From Podarcis cretensis (lineage: Eukaryota), in contig OX638149.1 in assembly GCA_951804945.1 (NCBI GenBank), positions 106,082,001 to 106,146,000 of the forward strand: a stretch of DNA of 64,000 bases, in the 5' to 3' direction. The position numbers were made by a program, and so were the translations under genes. Shown in pieces: positions 1 through 64,000 of this stretch; positions within the stretch are counted from its first letter, which is position 1, and every line of letters begins with the position of its first letter. Under the pieces are notes generated by a model. It had not been told where the DNA came from and made no database searches. It saw only the letters and a program-made list of their open reading frames with translations.

Positions 1-1048
1 TGGTTAGTGCTGTCGTCTCCAGCAGTTTATTTCCCATAGAACTTAAGCATCAATTAACTTAAATAGAATGTACTAACACCCCTCCAAATAAACCTACCCC
101 TGTAAGATTCTGCCACCCTATGCTGATTTTCTCTATAACCATTTATTTCGCTAGATCCTCTGAAACCAGCATGCAAGTGTTGCCATCAATTAAGTACTAA
201 TGGACACAGTAATAAAGGTCCTTCAGCCTTCAGTGCAAACTTTTGGATGAGAACAAGGACAAGAAAGCAAGCTATAATTTTGACCACCTCTTGGTCATGC
301 CAATTGTGTTGGTGCTGATGCTGTCCTTGTTGAACTGGCTCAACAATTGGCTCTCTCTTTGTAAATCTTGCTGTGACAACATTTAAGACTGAAGTAGGCT
401 TCTCAGATCAGTTAAGTACAAAAGGGGAAACTTGTATGCAATATGAAAACAGAGCTCCCCATTTCCTTTGAATTCATTTGGTACCTGCTTCTGGGCTTTG
501 TATGCTGAATACATCTCTGAAATGAGCTGGTGCACAGAATATATGTGCAAATATTGAGCACATGCCAATTTAATCAAGCTTCTGCTCTCTGTAGGCCTGG
601 AAGCAAAGCATCTGCTACGCCCCCTCCCCCTGAGCTAGGGACACCATCTTGGACCTTTGTATTTATGTAGACTATCGGCTGTTTTAAAGAAAGATTAAAA
701 AACACAGAACAAACACCATTTCATTTGGTTAAAAACATCAGTAAACACATGATGTTACAAAATGTTTAGAGACCATTCAACTGTTATTTGAGGTCAGTGG
801 TTGCTTAGAAATCCTTAAACTATATTTCAATGTAAATGCTACATAACGAGGAATAAGAAACAATTAGAAACATATTTTAGGTGACATTTTTAGTATTTTA
901 AATGTCAAAATAAAGTTATAATATTAATAAAGTTAATAGTTGGGTAAAGTGTTTAAATTGAGTAGGGAAAGTATTATACTTTTTAAGGTGTTAAAAAGAA
1001 GTTATATATTTTCTAGATCATTGAGGGTTTTTTTCTCCTGAAGAATAC

Positions 1049-1141
1049 CGAGCTAATGTTTTCTTGATTGCGTTTAGCTCTCTCCATCTCTGGAGTGATA
1101 GATGTCGGGGTTCCTTTTCCCATGCTTTCTTTGTACAACAC
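1049..1141 (-). CDS. NEB: NEB 93-bp Z-disk repeat exon VLYKESMGKGTPTSITPEMERAKRNQENISS
   Basis: TAG acceptor, GTATTC donor, 31-codon module. Confidence 0.93.
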
Positions 1142-1464
1142 CTACAGCATACAAGAAAGTGTCCAGAAATCAAAGAATTAGATTATTGTTGATGAACCAT
1201 TGTGTTAAGTTGTGTTACTGTTTAATCATCATCACTGCATAGGTGGGTAAAGAATTCAAGAAACAAAGTGGTTAAAAAGTTATTGGATAAAGCAAAAAGC
1301 AAGAAGAGGGGAAGGAAAAAGAAAAAGTATTTAAAAAAAATTAAAGGAGTGTTTTCTTTAGGAATATGAAAATAGATAAGATTCAGATAAAATAGATGCA
1401 GGACGAGGTTATATTTGATGATGTTACTTTTTTTAAAAAAAAGTATTTTTAAAAAATTCAATAC

Positions 1465-1557
1465 CAAGCTAACGTTTTCTTGATTGCGTTTGACTCTTTC
1501 CATCTCTGGAGTGATAGGTGCTGGGGTTGCTTGCCCCAAGTTTTCTTTATACAAAAC
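1465..1557 (-). CDS. NEB: NEB 93-bp Z-disk repeat exon VLYKENLGQATPAPITPEMERVKRNQENVSL
   Basis: TAG acceptor, GTATTG donor. Confidence 0.93.
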
Positions 1558-2645
1558 CTAAAGATTGTAAAAAGTATCCAAAAATCACAAAAATATAATG
1601 CGAATAAAACTATTGTTTGAAGGAAAAGTATAATAACCAGGGTGGCACTTCAAAAGTAGGCATTTTGCAAAAGCAATTAAAAATTATAATAAAAAACCAT
1701 AAAGACGGCAGTGTAGAAAGTCACATAATAGAAACTGATCTGTCCTGGTACAAGTGAAAGGCAAAATCCAAGGAGAAGAATGTACAACAATGAATTAAGC
1801 AGATAAAATAATTAAAAGAGGAATGTATTATTTTGAGATCAGGATTCTATCCAGTAGGCAACATCCATCACTTTGTATAATAGTTGTGCCCAGGGAAGTC
1901 ATCACATATAAACTCATGGTCCAGTTTCTTGTCCTAGTTTTAACTACCGAATTACAAAGTATCTTGTGTCTCTCATTAGCTACATGAAGCTTTTTTTGTT
2001 CAGTGTGCTGTTGGAAGACCACTTGGGCAGCATGTTTTTCATGCTGGTGTTGGTTGTTCCGTTATTGAAGGGTGTTCCTGACTTTTGAGTCCTAAAACTC
2101 ATGAATGCTGAGGCCTCTGAATGCTGAATTCTATGGAGATTTATATTGATAGGATGGTGAAACTGTTTTAATGGCCCTTTTCTGAAATCCCATTATCAAC
2201 AATGTACCAATTTGGAAAGTAATCATGTTGTTGTCTGTTCCTGCCTACATGTGATTTCCTATGACAGCTTGTGAAACCACTAGTTCATAAGCATATGGGA
2301 TGTTCAATCAAAATAACTTAGCGATTGTAGTATTATTTTTCTCATTATTACAAATTCGTTTATCAAGAAATTTGTTATGTGGACCAGAAATCATATGGTC
2401 TAACAGTGTCTGGATAGAGTCCTATAGTTCACCACTGCAAGGTTATAAAAAAAACCTCTATGGTCAGATTATTAAATACCAAATATCAGATTTACGGTAT
2501 TTTATGAGTAAAATGTAAGTAGTTTAAATAAATAGGAGTATTTTGCTTAAGGAAGAAAGTATAGTTTTAGATACTAGAGGGGAAACAATTCCCACAGCTT
2601 GTTAGGATGTTATTTAAAATATGTATATTTGTTTTTAAAATGTAC

Positions 2646-2738
2646 CGAGCTAATGTACTCTTGATTGCGCTTGGCTCTTTCCATCTCAGGAGTGACAGGT
2701 GTCTGAGTCCCTTTCCCCAATCCCTCTTTGTACAAAAC
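2646..2738 (-). CDS. NEB: NEB 93-bp Z-disk repeat exon VLYKEGLGKGTQTPVTPEMERAKRNQEYISS
   Basis: TAG acceptor, GTACAT donor. Confidence 0.92.
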
Positions 2739-3145
2739 CTACAGGATACAAAAGAGTATCCAGAAATCATATCATGGCAGATTGCAAACAAACATTATTG
2801 GCTTGTAATGTTAATAATTGGATCATGCCAGCTTTCCAGGAAAGCTGGCTGGCTGTTGATTTCCGTGTCACCTGGAAGAGACACCAATCAATCAACACCC
2901 ATAAAGGGAAAGAATCTAGTAGGATGAGAAAGTTGGAAAGGTATCAATACAAACCAAACGTGAAATTAAGCCAACTCCTAGTACTTATATGTTAAAGCTT
3001 AGGTTGCAAAGAGAGTTCAGAAGATAGGGTGATTATGCCAAGAGGTGAGACTGGGTGCTATATTTGATTAGGAAGCATGGATCTTTATAACACATCTAAT
3101 GTTATGGTAAACCATTCGGGTCTTTTTTCTTCTTCTTTTGAATAC

Positions 3146-3238
3146 CGAGCTAATGTGTTGTTGATTGCGCTTGACTCTCTCCATCTCAGGAGTGACAGGC
3201 GTCGGGGTACCTTTCCCCAGTTCCTCTTTGTACAAAAC
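3146..3238 (-). CDS. NEB: NEB 93-bp Z-disk repeat exon VLYKEELGKGTPTPVTPEMERVKRNQQHISS
   Basis: TAG acceptor, GTATTC donor. Confidence 0.93.
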
Positions 3239-3660
3239 CTACGGGATACAAAAGAGTATCCAGAAATCATAAGGTGCCAGTGACGGCATATCAAGATTAA
3301 TAGTCTGTCAATGTTAACACTGGGGTCACACCGGCTTCCAGTAAAGCTAGCCATTGATTTTAGTGTCATCTGAAAGAGAGGACCTATGTAAGAAAACAAT
3401 CTAGTAGGATGAGGAAGTTGGAAAGGTAGAAAATAAAGACGGAAATCCTATGTTTGCTGAAAAATAAAAAGGAGTAAGTCCTAGTAGTAGTGAGTTAAAA
3501 CTTGGGTCACAGAGGGAGTTTGAAGGGGAGAATTCTTATGCTAAGAGGTAAATAGGAACTTTTTTGTTGTTGTTAGAAAGCATAGATCATTAACACATTG
3601 GATGTTATTTTTTAGAATCCAGGTCTTTGTGGGGTATTTTGCTTGTCTTCTTTTGAATAC

Positions 3661-3753
3661 CGAGCTAATGTGTTCTTGATTGCGTTTGACTCTCTCCATC
3701 TCAGGAGTGACAGGGGTCGGAGTTGCTTTCCCTACGTTTTCTTTGTACAACAC
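3661..3753 (-). CDS. NEB: NEB 93-bp Z-disk repeat exon VLYKENVGKATPTPVTPEMERVKRNQEHISS
   Basis: CAG acceptor, GTATTC donor. Confidence 0.94.
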
Positions 3754-4262
3754 CTGTGAGACAGAAGAGCAGCCAAGTAAACCAGCAATAAATGAATTGC
3801 CATGTTTTTGTTATTGAAGCATGAGGGGTAGAGTTCTGATTTGGTCGTGATTTATTCTGCAGGGTGTTTTGGGTTACATTTTTAAAACAATGCATATAAG
3901 CACTTATTTTTGTCTGGGGAAAACAAGGACAAAGTATTGTCTTAATACATGATCATGCTTTTGAATAATGGGCATTTTTTGCATCCATGTATAATATGCA
4001 TAGAATGCCAAACAACTGATGTGGGAAAGACAACAGATTGTTATCTTTTGGGAGGAATGTGAGTATAAGACATTGAAAGGAAGAGAAGGGTTAAAAATTC
4101 TCAGGATGTGACATTCTCCTGCAGTGGAAAATAAAAGACAAGGAGGAGGTTTCACAATAGGGGTATATAACTCCATCTGCAGGAAGAAGCTGGGATGGAG
4201 AGCAGGGGTGAGTTAATCATATTACAAAACAGAATTAAAAACAACTGTTTTCCCAGAAGTAC

Positions 4263-4355
4263 CGAGCTAATGATTTCTTGGTTGTGTTTGACTCTCTCAA
4301 TCTCTGGCGTGACAGGAGTTGAGATTCCTGCCCCTAGGCTTTCTTTGTATAGCAC
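4263..4355 (-). CDS. NEB: NEB 93-bp Z-disk repeat exon VLYKESLGAGISTPVTPEIERVKHNQEIISS
   Basis: CAG acceptor, GTACTT donor. Confidence 0.92.
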
Positions 4356-5637
4356 CTGCATGATGACAAAGGGGAATGCAGAAATAAGAAAAATAAGGAA
4401 GGAAAACAACAGTTAATTTTGATCTGCAAAAAAGGGGGTGGGAATATGGTCTTAGATCTCCTGGGTATGAGCCTGTAGGTGATGTCCAATTTCCACAATA
4501 TATTTCCTGTGGTTTCATGCTTCCCCCTGTCCTGTTACGTATCAAACATGGGTGCATTCATGTAATTCCCAATGTGTATGAATCTAGCCAAATGTATGTA
4601 CTTTTAAGTCCCATTGATTTTAGTAGGAGGGATTCAGTGTGTTTAATGCTACTATTGATGGTGGTGAGACTTAGAAATGCTTAATTGGTGGATTGTACCC
4701 AAGGAACTCATTAGGATACCAAGGCAGAGGGTTTTGGTGGGCTGAGAATGAATAACCATAAATCTTTGATTTACACTGGAGTTTTGTAACGTTACTTCTT
4801 GCAGATCTCCACTTTCTATATCATGTGTGCCACATCACAGTGGGGCTGGCTAGGGATTCATAATAGGATGTGTCTGGCCATTTCTTACAGCGAGCCATGT
4901 TGGTGAGATCAGCCGGTGGTTGTGGATAAGGTTTCTCTTCACCTTGGCAAAATAATGCAAGGGAAGGCAGGGGAGAAGCAAAGAAACCACTGAGAAAGAT
5001 ATCACAATGTATGGATTTCCCAGGCAGAAATATAGTGTAACAGCAAGCTTAGAAGACTGATTCAACGGTGAATATTTGAGTATAAATATTATTTCATAAG
5101 ATGCAAATGCTTCCATTGCCTTATTCCAGAAGGAATGCAACAATTATTTTTCTAGTGCATTTTTGGCTGAAAATGTGTCGCACTACCTGTTCAACCCAGC
5201 TGGAGAAAGACCATATACTTTTTACAATGTCACACAGAAACAAACAGTGACTTAGAAAAAAATCAAAATCAAGAACGTGAAAACAGAGAAAGAGATAGGG
5301 TTGGGACAGTGAGAAGAGCAGTTAATAATATCCAACATTATTGATTCCTTTTTTTAAAAGTGCGCCAAAAAAGAAGGCAGTGGGAAAATGACGATCAGTA
5401 GTAGTTGCTAACATGGTGCCCTACACTGAAGTTCAAGTCCCATTAGCCCTAGCCAGCACAGCCTGGAGTCAGGAATGATGGGAATTGAAGACCAGACAGT
5501 GGCTGGAGGGCACACTGGAGATGATAAGTGGATTTTTTTCCCTCTGGAAGTCAATTGCATGTATGGAAATAGAACAAACCTGGAACAAAGAAGTTAATTT
5601 TTAAAGAGTTGAAATGGAACTTTCATATTTGAACTAC

Positions 5638-5722
5638 CAAGCTGCAGTTTTCTTTAATGCATGCAACTCTCTTGTTTCCGAGGTGAGGTGAGTTGGTTTT
5701 CCTGTTCTCAATTCTTCTAGCA
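5638..5722 (-). pseudogene. Decayed Z-disk repeat pseudoexon
   Basis: Aligns to neighbouring 93-bp exons (EELRTGKPTHLTSE / 1-bp gap / KRVACIKENCSL|GTAGTT) but is 85 bp and frameshifted. Confidence 0.75.
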
Positions 5723-6318
5723 CTGGGCAGACAGGTCCTGTTGGGAAGTTAAGGTGCAGGTGTATTGCACCCATTCATTTGCGCTCCCCATGTCTGAGGT
5801 CCATCCCTATGCCCTTGGGATGCTTGAAAAATTAGATATTGGTGAATTCTGATACAGTATAACATGAGTCACACCTCCCAGACTAACATGCAGATTAAGA
5901 AATCTTTCATATTTCACACTTTTTCTAATTCTGCTAAACGGTTCTCAACATATTTTAAAAAATATGTATTTTGAGACTGAATATGTTTAGAAATGTGTAC
6001 GTTGTGAAAAAATACATTTTTGTTAATTAGATTTTCTTGCAGGATGAAAAAATATTAATGTGGAATTGGGATAGGATCAATATTATTTAAATCTGGTTGG
6101 AATGCATAGAGCAAAAATTGGCCTTGTTCAATATGGTTTCTTTTCTTGCTTACAATGCCAGTATGAGCTGGAAGCAAATTCAGCACCATTCATGGACTCA
6201 AAAAGAAATACTATAATTGAAATCATATCAAGATAGCTATGTTATGGAGGGGTTAAGGTTCAAGATGGTTAATTATATTTGGGGATGAAGTTAAAGCTCA
6301 TTTTAGCGACAAAAATAC

Positions 6319-6411
6319 CGAGCTAAAGTTTTCTTGATTGCGTTTGATTCTTTCCATCTCTGGAGTAATAGGTGTTGGAGTTCCAGCCCCTAAATTCTCT
6401 TTGTACAACAC
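6319..6411 (-). CDS. NEB: NEB 93-bp Z-disk repeat exon VLYKENLGAGTPTPITPEMERIKRNQENFSS
   Basis: CAG acceptor, GTATTT donor. Confidence 0.94.
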
Positions 6412-6785
6412 CTGTGTGACAAAGAAGTGTCAAAAACAAAAAAATTATCTCAAGATACACCATCAGCAAAGATAGCACAATCTAATTTTCTGTTTGGCCT
6501 TATGGTGTTTAAAACACAGGCCAGGAAAAAATAAATAAAAAAATAAAAATCACATAGAGAAAGAAATGCTATATATTTTGACTTCCTATCATGCAGGAAG
6601 TTGCAATCTGTGACCAAGTTTATTCAAATGCAGTAATATTTTTCCACCTAGAATGACAAAAACTCAGGCTATAAAAAGGGGAGGAAATTGTCAGAGGGTA
6701 CTAAAATCAAGTTTAATTGTGCAAAACATGAAAGGTTAATCTTATTTGGGAATGATGTTATAGGGCATTTTTGTAACAAAAATAC

Positions 6786-6878
6786 CAAGCTAAAGTTTTC
6801 TTGATTGCGTTTGACTCTCTCCATCTCTGGAGTAATAGGTGTTGGGGTTCCAGTCCCTAAATGCTCTTTGTACAACAC
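6786..6878 (-). CDS. NEB: NEB 93-bp Z-disk repeat exon VLYKEHLGTGTPTPITPEMERVKRNQENFSL
   Basis: CAG acceptor, GTATTT donor. Confidence 0.94.
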
Positions 6879-7551
6879 CTGTGGGACAAAGAAGTGTCAA
6901 AAACAAAAATGAAAATTAAGGGGCACATCTTAAGATACACCATCAGCAAAGAGAATGCAATCCAGTTTTCTGGTTTGCTTTATGAAGTTTAAAAAACAGA
7001 TCACAAAAAAAACAAAAAATGCACACAGAGAAAAATACTGCATATTATAACTTAAAAAACCTATCATGGATTAAATTACAATTTGTGACTGAGTTTAGAC
7101 AGCTGCATCATTATTTTCACACCCTAAAACTACCCGTTTTGTTCTGAAAGACTACAATAGCATAAATAACATTTTATTATTCTATTTTTAAGAGAGGGGT
7201 TACAGTTTTATTCTAAGTTTGCACTGCACCAACACAAATGCCAAAGGCTATTAGAAAATGTTTCCTGTTATAAGGATATATTGAATCCACTCTGAATATC
7301 ATTTGTTTTGAAACAAACAATATTGCCACTTGAGGGGGAAGTGAATAGGGTAAGAAAAATAAACAGAGCTAAAGAAAACCCACTGCAGACGTATGTCACA
7401 GTTAGTGCTGTAATTTTTTCCTTCAGAGACTGACATTTTAGTGATTTTATTAAAATGAGAAGGATTCAAAAGCTTGTGGAAGGATTAAAATATATTTATC
7501 AGAGTTTGGCGATGGTTAAAAGGATTTATCTATAGATATTTTGTGATATAC

Positions 7552-7644
7552 CGAGCTAACGTTCTCCTGATTACGCTTGACTCTCTCCATTTCTGGGGTA
7601 ACAGGAGTTGCCGTTCCTGCCCCCAAGTTTTCTTTGTAGGACAC
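7552..7644 (-). CDS. NEB: NEB 93-bp Z-disk repeat exon VSYKENLGAGTATPVTPEMERVKRNQENVSS
   Basis: CAG acceptor, GTATAT donor. Confidence 0.93.
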
Positions 7645-8059
7645 CTGTGAGACACAATAAAGTATCCACAAAAGACACTCAAAAATACTGGCTAGTACTT
7701 TGTAGTTAAAGGCGCATGTTTAAATCCCATGCTTAGTCTAGTATCGAGAAGGAAAGATGAGAATAAGGGGAGAGTAGTCATTAAAATGTGAATGGAAAAT
7801 CAAACTCAGAAGAAGTATGTTAAGAGAAGTGAATGTGTGCAAAAGGAGCACATGGTTAATCTTATTGAAGATCATAGGTGTTACTGTCATTGTTTTATTT
7901 ATTTCATTTTTAAAAGTGCATAAAACTGTAAATTGATGTTAACGCACATCAGAATGAATGAGTCATGAAAATGGCATGTAGAAGATGATAGTTAGAATGT
8001 TATTATTATTTTTAATGAAAAAGATGAGTTATGGTAGGTTTGATTTCATTGAGAAATAC

Positions 8060-8152
8060 CGAGCTAATGTGTTCTTGATTGCGTTTGACTCTCTCTATCT
8101 CTGGAGTAAGTGGTATCGGGGTTCCTTGCCCTGTATTCTCCTTGTACAAAAC
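8060..8152 (-). CDS. NEB: NEB 93-bp Z-disk repeat exon VLYKENTGQGTPIPLTPEIERVKRNQEHISS
   Basis: CAG acceptor, GTATTT donor. Confidence 0.93.
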
Positions 8153-9404
8153 CTGCAGAATACAAACAGCCACAAAGGTAAGAAAAAGGTAGCTGAAAAC
8201 CTTTCTGCAATGCAGAATGTTAATTCACACACTGACTTTGCATATAATTATTTGGACATTGCCCATTGGGAGTATAACATTGCCCGGTTACAGGTGTTCC
8301 CACAAAATGCCATCCCTGTTCACATGTTTCCACTTCTAGATGCCTCTGGGGAAAAAGTGCCAAACTCCTGGAATTACAGGTATCTCTTTTTTGTGGTGTA
8401 GTTCTTTTTAAAAGTTTGGGGCTATTGCTGCTGGAGAGACATAAGCATTTCGAAACCTCCTTGATAAAACTTGTTATATTGGTATTGAATAGCCAATGAG
8501 AAATCAGTTTTTGTTCTTACACCATTACCCTTGTCAAGAGTTTTGCTTTGAGGCCAAATCTAAGAACAAAATCTGAGGACTGAGAGATTTAAGCCCTGTT
8601 TTGATTTTATTTTTTTTAAAAAGAGAGAGAGACAGACAGAGAGAGAAAGAACAAAACTGAAGTCCTTGACAGGTTTTTTTAAAAATAAAAAAATTCCTGC
8701 ATTTCACTCCTTTTAAAAAGTGCCCTCTTCCCCAGATGGAAAAACAAAAACAAAACAAAACAAAACGGTTAAGTCAAAAAGGCATTCAGTCAGTTCAAAA
8801 TGTCAAAAGCAAGAGAGGTAAATTTGTAGTTAGAAAAGGGTAACTAGAGTGCCTACCTGTAACTTGATTATGCAGAAATGAATTTTGAAAACAATTAGTA
8901 TGGTGAAGAGCTCAGGGTAAAAGGGAAGGCAGAGCGGGAAAGAGAGGAGAAAGAACCAGTTGGAACCAGTTCCACAGCTCCTTGATAAATGTCACTACAT
9001 CTTCTCCTACTGAAACACTCAAGATACCCATCACTTAAGTGGCCAAATGATGCTAGACAGAATTCCCATGTTCTAATAAATGAAATCCTACTCATTCAGA
9101 GGATGGCCCATTAAGATCTGAATAAAGCAAGAGGCCCACTTAAGTGAGCAAGAATAAATTGTTTGGCTTTTCAGACTCAAGGAGCAACAGGTGCTCAGAC
9201 TTCAAGAAGCAGATATCCCATCCGACACATAATTAAGCCCATTCACAACAATGGTCTTAAGTACACTTTGTGTTGGCTTCTGGCTAGTGTGTCTCTGAAC
9301 ATGTACAGAGTGCCTTTCACCAGAGCCAGGTTCACTGAGCACTCCCCCAGCCAGTAGGTAGGTGGGTATAGCAGGGTCATAATTTTGTCAGTTACTGATA
9401 CTAT

Positions 9405-9431
9405 TACTACTACTACTACTACTACTACTAC
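9405..9431. repeat. (TAC)n microsatellite
   Basis: Perfect trinucleotide run. Confidence 0.95.
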
Positions 9432-9685
9432 AATTTTATCCTCTTGGTCCATTTCTGTCTGCTCAGCATTAAATGGGTCTATATTCTCCTCTCAATGTGC
9501 ACAGAAAGTAGATCTTAAAGCTAATGGATGTTAAAGCCCAAGTAATACTAGAGGAATGCCATACTAAGGATGAAGTTGATGATAGCATGTTAGCAGGGGC
9601 AATAGATGTCTGTTTAGTAAGGTGAACAGCACACTGTTACTGCCCAGTGCACACACAAATCAGCATAGAAAATATCAGCCACTAC

Positions 9686-9778
9686 CGAGCTGATGTGCTT
9701 CTGTGTCTCCTTGACACGTTTTACTTCAGGAAGATCAGAAATGGGAGTTCCTTTTCCAATTTGATCCTTGTACTTAAT
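9686..9778 (-). CDS. NEB: NEB exon IKYKDQIGKGTPISDLPEVKRVKETQKHISS
   Basis: 93 bp, TAG/GTAGTG; matches remembered human ...PDLPEVKRVKETQKHISS. Confidence 0.95.
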
Positions 9779-11516
9779 CTACAAAGTGGTATTCAGTTCA
9801 GAAAACAAGACAAAACAATAATGACTTACATTATGTACATGAAACACATCCATTTCACATAAAAAAACAAGAGTAAACAAATATAATCACAATTGTAGGA
9901 GCTGAAAGCATTGCATGCACCCATGTCCAAACAGACTCATCTGCGGAAAACGAGTTTTTGCAAAGATTTAAAATTCGATGTATAAAAGCCAATCTCCAAT
10001 TTGATAGCAGAAGAAGAGCCATGGATGGACATCTTGACTCAACAATCTTGCCAATGTAGTAGAAACAGGAGGATTAAAGCTTTCCACCAGGTTCCTTGCT
10101 TGAAAAGCTATTTTAATAATCAGTAAACAAGTATGAGATTATTTTATTTTGCAGCTCAAATGCAACCTGGCTGGAAAAAAATAGATTTTTGATCATGGCA
10201 TCCATCACAGAGCTTCTCCTTTTCAGCTCCTGGCCCTGTTTTACAACTACCTTGTGTTGACAATGCCAGGCAAATCTTCAGAGAGTAGCCTGGAGTGGTC
10301 ATGCATCTCCTCAGCTGCATCCCAATGGGACACTGTTATTGGGATGCTGTTATGAGACCTTCCCATGGCCACTGTCAATATTGGGCCCCTTGCAATTGTA
10401 CTGGCTGCTGCTATCAATCAAATTTTCAGTCCAGCTTAGGAGAGTGTGCCTAAATTGTTTCAACTCTAGTAACATTCTTTGGATTCATTTCCCACTAGAT
10501 CCCGGAACCTAGACTTGTGGCAATAGGTTTTGTATGCCATGGGGTTTTTTCCTCGCACAGGAAATAGGTAATGTGCACTGAAACACACGGCACTGGCCAA
10601 CGCAGAAGCAGATGAATGAGCCTCTGCAAACTGGAACCTCTGCCTATTCAGAGGAGACACTGGGCTAGGGTGCAGTGTGTGTGTGTGTGTGTGTTAGTCT
10701 CCAATATGCATTATAGACCTATTAAAACCAAACAGCTCATCCTTATTCAGTGAAGTCCCATTGAAACCAGTGGCATAAACCAACCTATATTACTTTTTAA
10801 GTCCAATTGCTTTTCAGTGGGATTTCGTCATGAATGGAGCAGGATTCTGTTCTGGATTCAAATGTTTATCAGATAATCTGAAATGAATAAACTAGATTTT
10901 CCTCAAAAAATTGAAACGAGTAATATCGGTGCTTCCTATCCACCTCCCGTTCTATCCAGCATGGGTGACAATACATGTACAACATTCAATAAAAACATTT
11001 TTTACCTCTTTTTTTAACGAAATGTCAAAAAAGGAAAGTTAGACATTGTGCGGAATGCAGTCAAATGAAAAATAATTTTGGCAATCCTACCATACGTACT
11101 GGGGGTTGGGGGGAGTTGAAGTAGAGAGAGAAAACAAAAAATATCATAAATAATTCTTTAAAATTATTGTTAGTTTTAAAACGTGGTCACTATATTTGCT
11201 ACCATGAATATCTCATCGACATTTCGGACAAGATCAAAACGTGAATTTAGTTTCAGTATTTTATGAAATGATAAACATTAGTTGAACATTAGAAAATGTT
11301 AATAGTTAGAGTTTTTGAAATGTGGATACTATTTTACATAGGAAAGTAAAAGTAGAATGGAAGAGCTAGTTAGCAAATTATGTTTTGATTAATTATGAAA
11401 AGCCTTGACTTTTCAAGTTATTCCAGAACTGCTGTTAGGATCATGTAAGGCAAATGAAGTTTTATAAGTTGGGAACAGCACAGGTAAGAGTGTTAACAAT
11501 CCACTGGGTTTTGTAC

Positions 11517-11609
11517 CGTGCTTATTGCATCCTGGGTTTGTTTAATTCTCTGCATCTCGGGCGTCTTTTCAATAGCTGTTCCTGTTCCAATATCTTCTTT
11601 ATATAAAAT
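11517..11609 (-). CDS. NEB: NEB exon ILYKEDIGTGTAIEKTPEMQRIKQTQDAIST
   Basis: 93 bp, AAG acceptor, GTACAA donor. Confidence 0.93.
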
Positions 11610-12714
11610 CTTAACCAAGACAACAAGATTGAGCATAAAAAAACAACAACATTGTCATTTGCTGCAGAAAGACTACAAAACAGTGGAATATTAAGAAACC
11701 TCTAATTGGTTCCTTGATCACCAGTGCATTCACTCACACAAAAGTCATTCCCATTGATTTCAGAAGCTTTTGCTTCCAAGCAAGATTATCCTTAAGTAAA
11801 ATGTGTACATCTCCATATTTTGTGATGTAGTTCTCCAACAAAAAAAATGGTGTGCAAAATGTGTATATTGTGAGAAAGTATGCATAAAACGCACAATTGA
11901 GTGAAAATATTTTTAAATGCACCAGATATTTGCTAAAATGTATATATTAGGCAAAATTCCACAGCAAAATGCATACAATGGGAGAAAGCACATTGAAATG
12001 CTGGTGAGTTTTTTGAGGGTGTTCTTTTTTATTTTTTAAAGCAAACGAATGCAAAAACTGAACTGAACTTAAGATAAGAAAAATGTTAACTCAAAACTAG
12101 ACAGATTCATCCATCCCTGTTTTCAGGATCTTGGGGACTTGTGGAGGAGGGAATTTCTGCTCCAACTATCCTGGTTCATGCATGCCTGTTACATTGTCTA
12201 AGTAAAATGGGAATGGCACTGATTTTAACGTAGATATGGGTTTCCACTGTTTTGATCAGACATCCATGGAATAATCATGACCAATAAACACATCACATAA
12301 TGACAATATTTAGCATCCTTTGAAGATCTTCATGGTTAAACTTGCTAATTAAGAACAAAGCAGGGCATACATGAATTAGCTGCTAAAAGACGACACAGCA
12401 AGCCTATAAACAGCTACAAACTCATAGCCACATTGCAAAACAAGGGCAGATATTTTGTACTTCTACTGTCAGATGTGGGGTACGCAACCCACTGCAATGA
12501 TGGAAGCCGCTGAAGGAGAGAGAGTGTAAAGGAAAAGCAACACCTGCACATATAATAAGGTACACATAATTAGTGTAAAATTGCAAGGCCCTGACCGCCG
12601 ACATACAAGCCTGGATATGCATAGTAAACAAGAAGCATATCCTGTGTGCTGAAGGATCTGCAAAAGTAGGACAACAAAATTAAGGATTCGCTTTGTGGTG
12701 TAAAATAAGGTTAC

Positions 12715-12819
12715 CGTGCTGAAGTTCTTCTGGTTTTCTTTAACTCTTAATATCTCTGGTGTTTCATTTACAACTGTGACTTTTCCTTTGCTGTCCTGTA
12801 GATCATGCTGGTACTTGAG
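12715..12819 (-). CDS. NEB: NEB exon LKYQHDLQDSKGKVTVVNETPEILRVKENQKNFST
   Basis: 105 bp, CAG/GTAACC. Confidence 0.95.
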
Positions 12820-13946
12820 CTGTTAGGAGAACACATATTTTTTGTTTATTGCCCTTCCAATAAAGAATTCAGTCTTGCGCCTTTATTTCTTTGGTATTCT
12901 ATATAGCTTTCTTATAAATAGGACAGAATCTTCAACCATCAGATAACAGGACAGAATCTTCAATCATCATGAGGCATTCTCTCAGCATTTACAGAGAATG
13001 GAGAACACCATGCACCATAGGGTAGGGACTCTGGGTGCACAGAAGATTTTGCGATTGGGGCCCACATTTACCCATTCATGTTTCCATCAGCTGGTGCTGT
13101 TTTCAAGCACATGCGACCTCAGGTAAACTGCACAAGCATATGCTATATCCTCACCATTCACCCGCATTTTTGTAACCTTGTATTCCACCTGTCCTGCATC
13201 CCAGCCACCCAATTTTCAGTTTTGCACTGTAAGGTATGATGCATGGAGACAAAGGCAGTGTTGAAACGGTCGTGACAAACAATGTACTACACCCTTCTTG
13301 AAAGGGGAGACTTTCACTGAAACCATGCCTCTCTAAGCCACACACACAAACATGCACATACAAAATGGGTAAGCTCATACAAGACCCCACGGCCCTTCAG
13401 GTGTTTCTAGACTCTAGCTCCCATCAGCCGCAGCCAACATGACCAGTGGTCAAGGATGGTGGGAGATAGAGTCCAAAAACATCTGCAGGGCCACAGACTC
13501 CCCATCCATAATGACACGTTGCCTGACACCACCTCTGATGTTGAGCGAGGAAGAATAAAAGACAAATAAAACCTTCCCATGCATCCTGAGATCTGGTTAA
13601 GCCAGGACAGTGCAATGCAAGAAAACAGCATGTTCTGCTTTAGTGCCATCACTTCCAAACAGGAATCTCATCTCTGCACAGTCACCATGGAGATTTCTAT
13701 CCATCTATCTGTAAATGTGTGTACACACGCGTTTACATCGTCAGACCTTACACAATTACTTTTACCTTGACCCAGGCAAGCAAGAGGCATTCTTACAGCT
13801 CTGGGATGTGTTCCAGCCATGCAAAAGCTCTTGAGGAGTGTGTGAGGGATGTAGGAGGCGGAATATTTGTCCTGAAAAGCGGAATCTTCCATCCTATGAT
13901 CTGCATGGGTCTGAGCAAGGTGTAAAACCCAATTTATCAATGGATG

Positions 13947-14295
13947 TAAAGGTAAAGGGACCCCTGACCATTAGGTCCAGTCGTGGCCGACTCTGGGGTT
14001 GCGGCGCTCATCTCACTTTACTGGCCGAGGGAGCTGGCGTACAGCTTCCGGGTCATGTGGCTAGCATGACTAAGCCACTTCTGCCGGACTAGTGCAGCGC
14101 ATGGAAACACCATTTACCTTCCCGCCGGAGCGGTACCTATTTATCTACTTGCACTTTGACATGCTTTCGAACTGCTAGGTTGGCAGGAGCAGGGACCGAG
14201 CAACGGGAGCTCACCCCGTCGCAGGGATTCGAACCACCGACCTGATTGGCAAGTCCTAGGCTCTGTGGTTTAACCCACAGCACCACCTGCGTCCC
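13947..14295 (-). mobile_element. Sauria SINE, full length
   Basis: tRNA-like head (GGTTCGAATCCC box B) on minus strand, (ACCTTT)n tail, 13-bp TSD TTATCAATGGATG at 13934 and 14296. Confidence 0.93.
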
Positions 14296-14584
14296 TTATC
14301 AATGGATGAGCAAGGGTTAAACCCTGCCGTGTTGGCTGTGGGGCATGGCATGAGCTGCAAACACAGAACTGAACCCTGCCCATCAACTGATTGTCAGGTG
14401 GGTGTGGGGATTTTTTTTTTTTGGGGGGGGGAATGGTCTCAGGAGTCAAATTGGACCCTGCCAAACCTGGCCTGTGGTCTGGAGTTTTCCCACCTCTGGC
14501 CTACATTCTGCACAGGACTTCACAGCATCACATATTTTTAAATAATCACACTTTTCACTGTGTTTACAATACATTAATACCTAC

Positions 14585-14689
14585 CATGCTGAAATTCTTT
14601 TGGTTCTCCCGGACTCTCTGCATTTCTGGTGTGTCTAGAACAGGCACATAGTACGACATAGTTCTTTCTGCATCCTCCTTATATTTTTT
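14585..14689 (-). CDS. NEB: NEB exon KKYKEDAERTMSYYVPVLDTPEMQRVRENQKNFSM
   Basis: 105 bp, CAG/GTAGGT. Confidence 0.96.
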
Positions 14690-14940
14690 CTGTTGGTGGT
14701 GCGGAAGGAGAGAGAGAGGAACAAGATTTATTGTTGTGGTAAAAAACAACAACCAAAAAGAAATATATACGCTTAATGTCCAAGAGGCAATTTGCACAAA
14801 AACATGTTTATGGTTATCTGGAGTTGAGATATGTGTGAAATGGTTCCTGCGTGAAAGAAGCTCCTATCAATGGGGAGCAAGACCCTCCTTTAAAAAAAAA
14901 AAATCTGGCTAAGCTAGTTGAAAACAAACACGATCATTAC

Positions 14941-15045
14941 CTGACTTGAAAAGTTCTTCACGTGGTGGGCATGGATGATGTCTGGTGTGTCAACCACCGT
15001 GGTATAGTTGGCTTTTTCCATTTCTGCAGACTGCTTATATTTGAT
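14941..15045 (-). CDS. NEB: NEB exon IKYKQSAEMEKANYTTVVDTPDIIHAHHVKNFSSQ
   Basis: 105 bp, CAG/GTAATG. Confidence 0.96.
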
Positions 15046-15183
15046 CTGTTGGTGGAAAGGTCACAAGCAGATATCCACAGTGAGTACATTTATGAACACA
15101 GCTTCCTCCTGATTTCCCCTTAGGAAATCTATGGAGAAGCTTCCCTTCCCAAGTGTTATTAGTGCCTGGCTGTTCTCACTGAC

Positions 15184-15297
15184 CTGGCTAGCGATGTCCA
15201 TAGCATTCTTTGCCCTCATATAGTCAGGTGTTTCTGTGGTATGGCCTGTCAAGCCTCTTCCTTTGATTTCCATCTCTAGAGATTTCTTGTATTCTTT
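15184..15297 (-). CDS. NEB: NEB exon KEYKKSLEMEIKGRGLTGHTTETPDYMRAKNAMDIASQ
   Basis: 114 bp, CAG/GTCAGT. Confidence 0.96.
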
Positions 15298-15616
15298 CTG
15301 TTGTGGTTTTTTTTAAAGAAAAGGATTAATAGAGATGAGACCATCACAACGGGGCAGGTTTTTCAAAAGTGACACTTATCCCAATTCACCAAGGGTGATC
15401 TTGATGTGAATCAAGCTGCTGCCCATACAACGTGCAAAAAAAGTGTGCCCCACAGGAGAGAAACGTATGCAGTCGAAGAAGCATTCACTCTTCACAGACA
15501 GTCTAAGTCATTTGATCATTTGTGTTACCTAAAAGGCTCATCTCCTGGCTAACACCTCAAAAGGAAATTATCTAACTTAATTAGCTATCAACACATGTTG
15601 ATTTCCTAAGATTTAA

Positions 15617-15969
15617 AAAGGTAAAGGGGACCCCTGACCATTAGGTCCAGTCGTGACCGACTCTGGGGTTGCGGCGCTCATCTCGCTTTATTGGCCAAGG
15701 GAGCCGGCATACAGCTTCCGGGTCATGTGGCCAGCATGACTAAGCCACTTCTGGTGAACCAGAGCAGCGCACGGAAACGGCGTTTACCTTCCCACTGGAG
15801 CAGTACCTATTTATCTACTTGCACTTTGACGTGCTTTTGAATTGCTAGGTTGGCAGGAACAGGGACCGAGCAATGAGAGCTCACCTCGTCGCGGAGATTC
15901 GAACTGCTGACCTTCTGATCAGCAAGTCCTAGGCTCTGTGGTTTAACCCACAGCACCACCCGCATCCCC
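15617..15969 (-). mobile_element. Sauria SINE, full length
   Basis: Closely similar to the 13947 copy; 13-bp TSD TCCTAAGATTTAA at 15604 and 15970. Confidence 0.93.
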
Positions 15970-16503
15970 TCCTAAGATTTAAGAAGTGTCTAATACACAG
16001 TTTAGGAAGTTTGCTTAACTTAATTAGCTTTTCGCACACGCCAATTTCAGAGGATTAAAAACGTCTGAAACACAGCTCAAATAGCACACAAGGGTCTAGC
16101 TATTGCCTTGCACAGGACACAAGCTTAATTAGCTGTATGTTTTCTAGCACCTACAAACCCATTAGAAAAATTGACCTGGGAAGGTAAATGGGATCTGACT
16201 CTGAGATATAATCAATGCTTCAGAAATTGCTAGAGCCCAGGCCTATAATTTCTCTTTATATTTAGCTTTGCGGGAATTCTTCTTATGAAAGGCCAGTTCT
16301 AACCTTATCCAAACAGCCTGGGAGGGATGCTGCAGCACTGCCTATTACCATGCCAACGTTGTCCTTCTTCTGGGAGTCATAGGGTGGAGACACATCATGC
16401 ATTTCTCCCCAATGTCTGGGGCTTTTGACATTAATCCAGTGCAGAAGAAGGGGGCCATGCTGCAGTGGCCCCCAAGAGAAGTTAGCCTAGCTATGTGTCT
16501 CAC

Positions 16504-16614
16504 CTCGTTCAAGATATAGGTTGCATTCTTTGCTCTGAGTAGGTCTGGGGTCTCTTCCAAAATGGTTAGGCCTTTACCTTTAACACCTTCTTCCAAATCT
16601 CTCCGGTATTCTTT
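16504..16614 (-). CDS. NEB: NEB exon KEYRRDLEEGVKGKGLTILEETPDLLRAKNATYILNE
   Basis: 111 bp, TAG/GTGAGA. Confidence 0.96.
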
Positions 16615-17073
16615 CTAGAGGGGGTGGGGAGAAAAAGAAAACTGAGGAAACCAAAAAGAGAGAGAGCTTCAAGAGGGAGGAGGAAGAAGGAGACCCCCTC
16701 CCCTAAAAAGAGTTAGTAAATAGCCTTCAGATTATCTTAAAGCAACACTTAGTTAGGGTGTTCAAGGTTCAACCTTCTAGATAGTCACACAGCTTGGCAC
16801 AACAACTTCAGTAAAGAACACAACATATAGTGAAACAATGATGTCTGTTCCACCAACAGGAAAACATTAATGCTGCTAATACAATTAACAATTAGTGATT
16901 TAAAAAAAAAAAACACCAATGGACTAGAACAAGCAACAAACACAGATTAAACCATGCACTTAAGAGAAATGTTTAAGGCTAGTAAAGACAGTAGTGAAGG
17001 GACTGCTTTGGTAAGGACAATTAATGAAACTAGTACGGTGGTTCACAGCAGAAGACAACAGAGGAGCTGCTAC

Positions 17074-17184
17074 CTCGCTTGCTATTTTGGTGGCATATCT
17101 GACATGCAAAAGAGATGGCGTGACCTCCAGGCCAGTAAGGTTCCTGCCTTTCATGGACTCTTCAAAGTCTTTTTTATATTCTTT
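17074..17184 (-). CDS. NEB: NEB exon KEYKKDFEESMKGRNLTGLEVTPSLLHVRYATKIASE
   Basis: 111 bp, TAG/GTAGCA. Confidence 0.96.
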
Positions 17185-17346
17185 CTAACAGGAGTAGGAA
17201 GAAGAAGAAGAGAAGGGGGAAAAACAGAATTTATTTTGGATCTGTGCAGGAAGAATATTTTCAAGTACTGTACTGTTAGTTTTGGGTCCTGTCTTGCCCT
17301 TGTTGTGTCAAGTTTGCTGGTCGGCCATTCGGTGTTGGGGGGGTTT

Positions 17347-17543
17347 AGCAGCGTGGTGTAGTGGTTAGAGCGTTGGACGATGGCCTGGGAGACAAATTCA
17401 AATCCCCACTCAGCTATGCAAATCACTGGATGGCCTTGGGACAGTCCCTGGGACTAAAATGGAGAGGGCAGAACCATGTACCCCAACTTGAGCTCCTGGA
17501 CGAAAAGGTGGTGTATAAATGTAAGGAACAGATAAAATAAAAA
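17347..17543 (+). mobile_element. MIR/Ther1-like tRNA-derived SINE
   Basis: Box A TGGTGTAGTGG, box-B-like TTCAAATCCCC, CCTTGGGACAGTC core, A-rich tail. Confidence 0.75.
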
Positions 17544-19020
17544 TACATTGCAAGCGCCCACTTTGTGTCTCTGACAGCAACAAGGCTTTGGATGAACATG
17601 TGATTCACAAAAGGTAGGGCTCCAGTCTTCCAGTGATCACCAGTATGCTCAGTTGGTAAGATGCCCTTAAAGCCCACAATAGTCTCATTCCTATGCTTTA
17701 GTGCTCACTAATTGTTAGGGTCAGTCTATGGAAGGGAAAATCCCAGAGCCAAAAGGGTAGGCATCCCATAAACCCCAGGCGGGGGGGAATGTCTAATTGC
17801 ATTTTGAATGACAATATATTGAAACAATTGACAGAATCACCCAAAGGACCTTATACCAGTATTTTTGCCTTGTATAAGTTTTGCTCTTGGACAGAACAAT
17901 GTGGACACTTCGATCAGGCTATGAAATCAGTGTATGGTTAAACAAAAAGCTAATATCAAGGGGAAGGGGGTGCTGTAACACTTAAAACAAGCAGGGATTT
18001 TCAGTGCTGAAGCACAACAGTTTCACAACTAATCTTGCTGATATAAAAGGATTAAATATTAAGGTACCCTTTCAATCGCTGTTCAGGCACTGTATTGGGA
18101 AATGATGGGCAGAGGCGGCTTTGAAAAAGTGCAGTTGAAAAGTGTTTCAAAAGACACATGAGAGGATGCTTGGCAAAGCCTCCAGGGAATGAGAAAAGGT
18201 AAAAGAATTGCGTTCTCTGACTGCTTATCTTCCTTTTCTTTAGAAAAATGTGAGAGGCCTCCTGGGCTCAAACCCAGGGCGCAAACTTCCCTATATCCAG
18301 ACCCCTTGCACTTGCATAATGGGGGATTGTTCTTTATCAGGTATGGCAAACACCTGCAGCAAGGTGTCAATGGCTGCACATGGCAAAGACAGCAAGGATC
18401 TGTAGACAGCAAGGGAGCAGGCAAGCCCCTGGGCCTGGCTATTGCAGGGAATCAGGTCTGTACTCCTGCTTGTCTCTGCAGTGCTGTGTTACTTCCTGCT
18501 TTGGAGACCAGAAGCAAGCACACCTTAAAGCACAGATGGTTGGTTATGGACCAAACTGTGCAACAGAGTCTTTATCTAGTCAACAGACTTTGAGATGGTT
18601 GTGCGGTGAAATACTGGGGGGGAACCCACCCTGAAACAATTGACAGAACCACCCCAATGTTATCAACCGAACACCTTATACAAGTATATTTCACCTTGTA
18701 TAAATTTCACATTTGGGACAGAACACTGACAAAACTGAGTTCAGGAAGGTCAATGGAAAAACTATAACTGGACACAAACAAGGCTTGAATGGTGTCAGCG
18801 AAAGTTGTTTATTACAAATTATATACTGCTACTTTTAGCAGCCAGTCTAATCTTCTGGTAGCCCATGGGAAACTGACAAACTGCAAGTCCTTTTATGAAC
18901 CAACACTTCTGTTATCACCTTAATTCCACAAATACAAAGTAAATTAATAGCTTAAGAGTCTGTAGCCTTGCTCCTAAACTTCTTCTATTTGGAAACCGTG
19001 AATCAGATTGTAATAAAGTG

Positions 19021-19155
19021 CAGCCTGTGTTGCCCCTCAGAGGTTTTGACTACAACCTCCATCATCCCTGATCCTTAGTCATCTGGCTGGGGCTGATGGA
19101 AGCTGTATGTCCCCCCCCAAAAAAACCCTGGAGGGCACCAGGTTGAACAAGGCTG
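19021..19155. mobile_element. Palindromic hAT-type MITE (family also at ~5425-5512, 13390-13505, 26110-26225, 34165-34290, 44640-45105, 46226-46375)
   Basis: CAGCCT...AGGCTG ends and internal inverted arms GACTACAAC(T)CCCATC / GATGG(G)AG(T)TGTA. Confidence 0.7.
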
Positions 19156-19320
19156 CTATAGGGTGAACAGAGGCATGATTATTTCAATTCTAGTTATACC
19201 TTCAGAAAGCATCTTCCCCACTAACTGCCTGAACCTGAATGGAAATAATACAATACCATGTTGTCGGGCCTTCATTTTCCAACATGAAACCAGGCTGCAT
19301 TCTGCCACAAAGCACCTTAC

Positions 19321-19425
19321 CTCGCTTTGCATGTGCTGAGACTCCTTAGCCGTGAGGTATGTTGGTGTTTCAAAGTCCAGCATGGGCTTCCCTCTTTCCT
19401 TTTCATATTTTTCCTTGTACTTCAC
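19321..19425 (-). CDS. NEB: NEB exon VKYKEKYEKERGKPMLDFETPTYLTAKESQHMQSE
   Basis: 105 bp, CAG/GTAAGG. Confidence 0.97.
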
Positions 19426-20401
19426 CTGCCAAGAGGGAGATAAATGTTATCTCCAGTGCATTGCTAGATATAGAATAGAAATGTACAGGGTGGCCCTGGA
19501 ATGTGGAAGGGAATTGGGTCTCTTCCCCAAGCCGTGCTCAAGAAACAATCATGTCAGTCATGAAAACCGCATGTCACAGTGAGTGACCTGTTGGGTGCCC
19601 CCAACACAGTCTGCTGCACCTCCCAGAGGAGGGCCAAGAAGCACTGAAATGCTGCTACCAGATGTCAAGGGTCAAGGCCAATTTCTATGCTCCGATGGCA
19701 ACACGGTTGAAGTCCACTTCTTCACATGTCAGGGCCCCATTTTGCAGCTGTAAAGATATGAAGCCACAACTGCGTGGTTTGCATGGCTAGTTCACACAGC
19801 ATTGCCTATGTGGAATTATGGCAATTTGTGAATAAGGGTTCGGAGAACAGTCTGAAAACCAATGTGCAAGAGTTTTTTGTTCAGTCGGAAAATAGCACAG
19901 ATAGTTAGAGAGGAACATTAACAACAGGCAGGTCCCAAAACATTTTAAGACCTGGCAAATTTTGAATTAACAAATAAACAACACATTTGTAACCAATTTA
20001 TCAGAATATAGACAGCTATATCTCACATGCAAGAAGTGTGCAAAACTATATATCCACAACAGACCTTAAAATGACATTCAATTACATTTAAGTGCCAGGG
20101 CTTTTTTCCAGCAAATTCTGTGAAGTGAGCTAGGAGCTCTAATTGGAGGATTCTAAGCATCTTTATAAAACTATTATTCCCGGAATTCCTTGGGAAAAGC
20201 AACTTCTTCATTTATATAGTAAATGTACTCCAAGATCAAAAGGAGTTTAATGTTGAAATAACTTTACAGCAATACTTTCTTTTTCTTATTAAGTGGTGTA
20301 TTTCCCCCTTCTTGGCAGACTGACCCTTCTAGATTCTAGAATGCAATGCAATGGGTTGTGAACGAGAAATAAAAAGCAGGAAACACTTATCTATGACTTA
20401 C

Positions 20402-20506
20402 TATGCTCTGAAGTTCTGAGGCCTCCTTTAGATGGATCTGTTCAAGGTTATCTGGAACCACATGGTAGTGACCTTTACTCTTCTCATATTTCTTCTTGTA
20501 CTGGTA
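20402..20506 (-). CDS. NEB: NEB exon YQYKKKYEKSKGHYHVVPDNLEQIHLKEASELQSI
   Basis: 105 bp, TAG/GTAAGT. Confidence 0.96.
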
Positions 20507-21333
20507 CTAAAGGGGAAGGTGTCAAAAACCACCTCAATAACAAAAAGGCCTAACCGGATCAGCTTTCTAGCTCCAGCCGATCCAACCATTTCAACAGAAA
20601 AACAAGAAACCCAAAGCATTTTTTTTAAAAAAGGAGAAGAAGAAGAAGAAAAAGGAATACATAAAGGGGTGGGGGAGGAAGAAAAAAAATCTCAGACTAA
20701 TGCCGAAGCACTTGTGATAGCTACTTTTCCCTTGCAATATTATGCAAGAAGGAACAAGATATTGTAAGTAAATAAAAAGAAAACCCCCAAAAAAGAAAGA
20801 AGGAAGAACAAAAGCAATATAGTGAACATGTGATACAATTAAAATGGAAGACAACACCACATCTTCTTTTCTTTTTAGCATATTCATCATTCTGTGGTCT
20901 AACAGCAGGATGATAAAAGTTCAGCAAAAGCAGAATTAATTTTGAAAAGGTTTTAAAAAGTTAAAAGAAGAAGAATGTTGAAACAATATTAAGCACAAAA
21001 AATATTGAAATCAAAAGGAGGAAAATGGTACTCCTGTTAGTCAAAAAGGAAAGTTAAAAAGGCCAAAAAAAAAGCCATTTACATGTGGTTAGAGGTTTTA
21101 CAATATTAGCAGTTCTACAGCTAATAGAAAATGCTTGAGAGACTAGGGGTATTAATTAGTCCGCATGAGGAACACTCATTAGGCAGGGAAGAAGAGAGAT
21201 CACTACCAGGTGATTTCCTAGGAACAGTCAAGGAGGAAAGCTGTTACAGAAATTGTTAGCGGATATTATCTCAGAAAGGCAGATGGATGAAATGCTAAAG
21301 TGAATATGGTCTGAGATGAGCTAAGAGGCTTAC

Positions 21334-21438
21334 AGAACTGGCGAGATGGCTGGTGTTCAAGACATGATGCATCGACAGGGATTCAGACATGTCTGTCACT
21401 GGTTTGTGAAGTTTCTTCAGGTCCGCCTTATATTTAAT
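21334..21438 (-). CDS. NEB: NEB exon IKYKADLKKLHKPVTDMSESLSMHHVLNTSHLASS
   Basis: 105 bp, CAG/GTAAGC. Confidence 0.96.
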
Positions 21439-21699
21439 CTGATGAGGGAAGTTCAAAGAAACACAATAAAGGAAAACGCAAACAACACTTAGAAATCAGA
21501 CGCATTAAAAAGGAACAGGACTCAGTCAGACTTTGCATCAAAATGTTGCGGGGGCAGGGCACTGGGCAAGAGATGATTAATGAGATCAGAATTACTGCAA
21601 ATGTTCCTTAAATGATCCAGGCACATGTTCTTTTAGGGAAATTCAGGTACATGGCCCAAGAAGGCTAGGCAATAGTTGAAGATGACAACTCATCATCAC

Positions 21700-21938
21700 T
21701 ATTTTCTGCGGTTGTGCCTGCTTGTGGAATGTGCTCGTTTGACACCTTCATTACATAACCTTAGGTGCCAGGCAAAAAAAATCCTCTTCTCCTAGCCCTT
21801 TGGCTAATTAAACAATCTGCGGCCTTTTAAACCGTGTTTGTGTGTGATGTTGTTTGATACTAAAACATGTATTTTTGTATTTTTATATTGTAAACTGCCC
21901 TGTGATCCTCAGATGAAGGTTGGTATAGAAATTTAATA

Positions 21939-21983
<45 letters not shown>
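21700..21983 (+). mobile_element. L2/CR1-clade LINE 3' end with (AAT)n tail
   Basis: Decayed TGTGGAA(T)...CCCTTTG end, TGTAAACTGCCCTG...GGTATAGAAAT 3' motif, (AAT)n at 21935-21983. Confidence 0.65.
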
Positions 21984-21984
<1 letters not shown>

Positions 21985-22219
21985 TCCTCCCCTTCGGCCA
22001 GTATTATGTTCAGGGGCTCAACTCCCAGTTCTGCCTCATACTCGGTTTCATGGACAAGCTGCTTGTCCCTTATGACTAGCTACACCCCTCAAGGCAGCCA
22101 TTTTGTGACTAGCCATGGTCTCCCAGCTGCCATTATGTTGTGATACTCATAAGCTTTTCCAAATGGGCCCATGAGCCTGAAAAGGGTTGGTAACTACTGG
22201 ACTAAAGGCCCACACATAC

Positions 22220-22330
22220 CTCACTAGCGATGTGGTGGGCATCTTTTAAGGTCTTGTAGATCTTGGCTTCCTTCAGGTCATATTGCGGCTTATTGCCCTT
22301 CTCCTTGTCAAACTTCTCTTTGTATTTGAT
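22220..22330 (-). CDS. NEB: NEB exon IKYKEKFDKEKGNKPQYDLKEAKIYKTLKDAHHIASE
   Basis: 111 bp, TAG/GTATGT. Confidence 0.96.
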
Positions 22331-24148
22331 CTAATTCCAAGAGGAACAAGTGTTAAAACAAGGTCCCGACTTTTAGCTTGTCTAGTGCCAAGGGAGAAAG
22401 AGTCCACATTCAGATTGTCAAAACTGATCCCGATTGCAAGCAGACAGGTCGAACAATGCAAGCCATAAGACCTCTTTGAAAAAGAAGATACCATTAACGA
22501 AGGCCAGGAAAATTCACCTGATGCAGCAATGAAGTTGGCACACACTGCATTTACAAGATTTCGTGTTGCGTCTTTCATTCAGTAGTTGTGTTTCAGCTCC
22601 ACATTTGAAATATATAACTCATTCATGGAGGGGGGGGGGCGGAATCTGAATGTTGTGTGTGTGCAGCATGGCTATCAAGAGACACAAGAGCTAAATTATG
22701 ACTGCATTGTGCATTTTTCTGTGGCCTAAAATGGGTGTTTCCTGATACAGGGCAATAGAAACATCTGACTTTCTAAATATTTCTTTCCTGCCTTCCCTCC
22801 AAGGGATTTCGAGCAGCATTCAACCAAGATATGCTACACTGGAGCCCAGTGTTCTACCAATACACTGCCTAATCAAAGAGGCAGTTGCATTTGATCTGAT
22901 AACTATAATTATTGGCTTTAAGAGAAATTGCAAAAAGACTGATTTTAAATAAAAAGACATGTTCATGATAGAGAATAAAGGTCCTGCTAGATGCTCTATT
23001 CAGAAGAATACTATAATGCACTCTCAGTACTAGAATTCAGAAGAATACTATACTGCACTTTTATTTACAATGACTTTCCTATGCCCTCTGATGGACCGTC
23101 CAGTTCTGCCTGACAATTGAAGTGAGCAAATGCAGCTTGGTTACTTTCATTCTAATGGAGGAATAAACAGATTCACCATGTTTTCAGTCGAAGAACTTGC
23201 CAGGGGATATTACTGCTTACTAGTACTTTGCACTGTTAGTGTGTAAAGTACATAGAGCAAGGTTCTTAAGACTGAAAAGCTTCATTATCAAATGCTCCAT
23301 AAAAGCTCCATAAAAGAAGAGGTAAGATATTAGTCATTTGCTAGAGAGAGAGAAAATAGCAGTTATACAAATCCTGGCATGAACCAGCAAAAATTAAGCA
23401 CCTGGATTCCAAATGATTTCAACGAGAGCTTATGATGTATTTTAGCCCTCTCGTGTTGAAATCAATGGTTTGATATGCTTAATTTTACATGGATGGCACC
23501 CAGTCTTCACCCCACCCCTGGCAAGAGCTGATTGACGTAACTGATGAAAGGAATAGATCATGCTAGGGAGCAATGCACAGGGCTGAAAAGAAGAAAAGTT
23601 TAACGTTAGAAAACTGGAAGATGCCACAGTGCAGATTTCAATTCCATTCCACGATTCTGGATGTCTAAAACATGTTGGCATGTTTTTATCCAAACAACCC
23701 TGTATCCTTCATGCTGGATAGCCTCATCTTTTGGACATGGGTTGACAAAAGATGCCAGTGGTCAATATTCAAGTGACAGTCAAGTACACTGTTTATGTTT
23801 ACTTTTTAAAAAATGCAGGACACTCTGGGCACTGACGCTCTTGAGAAGGACAAGACTCTTCCTACAATGAACACAGACACACACAAACACAAATGACGTA
23901 TTACAGGTAGGTGGGGACCATTATGGGCCACCACAATTCAGATATGCATTTTATGCCTGAATAGTGGCTCCACAGGGCACAAGCTACTTTCTTAGAATAC
24001 TCTGTGGGTTTCAAAAGCATTTTGACATTTGTCGTGAGGACCCACTAGATCAAAATGCAAGTCTCTCGTTAATACTTGCGATTTCCATCAGGATTCCGTA
24101 CTTGCTAAACAAGATTTGTTAATGGACATGAGATAATGAACAAAAAAC

Positions 24149-24261
24149 TATGGATGATTGGCAGAGAAGCTGACGGAAGTCCAAAAGTTGAAATTTGTGA
24201 AAATGTTTGATATGGTGATATTTGTATAATGGAAAATTTAATAAAAATTATTATTAAAAAA
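24149..24261 (+). mobile_element. Severely 5'-truncated L1-like 3' UTR insertion
   Basis: 19-bp TSD GAGATAATGAACAAAAAAC at 24130 and 24262; AATAAA plus A tail; resembles the 3' UTR of the L1 at 41608. Confidence 0.8.
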
Positions 24262-25575
24262 GAGATAATGAACAAAAAACAAGAGGCAGAGGGACTTGTT
24301 TCAATATTAAAACAAAAAGCAGCAACAAAACCATAAGACACAGTATACAAGAGTATCAATAGCAGTGACAACATAGATGACATAAGACACTGTGTAGATG
24401 GTGTTTTGACAGTTTTCATGGCAAATTCCTGCTGTTTCTCACAAGTAGAGAAAGACGGTTTCTCTGACATGCAGCTGTCCCATGCAACAATCACAAAGAG
24501 AAATGGGAAATAAAGCACCCCCCTTTATTCCTTATGAAATTTCTGTCCATAACCTGTAGAAAATTGGGGCAAATATGTCATTTACTTTCTAAGCCATTTG
24601 AGAGCGAGTGAAGAATCATCTGAAAATGTCTGTCCGCAAATAACAGTAGTTAAGGAGCTATTTGCAAGAGTTTAGGAATTTGTTTGAAGGTAATTCATCA
24701 GAAGCCTTTTCCCTAAATTGGTGGCTTTTAATAGGGGTGTCCACATTGTTATATTCAATGAATGTAGACTTTGAGGACTGTGTACAGAAATAGTTGATCT
24801 GTTCACTCGTACAATTTTTTACATGCAGCATTCCACAAGAGCATATTTTGTGTACCTGCAGCAGTTGAGCTATAAGAGCTTGCACCTGTGCTCAGTGAAA
24901 TGTGTGGACAAGCTTATTCTGTTTCAAGAAACTCTGGGTTCTTAGTGAGAAGGTCAGTAATGATGAACTAGCTTCCCTGAACAACAGCTTGTCCACTGCT
25001 ACTGCTCCTCCTCTGCAATCCTGGAGAGGATTGGGAATGTTCCAGGATATATTCTCAGTTAATTCAGGGCAACAAAAGTGGTTCCTGAAGTCTGGGCAGC
25101 ATTCTACATCAACTGACTGTGCACATGAACTGGGGAGAAAGCACACTGCAGAGTGCACAGTTGTATTCAAGTGCAGATAGCTGCCACACTTCCCATATAT
25201 ATATATGAGAGAGCGTGGGTTGTGCTCTTAACACACTGACATGAAAACTAGTGAATGCTTCAGGAATTGCCACCAATGTCATATAGAGGGAAGTGTAAAT
25301 GTTTGACTAAATTCCCCACTTTCATGTATTTTGGACAACTCAAGCTTTTTCTTGAAGCCGAGACATTCTCAGAACAAATTCCCAAGCAGAACTTTGCATA
25401 AGGAAGAAAGGGGAGGTCTCACAAATCCACAAGGTTTTAATGTTCTTTTTTAAAAATAAAAATAAAAATAGAAGCAGTGCCTTGAACACTTAGGATTGTG
25501 CCAAGAATATAGAATCTAGCAAGAGACTCATGAAATTGGTAGCAGCATAGGAGAGCCGCTTAAAATCCATCTTAC

Positions 25576-25674
25576 ATGGCTACTTAGGACATTAGCTTTC
25601 TTAACGTGTCTCATCATGGGCGTGTCGTATGATGCAGCCCCATGGCCCCTCATGCGTCCTTTGATGTATTCTGC
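25576..25674 (-). CDS. NEB: NEB 99-bp module exon AEYIKGRMRGHGAASYDTPMMRHVKKANVLSSH (no human counterpart recalled)
   Basis: TTTTAAT branch-like site, TTTGTAG acceptor, GTAAGA donor, in frame, xxY...DTP...SS module signature. Confidence 0.85.
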
Positions 25675-26567
25675 CTACAAAGCGTAGCAAGATAGCAAGA
25701 TTAAAATGGCAAACCTCCAAGATGGACAAAGCAAGAAGCTGAGGTAGAAGAGCCGGTGATATTCTTGTCTTTGTGGGGGGCAGGGAGTCTCGTGGGAAGC
25801 AGCATGGGTCAGAAACGCACCAAGTGAAGTCGGTCAGTGTTTGTCAGAGAGGAAAGAGGCATACGCTAGCACCAAAACGCAAAAAGTTAACACATTGTTT
25901 GAAGTACTTCCCCTGAGGGGAAAGTCCAGTGCTGCTACCCTCACTATAGAAATATATAACAGCACAAACATTAAAATGTCTGCCAAAGAAAATTGATAAG
26001 GGAATAACTGGAGAGAAGACAATAAAAAGAAACATTTTGCCTCCCAGTATACAGCAAATGACCAAACATTTACGGCATGTTTTTTAACACAAAAATTGTT
26101 TCAGGTCATTGGTATGGGAGCCCGGTGCCTTCCATATGTTGTTGGACTTCAGTTCCTATCACCCCCAGCCAGCATGGGCAATGGTCAGGGAAGATGGGAA
26201 GTGTATTCCTCAGGTTCCCCATACCTGATTTATATGGAGGAAATGTCAACTACTGAAATCATTGTTATTATGGCTAAAGAAAGGCAATTAGCATCAAAGT
26301 TTGGCATGGTCAAGAATCTGCTAAGGACCAGCACTCCAGCAGGGCACCCGCTGAACCTCTCTTCACCACAACCAACCTGCATGTTCACTCATCTTTTGCT
26401 CTGGCTCAGACAATACTGGTGATGTAAAGGATGAGATGAACCCTTGGGGGGTTTTGTGGGGGATTTTTGCGGGGGGGGGGTGTTCCATTGTATTCAAAAC
26501 AGAAATAAATCATTTTAAATGCCAGGTAAGAGTTTAGTAATATAAACAAAAGAGAGAGAGAGAAAGG

Positions 26568-26569
26568 GA

Positions 26570-26628
<59 letters not shown>
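26568..26628. repeat. (GAAA)n microsatellite
   Basis: Perfect tetranucleotide run. Confidence 0.95.
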
Positions 26629-26927
26629 TCAAGCCCAGGCCCATGGAAACATGAATCTGGATTACTTTGATCAGTGCTACTTTGTGAGAACAGAGACTCT
26701 GATTACACAAGGAGTTCCTCTCCCACTCAGTATAATGGGTGAGGCAGCTCCCTGTGTGTAAAGGGTGCCTTCAGCTCAGTAATTGTTTCTTCAATGAGCT
26801 AAATAGGAAGCTCACCTACATAGGGACACAATACACAGAGTATAGCATCCACGTACCACAGCAGACTTCAAAGGCCGTCAATACCTTTCAGAACAATTTA
26901 ACCCCTAGGTCAAGAGCTTGATCAGGG

Positions 26928-27058
26928 ATGGTAGAGTTGGAAGGGACCACGAGGGCCATCTAGCCCAAACCCCTGCAAGGCAGGAATCTTTTTGCCCGGC
27001 GTGGGGCTCGAACCCACAATCCTGAGATTAAGAGACACAAGCTCTACTGACTTCGCTA
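26928..27058 (-). mobile_element. tRNA-Lys(CTT)-derived SINE with CR1-type 3' tail
   Basis: Minus strand ...CTCTTAATCTCAGGATTGTGGGTTCGAGCCCCACGCCGGGC then CTAGATGGCCCTCGTGGTCCCTTCCAACTCT. Confidence 0.8.
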
Positions 27059-27488
27059 ACTTTCGGGACGGGGTGGGTGAGAGGCTTTGGTGGCAGCAGT
27101 AAAACAAGGAGATATTGAAGCACATACACCAGAGTCCAGCACCCGGATGTGGATGCAAATTGCCCACTCCCCAGATATCAGATTGATGATTGGATGACCA
27201 GAGATAAGGAAATAATCTCCTCCCTCATTGGATCTGTACAGAACAGTGGAGGGGGGGGGAGGCTCTTTGCTTGTACTGCATATTTATGTGCATATGAGAT
27301 GGTGAGGTGGCCACAACCACGACTGACAGACAGCCCTGGAAGATTTGGCCAGAAAATATTAACCACCCCAATCTCAAATAAATTATCTCTAAAGCTGCTT
27401 TATCTGTAAAGTCAACATTACATCAAAATGATTGCAAAAGAAAATGTATGCCATATGGTTATAAGTTGAAGCAGCCACCTGTTCATAC

Positions 27489-27593
27489 CTGGCTTGTAAG
27501 TTTGGACACCTCCTTGGCAAGTTCAATATCTGGACGTCCAAGCATGCTGACTCCCATACCAGCTTCTCCACGAGCTTTGGCTTTATATTCAAT
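27489..27593 (-). CDS. NEB: NEB exon IEYKAKARGEAGMGVSMLGRPDIELAKEVSKLTSQ
   Basis: 105 bp, TAG/GTATGA. Confidence 0.95.
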
Positions 27594-27743
27594 CTAAGAC
27601 GAATATATGAAATGTCAAGGGGTTAAAAAAAACAAAAACAACCCCCCCCCCCTCTGGCTTCTACATACTGAAATGAAACTATTTATATGCATGGTGTCAT
27701 ATTGCCACAAGTTGCTGAACAGTTACACTGATAAAGTACTTAC

Positions 27744-27845
27744 ATCACTGACTAAATGGGAGACTTGGGTGGCTTTCTTAATATCAGGGCGATCCGCCAC
27801 ACTAGTGTAATGGAGCTTGGATTTGGCATCCTTTTTGTATTGGAT
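27744..27845 (-). CDS. NEB: NEB exon IQYKKDAKSKLHYTSVADRPDIKKATQVSHLVSD
   Basis: 102 bp, TAG/GTAAGT. Confidence 0.96.
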
Positions 27846-28127
27846 CTAGGTGAACACAAGGATAAAGAGAAGCAGTTAGTGTTGTGTTTTCTTTTTAAGG
27901 AAAGAACAAGATCCTCTGGATGTTAATGTTTTCACCAGGGCTATTGTTGATGCCCACCACCCATGCAAAAACTGCATACGTTTCACTGTAATGAAACAAA
28001 GTCTGCATGGAAAAGCTACAGCCACCCATGTCAGCGTGTGTTTCTCCTATAGCCCATGGCTTCGAAAGGATTATTCCTTAGATTGCCCATCCAGGGTTTA
28101 AATGAGGTAACTGGAGGAATAACTTAC

Positions 28128-28238
28128 AGTGCTCTGATTCTTTGCAACTTCCATGGCGTGTTTCACATCAGGAGGCTCCAGCATGATTGAATAGTCTGAC
28201 TTGCCTTTCTCCTTGTGGAATTTCTTTTTATAATTTGT
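28128..28238 (-). CDS. NEB: NEB exon TNYKKKFHKEKGKSDYSIMLEPPDVKHAMEVAKNQST
   Basis: 111 bp, CAG/GTAAGT. Confidence 0.96.
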
Positions 28239-29390
28239 CTGTTTCGGAACAGAAAAGAGTTGTGTCACACATTCTTCACCTGGGGCTTACTTTGCCGACA
28301 TTTATAATAAGAAACATAGGTGATGACTTCTACGCTTAAGGAAGACAGGTGCGCATTCGTGTGGGCGCTCACACATGCACTTGTAGGTTAATTAGCTTTG
28401 TTTCCTGATCTGCTGCAAGTTTTCCTCTACGGTCAGAAGCTCTCCACATTAAAAAGAGAGAGGGAGAGATTCAAAGGGCAGCTACATAAACGAGAATAAA
28501 GTCGACTGTAAGGACTGGTCCCTATGTGGAAAGCCCATCAGTCAAAAACACTTTGCTTACAGCTGTCAACAAACAGATATTGCATTGAATGGGTATTCCC
28601 CTGATGATTTATGGCTATTTAATCCAGCAGAGATTTTCGTCAGTCAAACAAAGATCAAGGTGATCTTCAGTGATTGCTCCTTCCTCCATCAACCCCATGC
28701 TCCTGAGTGCTGGGGAACCCTTTGGAAGAATATAAAAGATGGGACACGTACCCAAAATCATAGGAGGCAAGCACCAAGCAATTACTTAACCTATGTCTCA
28801 ATTGCTGCATCCATATTTTATTTACAGTTATTTTAAAATGACTAGAAAGAATTAACTGCAATGAACCCAATTCTGCATACACACACATACACACACACAC
28901 ACACACCCTGTTATAGTTCTTCAGCCGCTACCACTGCCACTCATTTCTACCACACTCTTTAATTTGTAAAGCGTTTCAGAACCTATGTTCATAATCAAGT
29001 CCCTTACCAACAATTCATTCAAACAGGCATGGATCATGCAAACTCATATCAGAAGAAACAATTTCCAGATTTGACAGCCTGCAGAAATATATTTGAAGGC
29101 ATTCTCTCTCTTTTTCAACACGCTAAGCTTCCATCTACACACGATTTCAGAAACTCTGTTCAACCACGTTATTAAACTTATGCTGATATTTAACTATGTG
29201 AGCTAACAGGCTGGTGTAAGTAACATCAGCCCTGGTGAACATGGAGCAGCACCCCTTTAGTAAGCCGTAATTAGCGTGAAGTATAATTTATAATGGAGCA
29301 ACAACAGTTTCCAACACCAAGTATAAACAAAACAAATGCAAGCGTCAACTCAACCAGTGATGTGACTATAGTAATGCAAAAGCAGTTTAC

Positions 29391-29501
29391 CTCACTGACG
29401 TTCTTGGTTACGTTTTTGACATGAACAGTGTCTCGTGTTTCTGGCAATTTTGTAAAGGAGCCATGTGGCAGGTGCTTCTTAACATGTTCTTTGTATTTGT
29501 T
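29391..29501 (-). CDS. NEB: NEB exon NKYKEHVKKHLPHGSFTKLPETRDTVHVKNVTKNVSE
   Basis: 111 bp, CAG/GTAAAC. Confidence 0.96.
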
Positions 29502-29607
29502 CTGGTGATGAAGAGAAACAACAGGTATTGAAGTAATATGTATTAAATAAGGAATAAATGCTGAAAACTGGAGAATTATATACATACATATATAAATAAT
29601 AAATTAC

Positions 29608-29712
29608 CTCAGACACGAGAGCACTAACAGTCTTCGCAAGAAGGATCTGAGGAGTGTCTGGAACTGGGTGGATAGTTCCCCTTTCCTTGTTATGCTTCTC
29701 TTTATATTTTAA
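29608..29712 (-). CDS. NEB: NEB exon LKYKEKHNKERGTIHPVPDTPQILLAKTVSALVSE
   Basis: 105 bp, CAG/GTAATT. Confidence 0.96.
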
Positions 29713-30414
29713 CTGGGAAATGAAATGGAAAGGTATTAGTTTCAAGCAGTGTATAATAAACAGGGCTACACAAATGGGCTCGCCACTGATGAGCATGTGT
29801 TTTATTCTGGTGTGAGTCTCCATCCTTCTCTGGACTACAGAAAGGCAAGAGCTAGCTAAAATTTTGCACTAACTATTGGAGAGCTTTGGAGGACTCTATT
29901 CTAAAGTCCGAACATAGTCTGGGAAAATTTCTGCCCTTCTACCAGTATGAGAGAAGAGTGGTGGATTTCCTGACATTGTACTGAGACCTGGTGATGTTCA
30001 GTGTGGCAGAGACAACTCTATGCCCTTCAACCAGTTTGGAGTGGGGGCGCTGGATGGCATTAATAGTGCAATTGTGCTGGGCCCTGGAGATGTTTGAAGT
30101 ACATCCAGAGCCCAGAAAGGCACTAGTAAGAAGGCAGTGACTTGGACTGGTTACAAAGGCTACAGGAAATTCGAGGACCCCTGTAAATCATGATAGGTAT
30201 TTCTTTCCTTACCACTATTACCAGAACTGAACCTGACATTAAAAGGTGTTTTTGTTATCCAATGCTGAAAATGTTTCTCGGTGTGATTGGTTTGCCACAC
30301 CTACTTAGAAAAGTACAATCATTTGCTAAGGTTTACATGTTGATCTGGGTGTCCAAGACTTAAAAAGGGGTGGTGGTGGGAAAGCTTCCATTAAAAGGAT
30401 TTTAGAATACTCAC

Positions 30415-30519
30415 ATCACTCGCCAAGATTGCATTCTGCAAAGCCAACACTGTGTTTTTGTCATCTGTTACGGATAGCTTGCATCCTCTATAGTACTCTC
30501 GGTCATATTTGTAATCATA
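30415..30519 (-). CDS. NEB: NEB exon YDYKYDREYYRGCKLSVTDDKNTVLALQNAILASD
   Basis: 105 bp, TAG/GTGAGT; degenerate super-repeat marker (YYRGC). Confidence 0.96.
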
Positions 30520-30630
30520 CTACAAAGAAACAGGAGAATAAAAAGTGTCAGAAGTGCAGCCTGTGGCACCAGAGGTATGCCTTGCTATGTCAGGAAATAA
30601 AATGGGTGCATGTGGTTTTAGTTTCCTTAC

Positions 30631-30735
30631 ATCACTCTGTTGCAAAGATGATTTGGCAGCTTGGATGAAGTCCGGTCTGTCCACAGTCCAGTGCCAGTGA
30701 GCCTTGGCAGCTTCATATTTCTTCTTGTAATCCAG
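30631..30735 (-). CDS. NEB: NEB exon LDYKKKYEAAKAHWHWTVDRPDFIQAAKSSLQQSD
   Basis: 105 bp, CAG/GTAAGG. Confidence 0.96.
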
Positions 30736-31555
30736 CTGTTCAAAGAGAAATAGATAAACAATGTAAACATAGACTCAAGCCATTCTTGTAAAAGGGTCAC
30801 CATAAAACAAGAGTGAAAAGGATATTTTTGATTCCCAAAAATAAATACGTAACTAAATGTTTGGTGGTGCAGATGCAAACTTCTATGTCTAGGAATTCTG
30901 ACACTCCCCATAAAGTTTCACTTTCCCTTAGCCATTTATGTTGGCCATCCAAAGTTGAGCAGTTGATAAATCTCCTATTTTTACCAGTAGGCTGGGAGCG
31001 CAACCCCCCCCCCCCAATATGAGTGGGCTATGTTTGCCATGGCTTGCGGACTGTACAAGGCTGCAGACAAACAGGTCTGCCACTTTCTACTTTTCCATCC
31101 ATATCTGCCTTTTTCTCGCTCTTCTACAGAATTTTAGCTCTGCTTGTGCTGCTGTGGAACAAGCATGGGAAAAGCCATAGCCTTAAAAGGAAAAAGACAA
31201 AAGATTAAACAAGTAGTGGGTTTTATGTTTGGAACGACCACATTTTTTTAGCTGTCAGGAATACAGCATGTTAAAAAGGATGGTTTGTTCGTACATGGCT
31301 CTTTCAGGAAGTTGGAACCTGGAGATTTGCACCACCTACAATTTGCCCAAAGGGATGGGGGTGGACATTTCTCTATCCCACACATATCTAAAGTTGGCAT
31401 GAGATGCACTGCCTCATCCGATCTGGCTAGGAGTTTCCGTAAGCGTATAGAAATTAGGCACTGAAAGAGGCATCAGCTGAGTGGGACCTGGGAGCCCTAC
31501 TCCCTCAGTTTCCTTTGTAAGGCTTAGTCACCGGCAACAATAGCACTGGACTCAC

Positions 31556-31660
31556 ATTGCTGTTTACTTTGTAGGCCTGCTTGGCAGCTTTGATATGAAC
31601 GGAATCCGGTACAACGTTGCAGTGAGACTTATTCTGTTGATAGACTTCTTTGTATTTCAG
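31556..31660 (-). CDS. NEB: NEB exon LKYKEVYQQNKSHCNVVPDSVHIKAAKQAYKVNSN
   Basis: 105 bp, CAG/GTGAGT. Confidence 0.96.
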
Positions 31661-32488
31661 CTGTCGAAAGAACAAGAAGGTTAACGTTGCACATCTCTTT
31701 ACACGGCTAAACAGAAATCACCCCAGGGAAAATTGTGTTAATCTGCCCTGGTAGGTCCAAGGAGGCACTGAATTTAGCGAACATCTGAGCAGTGGAGCCC
31801 CATTTGCCCTAAGAGAACAACCTTCGCTGCATTAAGGGTCCTCCTCCACTGGCAGCCCCCAGCCCCACCTCCCACACTGTTCCAGAAGGTTCCCCACAGC
31901 CCACCAGAATTGCATGAGGGTTGTGTTGGGAGCTGCAGGAGAGAAACAGGGATTTGGCAAATGTCACTTCCGATTTTCTGCCAAATGGGAGAGCCTGCTC
32001 CTGCTGGTGGAAACAAAGTCTAGTACCAACCCATAATACGTAAGCCTATGGGCATTTCTCTTAATCCCCATAAAAAGGTAAGCAATCTGAGTGGTACATA
32101 ATGTGTAAATATGAGAAAATTCATTAATAAATTCATTCATTCATTCTCCTACCATGAATCTATTGTTTCAACAAGTATTGGCTTACAGCAAATAACCATA
32201 CTTATAAACACTGCTATGAAATGTGAGCTACCTTGAAAATAAAGAATTATATTTAAATAGTCTAAGGCTTAGCTTTTATAGTGACGCAAACAAAATCTAA
32301 TATGTATCATCTTACAGACTAATGAGCAAAAAATGAATTTGGAACTTTGCTAGACACAGTTTATATAGAACGATTGGTCTCACCTGAAGTGTAGATTTGC
32401 AAGTAGGGATGCTGGAGCCAATGAGCTGAGTCATGTCCTGTCCCATTGGCTCCAGCATCCTGCGAGGTAAATGACAATGTTTACTTAC

Positions 32489-32596
32489 ATCACTTATTCT
32501 GTCCTTGACCTTCCGTACGTGGAGTAACATGGGAGTATCATGGATTGTGGTATATCCCTTTGGTTTGGCCTTGTTATATTCCAGTTTGTAGAGGAT
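32489..32596 (-). CDS. NEB: NEB exon ILYKLEYNKAKPKGYTTIHDTPMLLHVRKVKDRISD
   Basis: 108 bp, CAG/GTAAGT. Confidence 0.97.
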
Positions 32597-33619
32597 CTGG
32601 CAGCAAGAAAGGGCCAAGTTAAGTACAAGCAGTCATTAGAAATAGCATTTTAATTTCTTTTTAAAAAATACCCAAAGTGAACAAATATGTATACAACAAT
32701 ATGTATTGTTGTAGTTTACCGTAGACTATCTGAAGGAACTGGAGAAGGCCTGCTCCATCCTCTTTCCCATTCACTCCCTTGGGTTTTCCACTGATGTGCT
32801 GAACAGGACTGGACTGGAGGATATATCTCCCCAGTCAGAACCTTACCCACCCAGCGCACTGTCCCAGCCTCCAAGCTGGTCCTGCTTGTGGATTTCACAG
32901 CTGGTTGGCCAGGATGCTGGACTGTGATGGGCCTTTTGACCCAATCCAGCGGGCTTCTTCTTACGTTCTTCTATCCTTAACCCACCCTCCATTTGCAGGA
33001 GGAAGCACACAGTTCCTCCCCATCTCCTAGTGAGCTGTCTCCTACTTGTAAACATGGGGACAGGATGTCCAAATGCTGCCCAGGTACACACAGTCTTGCT
33101 CAGGTGAAAAACTGCATGCTTGATTGCTGCACTAAAGTAGGAAATCAGCTAGGCAGTTTTCACCTTCACAATCTGAGCACTCTCTACACAGGCAGCATTG
33201 GGATGTTCTGCTTCGGCAGGTGGAACTGGTAGAGAGCGGGATGATGTGCTAAGTGTTTAGGGTCATAATCATGGCTAGTGGGCTTGGACTGCAACCCTTC
33301 CAACCATTGCCATTTATCTTATCTGGACCTGCTTTTTACTCAAAAGTCTGCATGAGCGCATCCTCCTGGTAAGCTTTCCTAACGTATGCTTTGAAGAGTA
33401 GGAAGAGCAATGGAGAAAGCATGGTACATTGTTTCTTACACTAAGTATGTAACCTCTCACATGTGGGTGTGCTACTTGTGCCCAGCCAGTGGCTTCCTAT
33501 CTACAATGGAGAGAAGGAAGAGGGTCAGGGCAGATTGTGGATGGAAACATGGGTCGGGTGGTGTAGGAGGATACTGGCTAGTATAAGGAAGACGCCAGGC
33601 TCAATCCCTCCATAGGTAA

Positions 33620-33977
33620 AGGTAAAGGTAAAGGGACCCCTGACCATTAGGTCCAGTCGTGGCCGACTGGGGTTGCGGTGCTCATCTCGCTTTATTGGCT
33701 GAGGGAGCTGGCGTACTGCTTCCGGGTCATGTGGCCAGCATGACTAAACCGCTTCTGGCAAACCAGAGCAGCGCACAGAAACGCTGTTTACCTTCCCGCT
33801 GGATTGATACCTATTTATCTACTTGCACTTTGACGTGCTTTTGAACTGCTAGGTTGGCAGGAGCAGGGACCGAGCAACGGGAGCTCACCCCATCGCGGGG
33901 ATTCAAACCGCCAACCTTCTGATCGACAAGTCCTAGGCTCTGTGGTTTAACCCACAGCGCCACCTGCGTCCCTCCCC
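33620..33977 (-). mobile_element. Sauria SINE nested in an older MIR-like SINE (~33556-34110)
   Basis: Same family as 13947; 14-bp TSD CCCTCCATAGGTAA at 33606 and 33978; flanks rejoin into a MIR-like body (CTCAGCCTAACCTACCTTACAGGGTTGTTG). Confidence 0.9.
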
Positions 33978-34577
33978 CCCTCCATAGGTAATTGACCAAT
34001 TTTTGAGTTAGTCACTGTTTCTCAGCCTAACCTACCTTACAGGGTTGTTGGGATAAATTAGACAAAGCCAATTTCGCCTCTCTGTGCAACTTGGAAGAAG
34101 AGTTGGATGGGTGTGGAGCTGTCCCATCTACCCCCAGCCACACAATGCATCCGTCTTCCATAACACGGTGCATCCCAGATGTTGTCAGACTGCAACTCCC
34201 ATTGACCTCAGCCAGCATGGCCAATAGTGAGAGATGATGGGAGTTGTAGTCCAGCAGCTTCAGGAGTGCACCAGGCTGGGGGAGACTGCACTAAGCAGTT
34301 GGTGGTTGCTGAAGTTCCCAAACTCACTCATTTGCCTGAGCATTTTTAGGCAGACAGTCCTTGTTGCTGTTTCCCTCAGCTTCGCAGTTCCTAACACCCG
34401 CCCCGACCCCAAACTGGCAAGCTGCGTTTCTCTTATTGTCCTCTTCCTCTCCCATCCCGTCAGTCAGAAAAAAAACCCTGGCTATCCCCATCGTTGTCAC
34501 ACAAAGATTAGTCCAGAAAGACACCATACTGTTCCTCCCCCCCCCCCCCAATTGGTCATGACAATTTCCACACTTAC

Positions 34578-34682
34578 ATCACTGATTTGCTTGTTGACTT
34601 TCGTCGTCCTCAGGTGTTCCGGAGTATCCACAATCGATGTAAACTTGTCCTTCTGCTTTTCATACAGTTGTTTGTATTTGTA
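34578..34682 (-). CDS. NEB: NEB exon YKYKQLYEKQKDKFTSIVDTPEHLRTTKVNKQISD
   Basis: 105 bp, CAG/GTAAGT. Confidence 0.97.
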
Positions 34683-35285
34683 CTGTGGAATTTTTTTTTT
34701 TAAAAAAAGCAGCAGTGAATGGTGGGGAATGACAGCAAATCAACAACAACACCCCACCACAAATGCACATTTTAAGAAGAGTCCTAGCCTTAGCCTGCCT
34801 GTTCCAGCAGCTGTCATAGAAGTCAACCGAAACTGTGTACGTGGGGGGAGCCAAGCCCACACGATGGAAATGCCGGAGTTAAGCTTGCTTTTGGTTACGC
34901 TGACTTCTAAACAGGTCAAGTGTGGGGCAGTGGCTGGAGCACTAGATTTGGACATGGGAGCTTGTATCTAAACACCCTTCAGCTATGTGCTTCCAGGGTT
35001 GGCCTTTGGCAAGTCATCATCTTTAACTTATCCCACGGACTTGATGCGAGGATAAAAATGGGATAATCCTTTGCATCATCCTTCCCTGGGCCGGAAGCAA
35101 ACACAACCAATAAAGCAACTAAACTAGCAGGGTTTGCCGCTAGTGGATAAAACCCCAAACTCTACGATCGCACTAAGAAATCAAAGGAGCCACTTAGCCG
35201 AATAAGAAGAGTGGGTGAGTAAGCATTTAAAAAATGGGTTTAAGAAGCGTTCCCCCCCCCCCAGTCAAGCCCACAAAGTCTACTG

Positions 35286-35606
35286 CAGGGGTAGGCAAAC
35301 TAAGGCCCGGGGGCCAGATCCGGCCCAATAGCCTTCTAAATCCGGCCCGTTGATGGTCCAGGAGTCAGCGTGTTTTTACATGAGTAGAATGTGTCCTTTT
35401 ATTTAAAACGTATCTCTGGGTTGTTTGTGGGGCCTGCCTGGTGTTTTTACATGAGTAGAATGTGTGCTTTTATTTCAAATGCATCTCTGGGTTATTTGTG
35501 GGGCATAGGAATTCATTCATTATTTTTTCCAAAGTATACTCCAGCCCCCCACATGGTCTGAGGGGTGGTAGACCAGCCCATGGCTGAAAAAGGTTGCTGA
35601 CCCCTA
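35286..35606. mobile_element. Non-autonomous hAT DNA transposon
   Basis: TIRs CAGGGGTAGGCAAACT / AGGTTGCTGACCCCTA, 8-bp TSD GTCTACTG at 35278 and 35607, internal duplication with 71-bp period. Confidence 0.9.
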
Positions 35607-35681
35607 GTCTACTGAGATGAATGAGGTTCTACCAGTTTATGACTGTGGATGGCAGCCCTGTAGAGACTCTGGTAAAGTTTA

Positions 35682-35749
35682 CTAGTCTCTTCATACAACA
35701 GTAAGATAGCTTTGGCTAGTCTCCTCATACAACAGTAAGATAGCTTTGG
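35682..35749. repeat. 34-bp tandem duplication
   Basis: CTAGTCTC(T/C)TCATACAACAGTAAGATAGCTTTGG twice. Confidence 0.9.
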
Positions 35750-36587
35750 TTAACCATGCACCCAATCGACATTTAAATTGTAGCATAGGGGTGGGGAGGC
35801 TTTGCAATGTAAAACTGTTACTGGTGATTATGCCGATGACTTAAAAATTTATGACGTAATGCAATGAAATGTATTCATGGGAGAATGGAGAAGTGGGCGT
35901 TTCTCTGCAGAACATTCTGTGCAGCTGACAATCTTGGTCTAGCTTATAGAAAAATTGGGAAGCCTTAGCAGTTGTCTAAAAACGATGCAAAAAAACCGCT
36001 TTTTAAAATGTTGCTTCATTTTCACTGCATGCAAATACAGAGCATGCAAGACAACACATAGCATGCGTAAAAGAGGGGGAAGAAATGCATGGGCAAGGAA
36101 TCGCAACACATACAAAATAATGGCAAGAATGCTCTAAGCAGGGCTTGGTATCAGTACCACAAGTAAGAAGACATTTGTATAGGTTGGATACAGAGAACCC
36201 AGTCTGTGTTATAGTTAATCTGGTGTATTTTGCTTGAAGGCGGCTGGCACTCCAAACCTAACCATATCTCCATGCAAATAAATTTCATTGATTTCAATGC
36301 AAGTTACTTTTAAGTAAATGTGCTTAAGAACACAGCCTGGCACCCTGATCTTTTCTTTTGCTTGGAAGATCAAGAGGGTTCTCTGGCTGCAGATCAAGAG
36401 GGTACTCCTGCCCAACAGAATTTTACCATTTTATGTCCAAATACTTCCATCTTAATTTGATTGTGAATCCCAACCTCTAGAGTTTGAGTGCTATCTAATG
36501 CACCTGGTATTGGAGCTTTTCATGGATCCACATGGTAACTTACGTCCAATTTTGTAACAAGAAGCCTACAATCCTATGCACACTTAC

Positions 36588-36692
36588 CTGGCTCTCCTGA
36601 ATTGTGTTGTACAATGCTGTCAGCATATCTGGTCGCAGAATTTCATTACATCCATGTTGCAGGAACAACTTGGCACTAGCCTTATATTTTTT
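36588..36692 (-). CDS. NEB: NEB alternative exon (human exon 144-like) KKYKASAKLFLQHGCNEILRPDMLTALYNTIQESQ
   Basis: 105 bp, CAG/GTAAGT; QHGCNEILRPDMLTALYN matches the remembered human mutually exclusive exon. Confidence 0.93.
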
Positions 36693-37068
36693 CTGTGCAT
36701 GCAAACAGCAATGAAGCACAAAAAGGACTTATGAAGACAAAGAACTACAAAAAAGCTCTAGATCCCAGAACAATGAGATTTAGGCCTTTGGGATATTTGT
36801 GTATTCTCAGAACTGCACCAATGCACAGCATTCACCAGGGGCAACAAAATCAACAGACACAGAACTGAATTTTAAAAATGGAAAAACGAGAGTATTACGG
36901 TGCCATCATTATGCAATAATCTGGTTTCCACGCCATTTTCCTTGTAGCACATTTTTGCCTTTGAGCTAAATGGCACAGATTTCATTCATTTCTAGGTTAT
37001 CTTTGCAACTCGACTGACATTTGGTGGAGTGATTTTGACAGTACATTGGTGCATAGTTTATGAGATCA

Positions 37069-37180
37069 CAAAGTATGAATAGGCTCACTCAAAAAGCTGC
37101 TATGCTGTTTTGGGTGGCAAAGTACAGATAGGCTCACTCAAAAAGCTGTTGTGCTGTTTTGAGTGGCAAAGTATAGATAG
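37069..37180. repeat. 49-bp tandem repeat (~2.3 copies), each unit with an internal inverted repeat
   Basis: CAAAGTA..ATAGGCTCACTCAAAAAGCTG.T.TGCTGTTTTG.GTGG repeated. Confidence 0.9.
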
Positions 37181-37333
37181 TTCCAGATACAAACAGAGGG
37201 GAAACCTTTGTCAATATCATAGGCAAAACCTATGACATCTTGGACTGCAGGCATTTCAGGCAGGTAAAGAAGTGGTCATCCAAGAGTGACAATAGCCAGA
37301 TTCTGGATGTTCTGGCCAGCTCTGTCACAGTAC

Positions 37334-37438
37334 CTGACTGCTTAGTTCGCCTCCCAATTTGGCCAGCAAGGTTCTAGGGTCATCCACCACAAGGGAATAC
37401 TTATCCTTCTTCTTCTCATAATCAGATTTGTACAATTT
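37334..37438 (-). CDS. NEB: NEB alternative exon (human exon 143-like) KLYKSDYEKKKDKYSLVVDDPRTLLAKLGGELSSQ
   Basis: 105 bp, CAG/GTACTG. Confidence 0.94.
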
Positions 37439-37967
37439 CTGTTCACATCGAACAGTAGCAAAGTGAAAAAGTGGAGGCACAAAGATACATTGAGATCAAT
37501 GCAAAAACCCATTAAACAAATCCACCCACTTAAAGAGTAACACCATAAAAAGGAGAACGGATATAGGCAATGGAAAACACAGACCTATAATAGTTTTTAC
37601 AGAGCAATACTGTGCAAGTATTACTGAAAAGTAAAACTTGCTGGTGGATCTTACTCCTAAGTAATCACGTAAAGGGTTGCAGACTTAAATGTACAATGCT
37701 AAAAGCCCTTTAAATCCTGCACTGCCATCCTCCATTTAGTTATAGTTATAGTTCTAACTCTATGCATTTATCACTTGCATTAATTTAGTATAAAAAATAT
37801 ATGCACATGCTATACTATAGTTCTGCATATAGTCTAGATTGGGACCTAGCTACGATTTATCATTCTTTATGTCTAAAGTCAATGGATAGAACAAACACCA
37901 TTAGATTTACTGTTGGATAAGTGTTAAATGGTTCTTGTTCTTGTATTTGTATTTTAAAAAAAACAAT

Positions 37968-37968
<1 letters not shown>

Positions 37969-38015
<47 letters not shown>

Positions 38016-38016
38016 A
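37969..38016. repeat. (GAAA)n microsatellite
   Basis: Tetranucleotide run. Confidence 0.95.
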
Positions 38017-38027
38017 TACTATGTGTA

Positions 38028-38215
38028 AAAGGTTAGGGTTAGGTAAAGGACCCCTGGACAGTTAAGTCCAGTCAAAGGTGACTATGGGGTTGTGTCGCTC
38101 ATCTCACTTTCAGGCTGAGAGAGCCAGCGTTTTTCCACAGACAGCTTTCTGGGTCGTGTGGCCAGCATGACTAAACCACTTCAGGCACAACGGGACACCG
38201 TGATGGAAACCAGAG
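38028..38215 (-). mobile_element. 5'-truncated Sauria SINE (divergent subfamily)
   Basis: GTAAAGGGACCCCTG tail and GTGGCCAGCATGACTAAACC core shared with the other copies. Confidence 0.85.
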
Positions 38216-38329
38216 GCTTTAATCAGAAATATATCCATTTAATGGAATTTGCAGTCCTAGATTCTCTTTCTTATTTTGTCTAACAAATTTAAATGGAATT
38301 GCAATGCAGAAGCCTGTAGTTCTACTTAC

Positions 38330-38434
38330 CTCATTCACCAGCTGAGTAGCATACTTAAAATGCCTATTAATTGGACTGTCAGCAACATACTTGAACTTGG
38401 ACTTTATCTTCTCAAATGACTCCTTGTATTTACA
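38330..38434 (-). CDS. NEB: NEB exon CKYKESFEKIKSKFKYVADSPINRHFKYATQLVNE
   Basis: 105 bp, TAG/GTAAGT. Confidence 0.96.
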
Positions 38435-38736
38435 CTAGAGGGACATAAAAGACATTTTTTCTAAAAAAAACAACAACCAACTAATCACTATATGGGTGTG
38501 ATAAAAACACAAAAAGCATACATTAAAAAAAATCAATCAGGTGTAAAGGCGTGAAAGAAACATTGCAATTACTTCATGTAATTATCATGTCAGTAAGTGT
38601 GATATTTACTGATTTGTTGCTGTAACTGCATCTGTTTATCTGACAGGGCCAGTCTGTATGGCACTGCAAAACTGGAATATGATACAGTGTTCCAAAAACC
38701 TGCTAAAGCTCATTATGTTGATAATTACACAAACAG

Positions 38737-38812
38737 TGCAATCCTATGCAGATTTGCGCAGAACTAATATTCAGTGGAGATCACTCCTAGGTAAGAGAAC
38801 ATAGGATTGCAG
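38737..38812. repeat. Short palindromic MITE-like repeat (related pieces at ~37603-37683, 41099-41260, 50690-50765)
   Basis: Inverted ends TGCAATCCTATG / CATAGGATTGCA. Confidence 0.7.
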
Positions 38813-39757
38813 CAGAGAACCGTTCAGACTTAGTAGAGGATAGACTCAAGCACCAGGGAAATGACAGCATCCCTTATTTATAAAAAGATATGCTGATGTG
38901 TAAATAGCACCTCCAAAAATAGATGACACAGTGGGTTTTTCACAGTGCTTTTTTTGTTTTTAAAACTAGGTGCCAGCAATCCTATCTTGTTATGCATATA
39001 CTTTGTTTAAGGTAATGTGTGATCTTGCACTGTTGCCCTTTGTTTCAGTGGAGCCTCAGTAGATATTCCCAGATACTTGGCCACTTTATATGTTATCATA
39101 CCAATGATCTTTTGCCTGTGCAGTTATTGGGCAGTTCAGTCAAGCTGTGCATGCTCAGGTTGGCTGTGGAGAGTTAAAACCAATGACAAATCTTGTTTGT
39201 TCTGAGCAGAGAACTGCTTTATAACCATGGTCGACAAAAGAGGTTTAAAGACTGTCTCAAGGCAAATCTTTAAAAAATGTAGTATAAACACTGACAACTG
39301 GGAAACACTGGCCTGCGAGCGCTCCAGTTGGAGAACAGCCTTTACCAAAGGTGTCGTGGGCTTTGAAGAAACTTGAACTCAGGATGCAAGGGAGAAACAT
39401 GCTAAGAGGAAGGCACGCTTGGCAAATCCACAATGTGATAAACTCTCACCCAGGAACCAATGTTCCCACTGTGGAAGGACGTGTGGATCCAGAATTGGCC
39501 TCCACAGTCACTTACGGACTCATTGTTAAAACCGTGTTTATGGAAGACAATCTTACTCGGCTACGAGTGATCACCAAAGAAAGAAGAAGAAACATGGTCT
39601 CAAACTTCTTGTCTGTATTTGCGTGCATCCATCCCTGCATGCAGTGCCTCACCTCAAACAAATATAAAATAGAATGTATGTGTGCAGAGCAAGTTGGGGA
39701 ATAGACAGAGAGAAATCACCCTCTTTAAGCTACCAGGCAATATAGAACCACACATAC

Positions 39758-39862
39758 CGGACTGTACAGCGTCTTATTCTTTTCTGCAAGAAGAAGATCA
39801 GGAGTATCCCATGCATAACAGCCAATGCCTCTGAGCCACGTTAAATCTTCCTTATATTTAAA
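39758..39862 (-). CDS. NEB: NEB exon FKYKEDLTWLRGIGCYAWDTPDLLLAEKNKTLYSP
   Basis: 105 bp, CAG/GTATGT; super-repeat marker WLRGIG. Confidence 0.97.
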
Positions 39863-40911
39863 CTGTAAAAGCAAAATAACAAGAGCAAGGTTTACCACAA
39901 CATGAGACAATTACAGGAGAGTACAAAAAATTGTTATTCATATCTCAAAGCCAGTAGAAAAATCTCAGGCATGGGATCATGTGGATACTTGGGATCGTAA
40001 TGATCTAAGTATACAAACTTGGAGGTAAGAACAATGGCTGTCCCTAGAATAAAGTTCAAGGTAAATGTGCTTAAGGGTTGAGATGACAAAATGACAACTC
40101 CAATCCACACAGTCCTATTAGGCTCAATAGGATTTTTCGCTGTTCTGATGGAACAAGATGAAATCACAACTATGTGCTGTTTCTAACTGATTGCAAATGT
40201 GGGCATTTCTGTCAATAGCAATAGATTTGACTGAATTAACTTCCCTACAAATTAAATTGGGGGAGGTGTGATAGTACACATGGGCAGTGTTTATTGTTGT
40301 TGTTTCAACCCTTATGGCCATAGGTATCAATGGGTATTCTCAGCTAGATAAATGTAGGGCTAGATCAGTTTTTAAATATTTGCATTTTGCAGAGCAATGG
40401 CCTTTAAAAGCTGTAACAACAACATAAAGACTTCCTCTCCCAATAAAAGAAAACCAAGAAAGATCATGGGGCTTTCATGCATGCTTGCTTGTTTCTGCAG
40501 CAGCTGCTCACACCTCCCATAGAAAAAGAAAAGCTACATCTAAGAGTTAGTGGCTGAATATGGACAAGGGAGCCAACAGAACTTCTCTGCAAGTGAAATA
40601 TGCCTTCTGCTTGAGCTAAGGGGCTCTTTAGATTCCTACCCAATCCTCCTTTCAACATATCAGCTGTTAAACAAGGAAAACTGAATTGCTGTTAGCAGCT
40701 CCTCATTATGTGGCTTAGATATTCTTGATAGAAGTGAAGTTTAAATTCAGAATTCAGTTTAACGATCCAGGAGAGCCTGTCTCCAAAAGGCAGAAAACTA
40801 TTAATAATTTTTTCAATGCATTTTGCTCCCTTCAAGTAACACATTGCAGCCTACTGTTTTGGAAGGCTGTCAACATGCAATACCCAAGTGTCGAAGTTGA
40901 TCCACACTCAC

Positions 40912-41016
40912 ATCACTGACTGCATCGGTGACGGCACGGTGGTGGAAATGGTCTGGTCGATCCGGGATAGATCTCCAGATTCCTAATTGACTCATGTAGT
41001 TTTCTTTGTATTTCAC
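40912..41016 (-). CDS. NEB: NEB exon VKYKENYMSQLGIWRSIPDRPDHFHHRAVTDAVSD
   Basis: 105 bp, TAG/GTGAGT. Confidence 0.97.
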
Positions 41017-41607
41017 CTACAAAAAAAAAAACATTTAATTTTTAAAATAAGCAACACACTAATCGCCCGATATTACAGGGTTGACATCAGTGATGGTACA
41101 ATCCTATACATGCGTACTCAGAGAAGCAACTCCCATTGTGTTATTTATCTGTTAACCTTCTATCCTGCCCTTCTCCTGAAGGAGCTTCAAGGAGGCAATG
41201 GGACTTGCTTTCTTACATTCAGTGGAACTTGCTTCCCAATAAGTGGATTTAGAATGTCCTGGCACAGCTACGCTACTTTATAGAGACAACAGAGCTTAGC
41301 GCATGTAGGAATTTCTGGCCAGTCCATGTAACACATGGGGAGACAGTCAGAAGAGGTGGAAGCATGACAGAAGCTCAGGTGGAGAATGGGGCCAGAGCAC
41401 AAAGTATAGGGGAAACAAATGCTATAAAACATAAAAAGAGGCAGGGTGGGCCAGAATTAGCTGAGGCTTTGTGTTAGGAGGACCAGGTGTCAAGTAGATT
41501 ATAAGGCCTGATAAGACAGGTCACCCCTGCTTTCTCTCTGAAAGGAATCACATCCATCAGAGGCATGACCAGGGGTGCTTACATTATATAGGAAAGGGGG
41601 AGGTAAA

Positions 41608-41986
41608 AAATTAACAGACTATGCAGAACTGGACAAACTAACTGGAAAAATTAGATTCCAAAGGGACCACAAGTTTTTTGAGGACTGGGGAAAATTTACA
41701 GAATATTTGAAAACTGTATGTGAGGAATACACAACGCTAGTGTGTTTTAAAGAAGCTTTGTGAAAATATAAGGAATATTGCAAGAATGTAAATGAGGACA
41801 GAAATATTGTATTTAAAGGCAATACTAAAATTTAAGGAATGTGAAGATAGAAATTGAATTACGAATGATTGTCAGAGAAGTTGAGGGAGGTCCAATAAGT
41901 TAAAATATGTGATGTGGAAATTTGTATGATTGGAGTTTTTATGGAAAAATTTAATAAAAAATTTATAATTGGAAGAAAGAAAAAAA
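41608..41986 (+). mobile_element. 5'-truncated L1-clade LINE (ORF2 C-terminus plus 3' UTR)
   Basis: KLTDYAELDKLTGKIR...FFEDWGKFTEYL reading frame, AATAAA plus A-rich tail, 18-bp TSD AGGAAAGGGGGAGGTAAA at 41590 and 41987. Confidence 0.88.
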
Positions 41987-42128
41987 AGGAAAGGGGGAGG
42001 TAAAGGAGTCTGAAGTAGTGGGGAGAGAGAATAACCAGTGCCCCATAGTATATATAAATAAGGTACATCTATTGTATTTTACAGTTATCAAAACCAGCAT
42101 ATTACTCAGGGATATGCATATATATATC

Positions 42129-42950
42129 TGTCAGGGGCTCAGGAGCAGAGGCACAGGGAAGATGGGAGATGGAGAGCGAGGGGGAGGAATCCGAGGGGAG
42201 CGTAGGAGGAAACAGTGGTCCGAGGGATTCCATGAGCCTCTCCAGCGAATCGGAAGATTCACAGAAGGGAGCGCCAGTGGCCAGGGGCAGGGGGGTCCCA
42301 AGGGGAACGCCCCAGGAGCAAGGGGGCAGCAGGGACTCCCAGAGCAGCAGTTGGAAATCAGGACCAGCTTCCCCACCAGAGCAGAGTGGGGGGGAAGAGT
42401 CCCAGGCATCGGGGCCAGTGCTTCCCCCACCAGGGAGAGAAGACGAGGCAGAGCTGACCACGCCTCCCTCGGAGAGTCGTAAAACGGAGGGGAGGTCAGA
42501 TCTGGCCAGTGTCACGGAAGAGGGAAGCAGTGATAGAAGTAGTGTAACGGTTAGGAGAAAGGTCACTGGGTTGGCGCGAGAAGCAAGTTCAAATGTACAG
42601 GAGCGCGGGACAGCAGAGAGTGAGGATTGGGAACCGGGTCCTAAAGCACGCCGGAGGCAGGGGGAGGAGCTCAGCGACTCAGCTTCGGAGGAGTCCAGAA
42701 AGGGCAATGCACCAGAGGGCAGGAGGACCCAGAGGAGGAGAGAGCAGCGCAAAAGGTGGAGCAGGGCTAGGATCTTAAACTGGTGCGGAAGGGGAGGTGA
42801 TTCAGACGGGACTTCGCCTATCTAGAGTCTAGACGTAGGGTTGCACGCTCTGGCTTTGAAATGGAAATTATACTTCAATAAAGACTTTTATACATAATAC
42901 CAGCCTGGCGTTGGTCCTCTGTGAGCTGGGACCTAGAGGCAGCCCTGACA
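42129..42950 (+). mobile_element. Solo LTR (LTR retrotransposon/ERV), 822 bp
   Basis: TG...CA ends with inverted termini TGTCAGGG/CCCTGACA, 5-bp TSD ATATC (42124-42128, 42951-42955), AATAAA at 42877-42882, GC-rich against AT-rich flanks. Confidence 0.85.
42169..42825 (+). CDS. Putative LTR-encoded 218-aa S/E/G/R-rich protein of unknown function
   Basis: Uninterrupted ORF, ATG in GAGATGG context, stop 52 bp before AATAAA; coding status unproven. Confidence 0.4.
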   Translation: MESEGEESEGSVGGNSGPRDSMSLSSESEDSQKGAPVARGRGVPRGTPQEQGGSRDSQSSSWKSGPASPPEQSGGEESQASGPVLPPPGREDEAELTTPPSESRKTEGRSDLASVTEEGSSDRSSVTVRRKVTGLAREASSNVQERGTAESEDWEPGPKARRRQGEELSDSASEESRKGNAPEGRRTQRRREQRKRWSRARILNWCGRGGDSDGTSPI

Positions 42951-43027
42951 ATATCCAATATACATACTTATATATATATATATATATCCAGTATACATAC
43001 TTATGTGTATATATCCAATATACATAC

Positions 43028-43132
43028 TTTGCTGATATCATCAGTGACCTTGCGGTGATACACAATATCCAAGGCATCTTTCACTGTGTGGTATTTACCC
43101 TTGGCTTTCTCAAATGTTTCTTTGTAGCGCAG
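43028..43132 (-). CDS. NEB: NEB exon LRYKETFEKAKGKYHTVKDALDIVYHRKVTDDISK
   Basis: 105 bp, CAG/GTATGT. Confidence 0.97.
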
Positions 43133-44244
43133 CTGATAAAAACAAAATAAAACAAAAAAGTGCGAAGGCATCAGTCTTAAAATGTAGCAAACATTATTTT
43201 CACATTTTCCTCAGAGGTTGTAATAGACAGGTAGAAAAAGCAGACCATCAAGTCCGCTTTATGCATATTATAAAGCAATCCTAGCTTACTCCATGGTGCT
43301 CCTTGTAAATGTAAATCCTACTCCCCATTTATGTATAGCTTTCATTTATTTAACTTTCTATTATAACCAGAGTTTTGCATATTCTCCCGTCTATTTCAAG
43401 ACAAGAGTCCAGATCAAGAAACCATATTATCTATCTCCCCCCCTCTCCCCAATTTCTTCATTCTTTCTCTGCTGCCAACACAATTATACTCAAAAGTATC
43501 CATGTGGACAGAAAGGGTTGCATCCAGCTGAAACATGCTCAGAGCAGACCCACTGAAACCAGCGAACATGACTAAAGTCCATTGGTTTTAGTGAGTCTAC
43601 TCTGAGTATGTTTTAGCTGGATAAAACCCAAGAAGCCAGATTCAACTAACCTAGTGCAAGGACTCCCACCAGTTCAATGGGGCTTTCCCCCTCCCCTTGC
43701 ATGCCCCCCCTCTCCTAAATCTGCCTTGGAGCATCGAGAGAACCCACAGCCTAGCGCCCAGGAGGAGGAGAGAAGAGACTGAACAAATTAGTATGATGTT
43801 GATTTTTACCCAAGCAATCTTGTGTCAAAACAGATTTATATAGATTTTTTATGTATTATTTGTTTTATGCTAGTATATAAGAATTCACAGGCAATGAGAA
43901 ATAGACTCCAATGTCAGACCAAAGAAACTTGATCTTATGTGCAGTAGGCTCACTCCTCTGTGCCACTGCTTCTCAGGAAGAACTCCGTCACAACTGTTAT
44001 AGAACTATGAATAGTTGTCTAATGGCTCCTGACTCTTTTGATCCCTTTTCCATATTAAAAAAAAAAATGCATCATGAGTATATAAGCCATACAGAGCTAG
44101 AGTATAATCCAAATAAGTAAATGATCTGGAAGAATTCTCACTGGTTTCAGGTTCAGTTCACAGACCTTGCCTGAACATTACTCTACATTCAGATCTAGAC
44201 GACATAAAAAAACCCAAACCATCCCATTTTCATCGGATACTTAC

Positions 44245-44349
44245 ATCACTGGCATTCAGGTAGGCCTTCTTAGCTCTAATCAGGATTGGTGTGTCAGCGA
44301 CAGTTACATACTTGTGCTTCAGCTTCTCATATTGGGATTTGTATTTATT
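44245..44349 (-). CDS. NEB: NEB exon NKYKSQYEKLKHKYVTVADTPILIRAKKAYLNASD
   Basis: 105 bp, TAG/GTAAGT. Confidence 0.97.
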
Positions 44350-44743
44350 CTAAATTAAGCAGGGGGAATGGAAGAAAAAATAAGTACACCAAGGTGCTCG
44401 TGCGATACAGCATTAACTGCATGCACCTGGGCACTTAAAAAGACACTCTGATGTATGAGTTAACTAAAGTAAATTTATTCATCATGCCAACGATTTGTTT
44501 TTCCTTCCAATAAAGTCAGCTAGAGGCCTGTGGCTGGTATATTCACTGGCAAATTGCAAAGCATACCACCCTAATCTGTAGACAATCTCCCTGCCATTTC
44601 TATGTGTGCCCTTCCCTCCTCTGTGATGCTTGCCTAAATCAGCCTTCTCCAATAAGGTGCCATCCAGCTGTTTGGGGCTACAGCTCTCATCAGCCCCAGA
44701 CAGCATGGCCAGCTGTCAAGGATGATGGGAACTGTAATCCAAT

Positions 44744-45072
44744 CAGGGGCAGAGGAAGGGGGGTGCTGTGGGGACAGTCCACCCCAAGTGTCACCACTGG
44801 GGGGGTGACAAAATGCCAGGCAGCACTCACCGCAGGGCCTACAGTGCGCCCAAGCCATGTGTCTCTCCTGGAGTGAGCTTGAGCGCCCACAGGCTCTGCG
44901 CTGCCCCAAATGGTTTGCCCATTGCCTCCCCCTCAGCTGTAGGGCAGCTGAGTGGGGTGAGGCAGGCAGACTCCTCAGAGGCCCCACGGAGCATCCTGCC
45001 CCAGCTGGCCCCGCCCCCGGGGGCAGGGCACACGCGCTGCCCCAAACGCCCAATCGGCTTGCTCCACCGCTG
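44744..45072. mobile_element. GC-rich non-autonomous hAT element nested in a palindromic MITE
   Basis: 8-bp TSD AATCCAAT at 44736 and 45073; imperfect TIRs CAGGGGCAGAG / CTCCACCGCTG. Confidence 0.82.
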
Positions 45073-45366
45073 AATCCAATTACATGTGCCAGATGACTTG
45101 CCCCAAACGCCACCCCCGGAAATGAACAGTACAGAAGAAACCAATACCTAAACAGGCAAAAAGTAAACGAATAAAAACAAAGCTAGATTGTGGCTTAACA
45201 CGTATGAATAGCATATTTAATAAAGATTCTGTAAAACAGTTTTGATAGACTGCATTGAATGTGTTTGCCAAACTCATTGTCTAGTCTAGACTTTAATGGG
45301 CTGAAGTGTGCAGTCTGTTTGCCATAGTAATAAAAAGAAGAGAAGGAAAGGTGCTCCCAGTCTTAC

Positions 45367-45471
45367 CTCACTGACCAAGTCCTTCACATGCTTAGCAAGT
45401 TTCAAGGCTGGTGTCTGATCCCCAGCATGGTGATGGGGTCTTTCCTTGGTTGCAAGTTCGATGTACAAGTA
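45367..45471 (-). CDS. NEB: NEB exon YLYIELATKERPHHHAGDQTPALKLAKHVKDLVSE
   Basis: 105 bp, CAG/GTAAGA. Confidence 0.97.
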
Positions 45472-46222
45472 CTGGAGAAAGGGAAGAACCATAAATTGTC
45501 AAATTATGTTCCATACACACCAGAGACCTTGGATGTAAGCGATTCAGTCCTTCGCTCACTGCTTTTTGCAAACTGAATCAGTGTGCTTTTCTTCCTGATT
45601 CAGTATATCCATTCTGACTGGCAGCACCTCTCTGAGGTCTCAAGAAGAAATCCTTTATTGCCCTGTTATCTTTAGATCGTTTAATGAATGATGCCGACAA
45701 GACCTTCTGCACGCAAGGAATGTGCTCTGTCACTGAGCCACAGCCCCTTCAACTTAATTCCCCCCCCCCAATTAATTTTTATTGATTTTCAAAATTTTAA
45801 CATCTAATCAATTCAAATTTAACATAAATTTTAAAAGTTGGTTTCCCAGCCCTTCACCCTTGATACTTCTTCACCCACCCTCCTTGCTGCATTGTATAAC
45901 AGTATTTTTATCTCTTTCCCAATTAAGACAAATAACATTCCTGGAGGTGGCAGACACCCTGAATAATCTACTAGGTAATGGGGACAATTACAAAGCACAG
46001 GAAACCATCTAGGCTATGACAAAGGACAGGAAATGATTTGTAATTGTATCCACACAGTTTCAAAGCACATATTGATGGGAGGAGGAAGAGCTCTGAATAT
46101 ATCCATTTTGATGTGCTGAACAGATTCAACAGTGGTAGTTGGTCCTGCAGTCACATGGCATAAGCTCCAGTAGGAGACGATACAAAATCTGGCAAGTTCT
46201 TCATTCCTTATTGGAAATGAAG

Positions 46223-46375
46223 AATGGCCCTCCAGCTGTTTTGGGACTACAAAATGGCCCTCCAGCTGTTTTGGGACTACAATTCCCATCATCCCTGACC
46301 ACTGGTCCTGTTAGCTAGGGATGATGGGAGTTGTAGTCCCAAAACAGCAGGAGGGACACGTTTGGCCACCACTGC
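46223..46375. mobile_element. Palindromic hAT-type MITE with a 30-bp tandem duplication of its left arm
   Basis: AATGGCCCTCCAGCTGTTTTGGGACTACAA twice; inverted arm TTGTAGTCCCAAAACAGCAGGAGGG. Confidence 0.8.
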
Positions 46376-47167
46376 CTTATTACTTTGACAACATTAGAAG
46401 AAGATTGGAGAACTGTGCCAGAGTTATGTTTTGACGAGGTTTCAATAATATTACAGTTAGTGTTGGGGGAGAAATTCAGTTAAGTTAGTATTTTTAAGTG
46501 AAATTAACTAAATCTCGCTTCCTCAAACGGTACACAAAGCCAAAGACAGCTATCCTTTGAAAGCAGCACTTCGCTGAATTTTGCAATGGAGTTTTCCTAC
46601 CAAATAGTGGGCCGGTTCACACCCAGCACTAAACTAAACCATGGCTAAGCTCAACACACATAGGCATGCAGGTTCCCAGAGTGGAGATTGCAATTGCATC
46701 GCTCCTGTTCTGTTCCTGTGGCTGCCGTAAGCCAAGATATAGTTTGGCTCCGCATGCTATTTAAACCCAGGCTCAACGTTGCAAAAACATATGTGTCAAG
46801 AGAAATGTGCGCTAAGATACTGACATATTCATGCAAAGGCAAACTGAGGTGGAAATATGGAAAACTGGACTTAAGCTTCGCAATATGAGAAACAGACAGA
46901 AACCAAAGCTGACAGATTCGTCCATCCATCCCTAAGTGCAATGGAAGTTTATGAACATATTGATTACCTATCAATATTTACTAATTTGGGTGGAAACATT
47001 TGTTAAGGATATGGTGCTATCACAAAGACAGCTTGTATAATGAATGGGCAAGTGCAGATTGCTTTGTATCAGACGCCCCAGAAAATATCTAGAAAGAGCT
47101 GTGCATTATTGAATGAGAATTCCACATGTACTATCCAGCTTCATTTCTGTTCAGTAATGGGTCTTAC

Positions 47168-47272
47168 CTTACTCTGTAGTTTTTGCCCTCTTTTGGCCCT
47201 GTTGAAATCTGGTGTATCAAGGATAGATGTGTACTTGGTCTTTTGCTCCTTGCCTGCAGCTCTATACACAAG
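47168..47272 (-). CDS. NEB: NEB exon LVYRAAGKEQKTKYTSILDTPDFNRAKRGQKLQSK
   Basis: 105 bp, TAG/GTAAGA. Confidence 0.97.
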
Positions 47273-47659
47273 CTAGAAAGAGAAACAACAATGCACTTTC
47301 GTCTTCCATAGCCAACCTTTTCAGCACAAGTATATTAGAAAACAAAGAGAGTTAATAAGCTGACAGTGAGCAGAAGGAAGTCTGATGTGGTTGACTGACA
47401 GACTCTGTCCTTACTGCTAACTGAACTGGCATAAGCTTATCACACCCCATTGTCATTTTTATTGAAAGCAGATTATTGAAATTGCTGGATCTAACATAGC
47501 CACATCCATTACTTTCTGTGGTTCAACTCTGAGTGAATCCGAGTTGAATATCACCCAATGTGATTAGAAAACTTGACCCTCCACAAGTGCTTTATGACAG
47601 CTATTTGAAAAGTCTACAAATCGCTGCATACAAGATATTGTTTCGATAGCTTGGTGTTC

Positions 47660-47765
47660 TTGTGCGGGTTCCCCACAGGCACCTAGTTGGCCACTGTGAG
47701 AACAGGATGCTGGACTTGATGGGCCATTGGCCTGATCCAGCAGGTTCTTCTTATGTTTTTACATT
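47660..47765 (+). mobile_element. CR1-type/SINE 3' tail fragment (second copy ~32895-32972)
   Basis: GGATGCTGGACT.GATGGGCC...TCCAGC.GG..CTTCTTA.GTT shared between the two sites. Confidence 0.6.
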
Positions 47766-47884
47766 ATGAACTTGGGCCTCCCTTGACATCACTGCTGCTT
47801 CTCACTGCCCTATTCCCATCCCAGCAAGTGGCAGCGCTGCCAGTGGGTGCCTGAAGCTCCATACACACACCCTCCACCTCACAC

Positions 47885-48011
47885 AGCTCAGTCAGTAAAG
47901 CATGAGACTCTTACTCTCAGGGTTGTGGGTTCAAGCCCCATGTTGAGCAAAAGATTCTCGCATTGTAGGTGGACTAGATGGTCCTTGTGGTTCCTTCCAA
48001 CTTTGCAGTTC
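47885..48011 (+). mobile_element. tRNA-Lys-derived SINE with CR1-type tail (same family as 26928)
   Basis: AGCTCAGTCAGTAAAGCATGAGACTCTT...GGTTCAAGCCCC then CTAGATGGTCCTTGTGGTTCCTTCCAAC. Confidence 0.8.
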
Positions 48012-48266
48012 GACTGCAAATCATAATCCTCTTATTCTATATGCTGCTGCTGGCTGTAAAACTAGCTCAGCCAAAATATTCTGCATAGCATGAACCTTAA
48101 CCGTGGTCTCTTGCTAAAGAACAAAGAACTTCCATCGTGCTTCTCTTCATCTGAAAGCCTACTTTAGAGCAGCTGCCGCAGAAGCACACTTAAAACGATC
48201 CAAGCATCCCTTTAAATTCACTTTAAAATGTTTCAGTGCAGAAAGGTTAAAGAACATCAATCTTAC

Positions 48267-48377
48267 ATCACTCAAATGGGTCTTCAGCTCCTGAACGGTC
48301 CTGTACACGGGAGTGTCCAGAACCACACGATATTTATCTTGTGACTTCTTTGCAGCTTCAGTGTAGACGTAATTAGA
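48267..48377 (-). CDS. NEB: NEB exon SNYVYTEAAKKSQDKYRVVLDTPVYRTVQELKTHLSD
   Basis: 111 bp, CAG/GTAAGA. Confidence 0.96.
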
Positions 48378-49752
48378 CTGAAAAAGAAATGTGCTTGTGT
48401 CAAAAGAACATGCAGTCTCCATCAGACAAACAACAAAACTTTGAATCCTAACAAAGAAGATTAATGAAGTCACAGCCCCTTGCTATAACTCCACAAGAAT
48501 CTCTGGAATGTACAGGTTAACAGTACAATGTAAAACATCACTTTAGTTGCTTTGTAAGTGGGCCATAACATAACATCCATTCAAACACATTAGGGTGGCT
48601 TCTGTAGAAAACATTAGAGCCAAGTCACTAAACATAGAGCAACAATATCTTAAAATCTGCACCCATACATCCAGTAGCGAACCTTGGGGCCTCAAATTTC
48701 AGTGGGATGCCAAAATTCCACATGCCCCTACTTCTCACCTTCCATTCTACATAATAGCTATGGCACCCCATGCAACCATACTGATAGCTCTCCCCTAAAT
48801 CTGCCTCTGATACATCTGCTTCTCTATAGCTGTAAATGGGAGGAAGTGGGGGAGGTGTGCTATGGAAGAGATACTAATCAGCACACACATTTGAAACTGT
48901 AGCTCATGATTTGGCACACACACTGGTTCTGTTAGTCCAGTTGTACCAGCAGAAACCAACACAGGAATGTAGTTTGCAAGTGACATGTAGTTTGCAGGTG
49001 TTGGATTCACTGATTGCACACACTTGCTACTTGCAAAGGACAATATCCATGTTCAGACATCATGGCAAACCTGCTTACTATGCACAACCCAAATCAAGCC
49101 GCCTTTGCTCTTGCTCATTCCTCCTGGCTTGTGCTAGGAGATAACAAACCATAATTCCAGAGATCATTGTTTTGTTTTGTTCCAATAAAGCACAATCAGT
49201 AAGCCAAGAACAAGCCTTGGCTAGAGATCATGGTTTCTCGGGAGCAAAACAAACCATAAACCCTGGTTTGGATGTAACAGGAAGCCAGGAATTGTGGAGC
49301 AAAGCACAGCAAAGTGGGACTGATTTTGCTCATGCACAGTGTTTATGTCTTACCGTGATTCGTGAACAGAGTCAGTGATGGGGTGGCACTTTTAGCTACT
49401 AATGAACATTATGACAAAGGACTGCTGTGGGATAAAGTGACCCAACACATCTAACCAAGCATAGGGCCTCACTTCCAAGAACAATGTCCACAGCATATCT
49501 AATGACCGCACATAAACCTTGGTATGGCATTGCCTAGTCTGATCTCATGTCCAGCATAGTACAGTTCACAGTTTATAGTGGGAAAGAACCTCACTTTTAA
49601 ATATAAAAAGGCATAACTTAAATCAAATCAAACCAATCAAACAAACGACAAAAAGCAACACTTGAAAATGGCAGTGTTTCACCTCTTGATTATTTGTCAG
49701 CAAAAAATCAAGGAGTCGTCCAACAGAGATGGTCATGGAAAAAGAAACATAC

Positions 49753-49851
49753 CCAGAGCTTGCGCAAATGTCGAGCACGGACCATATCAGGGGTATCATA
49801 GAGGAAGCAGCCCAGGCCTCTCAGCCACTGCAGATCAGTTTTATATTTAAC
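49753..49851 (-). CDS. NEB: NEB exon VKYKTDLQWLRGLGCFLYDTPDMVRARHLRKLW
   Basis: 99 bp, CAG/GTATGT; super-repeat marker WLRGLG. Confidence 0.96.
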
Positions 49852-50094
49852 CTGCCAAACAATGATAAGGATGTAATACCATATCTATTACATAAATAAA
49901 CCATCATATTATGTGTTATAATCGTAATGTTTTGAATAATTATGCAATAACTAAATAGTTTTAAAAGATGGCAAAGAAAAGAGGAAAAAGAATATAGAAG
50001 GAGTGCATGAGACACACAGAGAGGGGGGGGGGGAGAAAGAAACTAAGTCAGAGTAGGAATTGAGCCACTAATGCTACTAAGTCCAAAAGCTTAC

Positions 50095-50199
50095 ATCGCT
50101 TGTAATCTCTCCAACGTAACGGTTATGTATTGTCTCCGGTGTATATGGCAAGGAAATCATGTGCCCCTGCATCTTAAAGAAGTCAGTCTTGTAGATCAG
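50095..50199 (-). CDS. NEB: NEB exon LIYKTDFFKMQGHMISLPYTPETIHNRYVGEITSD
   Basis: 105 bp, CAG/GTAAGC. Confidence 0.96.
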
Positions 50200-50317
50200 C
50201 TGAGATACAAAAACAAAGGGGGTGGGTGGAGAATTAGGGTGATTTTTTTCCCCATCACATCAGACATTACTGGAATTTGTCTATTTATTTATTTTTAAAT
50301 GTATAAGAGAGGCATAC

Positions 50318-50422
50318 ATCACTGATGGATTCCTGGTTCGTTTTCACTTGGCGAATTTCAGGCGTGTCGGGCGTGGTATGAATCTTATCCTTGTTTTTGT
50401 GATATACTTCCCTATAGAGCCT
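50318..50422 (-). CDS. NEB: NEB exon RLYREVYHKNKDKIHTTPDTPEIRQVKTNQESISD
   Basis: 105 bp, CAG/GTATGC. Confidence 0.97.
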
Positions 50423-51429
50423 CTGTAACAAAAGAGAAGGAGTTCTTGCACATGGTGCTGAAACCAATAAAACAAGACACCCTGATCTAGAATTCCATGG
50501 CCTGCCTGCCACTGCTGGGAATCCTGCAGGCAGTACTTCTGCTCACCCACGCATTCAGTTGGCAGAACATGCTGCTCTGCGCCATCAGAGTGAGGCTGGC
50601 ATTACTCCATGAATGGAGGCCGGCAGAGCTGAGTAGAGGGATATCTCAGCCCAATCCAATCCCCCAGTGCAAAAGAGGTTTGAACTGCAACAGCAATTTC
50701 TTGGGAGTAAGCCCCATTGAACTCAGTAGGACTTACTTCTGAGCAGGCATGTGATTGTGCTGCAAAGTCTGCCTTCGATAGCGAACATTTGTTTTCTTTC
50801 TTGCAAAACAACTTTCTATTTCTTTTGTTGATTCAAGTAAGTATGCTCCTTTAATTTGCACTCTGGAGCAAATTGGTTAAGTTTTTGCCTGGTTATGGGA
50901 TCTTCTCTATTCACATTGCTTGGCCAGTTTGGCCAGGCTCTAAGATTTCAATGAGAGTGACTAGAATTGCACATTGGACACTGACCACCTGTAACAAGGC
51001 AGGAGCCTGGAAATATACTGACCTCAGTAGGGAGAATACAACTACTATAAGTCTGTATCTCTTTCCACCCAGGCCCAGGTAGTGAATCAGGAAAGTTGGA
51101 GCAGCATTGCCCATGAAGAAGGAACCAAAGAGTGCTTCACACTTGATCTCATGGGATCAGTGTAAGTGTGCCCCTTTCATTTCATACCCCAATAACAAAC
51201 ATTTATAATAAGGGGAGAGTCATCTTTCAAACTATATTTACATTTAAGTCATTAACTATAAAAAAACTTACATACTTTTGAAGACATTTTACAGAACATG
51301 TGGTCCTGAGTGTCTGACAAAAATCATACCACGGTTTTATAATGAGTTGCATAAGATTCCAACAGTGATCTTATTTATTTATTTTTGCATCATCAAGTAC
51401 CATAAATACTTAAATACTATTCACATTAC

Positions 51430-51537
51430 CTCGTTGAGAATTTTGTTGACTTTCCTTATGTTTACAAATGGAACAGCTTTGGGTCCAAAATTGTAACCTT
51501 TATCCTTGATGTGTTCATAGACTTCCTTGTATTTCAG
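51430..51537 (-). CDS. NEB: NEB exon LKYKEVYEHIKDKGYNFGPKAVPFVNIRKVNKILNE
   Basis: 108 bp, CAG/GTAATG. Confidence 0.96.
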
Positions 51538-51883
51538 CTGAAATCATACAAAAAAAAATTCAGGAAGATATGTATTTTAGACACAATAGCTATTTATAAT
51601 AGAACCTAAAAACTTTTAAGGTATCTAGGATTGTAGTTAAGCCCTCCTGCCCATCGCCCGATACCTCCCCATTCCCTTTCCTTGCCTTATTAATACCCCC
51701 AAGATCCTATGGTTTGGTTGCATTTTCCCATTTCTATAAAATAATATAAGATTTATATGGTCATGTTTTCAATAAGTATAATATTGCAACCACAATTTTT
51801 GTAACTGATCACGTATCTATTTATTCATGCAACTATATTTATTTGGAACAGTAGTATGAGTTAAAAAATAATCCACCACTCAC

Positions 51884-51991
51884 ATAACTGCCAAGGTATT
51901 GGGCATGTTTAGCATGCTTGAAACCAGGGGTATCTGGTGGGAGTTTGTATCCAGTGGGAAGTGCATGCCAGCCAGCTTTTCGGTAGAGACC
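51884..51991 (-). CDS. NEB: NEB exon GLYRKAGWHALPTGYKLPPDTPGFKHAKHAQYLGSY
   Basis: 108 bp, CAG/GTGAGT. Confidence 0.96.
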
Positions 51992-52319
51992 CTGCCAAAG
52001 AAAAGAAAATTCATGACAATGTTTAAATACTGATTTTGCAATGAAGTGCAACACTATGAATACATTCACACTCAATTAGGTATTGAGCATTCATTCTCAT
52101 TTGCTTGGGGGTGGTTATATGATATTGTGTCAAGCGGTGGCTATCCCATACTTCCTGTTGCTTTCCTTTCCACAAAAAGTCTAGGGTTGTTGTTGTTGTT
52201 TTAATGGATTTGTTGCACAAGAACACCAATAATTGCTCAACTTGAATTTTCGAGTATGCACTTGAACCCCACTCACAAAGCAGGAAAAATCTGGGGGTAG
52301 CTCCAGCTCCAGCACTTAC

Positions 52320-52427
52320 TTCATTCTGTATCCTGTAAGCATGAGTTGCCCGCTCCAAATCCACCGTCTTATCTGTTGGAGTGTATTTCCCTTTGACATT
52401 GTGCACATAGTCATGGCGGTAAACGGC
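52320..52427 (-). CDS. NEB: NEB exon AVYRHDYVHNVKGKYTPTDKTVDLERATHAYRIQNE
   Basis: 108 bp, TAG/GTAAGT. Confidence 0.96.
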
Positions 52428-53037
52428 CTAAGGAATATAGAAAATGTAAAACTGATGCTGAGTGATACAGCAAAAGCTTATGTGCTGAATATGAGCTGGG
52501 CATACATCTGGAGAAAGCAAAGTATCAGTAGTAACAGTAACAGTAACAGTAATTTGTACCCTGCCCATCTGACTGGGTTGCCCCAGCCACTCTGGGCAGC
52601 TTCCAGCATATATAAGACCATAATAAAACATTATACATTAAAAACTTGAATGCTGGGGTAGAGGTAATGCACCATCCAACCACAGGGGTATTGTGGGGAT
52701 TAAAGGAGGAAAAGTGAGAGCCAAGTACACTTTGAGTTCCTCAGAGAAAAAGGTGAGCCACCAATGCAATAAATAACTAAATAATAGAACCACAAGTAAA
52801 ATAGGAATCAGCGTACAACTGTAAACTGGATCTGGTGATTAAAGTGGGGGGGGGATGGCTATGAATGCTGACTGAATCTCTGAACAGGATACACAGCCTA
52901 CTAACTAATTGGCTGGTTTGATGTGCATTACTAAGGCACTGCTACTATTGTTAATGAGAGCGTAATTGAAATGTGGGGGAGGGGGGAGGAACAACTATTA
53001 CAATGAAGCTGCGGTGAACAGAAATGGAGATCCTTAC

Positions 53038-53142
53038 CTCACTCAGATTCATGGCACTCTGGACATTCTGAACATAGAGAGGTGTGTCGGTGACCACGGT
53101 GTAGTTGCTCTCCATTTTCTTGGCCTTTGACTTGTATTTCAA
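53038..53142 (-). CDS. NEB: NEB exon LKYKSKAKKMESNYTVVTDTPLYVQNVQSAMNLSE
   Basis: 105 bp, TAG/GTAAGG. Confidence 0.96.
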
Positions 53143-53930
53143 CTACGAAAAAGAGAGAGAAAGCACCTGAACCTTCCCTTTCTCATTCCCACCACTGACT
53201 TTGCCAAATGTCCCACCCATTCGGCAACTTTTCTTAAGGCACTCCAACCAACCACTCCTCAAATATGCCAGATATACCTGGCAGCTGCCCTGAAATAAGA
53301 GCCTCTCCTCCAACTTCCCAAGAAGCTGAAGTAAAACTCCAAGAAGAGAGGAAGAAGCAATAATAATAATAACAACAACAATAAGGCGGCTGCCACATTG
53401 TTTCAGTCTTGCCTTATCATCATCATCATCAAACCTTTTATTGGCACCACATACAAACATCCAAAACAAATCAATACAGAATTACCACTTCCCCAGCGGC
53501 ACAAAACATTATCAGCTGACTATTGTATCCTGCGTTCAGTTAATTAGCAATTTTTTAAAAAAATATCAAAGGAAGTTGAAGAGAGGGGAAAGGAGATGTG
53601 TGTATTCCTAACTCACCTGAATTCAGAGGAGATAATTAAGTTTATTGTTAAAGCAGCGGTGCTTTTATAGTAGGGAAACCACAGCAAAAAAATATAAAAC
53701 AGAAACAAATAGCAGACTGTTGTATCATGTATGTTTTACTGAGTGGCAAAAGCGTGCAAGGCTGACTGACAAAAGTGCAGTCCAATATAAAATACGTGAA
53801 GCAGACAGCAGTCAGTTTTCAATTCAACCTACTAACCATGCCCCGAAAGAGCTGTAAGAGGAGCTTGAAGGAGAGCTAGCAAGGAGGAAGCTTCAGAACA
53901 AAGCCATTTGCTATCGTCAGTTGTACTCAC

Positions 53931-54035
53931 GTCATTACGAAGGTCATAGGCATGTTTGGCATGGAGAATTTCAGGGGTGTCCCAGACAAAGCAACCTATG
54001 CCTTTGAGCCAGTTGAGGTCATCTTTGTACACAAT
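53931..54035 (-). CDS. NEB: NEB exon IVYKDDLNWLKGIGCFVWDTPEILHAKHAYDLRND
   Basis: 105 bp, TAG/GTGAGT; WLKGIG marker. Confidence 0.97.
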
Positions 54036-54633
54036 CTAAGATATTGGATTAAAAATAGAGAAGAGTGAGAATTTCATAGCAAAACATAGCAAACATTCAT
54101 TACACACAAATTAAGTAATTTAATCGTGATTGAAACTTTGCTACATAATGGAAACCAGCTTAGAGCGTTAGCATTCGTTTCCATTGGCTGCCATTATGTT
54201 GTTCAGTTTTCTAAGTACTCCTTTCTTCAGCAACCCGTTGTTTCCTCAGATTCCTGCTTTTCAGCCAGTTCCTATTTAGTCCTAGTAATACAACTTGCAT
54301 TATGGTCAGTTTGATTCAAATGTCTGTCTGTCTGCACACAGATAGCAGGCGCATGAAAAACTGAAAACGTTTGCTGCAAAAACTTCCAGATTGAAACCCT
54401 GAAAGGTTCTCTGTTCATTAAAAGCCTAATTAATTGTCCCTTTGAAGGCAAGCATCTCCTGCATCCACCAAACAGCAATCAAAGGGGGGGGGGACTGACG
54501 CCCGTCGACAAACAATGAACACAGCCTGTAAGCTTATAGATGTAGTTTGGCACACCATTAATGCTCCTTTTCCTGTCATGTGCAAATATAATAGTTTTTC
54601 CAAAGGCAGACCTGGTATCATTTGCAGACTTAC

Positions 54634-54831
54634 ATCACTCAGCTGGTCGTTGACTTTCCGAGCAAGAGCATTGGCATGAAGATCTGGGATGTTGGCCCAT
54701 TCATGGAGACGGATGCGATAATCGATTTCACTGACTTTCTTCTGAGTGCTCTTAGCTGACACTATGTCCACCATGTCTGGTGCAATATGGATTTTGGCCT
54801 TGTTCTTTTCATAGCCTTCTCTATATAAGCG
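54634..54831 (-). CDS. NEB: NEB two-module exon RLYREGYEKNKAKIHIAPDMVDIVSAKSTQKKVSEIDYRIRLHEWANIPDLHANALARKVNDQLSD
   Basis: 198 bp, TAG/GTAAGT. Confidence 0.97.
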
Positions 54832-56091
54832 CTAGGGTAAAATAGAATTATTATTATTACTACTACTGCTACTACAATTATTATTTCTTCTTACCCACCC
54901 TTTATCCTAAGGTCCCACAGCAGGTTACAACCACTTAAAATTATATATTAAAAACAGTCTAAAACAAATACAATACCAGGAGTTAGCTAACAACTAACAA
55001 ACAATTCATGAAGTCATATCTGAGTAGGCCAGAATATTAGCTTCCAGTATTATTTTTATAATAATAATGGGAAGCTTCTAATAATGGGGGGAAATATAAA
55101 TAAGATATTAAACCATGCGAAGAGTGACAATCTGGCACAAGCATGACATCATAGGAAACTACAACTCTAAGAGGGGAAACAGCAGAGTGGAGTGCCTGCT
55201 TGACCCTTTTGGTTCCAGCTATTCTTCTGCTCAGAATCCCAGGCTTTTCCATCCGTAAGAATGGGGAAACCAACCCATAATGAAATCCAATGGCACCTGC
55301 CTTCTTTTAGAACAGATACCACTAATAGAATAGATTTTTCCTCCCACCTGCAGCTCTCCATGTGCCTTCAAAACCTGCTCTGGAGGGTTGGGAGAATGTC
55401 CGGAGCAGATTTAGAGCTTGGGATGGACTGCAAGGCAGGAGTTGGGAAGAAAAATTGGCATTGATGTCACACTATGGAACTCTGTGTACCTGTACATTTA
55501 GTTTGGCCCTTAGTGATCTACATGCACTTGTGTGAATGAAGGTGACCTATATCAACATATTGTTATAGCTCCTGGGTAAATCACCCTTTGTTAAGCTGAT
55601 TATCTGATACCTGCAATGATCAGCTGACATTCCCTGAATGGGTACAGCTTATGAATTGAAATTACTTTTCCCAACCCATCACCAAGTAGAGGGGCAGAAA
55701 ACTATGGTGTTGCAGTTTGAGCAGTTAAGAGAGACAGAGAGTTGGAAGTTCTTCTGCTGAACTACGCCTGAGCAAGAAGCAGCCTGCAGGAGGCTACAGA
55801 AATCTGAGCAGTTGCTGTCTTTGTGAATCTGATGCATGACTCGTGGTTGTGCTGACCACTATGGCAGTCTATTGCTTCCAATAAGTTCTCCTCTGGGCAC
55901 AATAATTCTCCAGCGTGCTCTCTTCCAATGAACACTAAATCCTGTAGCACTCCCATCTCTTGGGGAAGTGAGGGGTGCTAAATAACATAACCTTTCAGTA
56001 TCTAAAACCAGCTATTAATGGAAATAATCTGATTTTAAAAGTGTAAGACGGCACTTTTCTTATTAGATGTTATATCAGAAATAAACCTTAC

Positions 56092-56205
56092 ATCAATATT
56101 CAGCTTGCCAACCCTTAGGCATCTGGCAGTGTTGGGATCATCCTGAACCCCTCTGGGTAGAGTGTAAAGCGCTTTAAACCGATCATACTCCTCTCGATAC
56201 TTTAC
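56092..56205 (-). CDS. NEB: NEB exon VKYREEYDRFKALYTLPRGVQDDPNTARCLRVGKLNID
   Basis: 114 bp, TAG/GTAAGG. Confidence 0.96.
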
Positions 56206-56298
56206 CTATGCGGAAAAAGAAAATGGAAATCCAACTTACTTAGAATGATACATCATTCGTACGACATCTTTAGGAATGTGTTGCTTGGGTACACTTAC

Positions 56299-56406
56299 AA
56301 TACTGGCATTGTGCTTCAGTTCTTTGGCACGGACAAATGGCACAGCATCGGGAGGCAATGTGAAACCAGTGGCCTTCACTTTATCCCAGGCGTCCTTGTA
56401 CAGATT
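56299..56406 (-). CDS. NEB: NEB exon NLYKDAWDKVKATGFTLPPDAVPFVRAKELKHNASI
   Basis: 108 bp, CAG/GTAAGT. Confidence 0.96.
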
Positions 56407-57465
56407 CTGTAGAGGCGAGAATCAAAGCACTGTGGTCTATATATGCTACTATACACTAAGGCCTTGTCTACACTGGAGCACCTGCCTGTCTCCCCATTAA
56501 TGTAGGTGTGTCTACAGGACGTCCTCCCCATCAAAGTGTTCTCCTGTCCTCTTCTTTAAATGTGGGGCCTTCTGCTCCTGGGAAACGTTGAAATCCAAGG
56601 ATTAAAAATCCCACATTTAAAGGGGGGGGATTGTTGGGATGCTGAAGATGTCATGTAGATGCCCTTATTATTAACGGGGACAGGAAGGTGCAAATCCATA
56701 TTTACCTCTGGTGTAGACACGCCCAAATATTTTGAGCTGCCTTAGAGTCATCTTCTATGAAGCCCCAAAGCAGTAAGAACCATGAGTAAGAACCAAATAT
56801 TAAGACACCTTTTCACATTTTCTGCCTTTTAAAGCAGAAAGGCCTAGAGCTACACATTCTTTCACATAGTCAGGGAAGGAAACAATTGCTTAAATCCACA
56901 CAAACAAAATGGATACTAAAAATCATGGCCTTCCACACCCCAACTTAGAAAAGGCAACCCAAAAGGAAAGAAATTTCAACACTAAACGTCAAGCTCAGGT
57001 TTGATCTGTCATCCTTCAGGATCGGGAAATTCCATAATTTTTGGAGCAGGGCTGAAAAACTTCAGTTTCTCCTAAGTGTATTGTGATTAGCCACAGGTGG
57101 CAATTTCAAGAGGCATACCAGATTGTAGGGATGTAAACCCAGGTATGCTAGCCCCGAGTCATGCTGTGTTCCAATGTCCGGTGAAAACATTCCCCTTTTG
57201 CTGGGTCCTCAGACAGCAGTAGCAATATGCTGTTAATCAGAGACCTGTGTACTGTGAATTTTAATTGAAATAGTTCTAATCTGTGTACAGCACTCTGCAT
57301 TATTGCTCCGTACTTTGGGTTAAGCCTCCCTGACACCATGTGAAGGGAAGAAATAAATATTGGCTAGCATACCCAGGTACTTATAGCTAAAAGAATTCCA
57401 AGATAAACCACCACCCAAAAACAGCCCATCTCATTAGCCCCTGAAAATAAAGTTTAAACACTCAC

Positions 57466-57570
57466 ACTACTGAAAAGGTGCTTGAGGTTCTGAATCCTAT
57501 CATGATCAACTGTTTCCAAAACTGTGGTATATTGGTCCTTCATTTTATGGTATTGTTCTTTGTATTTCAC
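57466..57570 (-). CDS. NEB: NEB exon VKYKEQYHKMKDQYTTVLETVDHDRIQNLKHLFSS
   Basis: 105 bp, TAG/GTGAGT. Confidence 0.96.
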
Positions 57571-57672
57571 CTATAATCAAAGGCAGATTCAGTCATTACT
57601 GTAGTTCCCTTTACAATTCAAGGGAAGGGAAGAAAATGAACCAGGGCAAAGGAAAGGAGGAGAATGACTCAC

Positions 57673-57777
57673 GTCACTAGCATTGATGCCACTCTCAATA
57701 GCAGTTACATAAACTGGAGTATCCATAACCACACCGTAGTTCTGTAAATTGTCTTTTCCTGCTTTTGTGTAGAGCAA
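57673..57777 (-). CDS. NEB: NEB exon LLYTKAGKDNLQNYGVVMDTPVYVTAIESGINASD
   Basis: 105 bp, CAG/GTGAGT. Confidence 0.96.
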
Positions 57778-58364
57778 CTGTGAAACCAAGGCAAAAAGAA
57801 GGCATTAGGACAGAGAACAGCTACACTGGATTATTTAGCAACTCTAAGCACACTGTGTAGCAATAGGATTCCTTCTTTGGTTTCTTTGAAGTCCCTTTGG
57901 CAGGTATGGGGAATAAATCACCTTAATATAGCATAGTGCTACTAATCAGATGTGGTTTTTTAAAATGTTAGTTAGTGCACTTAGCACTTTCAAGGAAGCT
58001 AACGGCTGTTTTAAGTACAGTGGCTTGCTTTATTCTCTGGAAGGAAAGATGGCCGCTGTCATATTTTAATGAATTTATGCCTGCATTTATCCACAAGTGG
58101 GAAATTCCAACAATTCTAAGGATTTGTCTTATACTGAGTCAGGATCATTTGGTTAAGTACTGTCTATGACTCTGATTGAAAAGAGCTCTCTGAGGCCTGA
58201 GGCAGGCATCTTTCCTAATCCTGCTACCCAATATTCTTTAGCACCTCTATGAATGGGAAATGGTGCAAACCCCAAACTGATCAAATAAGGAAACCTTATA
58301 GAGAGACATGGTTCCCAGTTCCAGCACCACCACCACCATCCCCAAGCGAGATCCATTTGCTTAC

Positions 58365-58469
58365 TTGACTCTGAAGATCATAAGACTTCTTAGCGTGCAG
58401 GATTTGAGGTGTGTCCCACACATAGCATCCAATTCCCTTCAGCCATGTTAAGTCATCCTTGTACACAAC
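58365..58469 (-). CDS. NEB: NEB exon VVYKDDLTWLKGIGCYVWDTPQILHAKKSYDLQSQ
   Basis: 105 bp, CAG/GTAAGC; WLKGIG marker. Confidence 0.97.
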
Positions 58470-59182
58470 CTGCACATGACAGTAGTGGGGGGGGGGAATG
58501 CAATGAACTCATTATACATTGTTTCAAACATCTCCAGTCATACTAATGTTTTGGTCCAGTGTAGAAAAGTGAGGAGTGGAAGTGATATAAGAGATTTACA
58601 TGTATTCTGGGGCTGCCTGCATGGGTTCCAGATGACTTCTACCATTCCCACTTTGAGAATTCTCTTAGAATAACAGTTAGTATTTCTATAAAGCTATAGA
58701 GTTCTTCCAGCATGTTACATACATCATCTAAGACTGCTGTTCAAACCTGCCGCTGCAGAGCAACCACTGCAGCTGCACCCAAGCCATTCACGGTGGTGGC
58801 AGAAGGTGGAGCAAGCAGATCCGGACTCATTCCTGTACCAGCTTCAGGCTGCCATAGCAAATGGACCTGGAACATGCCTGATGTGAGAGCAACTCAGGAT
58901 CCAGCAAATCCTGGGCCAGTTCAGTACACTGAGACGGTATTTGGCCATAATGGTCACCTATCCCTCATCAAATTGTCCATTGGGCTGAGATAGGAGGAAT
59001 GATTTGCCCAATGCCTTCCTATGACTTTATGGGTCCAGCAAGATTTGGGTTGGATGCTTCTTCTTCACGAACCACACTACCCCAATTTGTAAAGCAAAAG
59101 AGCAAGCTACTCACAACACCACCTTTTCCTGCTTCTCTATAGCAAATGAAATGGTTCTCAATTTGATCGGGTAAATACATAC

Positions 59183-59380
59183 GTCGCTTAGAATTTCCTG
59201 GGCTCTTTTAGCCATAATAACATCGTGCTCCTCAGGTGAACAGTTCCACTGATGGAGGTAAGTTCGGTATTCAAGGTCACTAAGGATGTACTGGCATTTC
59301 TTAGCCAACACGTGGTTTATCATGTCACTTGGGATATGAATGTGTGCCTTGGTGTCCTCATAATTCTTCCTGTAGGCCAG
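59183..59380 (-). CDS. NEB: NEB two-module exon LAYRKNYEDTKAHIHIPSDMINHVLAKKCQYILSDLEYRTYLHQWNCSPEEHDVIMAKRAQEILSD
   Basis: 198 bp, TAG/GTATGT. Confidence 0.97.
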
Positions 59381-59457
59381 CTAGAAATCAGGAGATTAAG
59401 ATGGAAAATATATGTTTGTTTTTTCACATTATTCAGACTCAAGGAAGAGCCCCACCC

Positions 59458-59490
<33 letters not shown>
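59458..59490. repeat. (AAC)n microsatellite in a 119-bp intron
   Basis: Perfect run ending 9 bp from the donor site. Confidence 0.95.
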
Positions 59491-59491
<1 letters not shown>

Positions 59492-59499
59492 CTACTTAC

Positions 59500-59613
59500 C
59501 GCACTCCTTATTTTTTGGAAAGCAAGAGAATGGACAACACTTGGGAAATCATTTATTTGTGTCCCAGCCAGATAATGGCCCTTCTGCTTCTCATACCCTT
59601 CTTTATATTTGAG
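59500..59613 (-). CDS. NEB: NEB exon LKYKEGYEKQKGHYLAGTQINDFPSVVHSLAFQKIRSA
   Basis: 114 bp, CAG/GTAAGT. Confidence 0.96.
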
Positions 59614-59714
59614 CTGTGAAGTGCAAACATGGGACACGTTAGATAAGACACATAGCAGCCCCACAAGCAAACAGTGGCAAAGTAGTTAACGAGGGAAAGA
59701 AGGGTCACACTTAC

Positions 59715-59822
59715 CTCGCTGTTAATGTAATCGGCATGTTTGGCACCGACAATAGGGATGTAGTCTGGAGGCAGAGTGTACCCAATGGCCTTGGTGGATT
59801 CCCATGAATCCTTGTACAGGTT
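59715..59822 (-). CDS. NEB: NEB exon NLYKDSWESTKAIGYTLPPDYIPIVGAKHADYINSE
   Basis: 108 bp, TAG/GTAAGT. Confidence 0.96.
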
Positions 59823-60544
59823 CTAGATGGCAAAAGGTGCACATGGGATATAAATGAGCAGGATGTTTTCCAACGAATGTAATCATTGGAGAGCAAAAGC
59901 AAATCAACTAAACCACTATGCATTCTCTACAACACAATCTAGGGCTCTTTCAATTTTTCCATAGCACAACACTATATAAATACTTCCCTGAATTAAATTT
60001 CATTACCTTCACAGGGTTGTCTACTATATGTCTACTATATGTCTAACTATATATGGCAGCAGCCCTCAAGGGTCTCAATGAGATGTTCTTTCCAGCTATA
60101 CCTGGAGCAGAACCAAAGATGTTCTGCACTATGTCCTAGTGCTGTACCACTAAGATATGGCACCTTCCCAATGGGTGAAGCTAGTAGATGGGGACTTGTC
60201 TAAGCTAGGGACCTAAAGTTCCCTACCTGTAGCACCTATTTTCATACAATATCCTCAATGTGCTGTTCACCCAGAAGCCTGAAACTTTATCATCGAAAAC
60301 AAACACTTCCTAATTTTGTGAAAACAGTAGGCCAACTTTTGTACAGTAGGCTACATTCCAGTTGTGCAGAAGTCAGGACTTTCTACACATGCACAAGCAA
60401 GCGGATTGTTGCAATGAAGCAATCAAGGAGAAGGTGGAGAAGGATCACAGGCCTGGAAGGGATCACAAGTGGCCTGAGGTTCCCTACCCCTGTAGTAACA
60501 CATTGAGTTTTCATTATTAGATACACGAACAGCAAGAAACTTAC

Positions 60545-60649
60545 ATCACTGTACAGTTTAGCCATATCTCTAGAATGACTCAGGGCTGGAGTGTCATCAG
60601 AACCAATGTAGTGGCCTCTTTCAAGGTTAAAGGTTTCTTTGTATTTCAG
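60545..60649 (-). CDS. NEB: NEB exon LKYKETFNLERGHYIGSDDTPALSHSRDMAKLYSD
   Basis: 105 bp, TAG/GTAAGT. Confidence 0.96.
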
Positions 60650-61248
60650 CTAGAGAGAAAAATTAAATAGAGTGTTAACCCATCATTCCACGTGCTACCA
60701 CACACACACCAGGATGACATATTCAGTATGCTGTGCTTCTTAAGGGATGAATGTCTTAATCAGCTTCTTGATGCATGAGGTGAACATACTAAATGCCTCA
60801 TGCTGGGGTGTTTTCTTTTATTCTTCAAATTCACTAAGTTATGAAGATCATTTTGAGCTCCTTTGAGGTGTCTTGTTGTTTACCTATGTTTGTTATTACT
60901 TCTGAATGATATAGCAAATTCAATGTCATACCATCATTTTGACAGAATTATTCTATCTATTTATTCTAATACCTTTCTCCCAAGACAGCACACGTTAAAA
61001 CAAATTATACAACACATATTCTGTTTAAACATTTCATTCTTCATGAATTGTGAGGCAACTCTTCCATACGCCATCTTAAGGGATATGCCACAAAAAATTA
61101 TTTACACAAAAATACTGTCATTTCCTTTCGCAGGACTACTTTGGCATGTGGTCGTTTTTAAAATATTGTCGTATGTTCCTGAACATTTGAGTTACGCAAA
61201 TACCTTCATAGTTCTAGCTGCAGTGATCAAGAGACATGACACTTTTAT

Positions 61249-61524
61249 ATCAGCCCTGAGTGCTCACTGGAAGGACAGATTGTGAAGCTGAGGCTCCAGT
61301 ACTTTGGCCACATCATGAGAAGAGAAGACTCCCTGGAGAAGACCCTGATGTTGGGAAAGATGGAGGGCACAAGGAGAAGGGGGCGACAGAGGACGAGATG
61401 GTTGGATAGTGTTTTCGAGGTTACCAGCATGAGTCTGACCAAGCTGCGGGGGGCAGTGGAGGACAGGAGTGCCTGGCGTTCTCTGGTCCATGGGGTCACG
61501 AAGAGTCGGACACGACTAAACGAC

Positions 61525-61556
<32 letters not shown>
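61249..61556 (+). mobile_element. RTE/BovB LINE 3' end with (CAA)n tail
   Basis: LRLQYFGHIMRREDSLEKTLMLGKMEGTRRRGRQRTRWLD...VHGVTKSRTRLND is the typical BovB ORF C-terminus. Confidence 0.93.
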
Positions 61557-61557
<1 letters not shown>

Positions 61558-61595
61558 TGTATTTACTCAGAAATTCTGATTTAAAGGATACTTAC

Positions 61596-61700
61596 ATCAC
61601 TCTGATTAATTGCGTTTGCCTTTGCCAGAACAATAGCTGGAGGGTCTTCCACAGGAGTGAAATTGGCAAAATTATCAATAGCCTCTTTTGTGTAGAGTCT
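61596..61700 (-). CDS. NEB: NEB exon RLYTKEAIDNFANFTPVEDPPAIVLAKANAINQSD
   Basis: 105 bp, CAG/GTAAGT. Confidence 0.96.
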
Positions 61701-61789
61701 CTGTAGGTAGACATGATTAGATTATCATAAATAACAGTAACAGGAAATGAATAGGATGCTGCCACAAATGTGTGAAAATTGCATCTTAC

Positions 61790-61894
61790 CTTATCAATCA
61801 GGTTCTGAGCGTTCTTCACTTTCCGATGCTCCACTGAATCTAAGGGAATCCAGCCACAGCCGCGGATCCATTCCAGATCAGATTTATAAATATT
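61790..61894 (-). CDS. NEB: NEB exon NIYKSDLEWIRGCGWIPLDSVEHRKVKNAQNLIDK
   Basis: 105 bp, CAG/GTAAGA; WIRGCGW marker. Confidence 0.97.
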
Positions 61895-62046
61895 CTGTAC
61901 ATATTAAAAAAGTTGAAGAATATTATTCACACCTATGCAGACAAAAGGACAAGCTGAGCCTTGATTTCCCTTCCCAGGCAATTGCTCTTGGGTATACCAA
62001 TATCAAACTCTTAAACTGGTGCGATCTGATTGCAAAAATCACTTAC

Positions 62047-62358
62047 ATCGCTTTGAAGGTCATATGCTTTCTTTGCCTGGATGCAGTCATTCTGATCAGG
62101 GTGGCAAGTCCATTCATGAAGGTAATGGCGATACGGAATTTCACTGACAACATGCTGGCAGTCTCTGGCTGCAATGACAGACAGTATATCTGGAGGTATA
62201 TGAATTTTGGACTTGGTTTTGTTATATGCCTGTTTATACAATCTGTCGTTCTGGATCTTGCCGGCATGTTCAAACCACACCAGTTTCGGGTCCTCTCTCA
62301 TATTATTGACACCGACGTAGTGACCTCTTTGGTGGACATAGTCTGCCTTGTATTTCAG
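62047..62358 (-). CDS. NEB: NEB three-module exon LKYKADYVHQRGHYVGVNNMREDPKLVWFEHAGKIQND...HEWTCHPDQNDCIQAKKAYDLQSD
   Basis: 312 bp, CAG/GTAAGT. Confidence 0.97.
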
Positions 62359-62605
62359 CTGAAATGGGAAAACACAGGTTCTTTAAATATCTGCACTGGA
62401 TCTTTCCTAATCCTAACTCTCTGGGTTATCCTTATGATTTCATGAAAGCATATCTGCTTTGTTTACTTGGTGGTCTTCCATCTCTGGGAATAGCATGCAA
62501 GAGTTTTCTTTAAAAGAAGATGAACCACTGAAACGAAAGATATGAAGGATGGGCTCTTTGATAGCGACAGAAGTCTGTGTGATTTTAAAGCTAAAGAGTG
62601 TTTAC

Positions 62606-62713
62606 CTCGCTTTGGACATCACTTGAATGCTTGGCATGGCGGATAGGCACACTGTCGTGAGGCAAAAGATAACCAGTAGCTTTCTCTCTTTCCCAATTCT
62701 CCTTGTACAGATG
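62606..62713 (-). CDS. NEB: NEB exon HLYKENWEREKATGYLLPHDSVPIRHAKHSSDVQSE
   Basis: 108 bp, CAG/GTAAAC. Confidence 0.96.
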
Positions 62714-62794
62714 CTGTAAAACAGAGAATTAAAGAGTTACATAAGGACTGTCACTGATTCCATTAAAACAAAACAAAACAAGGAAAGTACATAC

Positions 62795-62896
62795 ATGATT
62801 AAGAATCCTGGCTGCTTCTTTAGCTGCATCTAACTGTGGCGTGTCTGTCAGCGTATAGTTTGTCTTGATGTTATTCCATTCCTGGTGGTACTTAAT
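62795..62896 (-). CDS. NEB: NEB exon IKYHQEWNNIKTNYTLTDTPQLDAAKEAARILNH
   Basis: 102 bp, CAG/GTATGT. Confidence 0.96.
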
Positions 62897-63092
62897 CTGA
62901 AAAAGTAAAACATACATAATAAAAGTCTTTTAGATTTACAAGTTATATATGTATAACTAGACTCACACAATAAAACTCAGTGAATTTTTAAGGCCCCAGT
63001 TTCCACAGATACATGGTTTAGTTTTTGTGGATGAAGAAAATCTGTCTGACGTGCGTACACTGAACTGAATCAAAATAAGAGGTAATACTTAC

Positions 63093-63191
63093 ATCACTTA
63101 GTATTTCCCCGCCTTGTTTGGCTGTGATATAATCAACCCTGTCAGCCACTGGTGTAAACGGCTGTTTGTCAACTTTTGTGCGATACAGTCT
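63093..63191 (-). CDS. NEB: NEB exon RLYRTKVDKQPFTPVADRVDYITAKQGGEILSD
   Basis: 99 bp, CAG/GTAAGT. Confidence 0.96.
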
Positions 63192-63596
63192 CTGTGCAGA
63201 AATAAAAGAAAAGCAATGAGGCCATACAATTGTTTGCACCAGCAATAAGTGAAAAGAGAGAGAGTTGAGGGGAAAATATTCAAGGACAGGGACTGTCTCC
63301 TTTTTAATGTTTATCTTGCTTTCTGTCCTCTCCAGACCACACTCAGTAACAGAACCACCACTGTTGAGTTAGGATCTCTCATATGATAATGAGGCACTAA
63401 CTTTCCAAAAAGGTTTTTTCCCCCCAAGTATAAAATACCCAGACCTTAATATCAAGGCTAGATATTGCCTATCCAAGCCCAAAGTGCTGGGTGAATGAGC
63501 CAAAACATAAGTGGGGAAACTCGACTTCCTGTTTCTCCCCCAAACAAAATTACTTTTGGAACCACAATAATAAAATAATAATAAATAATAACAAAA

Positions 63597-63940
63597 TTTT
63601 ATTTATATCCCGCCCTCCCCAGCCGAAGCTGGGCTCAGAGCGACTAACAACAGTAAAATGATGCAACATTCTAAAATCAGTTCATTATAAAAGCAGTTAA
63701 ATCAGATTAATGGCAACCATTGGGCTCTGTGAGGATTGCCAAAGGAGGGGGTTAGGTTGTGCCCTGGCCAAAGGCCTGGCGGAACAGCTCTGTCTTGCAG
63801 GCCCTGCGGAAAGATGTCAAGTCCCGCAGGGCCCTAGTCTCTTGTGACAGAGCGTTCCACCAGATTGGAGCCACAGCCGAAAAAGCCCTGGCTCTGGTTG
63901 AGGCCAGCCTAACCTCTCTGTGGCCCGGGACCTCCAAGAT
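63597..63940 (-). mobile_element. L2-clade LINE 3' end
   Basis: RAFSAVAPIWWNAL...SFRRACKTELFRQAF ORF2 C-terminus followed by a 3' UTR ending GGGCGGGATATAAATAAA. Confidence 0.88.
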
Positions 63941-64000
63941 GTTTTTGTGTGGGGAGGGAGGGGAAGATAATCCTGCCTCTGGAAATAGCTACGTGAAGGA

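Follow-up and report, generated by a model that had tools for sequence, protein, structure and literature searches.

Here we show that the long open reading frame filling a solo long terminal repeat (LTR) of the lizard Podarcis cretensis is real and coding but, as judged from its sequence relationships, is not an accessory gene: it is almost certainly the end of the element's own Pol polyprotein, within a long C-terminal tail of integrase encoded across the boundary into the 3' LTR. Taken as a whole, we consider it probable that the frame is the end of Pol, with a tail likely serving nuclear import or target-site tethering, and that the solo copy is likely silent. The solo copy itself is ordinary; the interest lies in the LTR-coded integrase tail and in a telomere-inserting sister family, termed family T. 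From an annotation standpoint, the Pol-tail identity accounts for an intact ORF of 200-230 codons in thousands of solo LTRs, and is a warning for annotators.

The window, a stretch of 64,000 nt on C1 of a 1.51-Gb genome, contains the solo LTR at 42129..42950 on the plus strand. It is 822 bp long, reads TGTCAGGG...CCCTGACA, and is flanked by the target-site duplication (TSD) ATATC on the left (42124..42128) and on the right (42951..42955). An LTR search of the genome returned 3909 candidates, 40 of which were scored, and 14 of these, at 97-100% identity, belong to the same young subfamily A as the solo copy. A previous sequence-only reading of this DNA had described the element, its TSD, an ORF of 218 codons (42169..42825, plus strand), a TATA-like CTTAAA and an AATAAA after the ORF, all of which are present as placed. 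The CTTAAA (42774..42779, plus strand) lies 25 nt ahead of the predicted transcription start, with CTTAAAC found in 110 of 113 LTR extracts, and the polyadenylation signal (42877..42882, plus strand) lies 51 nt past the ORF stop. Unnoticed in that reading, the sense frame is open already from LTR base 2 (42130), giving 231 codons. The antisense frame of 216 codons reported to overlap the ORF also exists (42102..42752, minus strand, TTG start) and shares third codon positions with the sense frame. As a gene it was rejected: it is broken in 13/13 cluster-2 LTRs, its first Met mostly lies ~35 aa before its end, and a frame of at least 200 codons stays open in 40% of synonymous re-draws, a pattern that marks it as a dispensable by-product of the sense frame.

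The whole clan numbers 6,220 LTR ends in the genome, counted by an exact 3'-end pattern, and the 113 LTR extracts form eight clusters up to 20% apart (two mis-cut duplicates were dropped, and later counts are on 111). Of the LTR types that the ends and TSD had been said to fit (Gypsy, BEL, Copia or ERVL), the element is Gypsy, and paired copies flank gag-pol. They include L031 (6,681 bp, TSD AACGT), the paired copy on which the assignment of the solo LTR is based; although broken at several places, it has gag, RT, RNase H and integrase, followed by an SH3 of Tf2 type and a weak chromodomain. As expected of Ty3/Gypsy elements, paired LTRs and a TSD surround gag and pol in PR-RT-RH-IN order, and Pol continues through SH3 and chromodomain into a tail of ~390 aa. 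Gag and Pol are read in two different frames that overlap, and at 10 of 13 loci the shared stretch contains a G-GGA-AAC/T motif; we take this motif to resemble the -1 frameshift slippery site of PEG10, and by that analogy Pol would be produced by -1 frameshifting. The Pfam Chromo model finds L031 at E=0.0013 with 19.1 bits vs a cut-off of 25.1 and has no match in family T Pol, and the related proteins P0023 and P0024 are named 'Chromo domain-containing'; the chromodomain is best described, from these matches, as present but degenerate. The LTR ends match the Sushi motifs TGTYANR and CNTNACA, as these are given in the available excerpt of PMC3601003. By domain order, self-priming and LTR ends, the clan is classed as a Tf1/sushi-type Ty3/Gypsy chromovirus. 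A tree built from copies in this genome, proteins of Podarcis and a single one of Rhineura was poorly resolved and grouped family T with P. muralis P0007 (82/100).

Continuity with Pol is seen in natural copies. Among the 30 found with their internal 3' region, eight preserve one frame that leaves the chromodomain, crosses polypurine tract and LTR and closes at the ORF stop; in a further 14 the integrase/chromodomain frame enters the LTR before breaking, in seven it breaks earlier, and one was left unplaced. A single frame of 1545-1591 codons spans PR to tail at three of 13 full-length loci. The last 231 codons and stop of Pol occupy 42130..42825 (plus strand), and the ATG of the 218-codon ORF is an internal Met of the tail. 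Across subfamilies the LTR-coded part measures 210-232 aa (232 of the 389 aa past the chromodomain in subfamily B) and, as the Pol frame crosses the polypurine tract and U3, this part is copied into every LTR. The same tail is fused to the C-terminus of integrase in the P. muralis UniRef proteins P0001 and P0002. Ten matches came out of 1.84 billion representatives searched with an HMM, the named ones from Podarcis; the more distant Pols P0025 and P0026 have an acidic tail across a G.DV junction and a basic run with LL.W at the end, and the junction motif suggests that their tails, too, are LTR-located. In Podarcis lilfordi, the NCBI 'hypothetical proteins' P0011, P0012 and P0021 are fragments of the Pol tail and probably represent gene calls on LTR copies.

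In subfamily B the tail is acidic overall and basic over its last 60 residues, in agreement with the basic, NLS-like C-terminus described from the solo copy. The basic tip (42721..42786, plus strand) ends in a W..AR.L.WC motif, includes a helix predicted with low confidence and overlaps the TATA-like box; it is a candidate NLS or targeting motif. Searches of Pfam, PDB sequences and the ESM Atlas gave no match to the tail. AlphaFold2 modelled chromodomain and tail with low confidence, at a mean pLDDT of 38.5 and pTM of 0.16, which is too poor for comparing folds; the tail is coil apart from a single helix at the tip, consistent with a disordered extension of integrase. On balance, we hold a role of the tail as an NLS or tether to be slightly more likely than not.

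The position of the frame within the LTR has consequences for its expression. In full-length copies, the 11 nt after the 5' LTR, the primer-binding site (PBS), are complementary to LTR positions 676-686 (window 42804..42814, plus strand), 145-148 nt from the LTR end, which marks a self-priming site and predicted RNA 5' end. A first-guess compensatory PBS variant had no match in the genome; the variant predicted from the changed 11-mer as read from the LTRs themselves occurs 72 times, and in 17 of 20 variant elements the PBS changes together with the 11-mer of its own LTR, the site not being found in the remaining three. Folding of the whole R-U5-PBS region was no better than that of shuffles (z=-0.41), although the helix between 5' end and PBS did form. 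A PBS complementary to the RNA 5' end, without a tRNA, is as found in the Tf1/sushi group, whose self-priming is described in PMC6317226. The predicted RNA start is thus near LTR position 676, only 22 nt ahead of where the ORF stop codon ends, and a solo LTR should therefore not express the ORF. In the life cycle we propose, the full-length RNA would start there and prime itself, U3 would be transcribed solely as the 3' copy of that RNA, and the tail would be translated as part of integrase. One stretch of DNA would then be promoter, self-primer and protein-coding sequence at once.

The LTR-coded frame evolves as a protein. Pairwise NG86 comparison of seven single natural copies (21 pairs) gave dN/dS of 0.18-0.45, with bootstrap intervals below 1 in 20 pairs, whereas the other two sense frames gave 0.89-1.5 and contain stops; changes at codon positions 1/2/3 numbered 30/34/61 in one example, a clear third-position bias. 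Between subfamily B and family T the tail shows dN/dS of 0.33 at dS ~1.2. Selection does not stop at the LTR boundary but is also seen in the internal tail, and the tail as a whole (0.3-0.55; LTR-coded part 0.38-0.41, middle segment 0.51-0.55) is far less constrained than the enzymes and chromodomain (0.03-0.34). Length differences between subfamilies keep the register (231, 232 and 210 codons), and 95 of 111 LTRs keep the sense frame open up to and including the terminal motif, a count biased towards intact frames because copies were chosen as best hits. The basic tip overlaps the TATA-like box and self-priming site, so that its conservation may be partly at the DNA level; islands of invariant residues away from the promoter survive synonymous saturation. 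These patterns indicate a tail under purifying selection, and the prediction that the ORF is protein-coding is thereby upheld.

Several other explanations of the frame were weighed. The caution that GC- and purine-rich composition lengthens chance ORFs was well placed: 3.9% of 3000 composition-matched (Markov-1) shuffles reach 218 stop-free codons, so length by itself cannot exclude an accident of LTR composition. That explanation is refuted, and left with practically no probability, by continuity with the Pol frame, by conservation, and by dN/dS well below 1 in seven subfamily representatives and family T. More serious is the proposal of the sequence-only reading, a separate U3-encoded accessory protein comparable to MMTV sag or HIV nef, made from spliced or internal-promoter RNA and spread by each solo LTR. 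Both sag and nef are separate genes overlapping U3 with their own mRNAs, and a coding frame overlapping U3 is what the clan shares with them; here, however, the frame is a C-terminal continuation of Pol and lacks a conserved start codon of its own. The ORF ATG has a good context and is retained in nearly all subfamily A, B and C copies read, but its position holds Thr in P0001 and P0002, Leu in P. muralis P0003 and Thr in family T, and in the solo copy a strong-context out-of-frame ATG lies 7 nt upstream (42162). A perfect-looking donor, GTAAGT, directly follows the 5' LTR, but PBS pairing constrains its sequence, which changes to GTAAGC in variant subfamilies; contigs from four presumed RNA runs showed no joint from this donor to the tail, which does not imply absence. 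The predicted start, at ~42804, lies ~635 nt downstream of the ATG, which counts against expression from solo LTRs, and selection reaching into the internal tail is likewise at odds with a protein confined to the LTR. The tail could be part of Pol and also be made alone, yet a separate accessory protein now seems improbable to us.

A passive spacer that binds nothing, left behind when the stop codon of Pol moved by drift into U3 and kept only by selection against stops and frameshifts and for promoter DNA, deserves somewhat more weight but is still unlikely. It would explain why in-frame indels of at least 20 residues are tolerated, why the middle segment is the least constrained, and why no database match was found; it does not sit well with invariant islands at synonymous saturation off the promoter, with the third-position bias, or with the recurrence of an acidic tail and basic tip in distant Pols. 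We therefore retain the end of Pol, under selection as protein, as the identity of the frame.

Older subfamilies show a skewed chromosomal placement. Of the junctions between 5' LTR and PBS, 29 of 72 (all variant-PBS matches; 2.5% expected) and 53 of 88 (the C1-C3 subset of 376 matches; 1.5% expected) fall in the last 1 Mb of a chromosome. Most solo LTRs are dispersed, with 6 of 61 in these terminal regions, and the accumulation there of older full-length copies may accordingly be retention rather than targeting. These subfamilies are dense in the terminal few hundred kb, with some copies nested in one another: the first 260 kb of C1 hold 21 LTR matches, vs ~3 per Mb further inward, and similar pile-ups occur at C1:141.0-141.43 Mb, C3:126.3-126.7 Mb and L032. 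Self-nesting was rejected as the cause of the tip clusters, only three of 21 tip flanks being family sequence. At C1:27340-74813, 27 kb inside the contig end and behind older element copies, telomeric arrays switch strand orientation, which may reflect an end fusion, an inversion or an assembly join.

Family T, found by reading contig ends, has a 784-bp LTR and, at six of 13 loci examined, one Pol frame of 1550-1556 codons from PR to a tail whose end lies within the LTR; its identity to subfamily B is 90% in RT and 51% in the LTR-coded tail. Both LTRs were identical in 10/10 interior copies checked, which makes the family very young. Its 729 LTR ends comprise 364 5' LTRs and 365 insertions; 223 insertions (~60%) run directly into telomeric repeat (TTAGGG)n, the other 142 ends having no adjoining perfect telomeric repeat. 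Both orientations occur in telomeric arrays (L155-L173 and L205-L241), with 107 insertions into the C-rich strand and ~116 into the G-rich strand, the latter almost all at GTTAG; this pentamer precedes 104 LTR starts, and the TSD is GTTAG/CTAAC. Family T sequence or junctions are found at 27 of 38 chromosome-scale ends, as well as in interstitial arrays (C2:4.62 Mb; C3:121.8-121.95 Mb) and many unplaced contigs, while non-T telomeric junctions number two among ~5,500 non-T LTR ends. Perfect TTAGGG trimers cover ~0.385 Mb, and the resulting density ratio of ~6,000 should be read as an upper estimate, given the under-assembly of telomeres. In a weight matrix built on 73 non-telomeric sites, the GTTAG register is preferred 17-fold, with the other five registers at 0.1 or less; local sequence preference so accounts for the register but not for the size of the enrichment. 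An internally deleted variant (LTR spacing ~3.53 kb vs 5.75 kb; L183/L184, C2:4619631-4623944) is seen at several sites and has a haplotype of its own, which suggests a non-autonomous derivative being mobilised.

Amplification, telomere turnover or assembly artefact could also produce telomeric copies, the older subfamilies having since lost theirs. The under-assembly of telomeres, the ~40% of family T insertions located elsewhere, and the fact that turnover would remove old insertions all speak for this, as do two of 14 neighbouring pairs in five arrays that share an LTR haplotype. The remaining 12 pairs differ, however, and nine of 12 array haplotypes are also found in interior copies, a pattern that favours independent insertions. 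Insertion in both orientations, GTTAG on both sides and the occupation of interstitial arrays, where T is far commoner than non-T, also count against this account, as does a local preference of only ~17-fold for one register of six. Contigs from three other samples of the same organism contain telomeric loose ends at the 3' end of the T LTR, one of them also at the 5' end, a further point against it; in a second organism T-like LTRs were present, with no telomeric loose end among the matches listed. We judge an origin by amplification, turnover or artefact to be doubtful, and insertion into the repeats remains our preferred account.

What directs these insertions is a more tentative matter. 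We propose that the conserved motif islands of the acidic tail and the basic tip would provide nuclear import and anchor the integration complex on chromatin close to the ends of chromosomes; in family T the tail would tether to TTAGGG-bound chromatin, and the catalytic core would set only the local register. Telomere targeting by the tail is a putative function. Alternatively, targeting could be due to the chromodomain or to the accessibility of host chromatin. The motif [FYH]xLxP mediates binding to TRFH domains, and such a motif was considered and rejected as the basis of targeting, since HALFP, the single [FYHW]xLxP that the tails have in common, is in the chromodomain of all subfamilies. 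No motif separating family T from the non-telomeric subfamilies was found in the compared tails, which keeps chromodomain or chromatin state as rivals for the telomere bias. That lacertid sushi-type chromoviruses independently acquired a CRM-like LTR-encoded tail, which in a currently active family T tethers to shelterin-coated TTAGGG, is a possibility we put somewhat below even. If true, family T would be the first vertebrate LTR retrotransposon targeting telomere repeats, and lizard chromosome ends would be mosaics of repeat and intact retroelement. With homologous tails and sharply different telomere occupancy, family T and its relatives make vertebrate integrase targeting directly testable. 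Telomeres broken every few kb by 6.5-kb promoter-bearing elements also bear on length measurement, transcription, end protection and gap-free assembly in lizards.

From a comparative standpoint, the clan combines features of several known systems. With the Tf1/sushi group (sushi-ichi, Tf1, Tcn1) it shares PR-RT-RH-IN order, a Tf2-like SH3, a self-priming PBS and a 5-bp TSD, with a chromodomain-like segment after integrase that is degenerate (E=0.0013, under the Pfam cut-off), but it adds ~390 aa past this segment, over half of them LTR-encoded; the fungal-type matches P0014, P0015 and P0019, unlike clan Pol, stop shortly past the chromodomain. The nearest precedent is the LTR-encoded CR motif of plant centromeric CRM elements. 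For CRM group A, the consulted portions of PMC3059260 and PMC6317226 describe a polyprotein frame running into the 3' LTR, with a putative targeting domain there (CR motif, CHDCR). The clan resembles them in this frame and in a skewed chromosomal location, but it self-primes where CRM uses tRNA-Met, keeps a chromodomain beside its tail instead of a CR motif in its place, has no CR-type Pfam match, and is an animal element enriched at chromosome ends and TTAGGG whereas CRM is centromeric. By these comparisons it operates in a CRM-like way without belonging to that group, and the CRM layout, with a targeting-type tail coded in the 3' LTR, is now seen in an animal chromovirus. In yeast Ty5 and Ty1, short motifs and an NLS in the poorly conserved integrase C-terminus direct integration, in Ty5 to telomeric heterochromatin (excerpts of PMC4700185 and PMC7459421). 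The integrase C-terminus as targeting region is likewise what we propose for the clan; Ty5 and Ty1, the latter with a bipartite NLS, differ in being Copia elements whose targeting domains are not LTR-encoded and whose host partners are named (Sir4, AC40), and Ty5 enters silent chromatin near telomeres, whereas family T enters the repeat itself. Insertion into telomere repeats is described for non-LTR elements of insects and fungi in the parts available of PMC9693754, PMC4700185, PMC9498494 and PMC12857005. Like TRAS/SART, HeT-A/TART/TAHRE and FoTeR, family T is interspersed with telomeric repeats at chromosome ends, and it inserts into the repeat at a fixed register; in contrast to them it is a vertebrate LTR element, inserts in both orientations with a 5-bp TSD, is not exclusive to telomeres and does not use non-LTR target-primed insertion. 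The literature searched, a body outside Repbase and Dfam, held no report of a Pol tail in the LTR or of telomere-repeat insertion for any LTR element of vertebrates; those two collections may already have an entry for the family.

The solo LTR lies in an intron after a nebulin-like exon, antisense to the host gene. An NEB exon 77 bp away had been proposed: the distance and nebulin likeness hold for the minus-strand exon at 43028..43135, which ends at 43028, but its Pfam Nebulin match is below the cut-off (E=0.16), and the identity of the neighbouring gene as NEB is likely, though not proven. Between LTR and exon (42951-43027), three short direct copies hold the minus-strand donor-like AAGTATGTAT, and may provide alternative splice donors. 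The minus strand of the LTR (42129-42800) is pyrimidine-rich, intronic in the host-gene sense and contains a long open frame, so that its exonisation into nebulin-like mRNA is conceivable. Elsewhere in the window, a GC-rich island at 44640-45130 within the AT-rich intron is probably another interspersed repeat, and two other plus-strand stop-free stretches, of 246 codons at 34231-34968 and 234 codons at 61741-62442, are without Pfam match.
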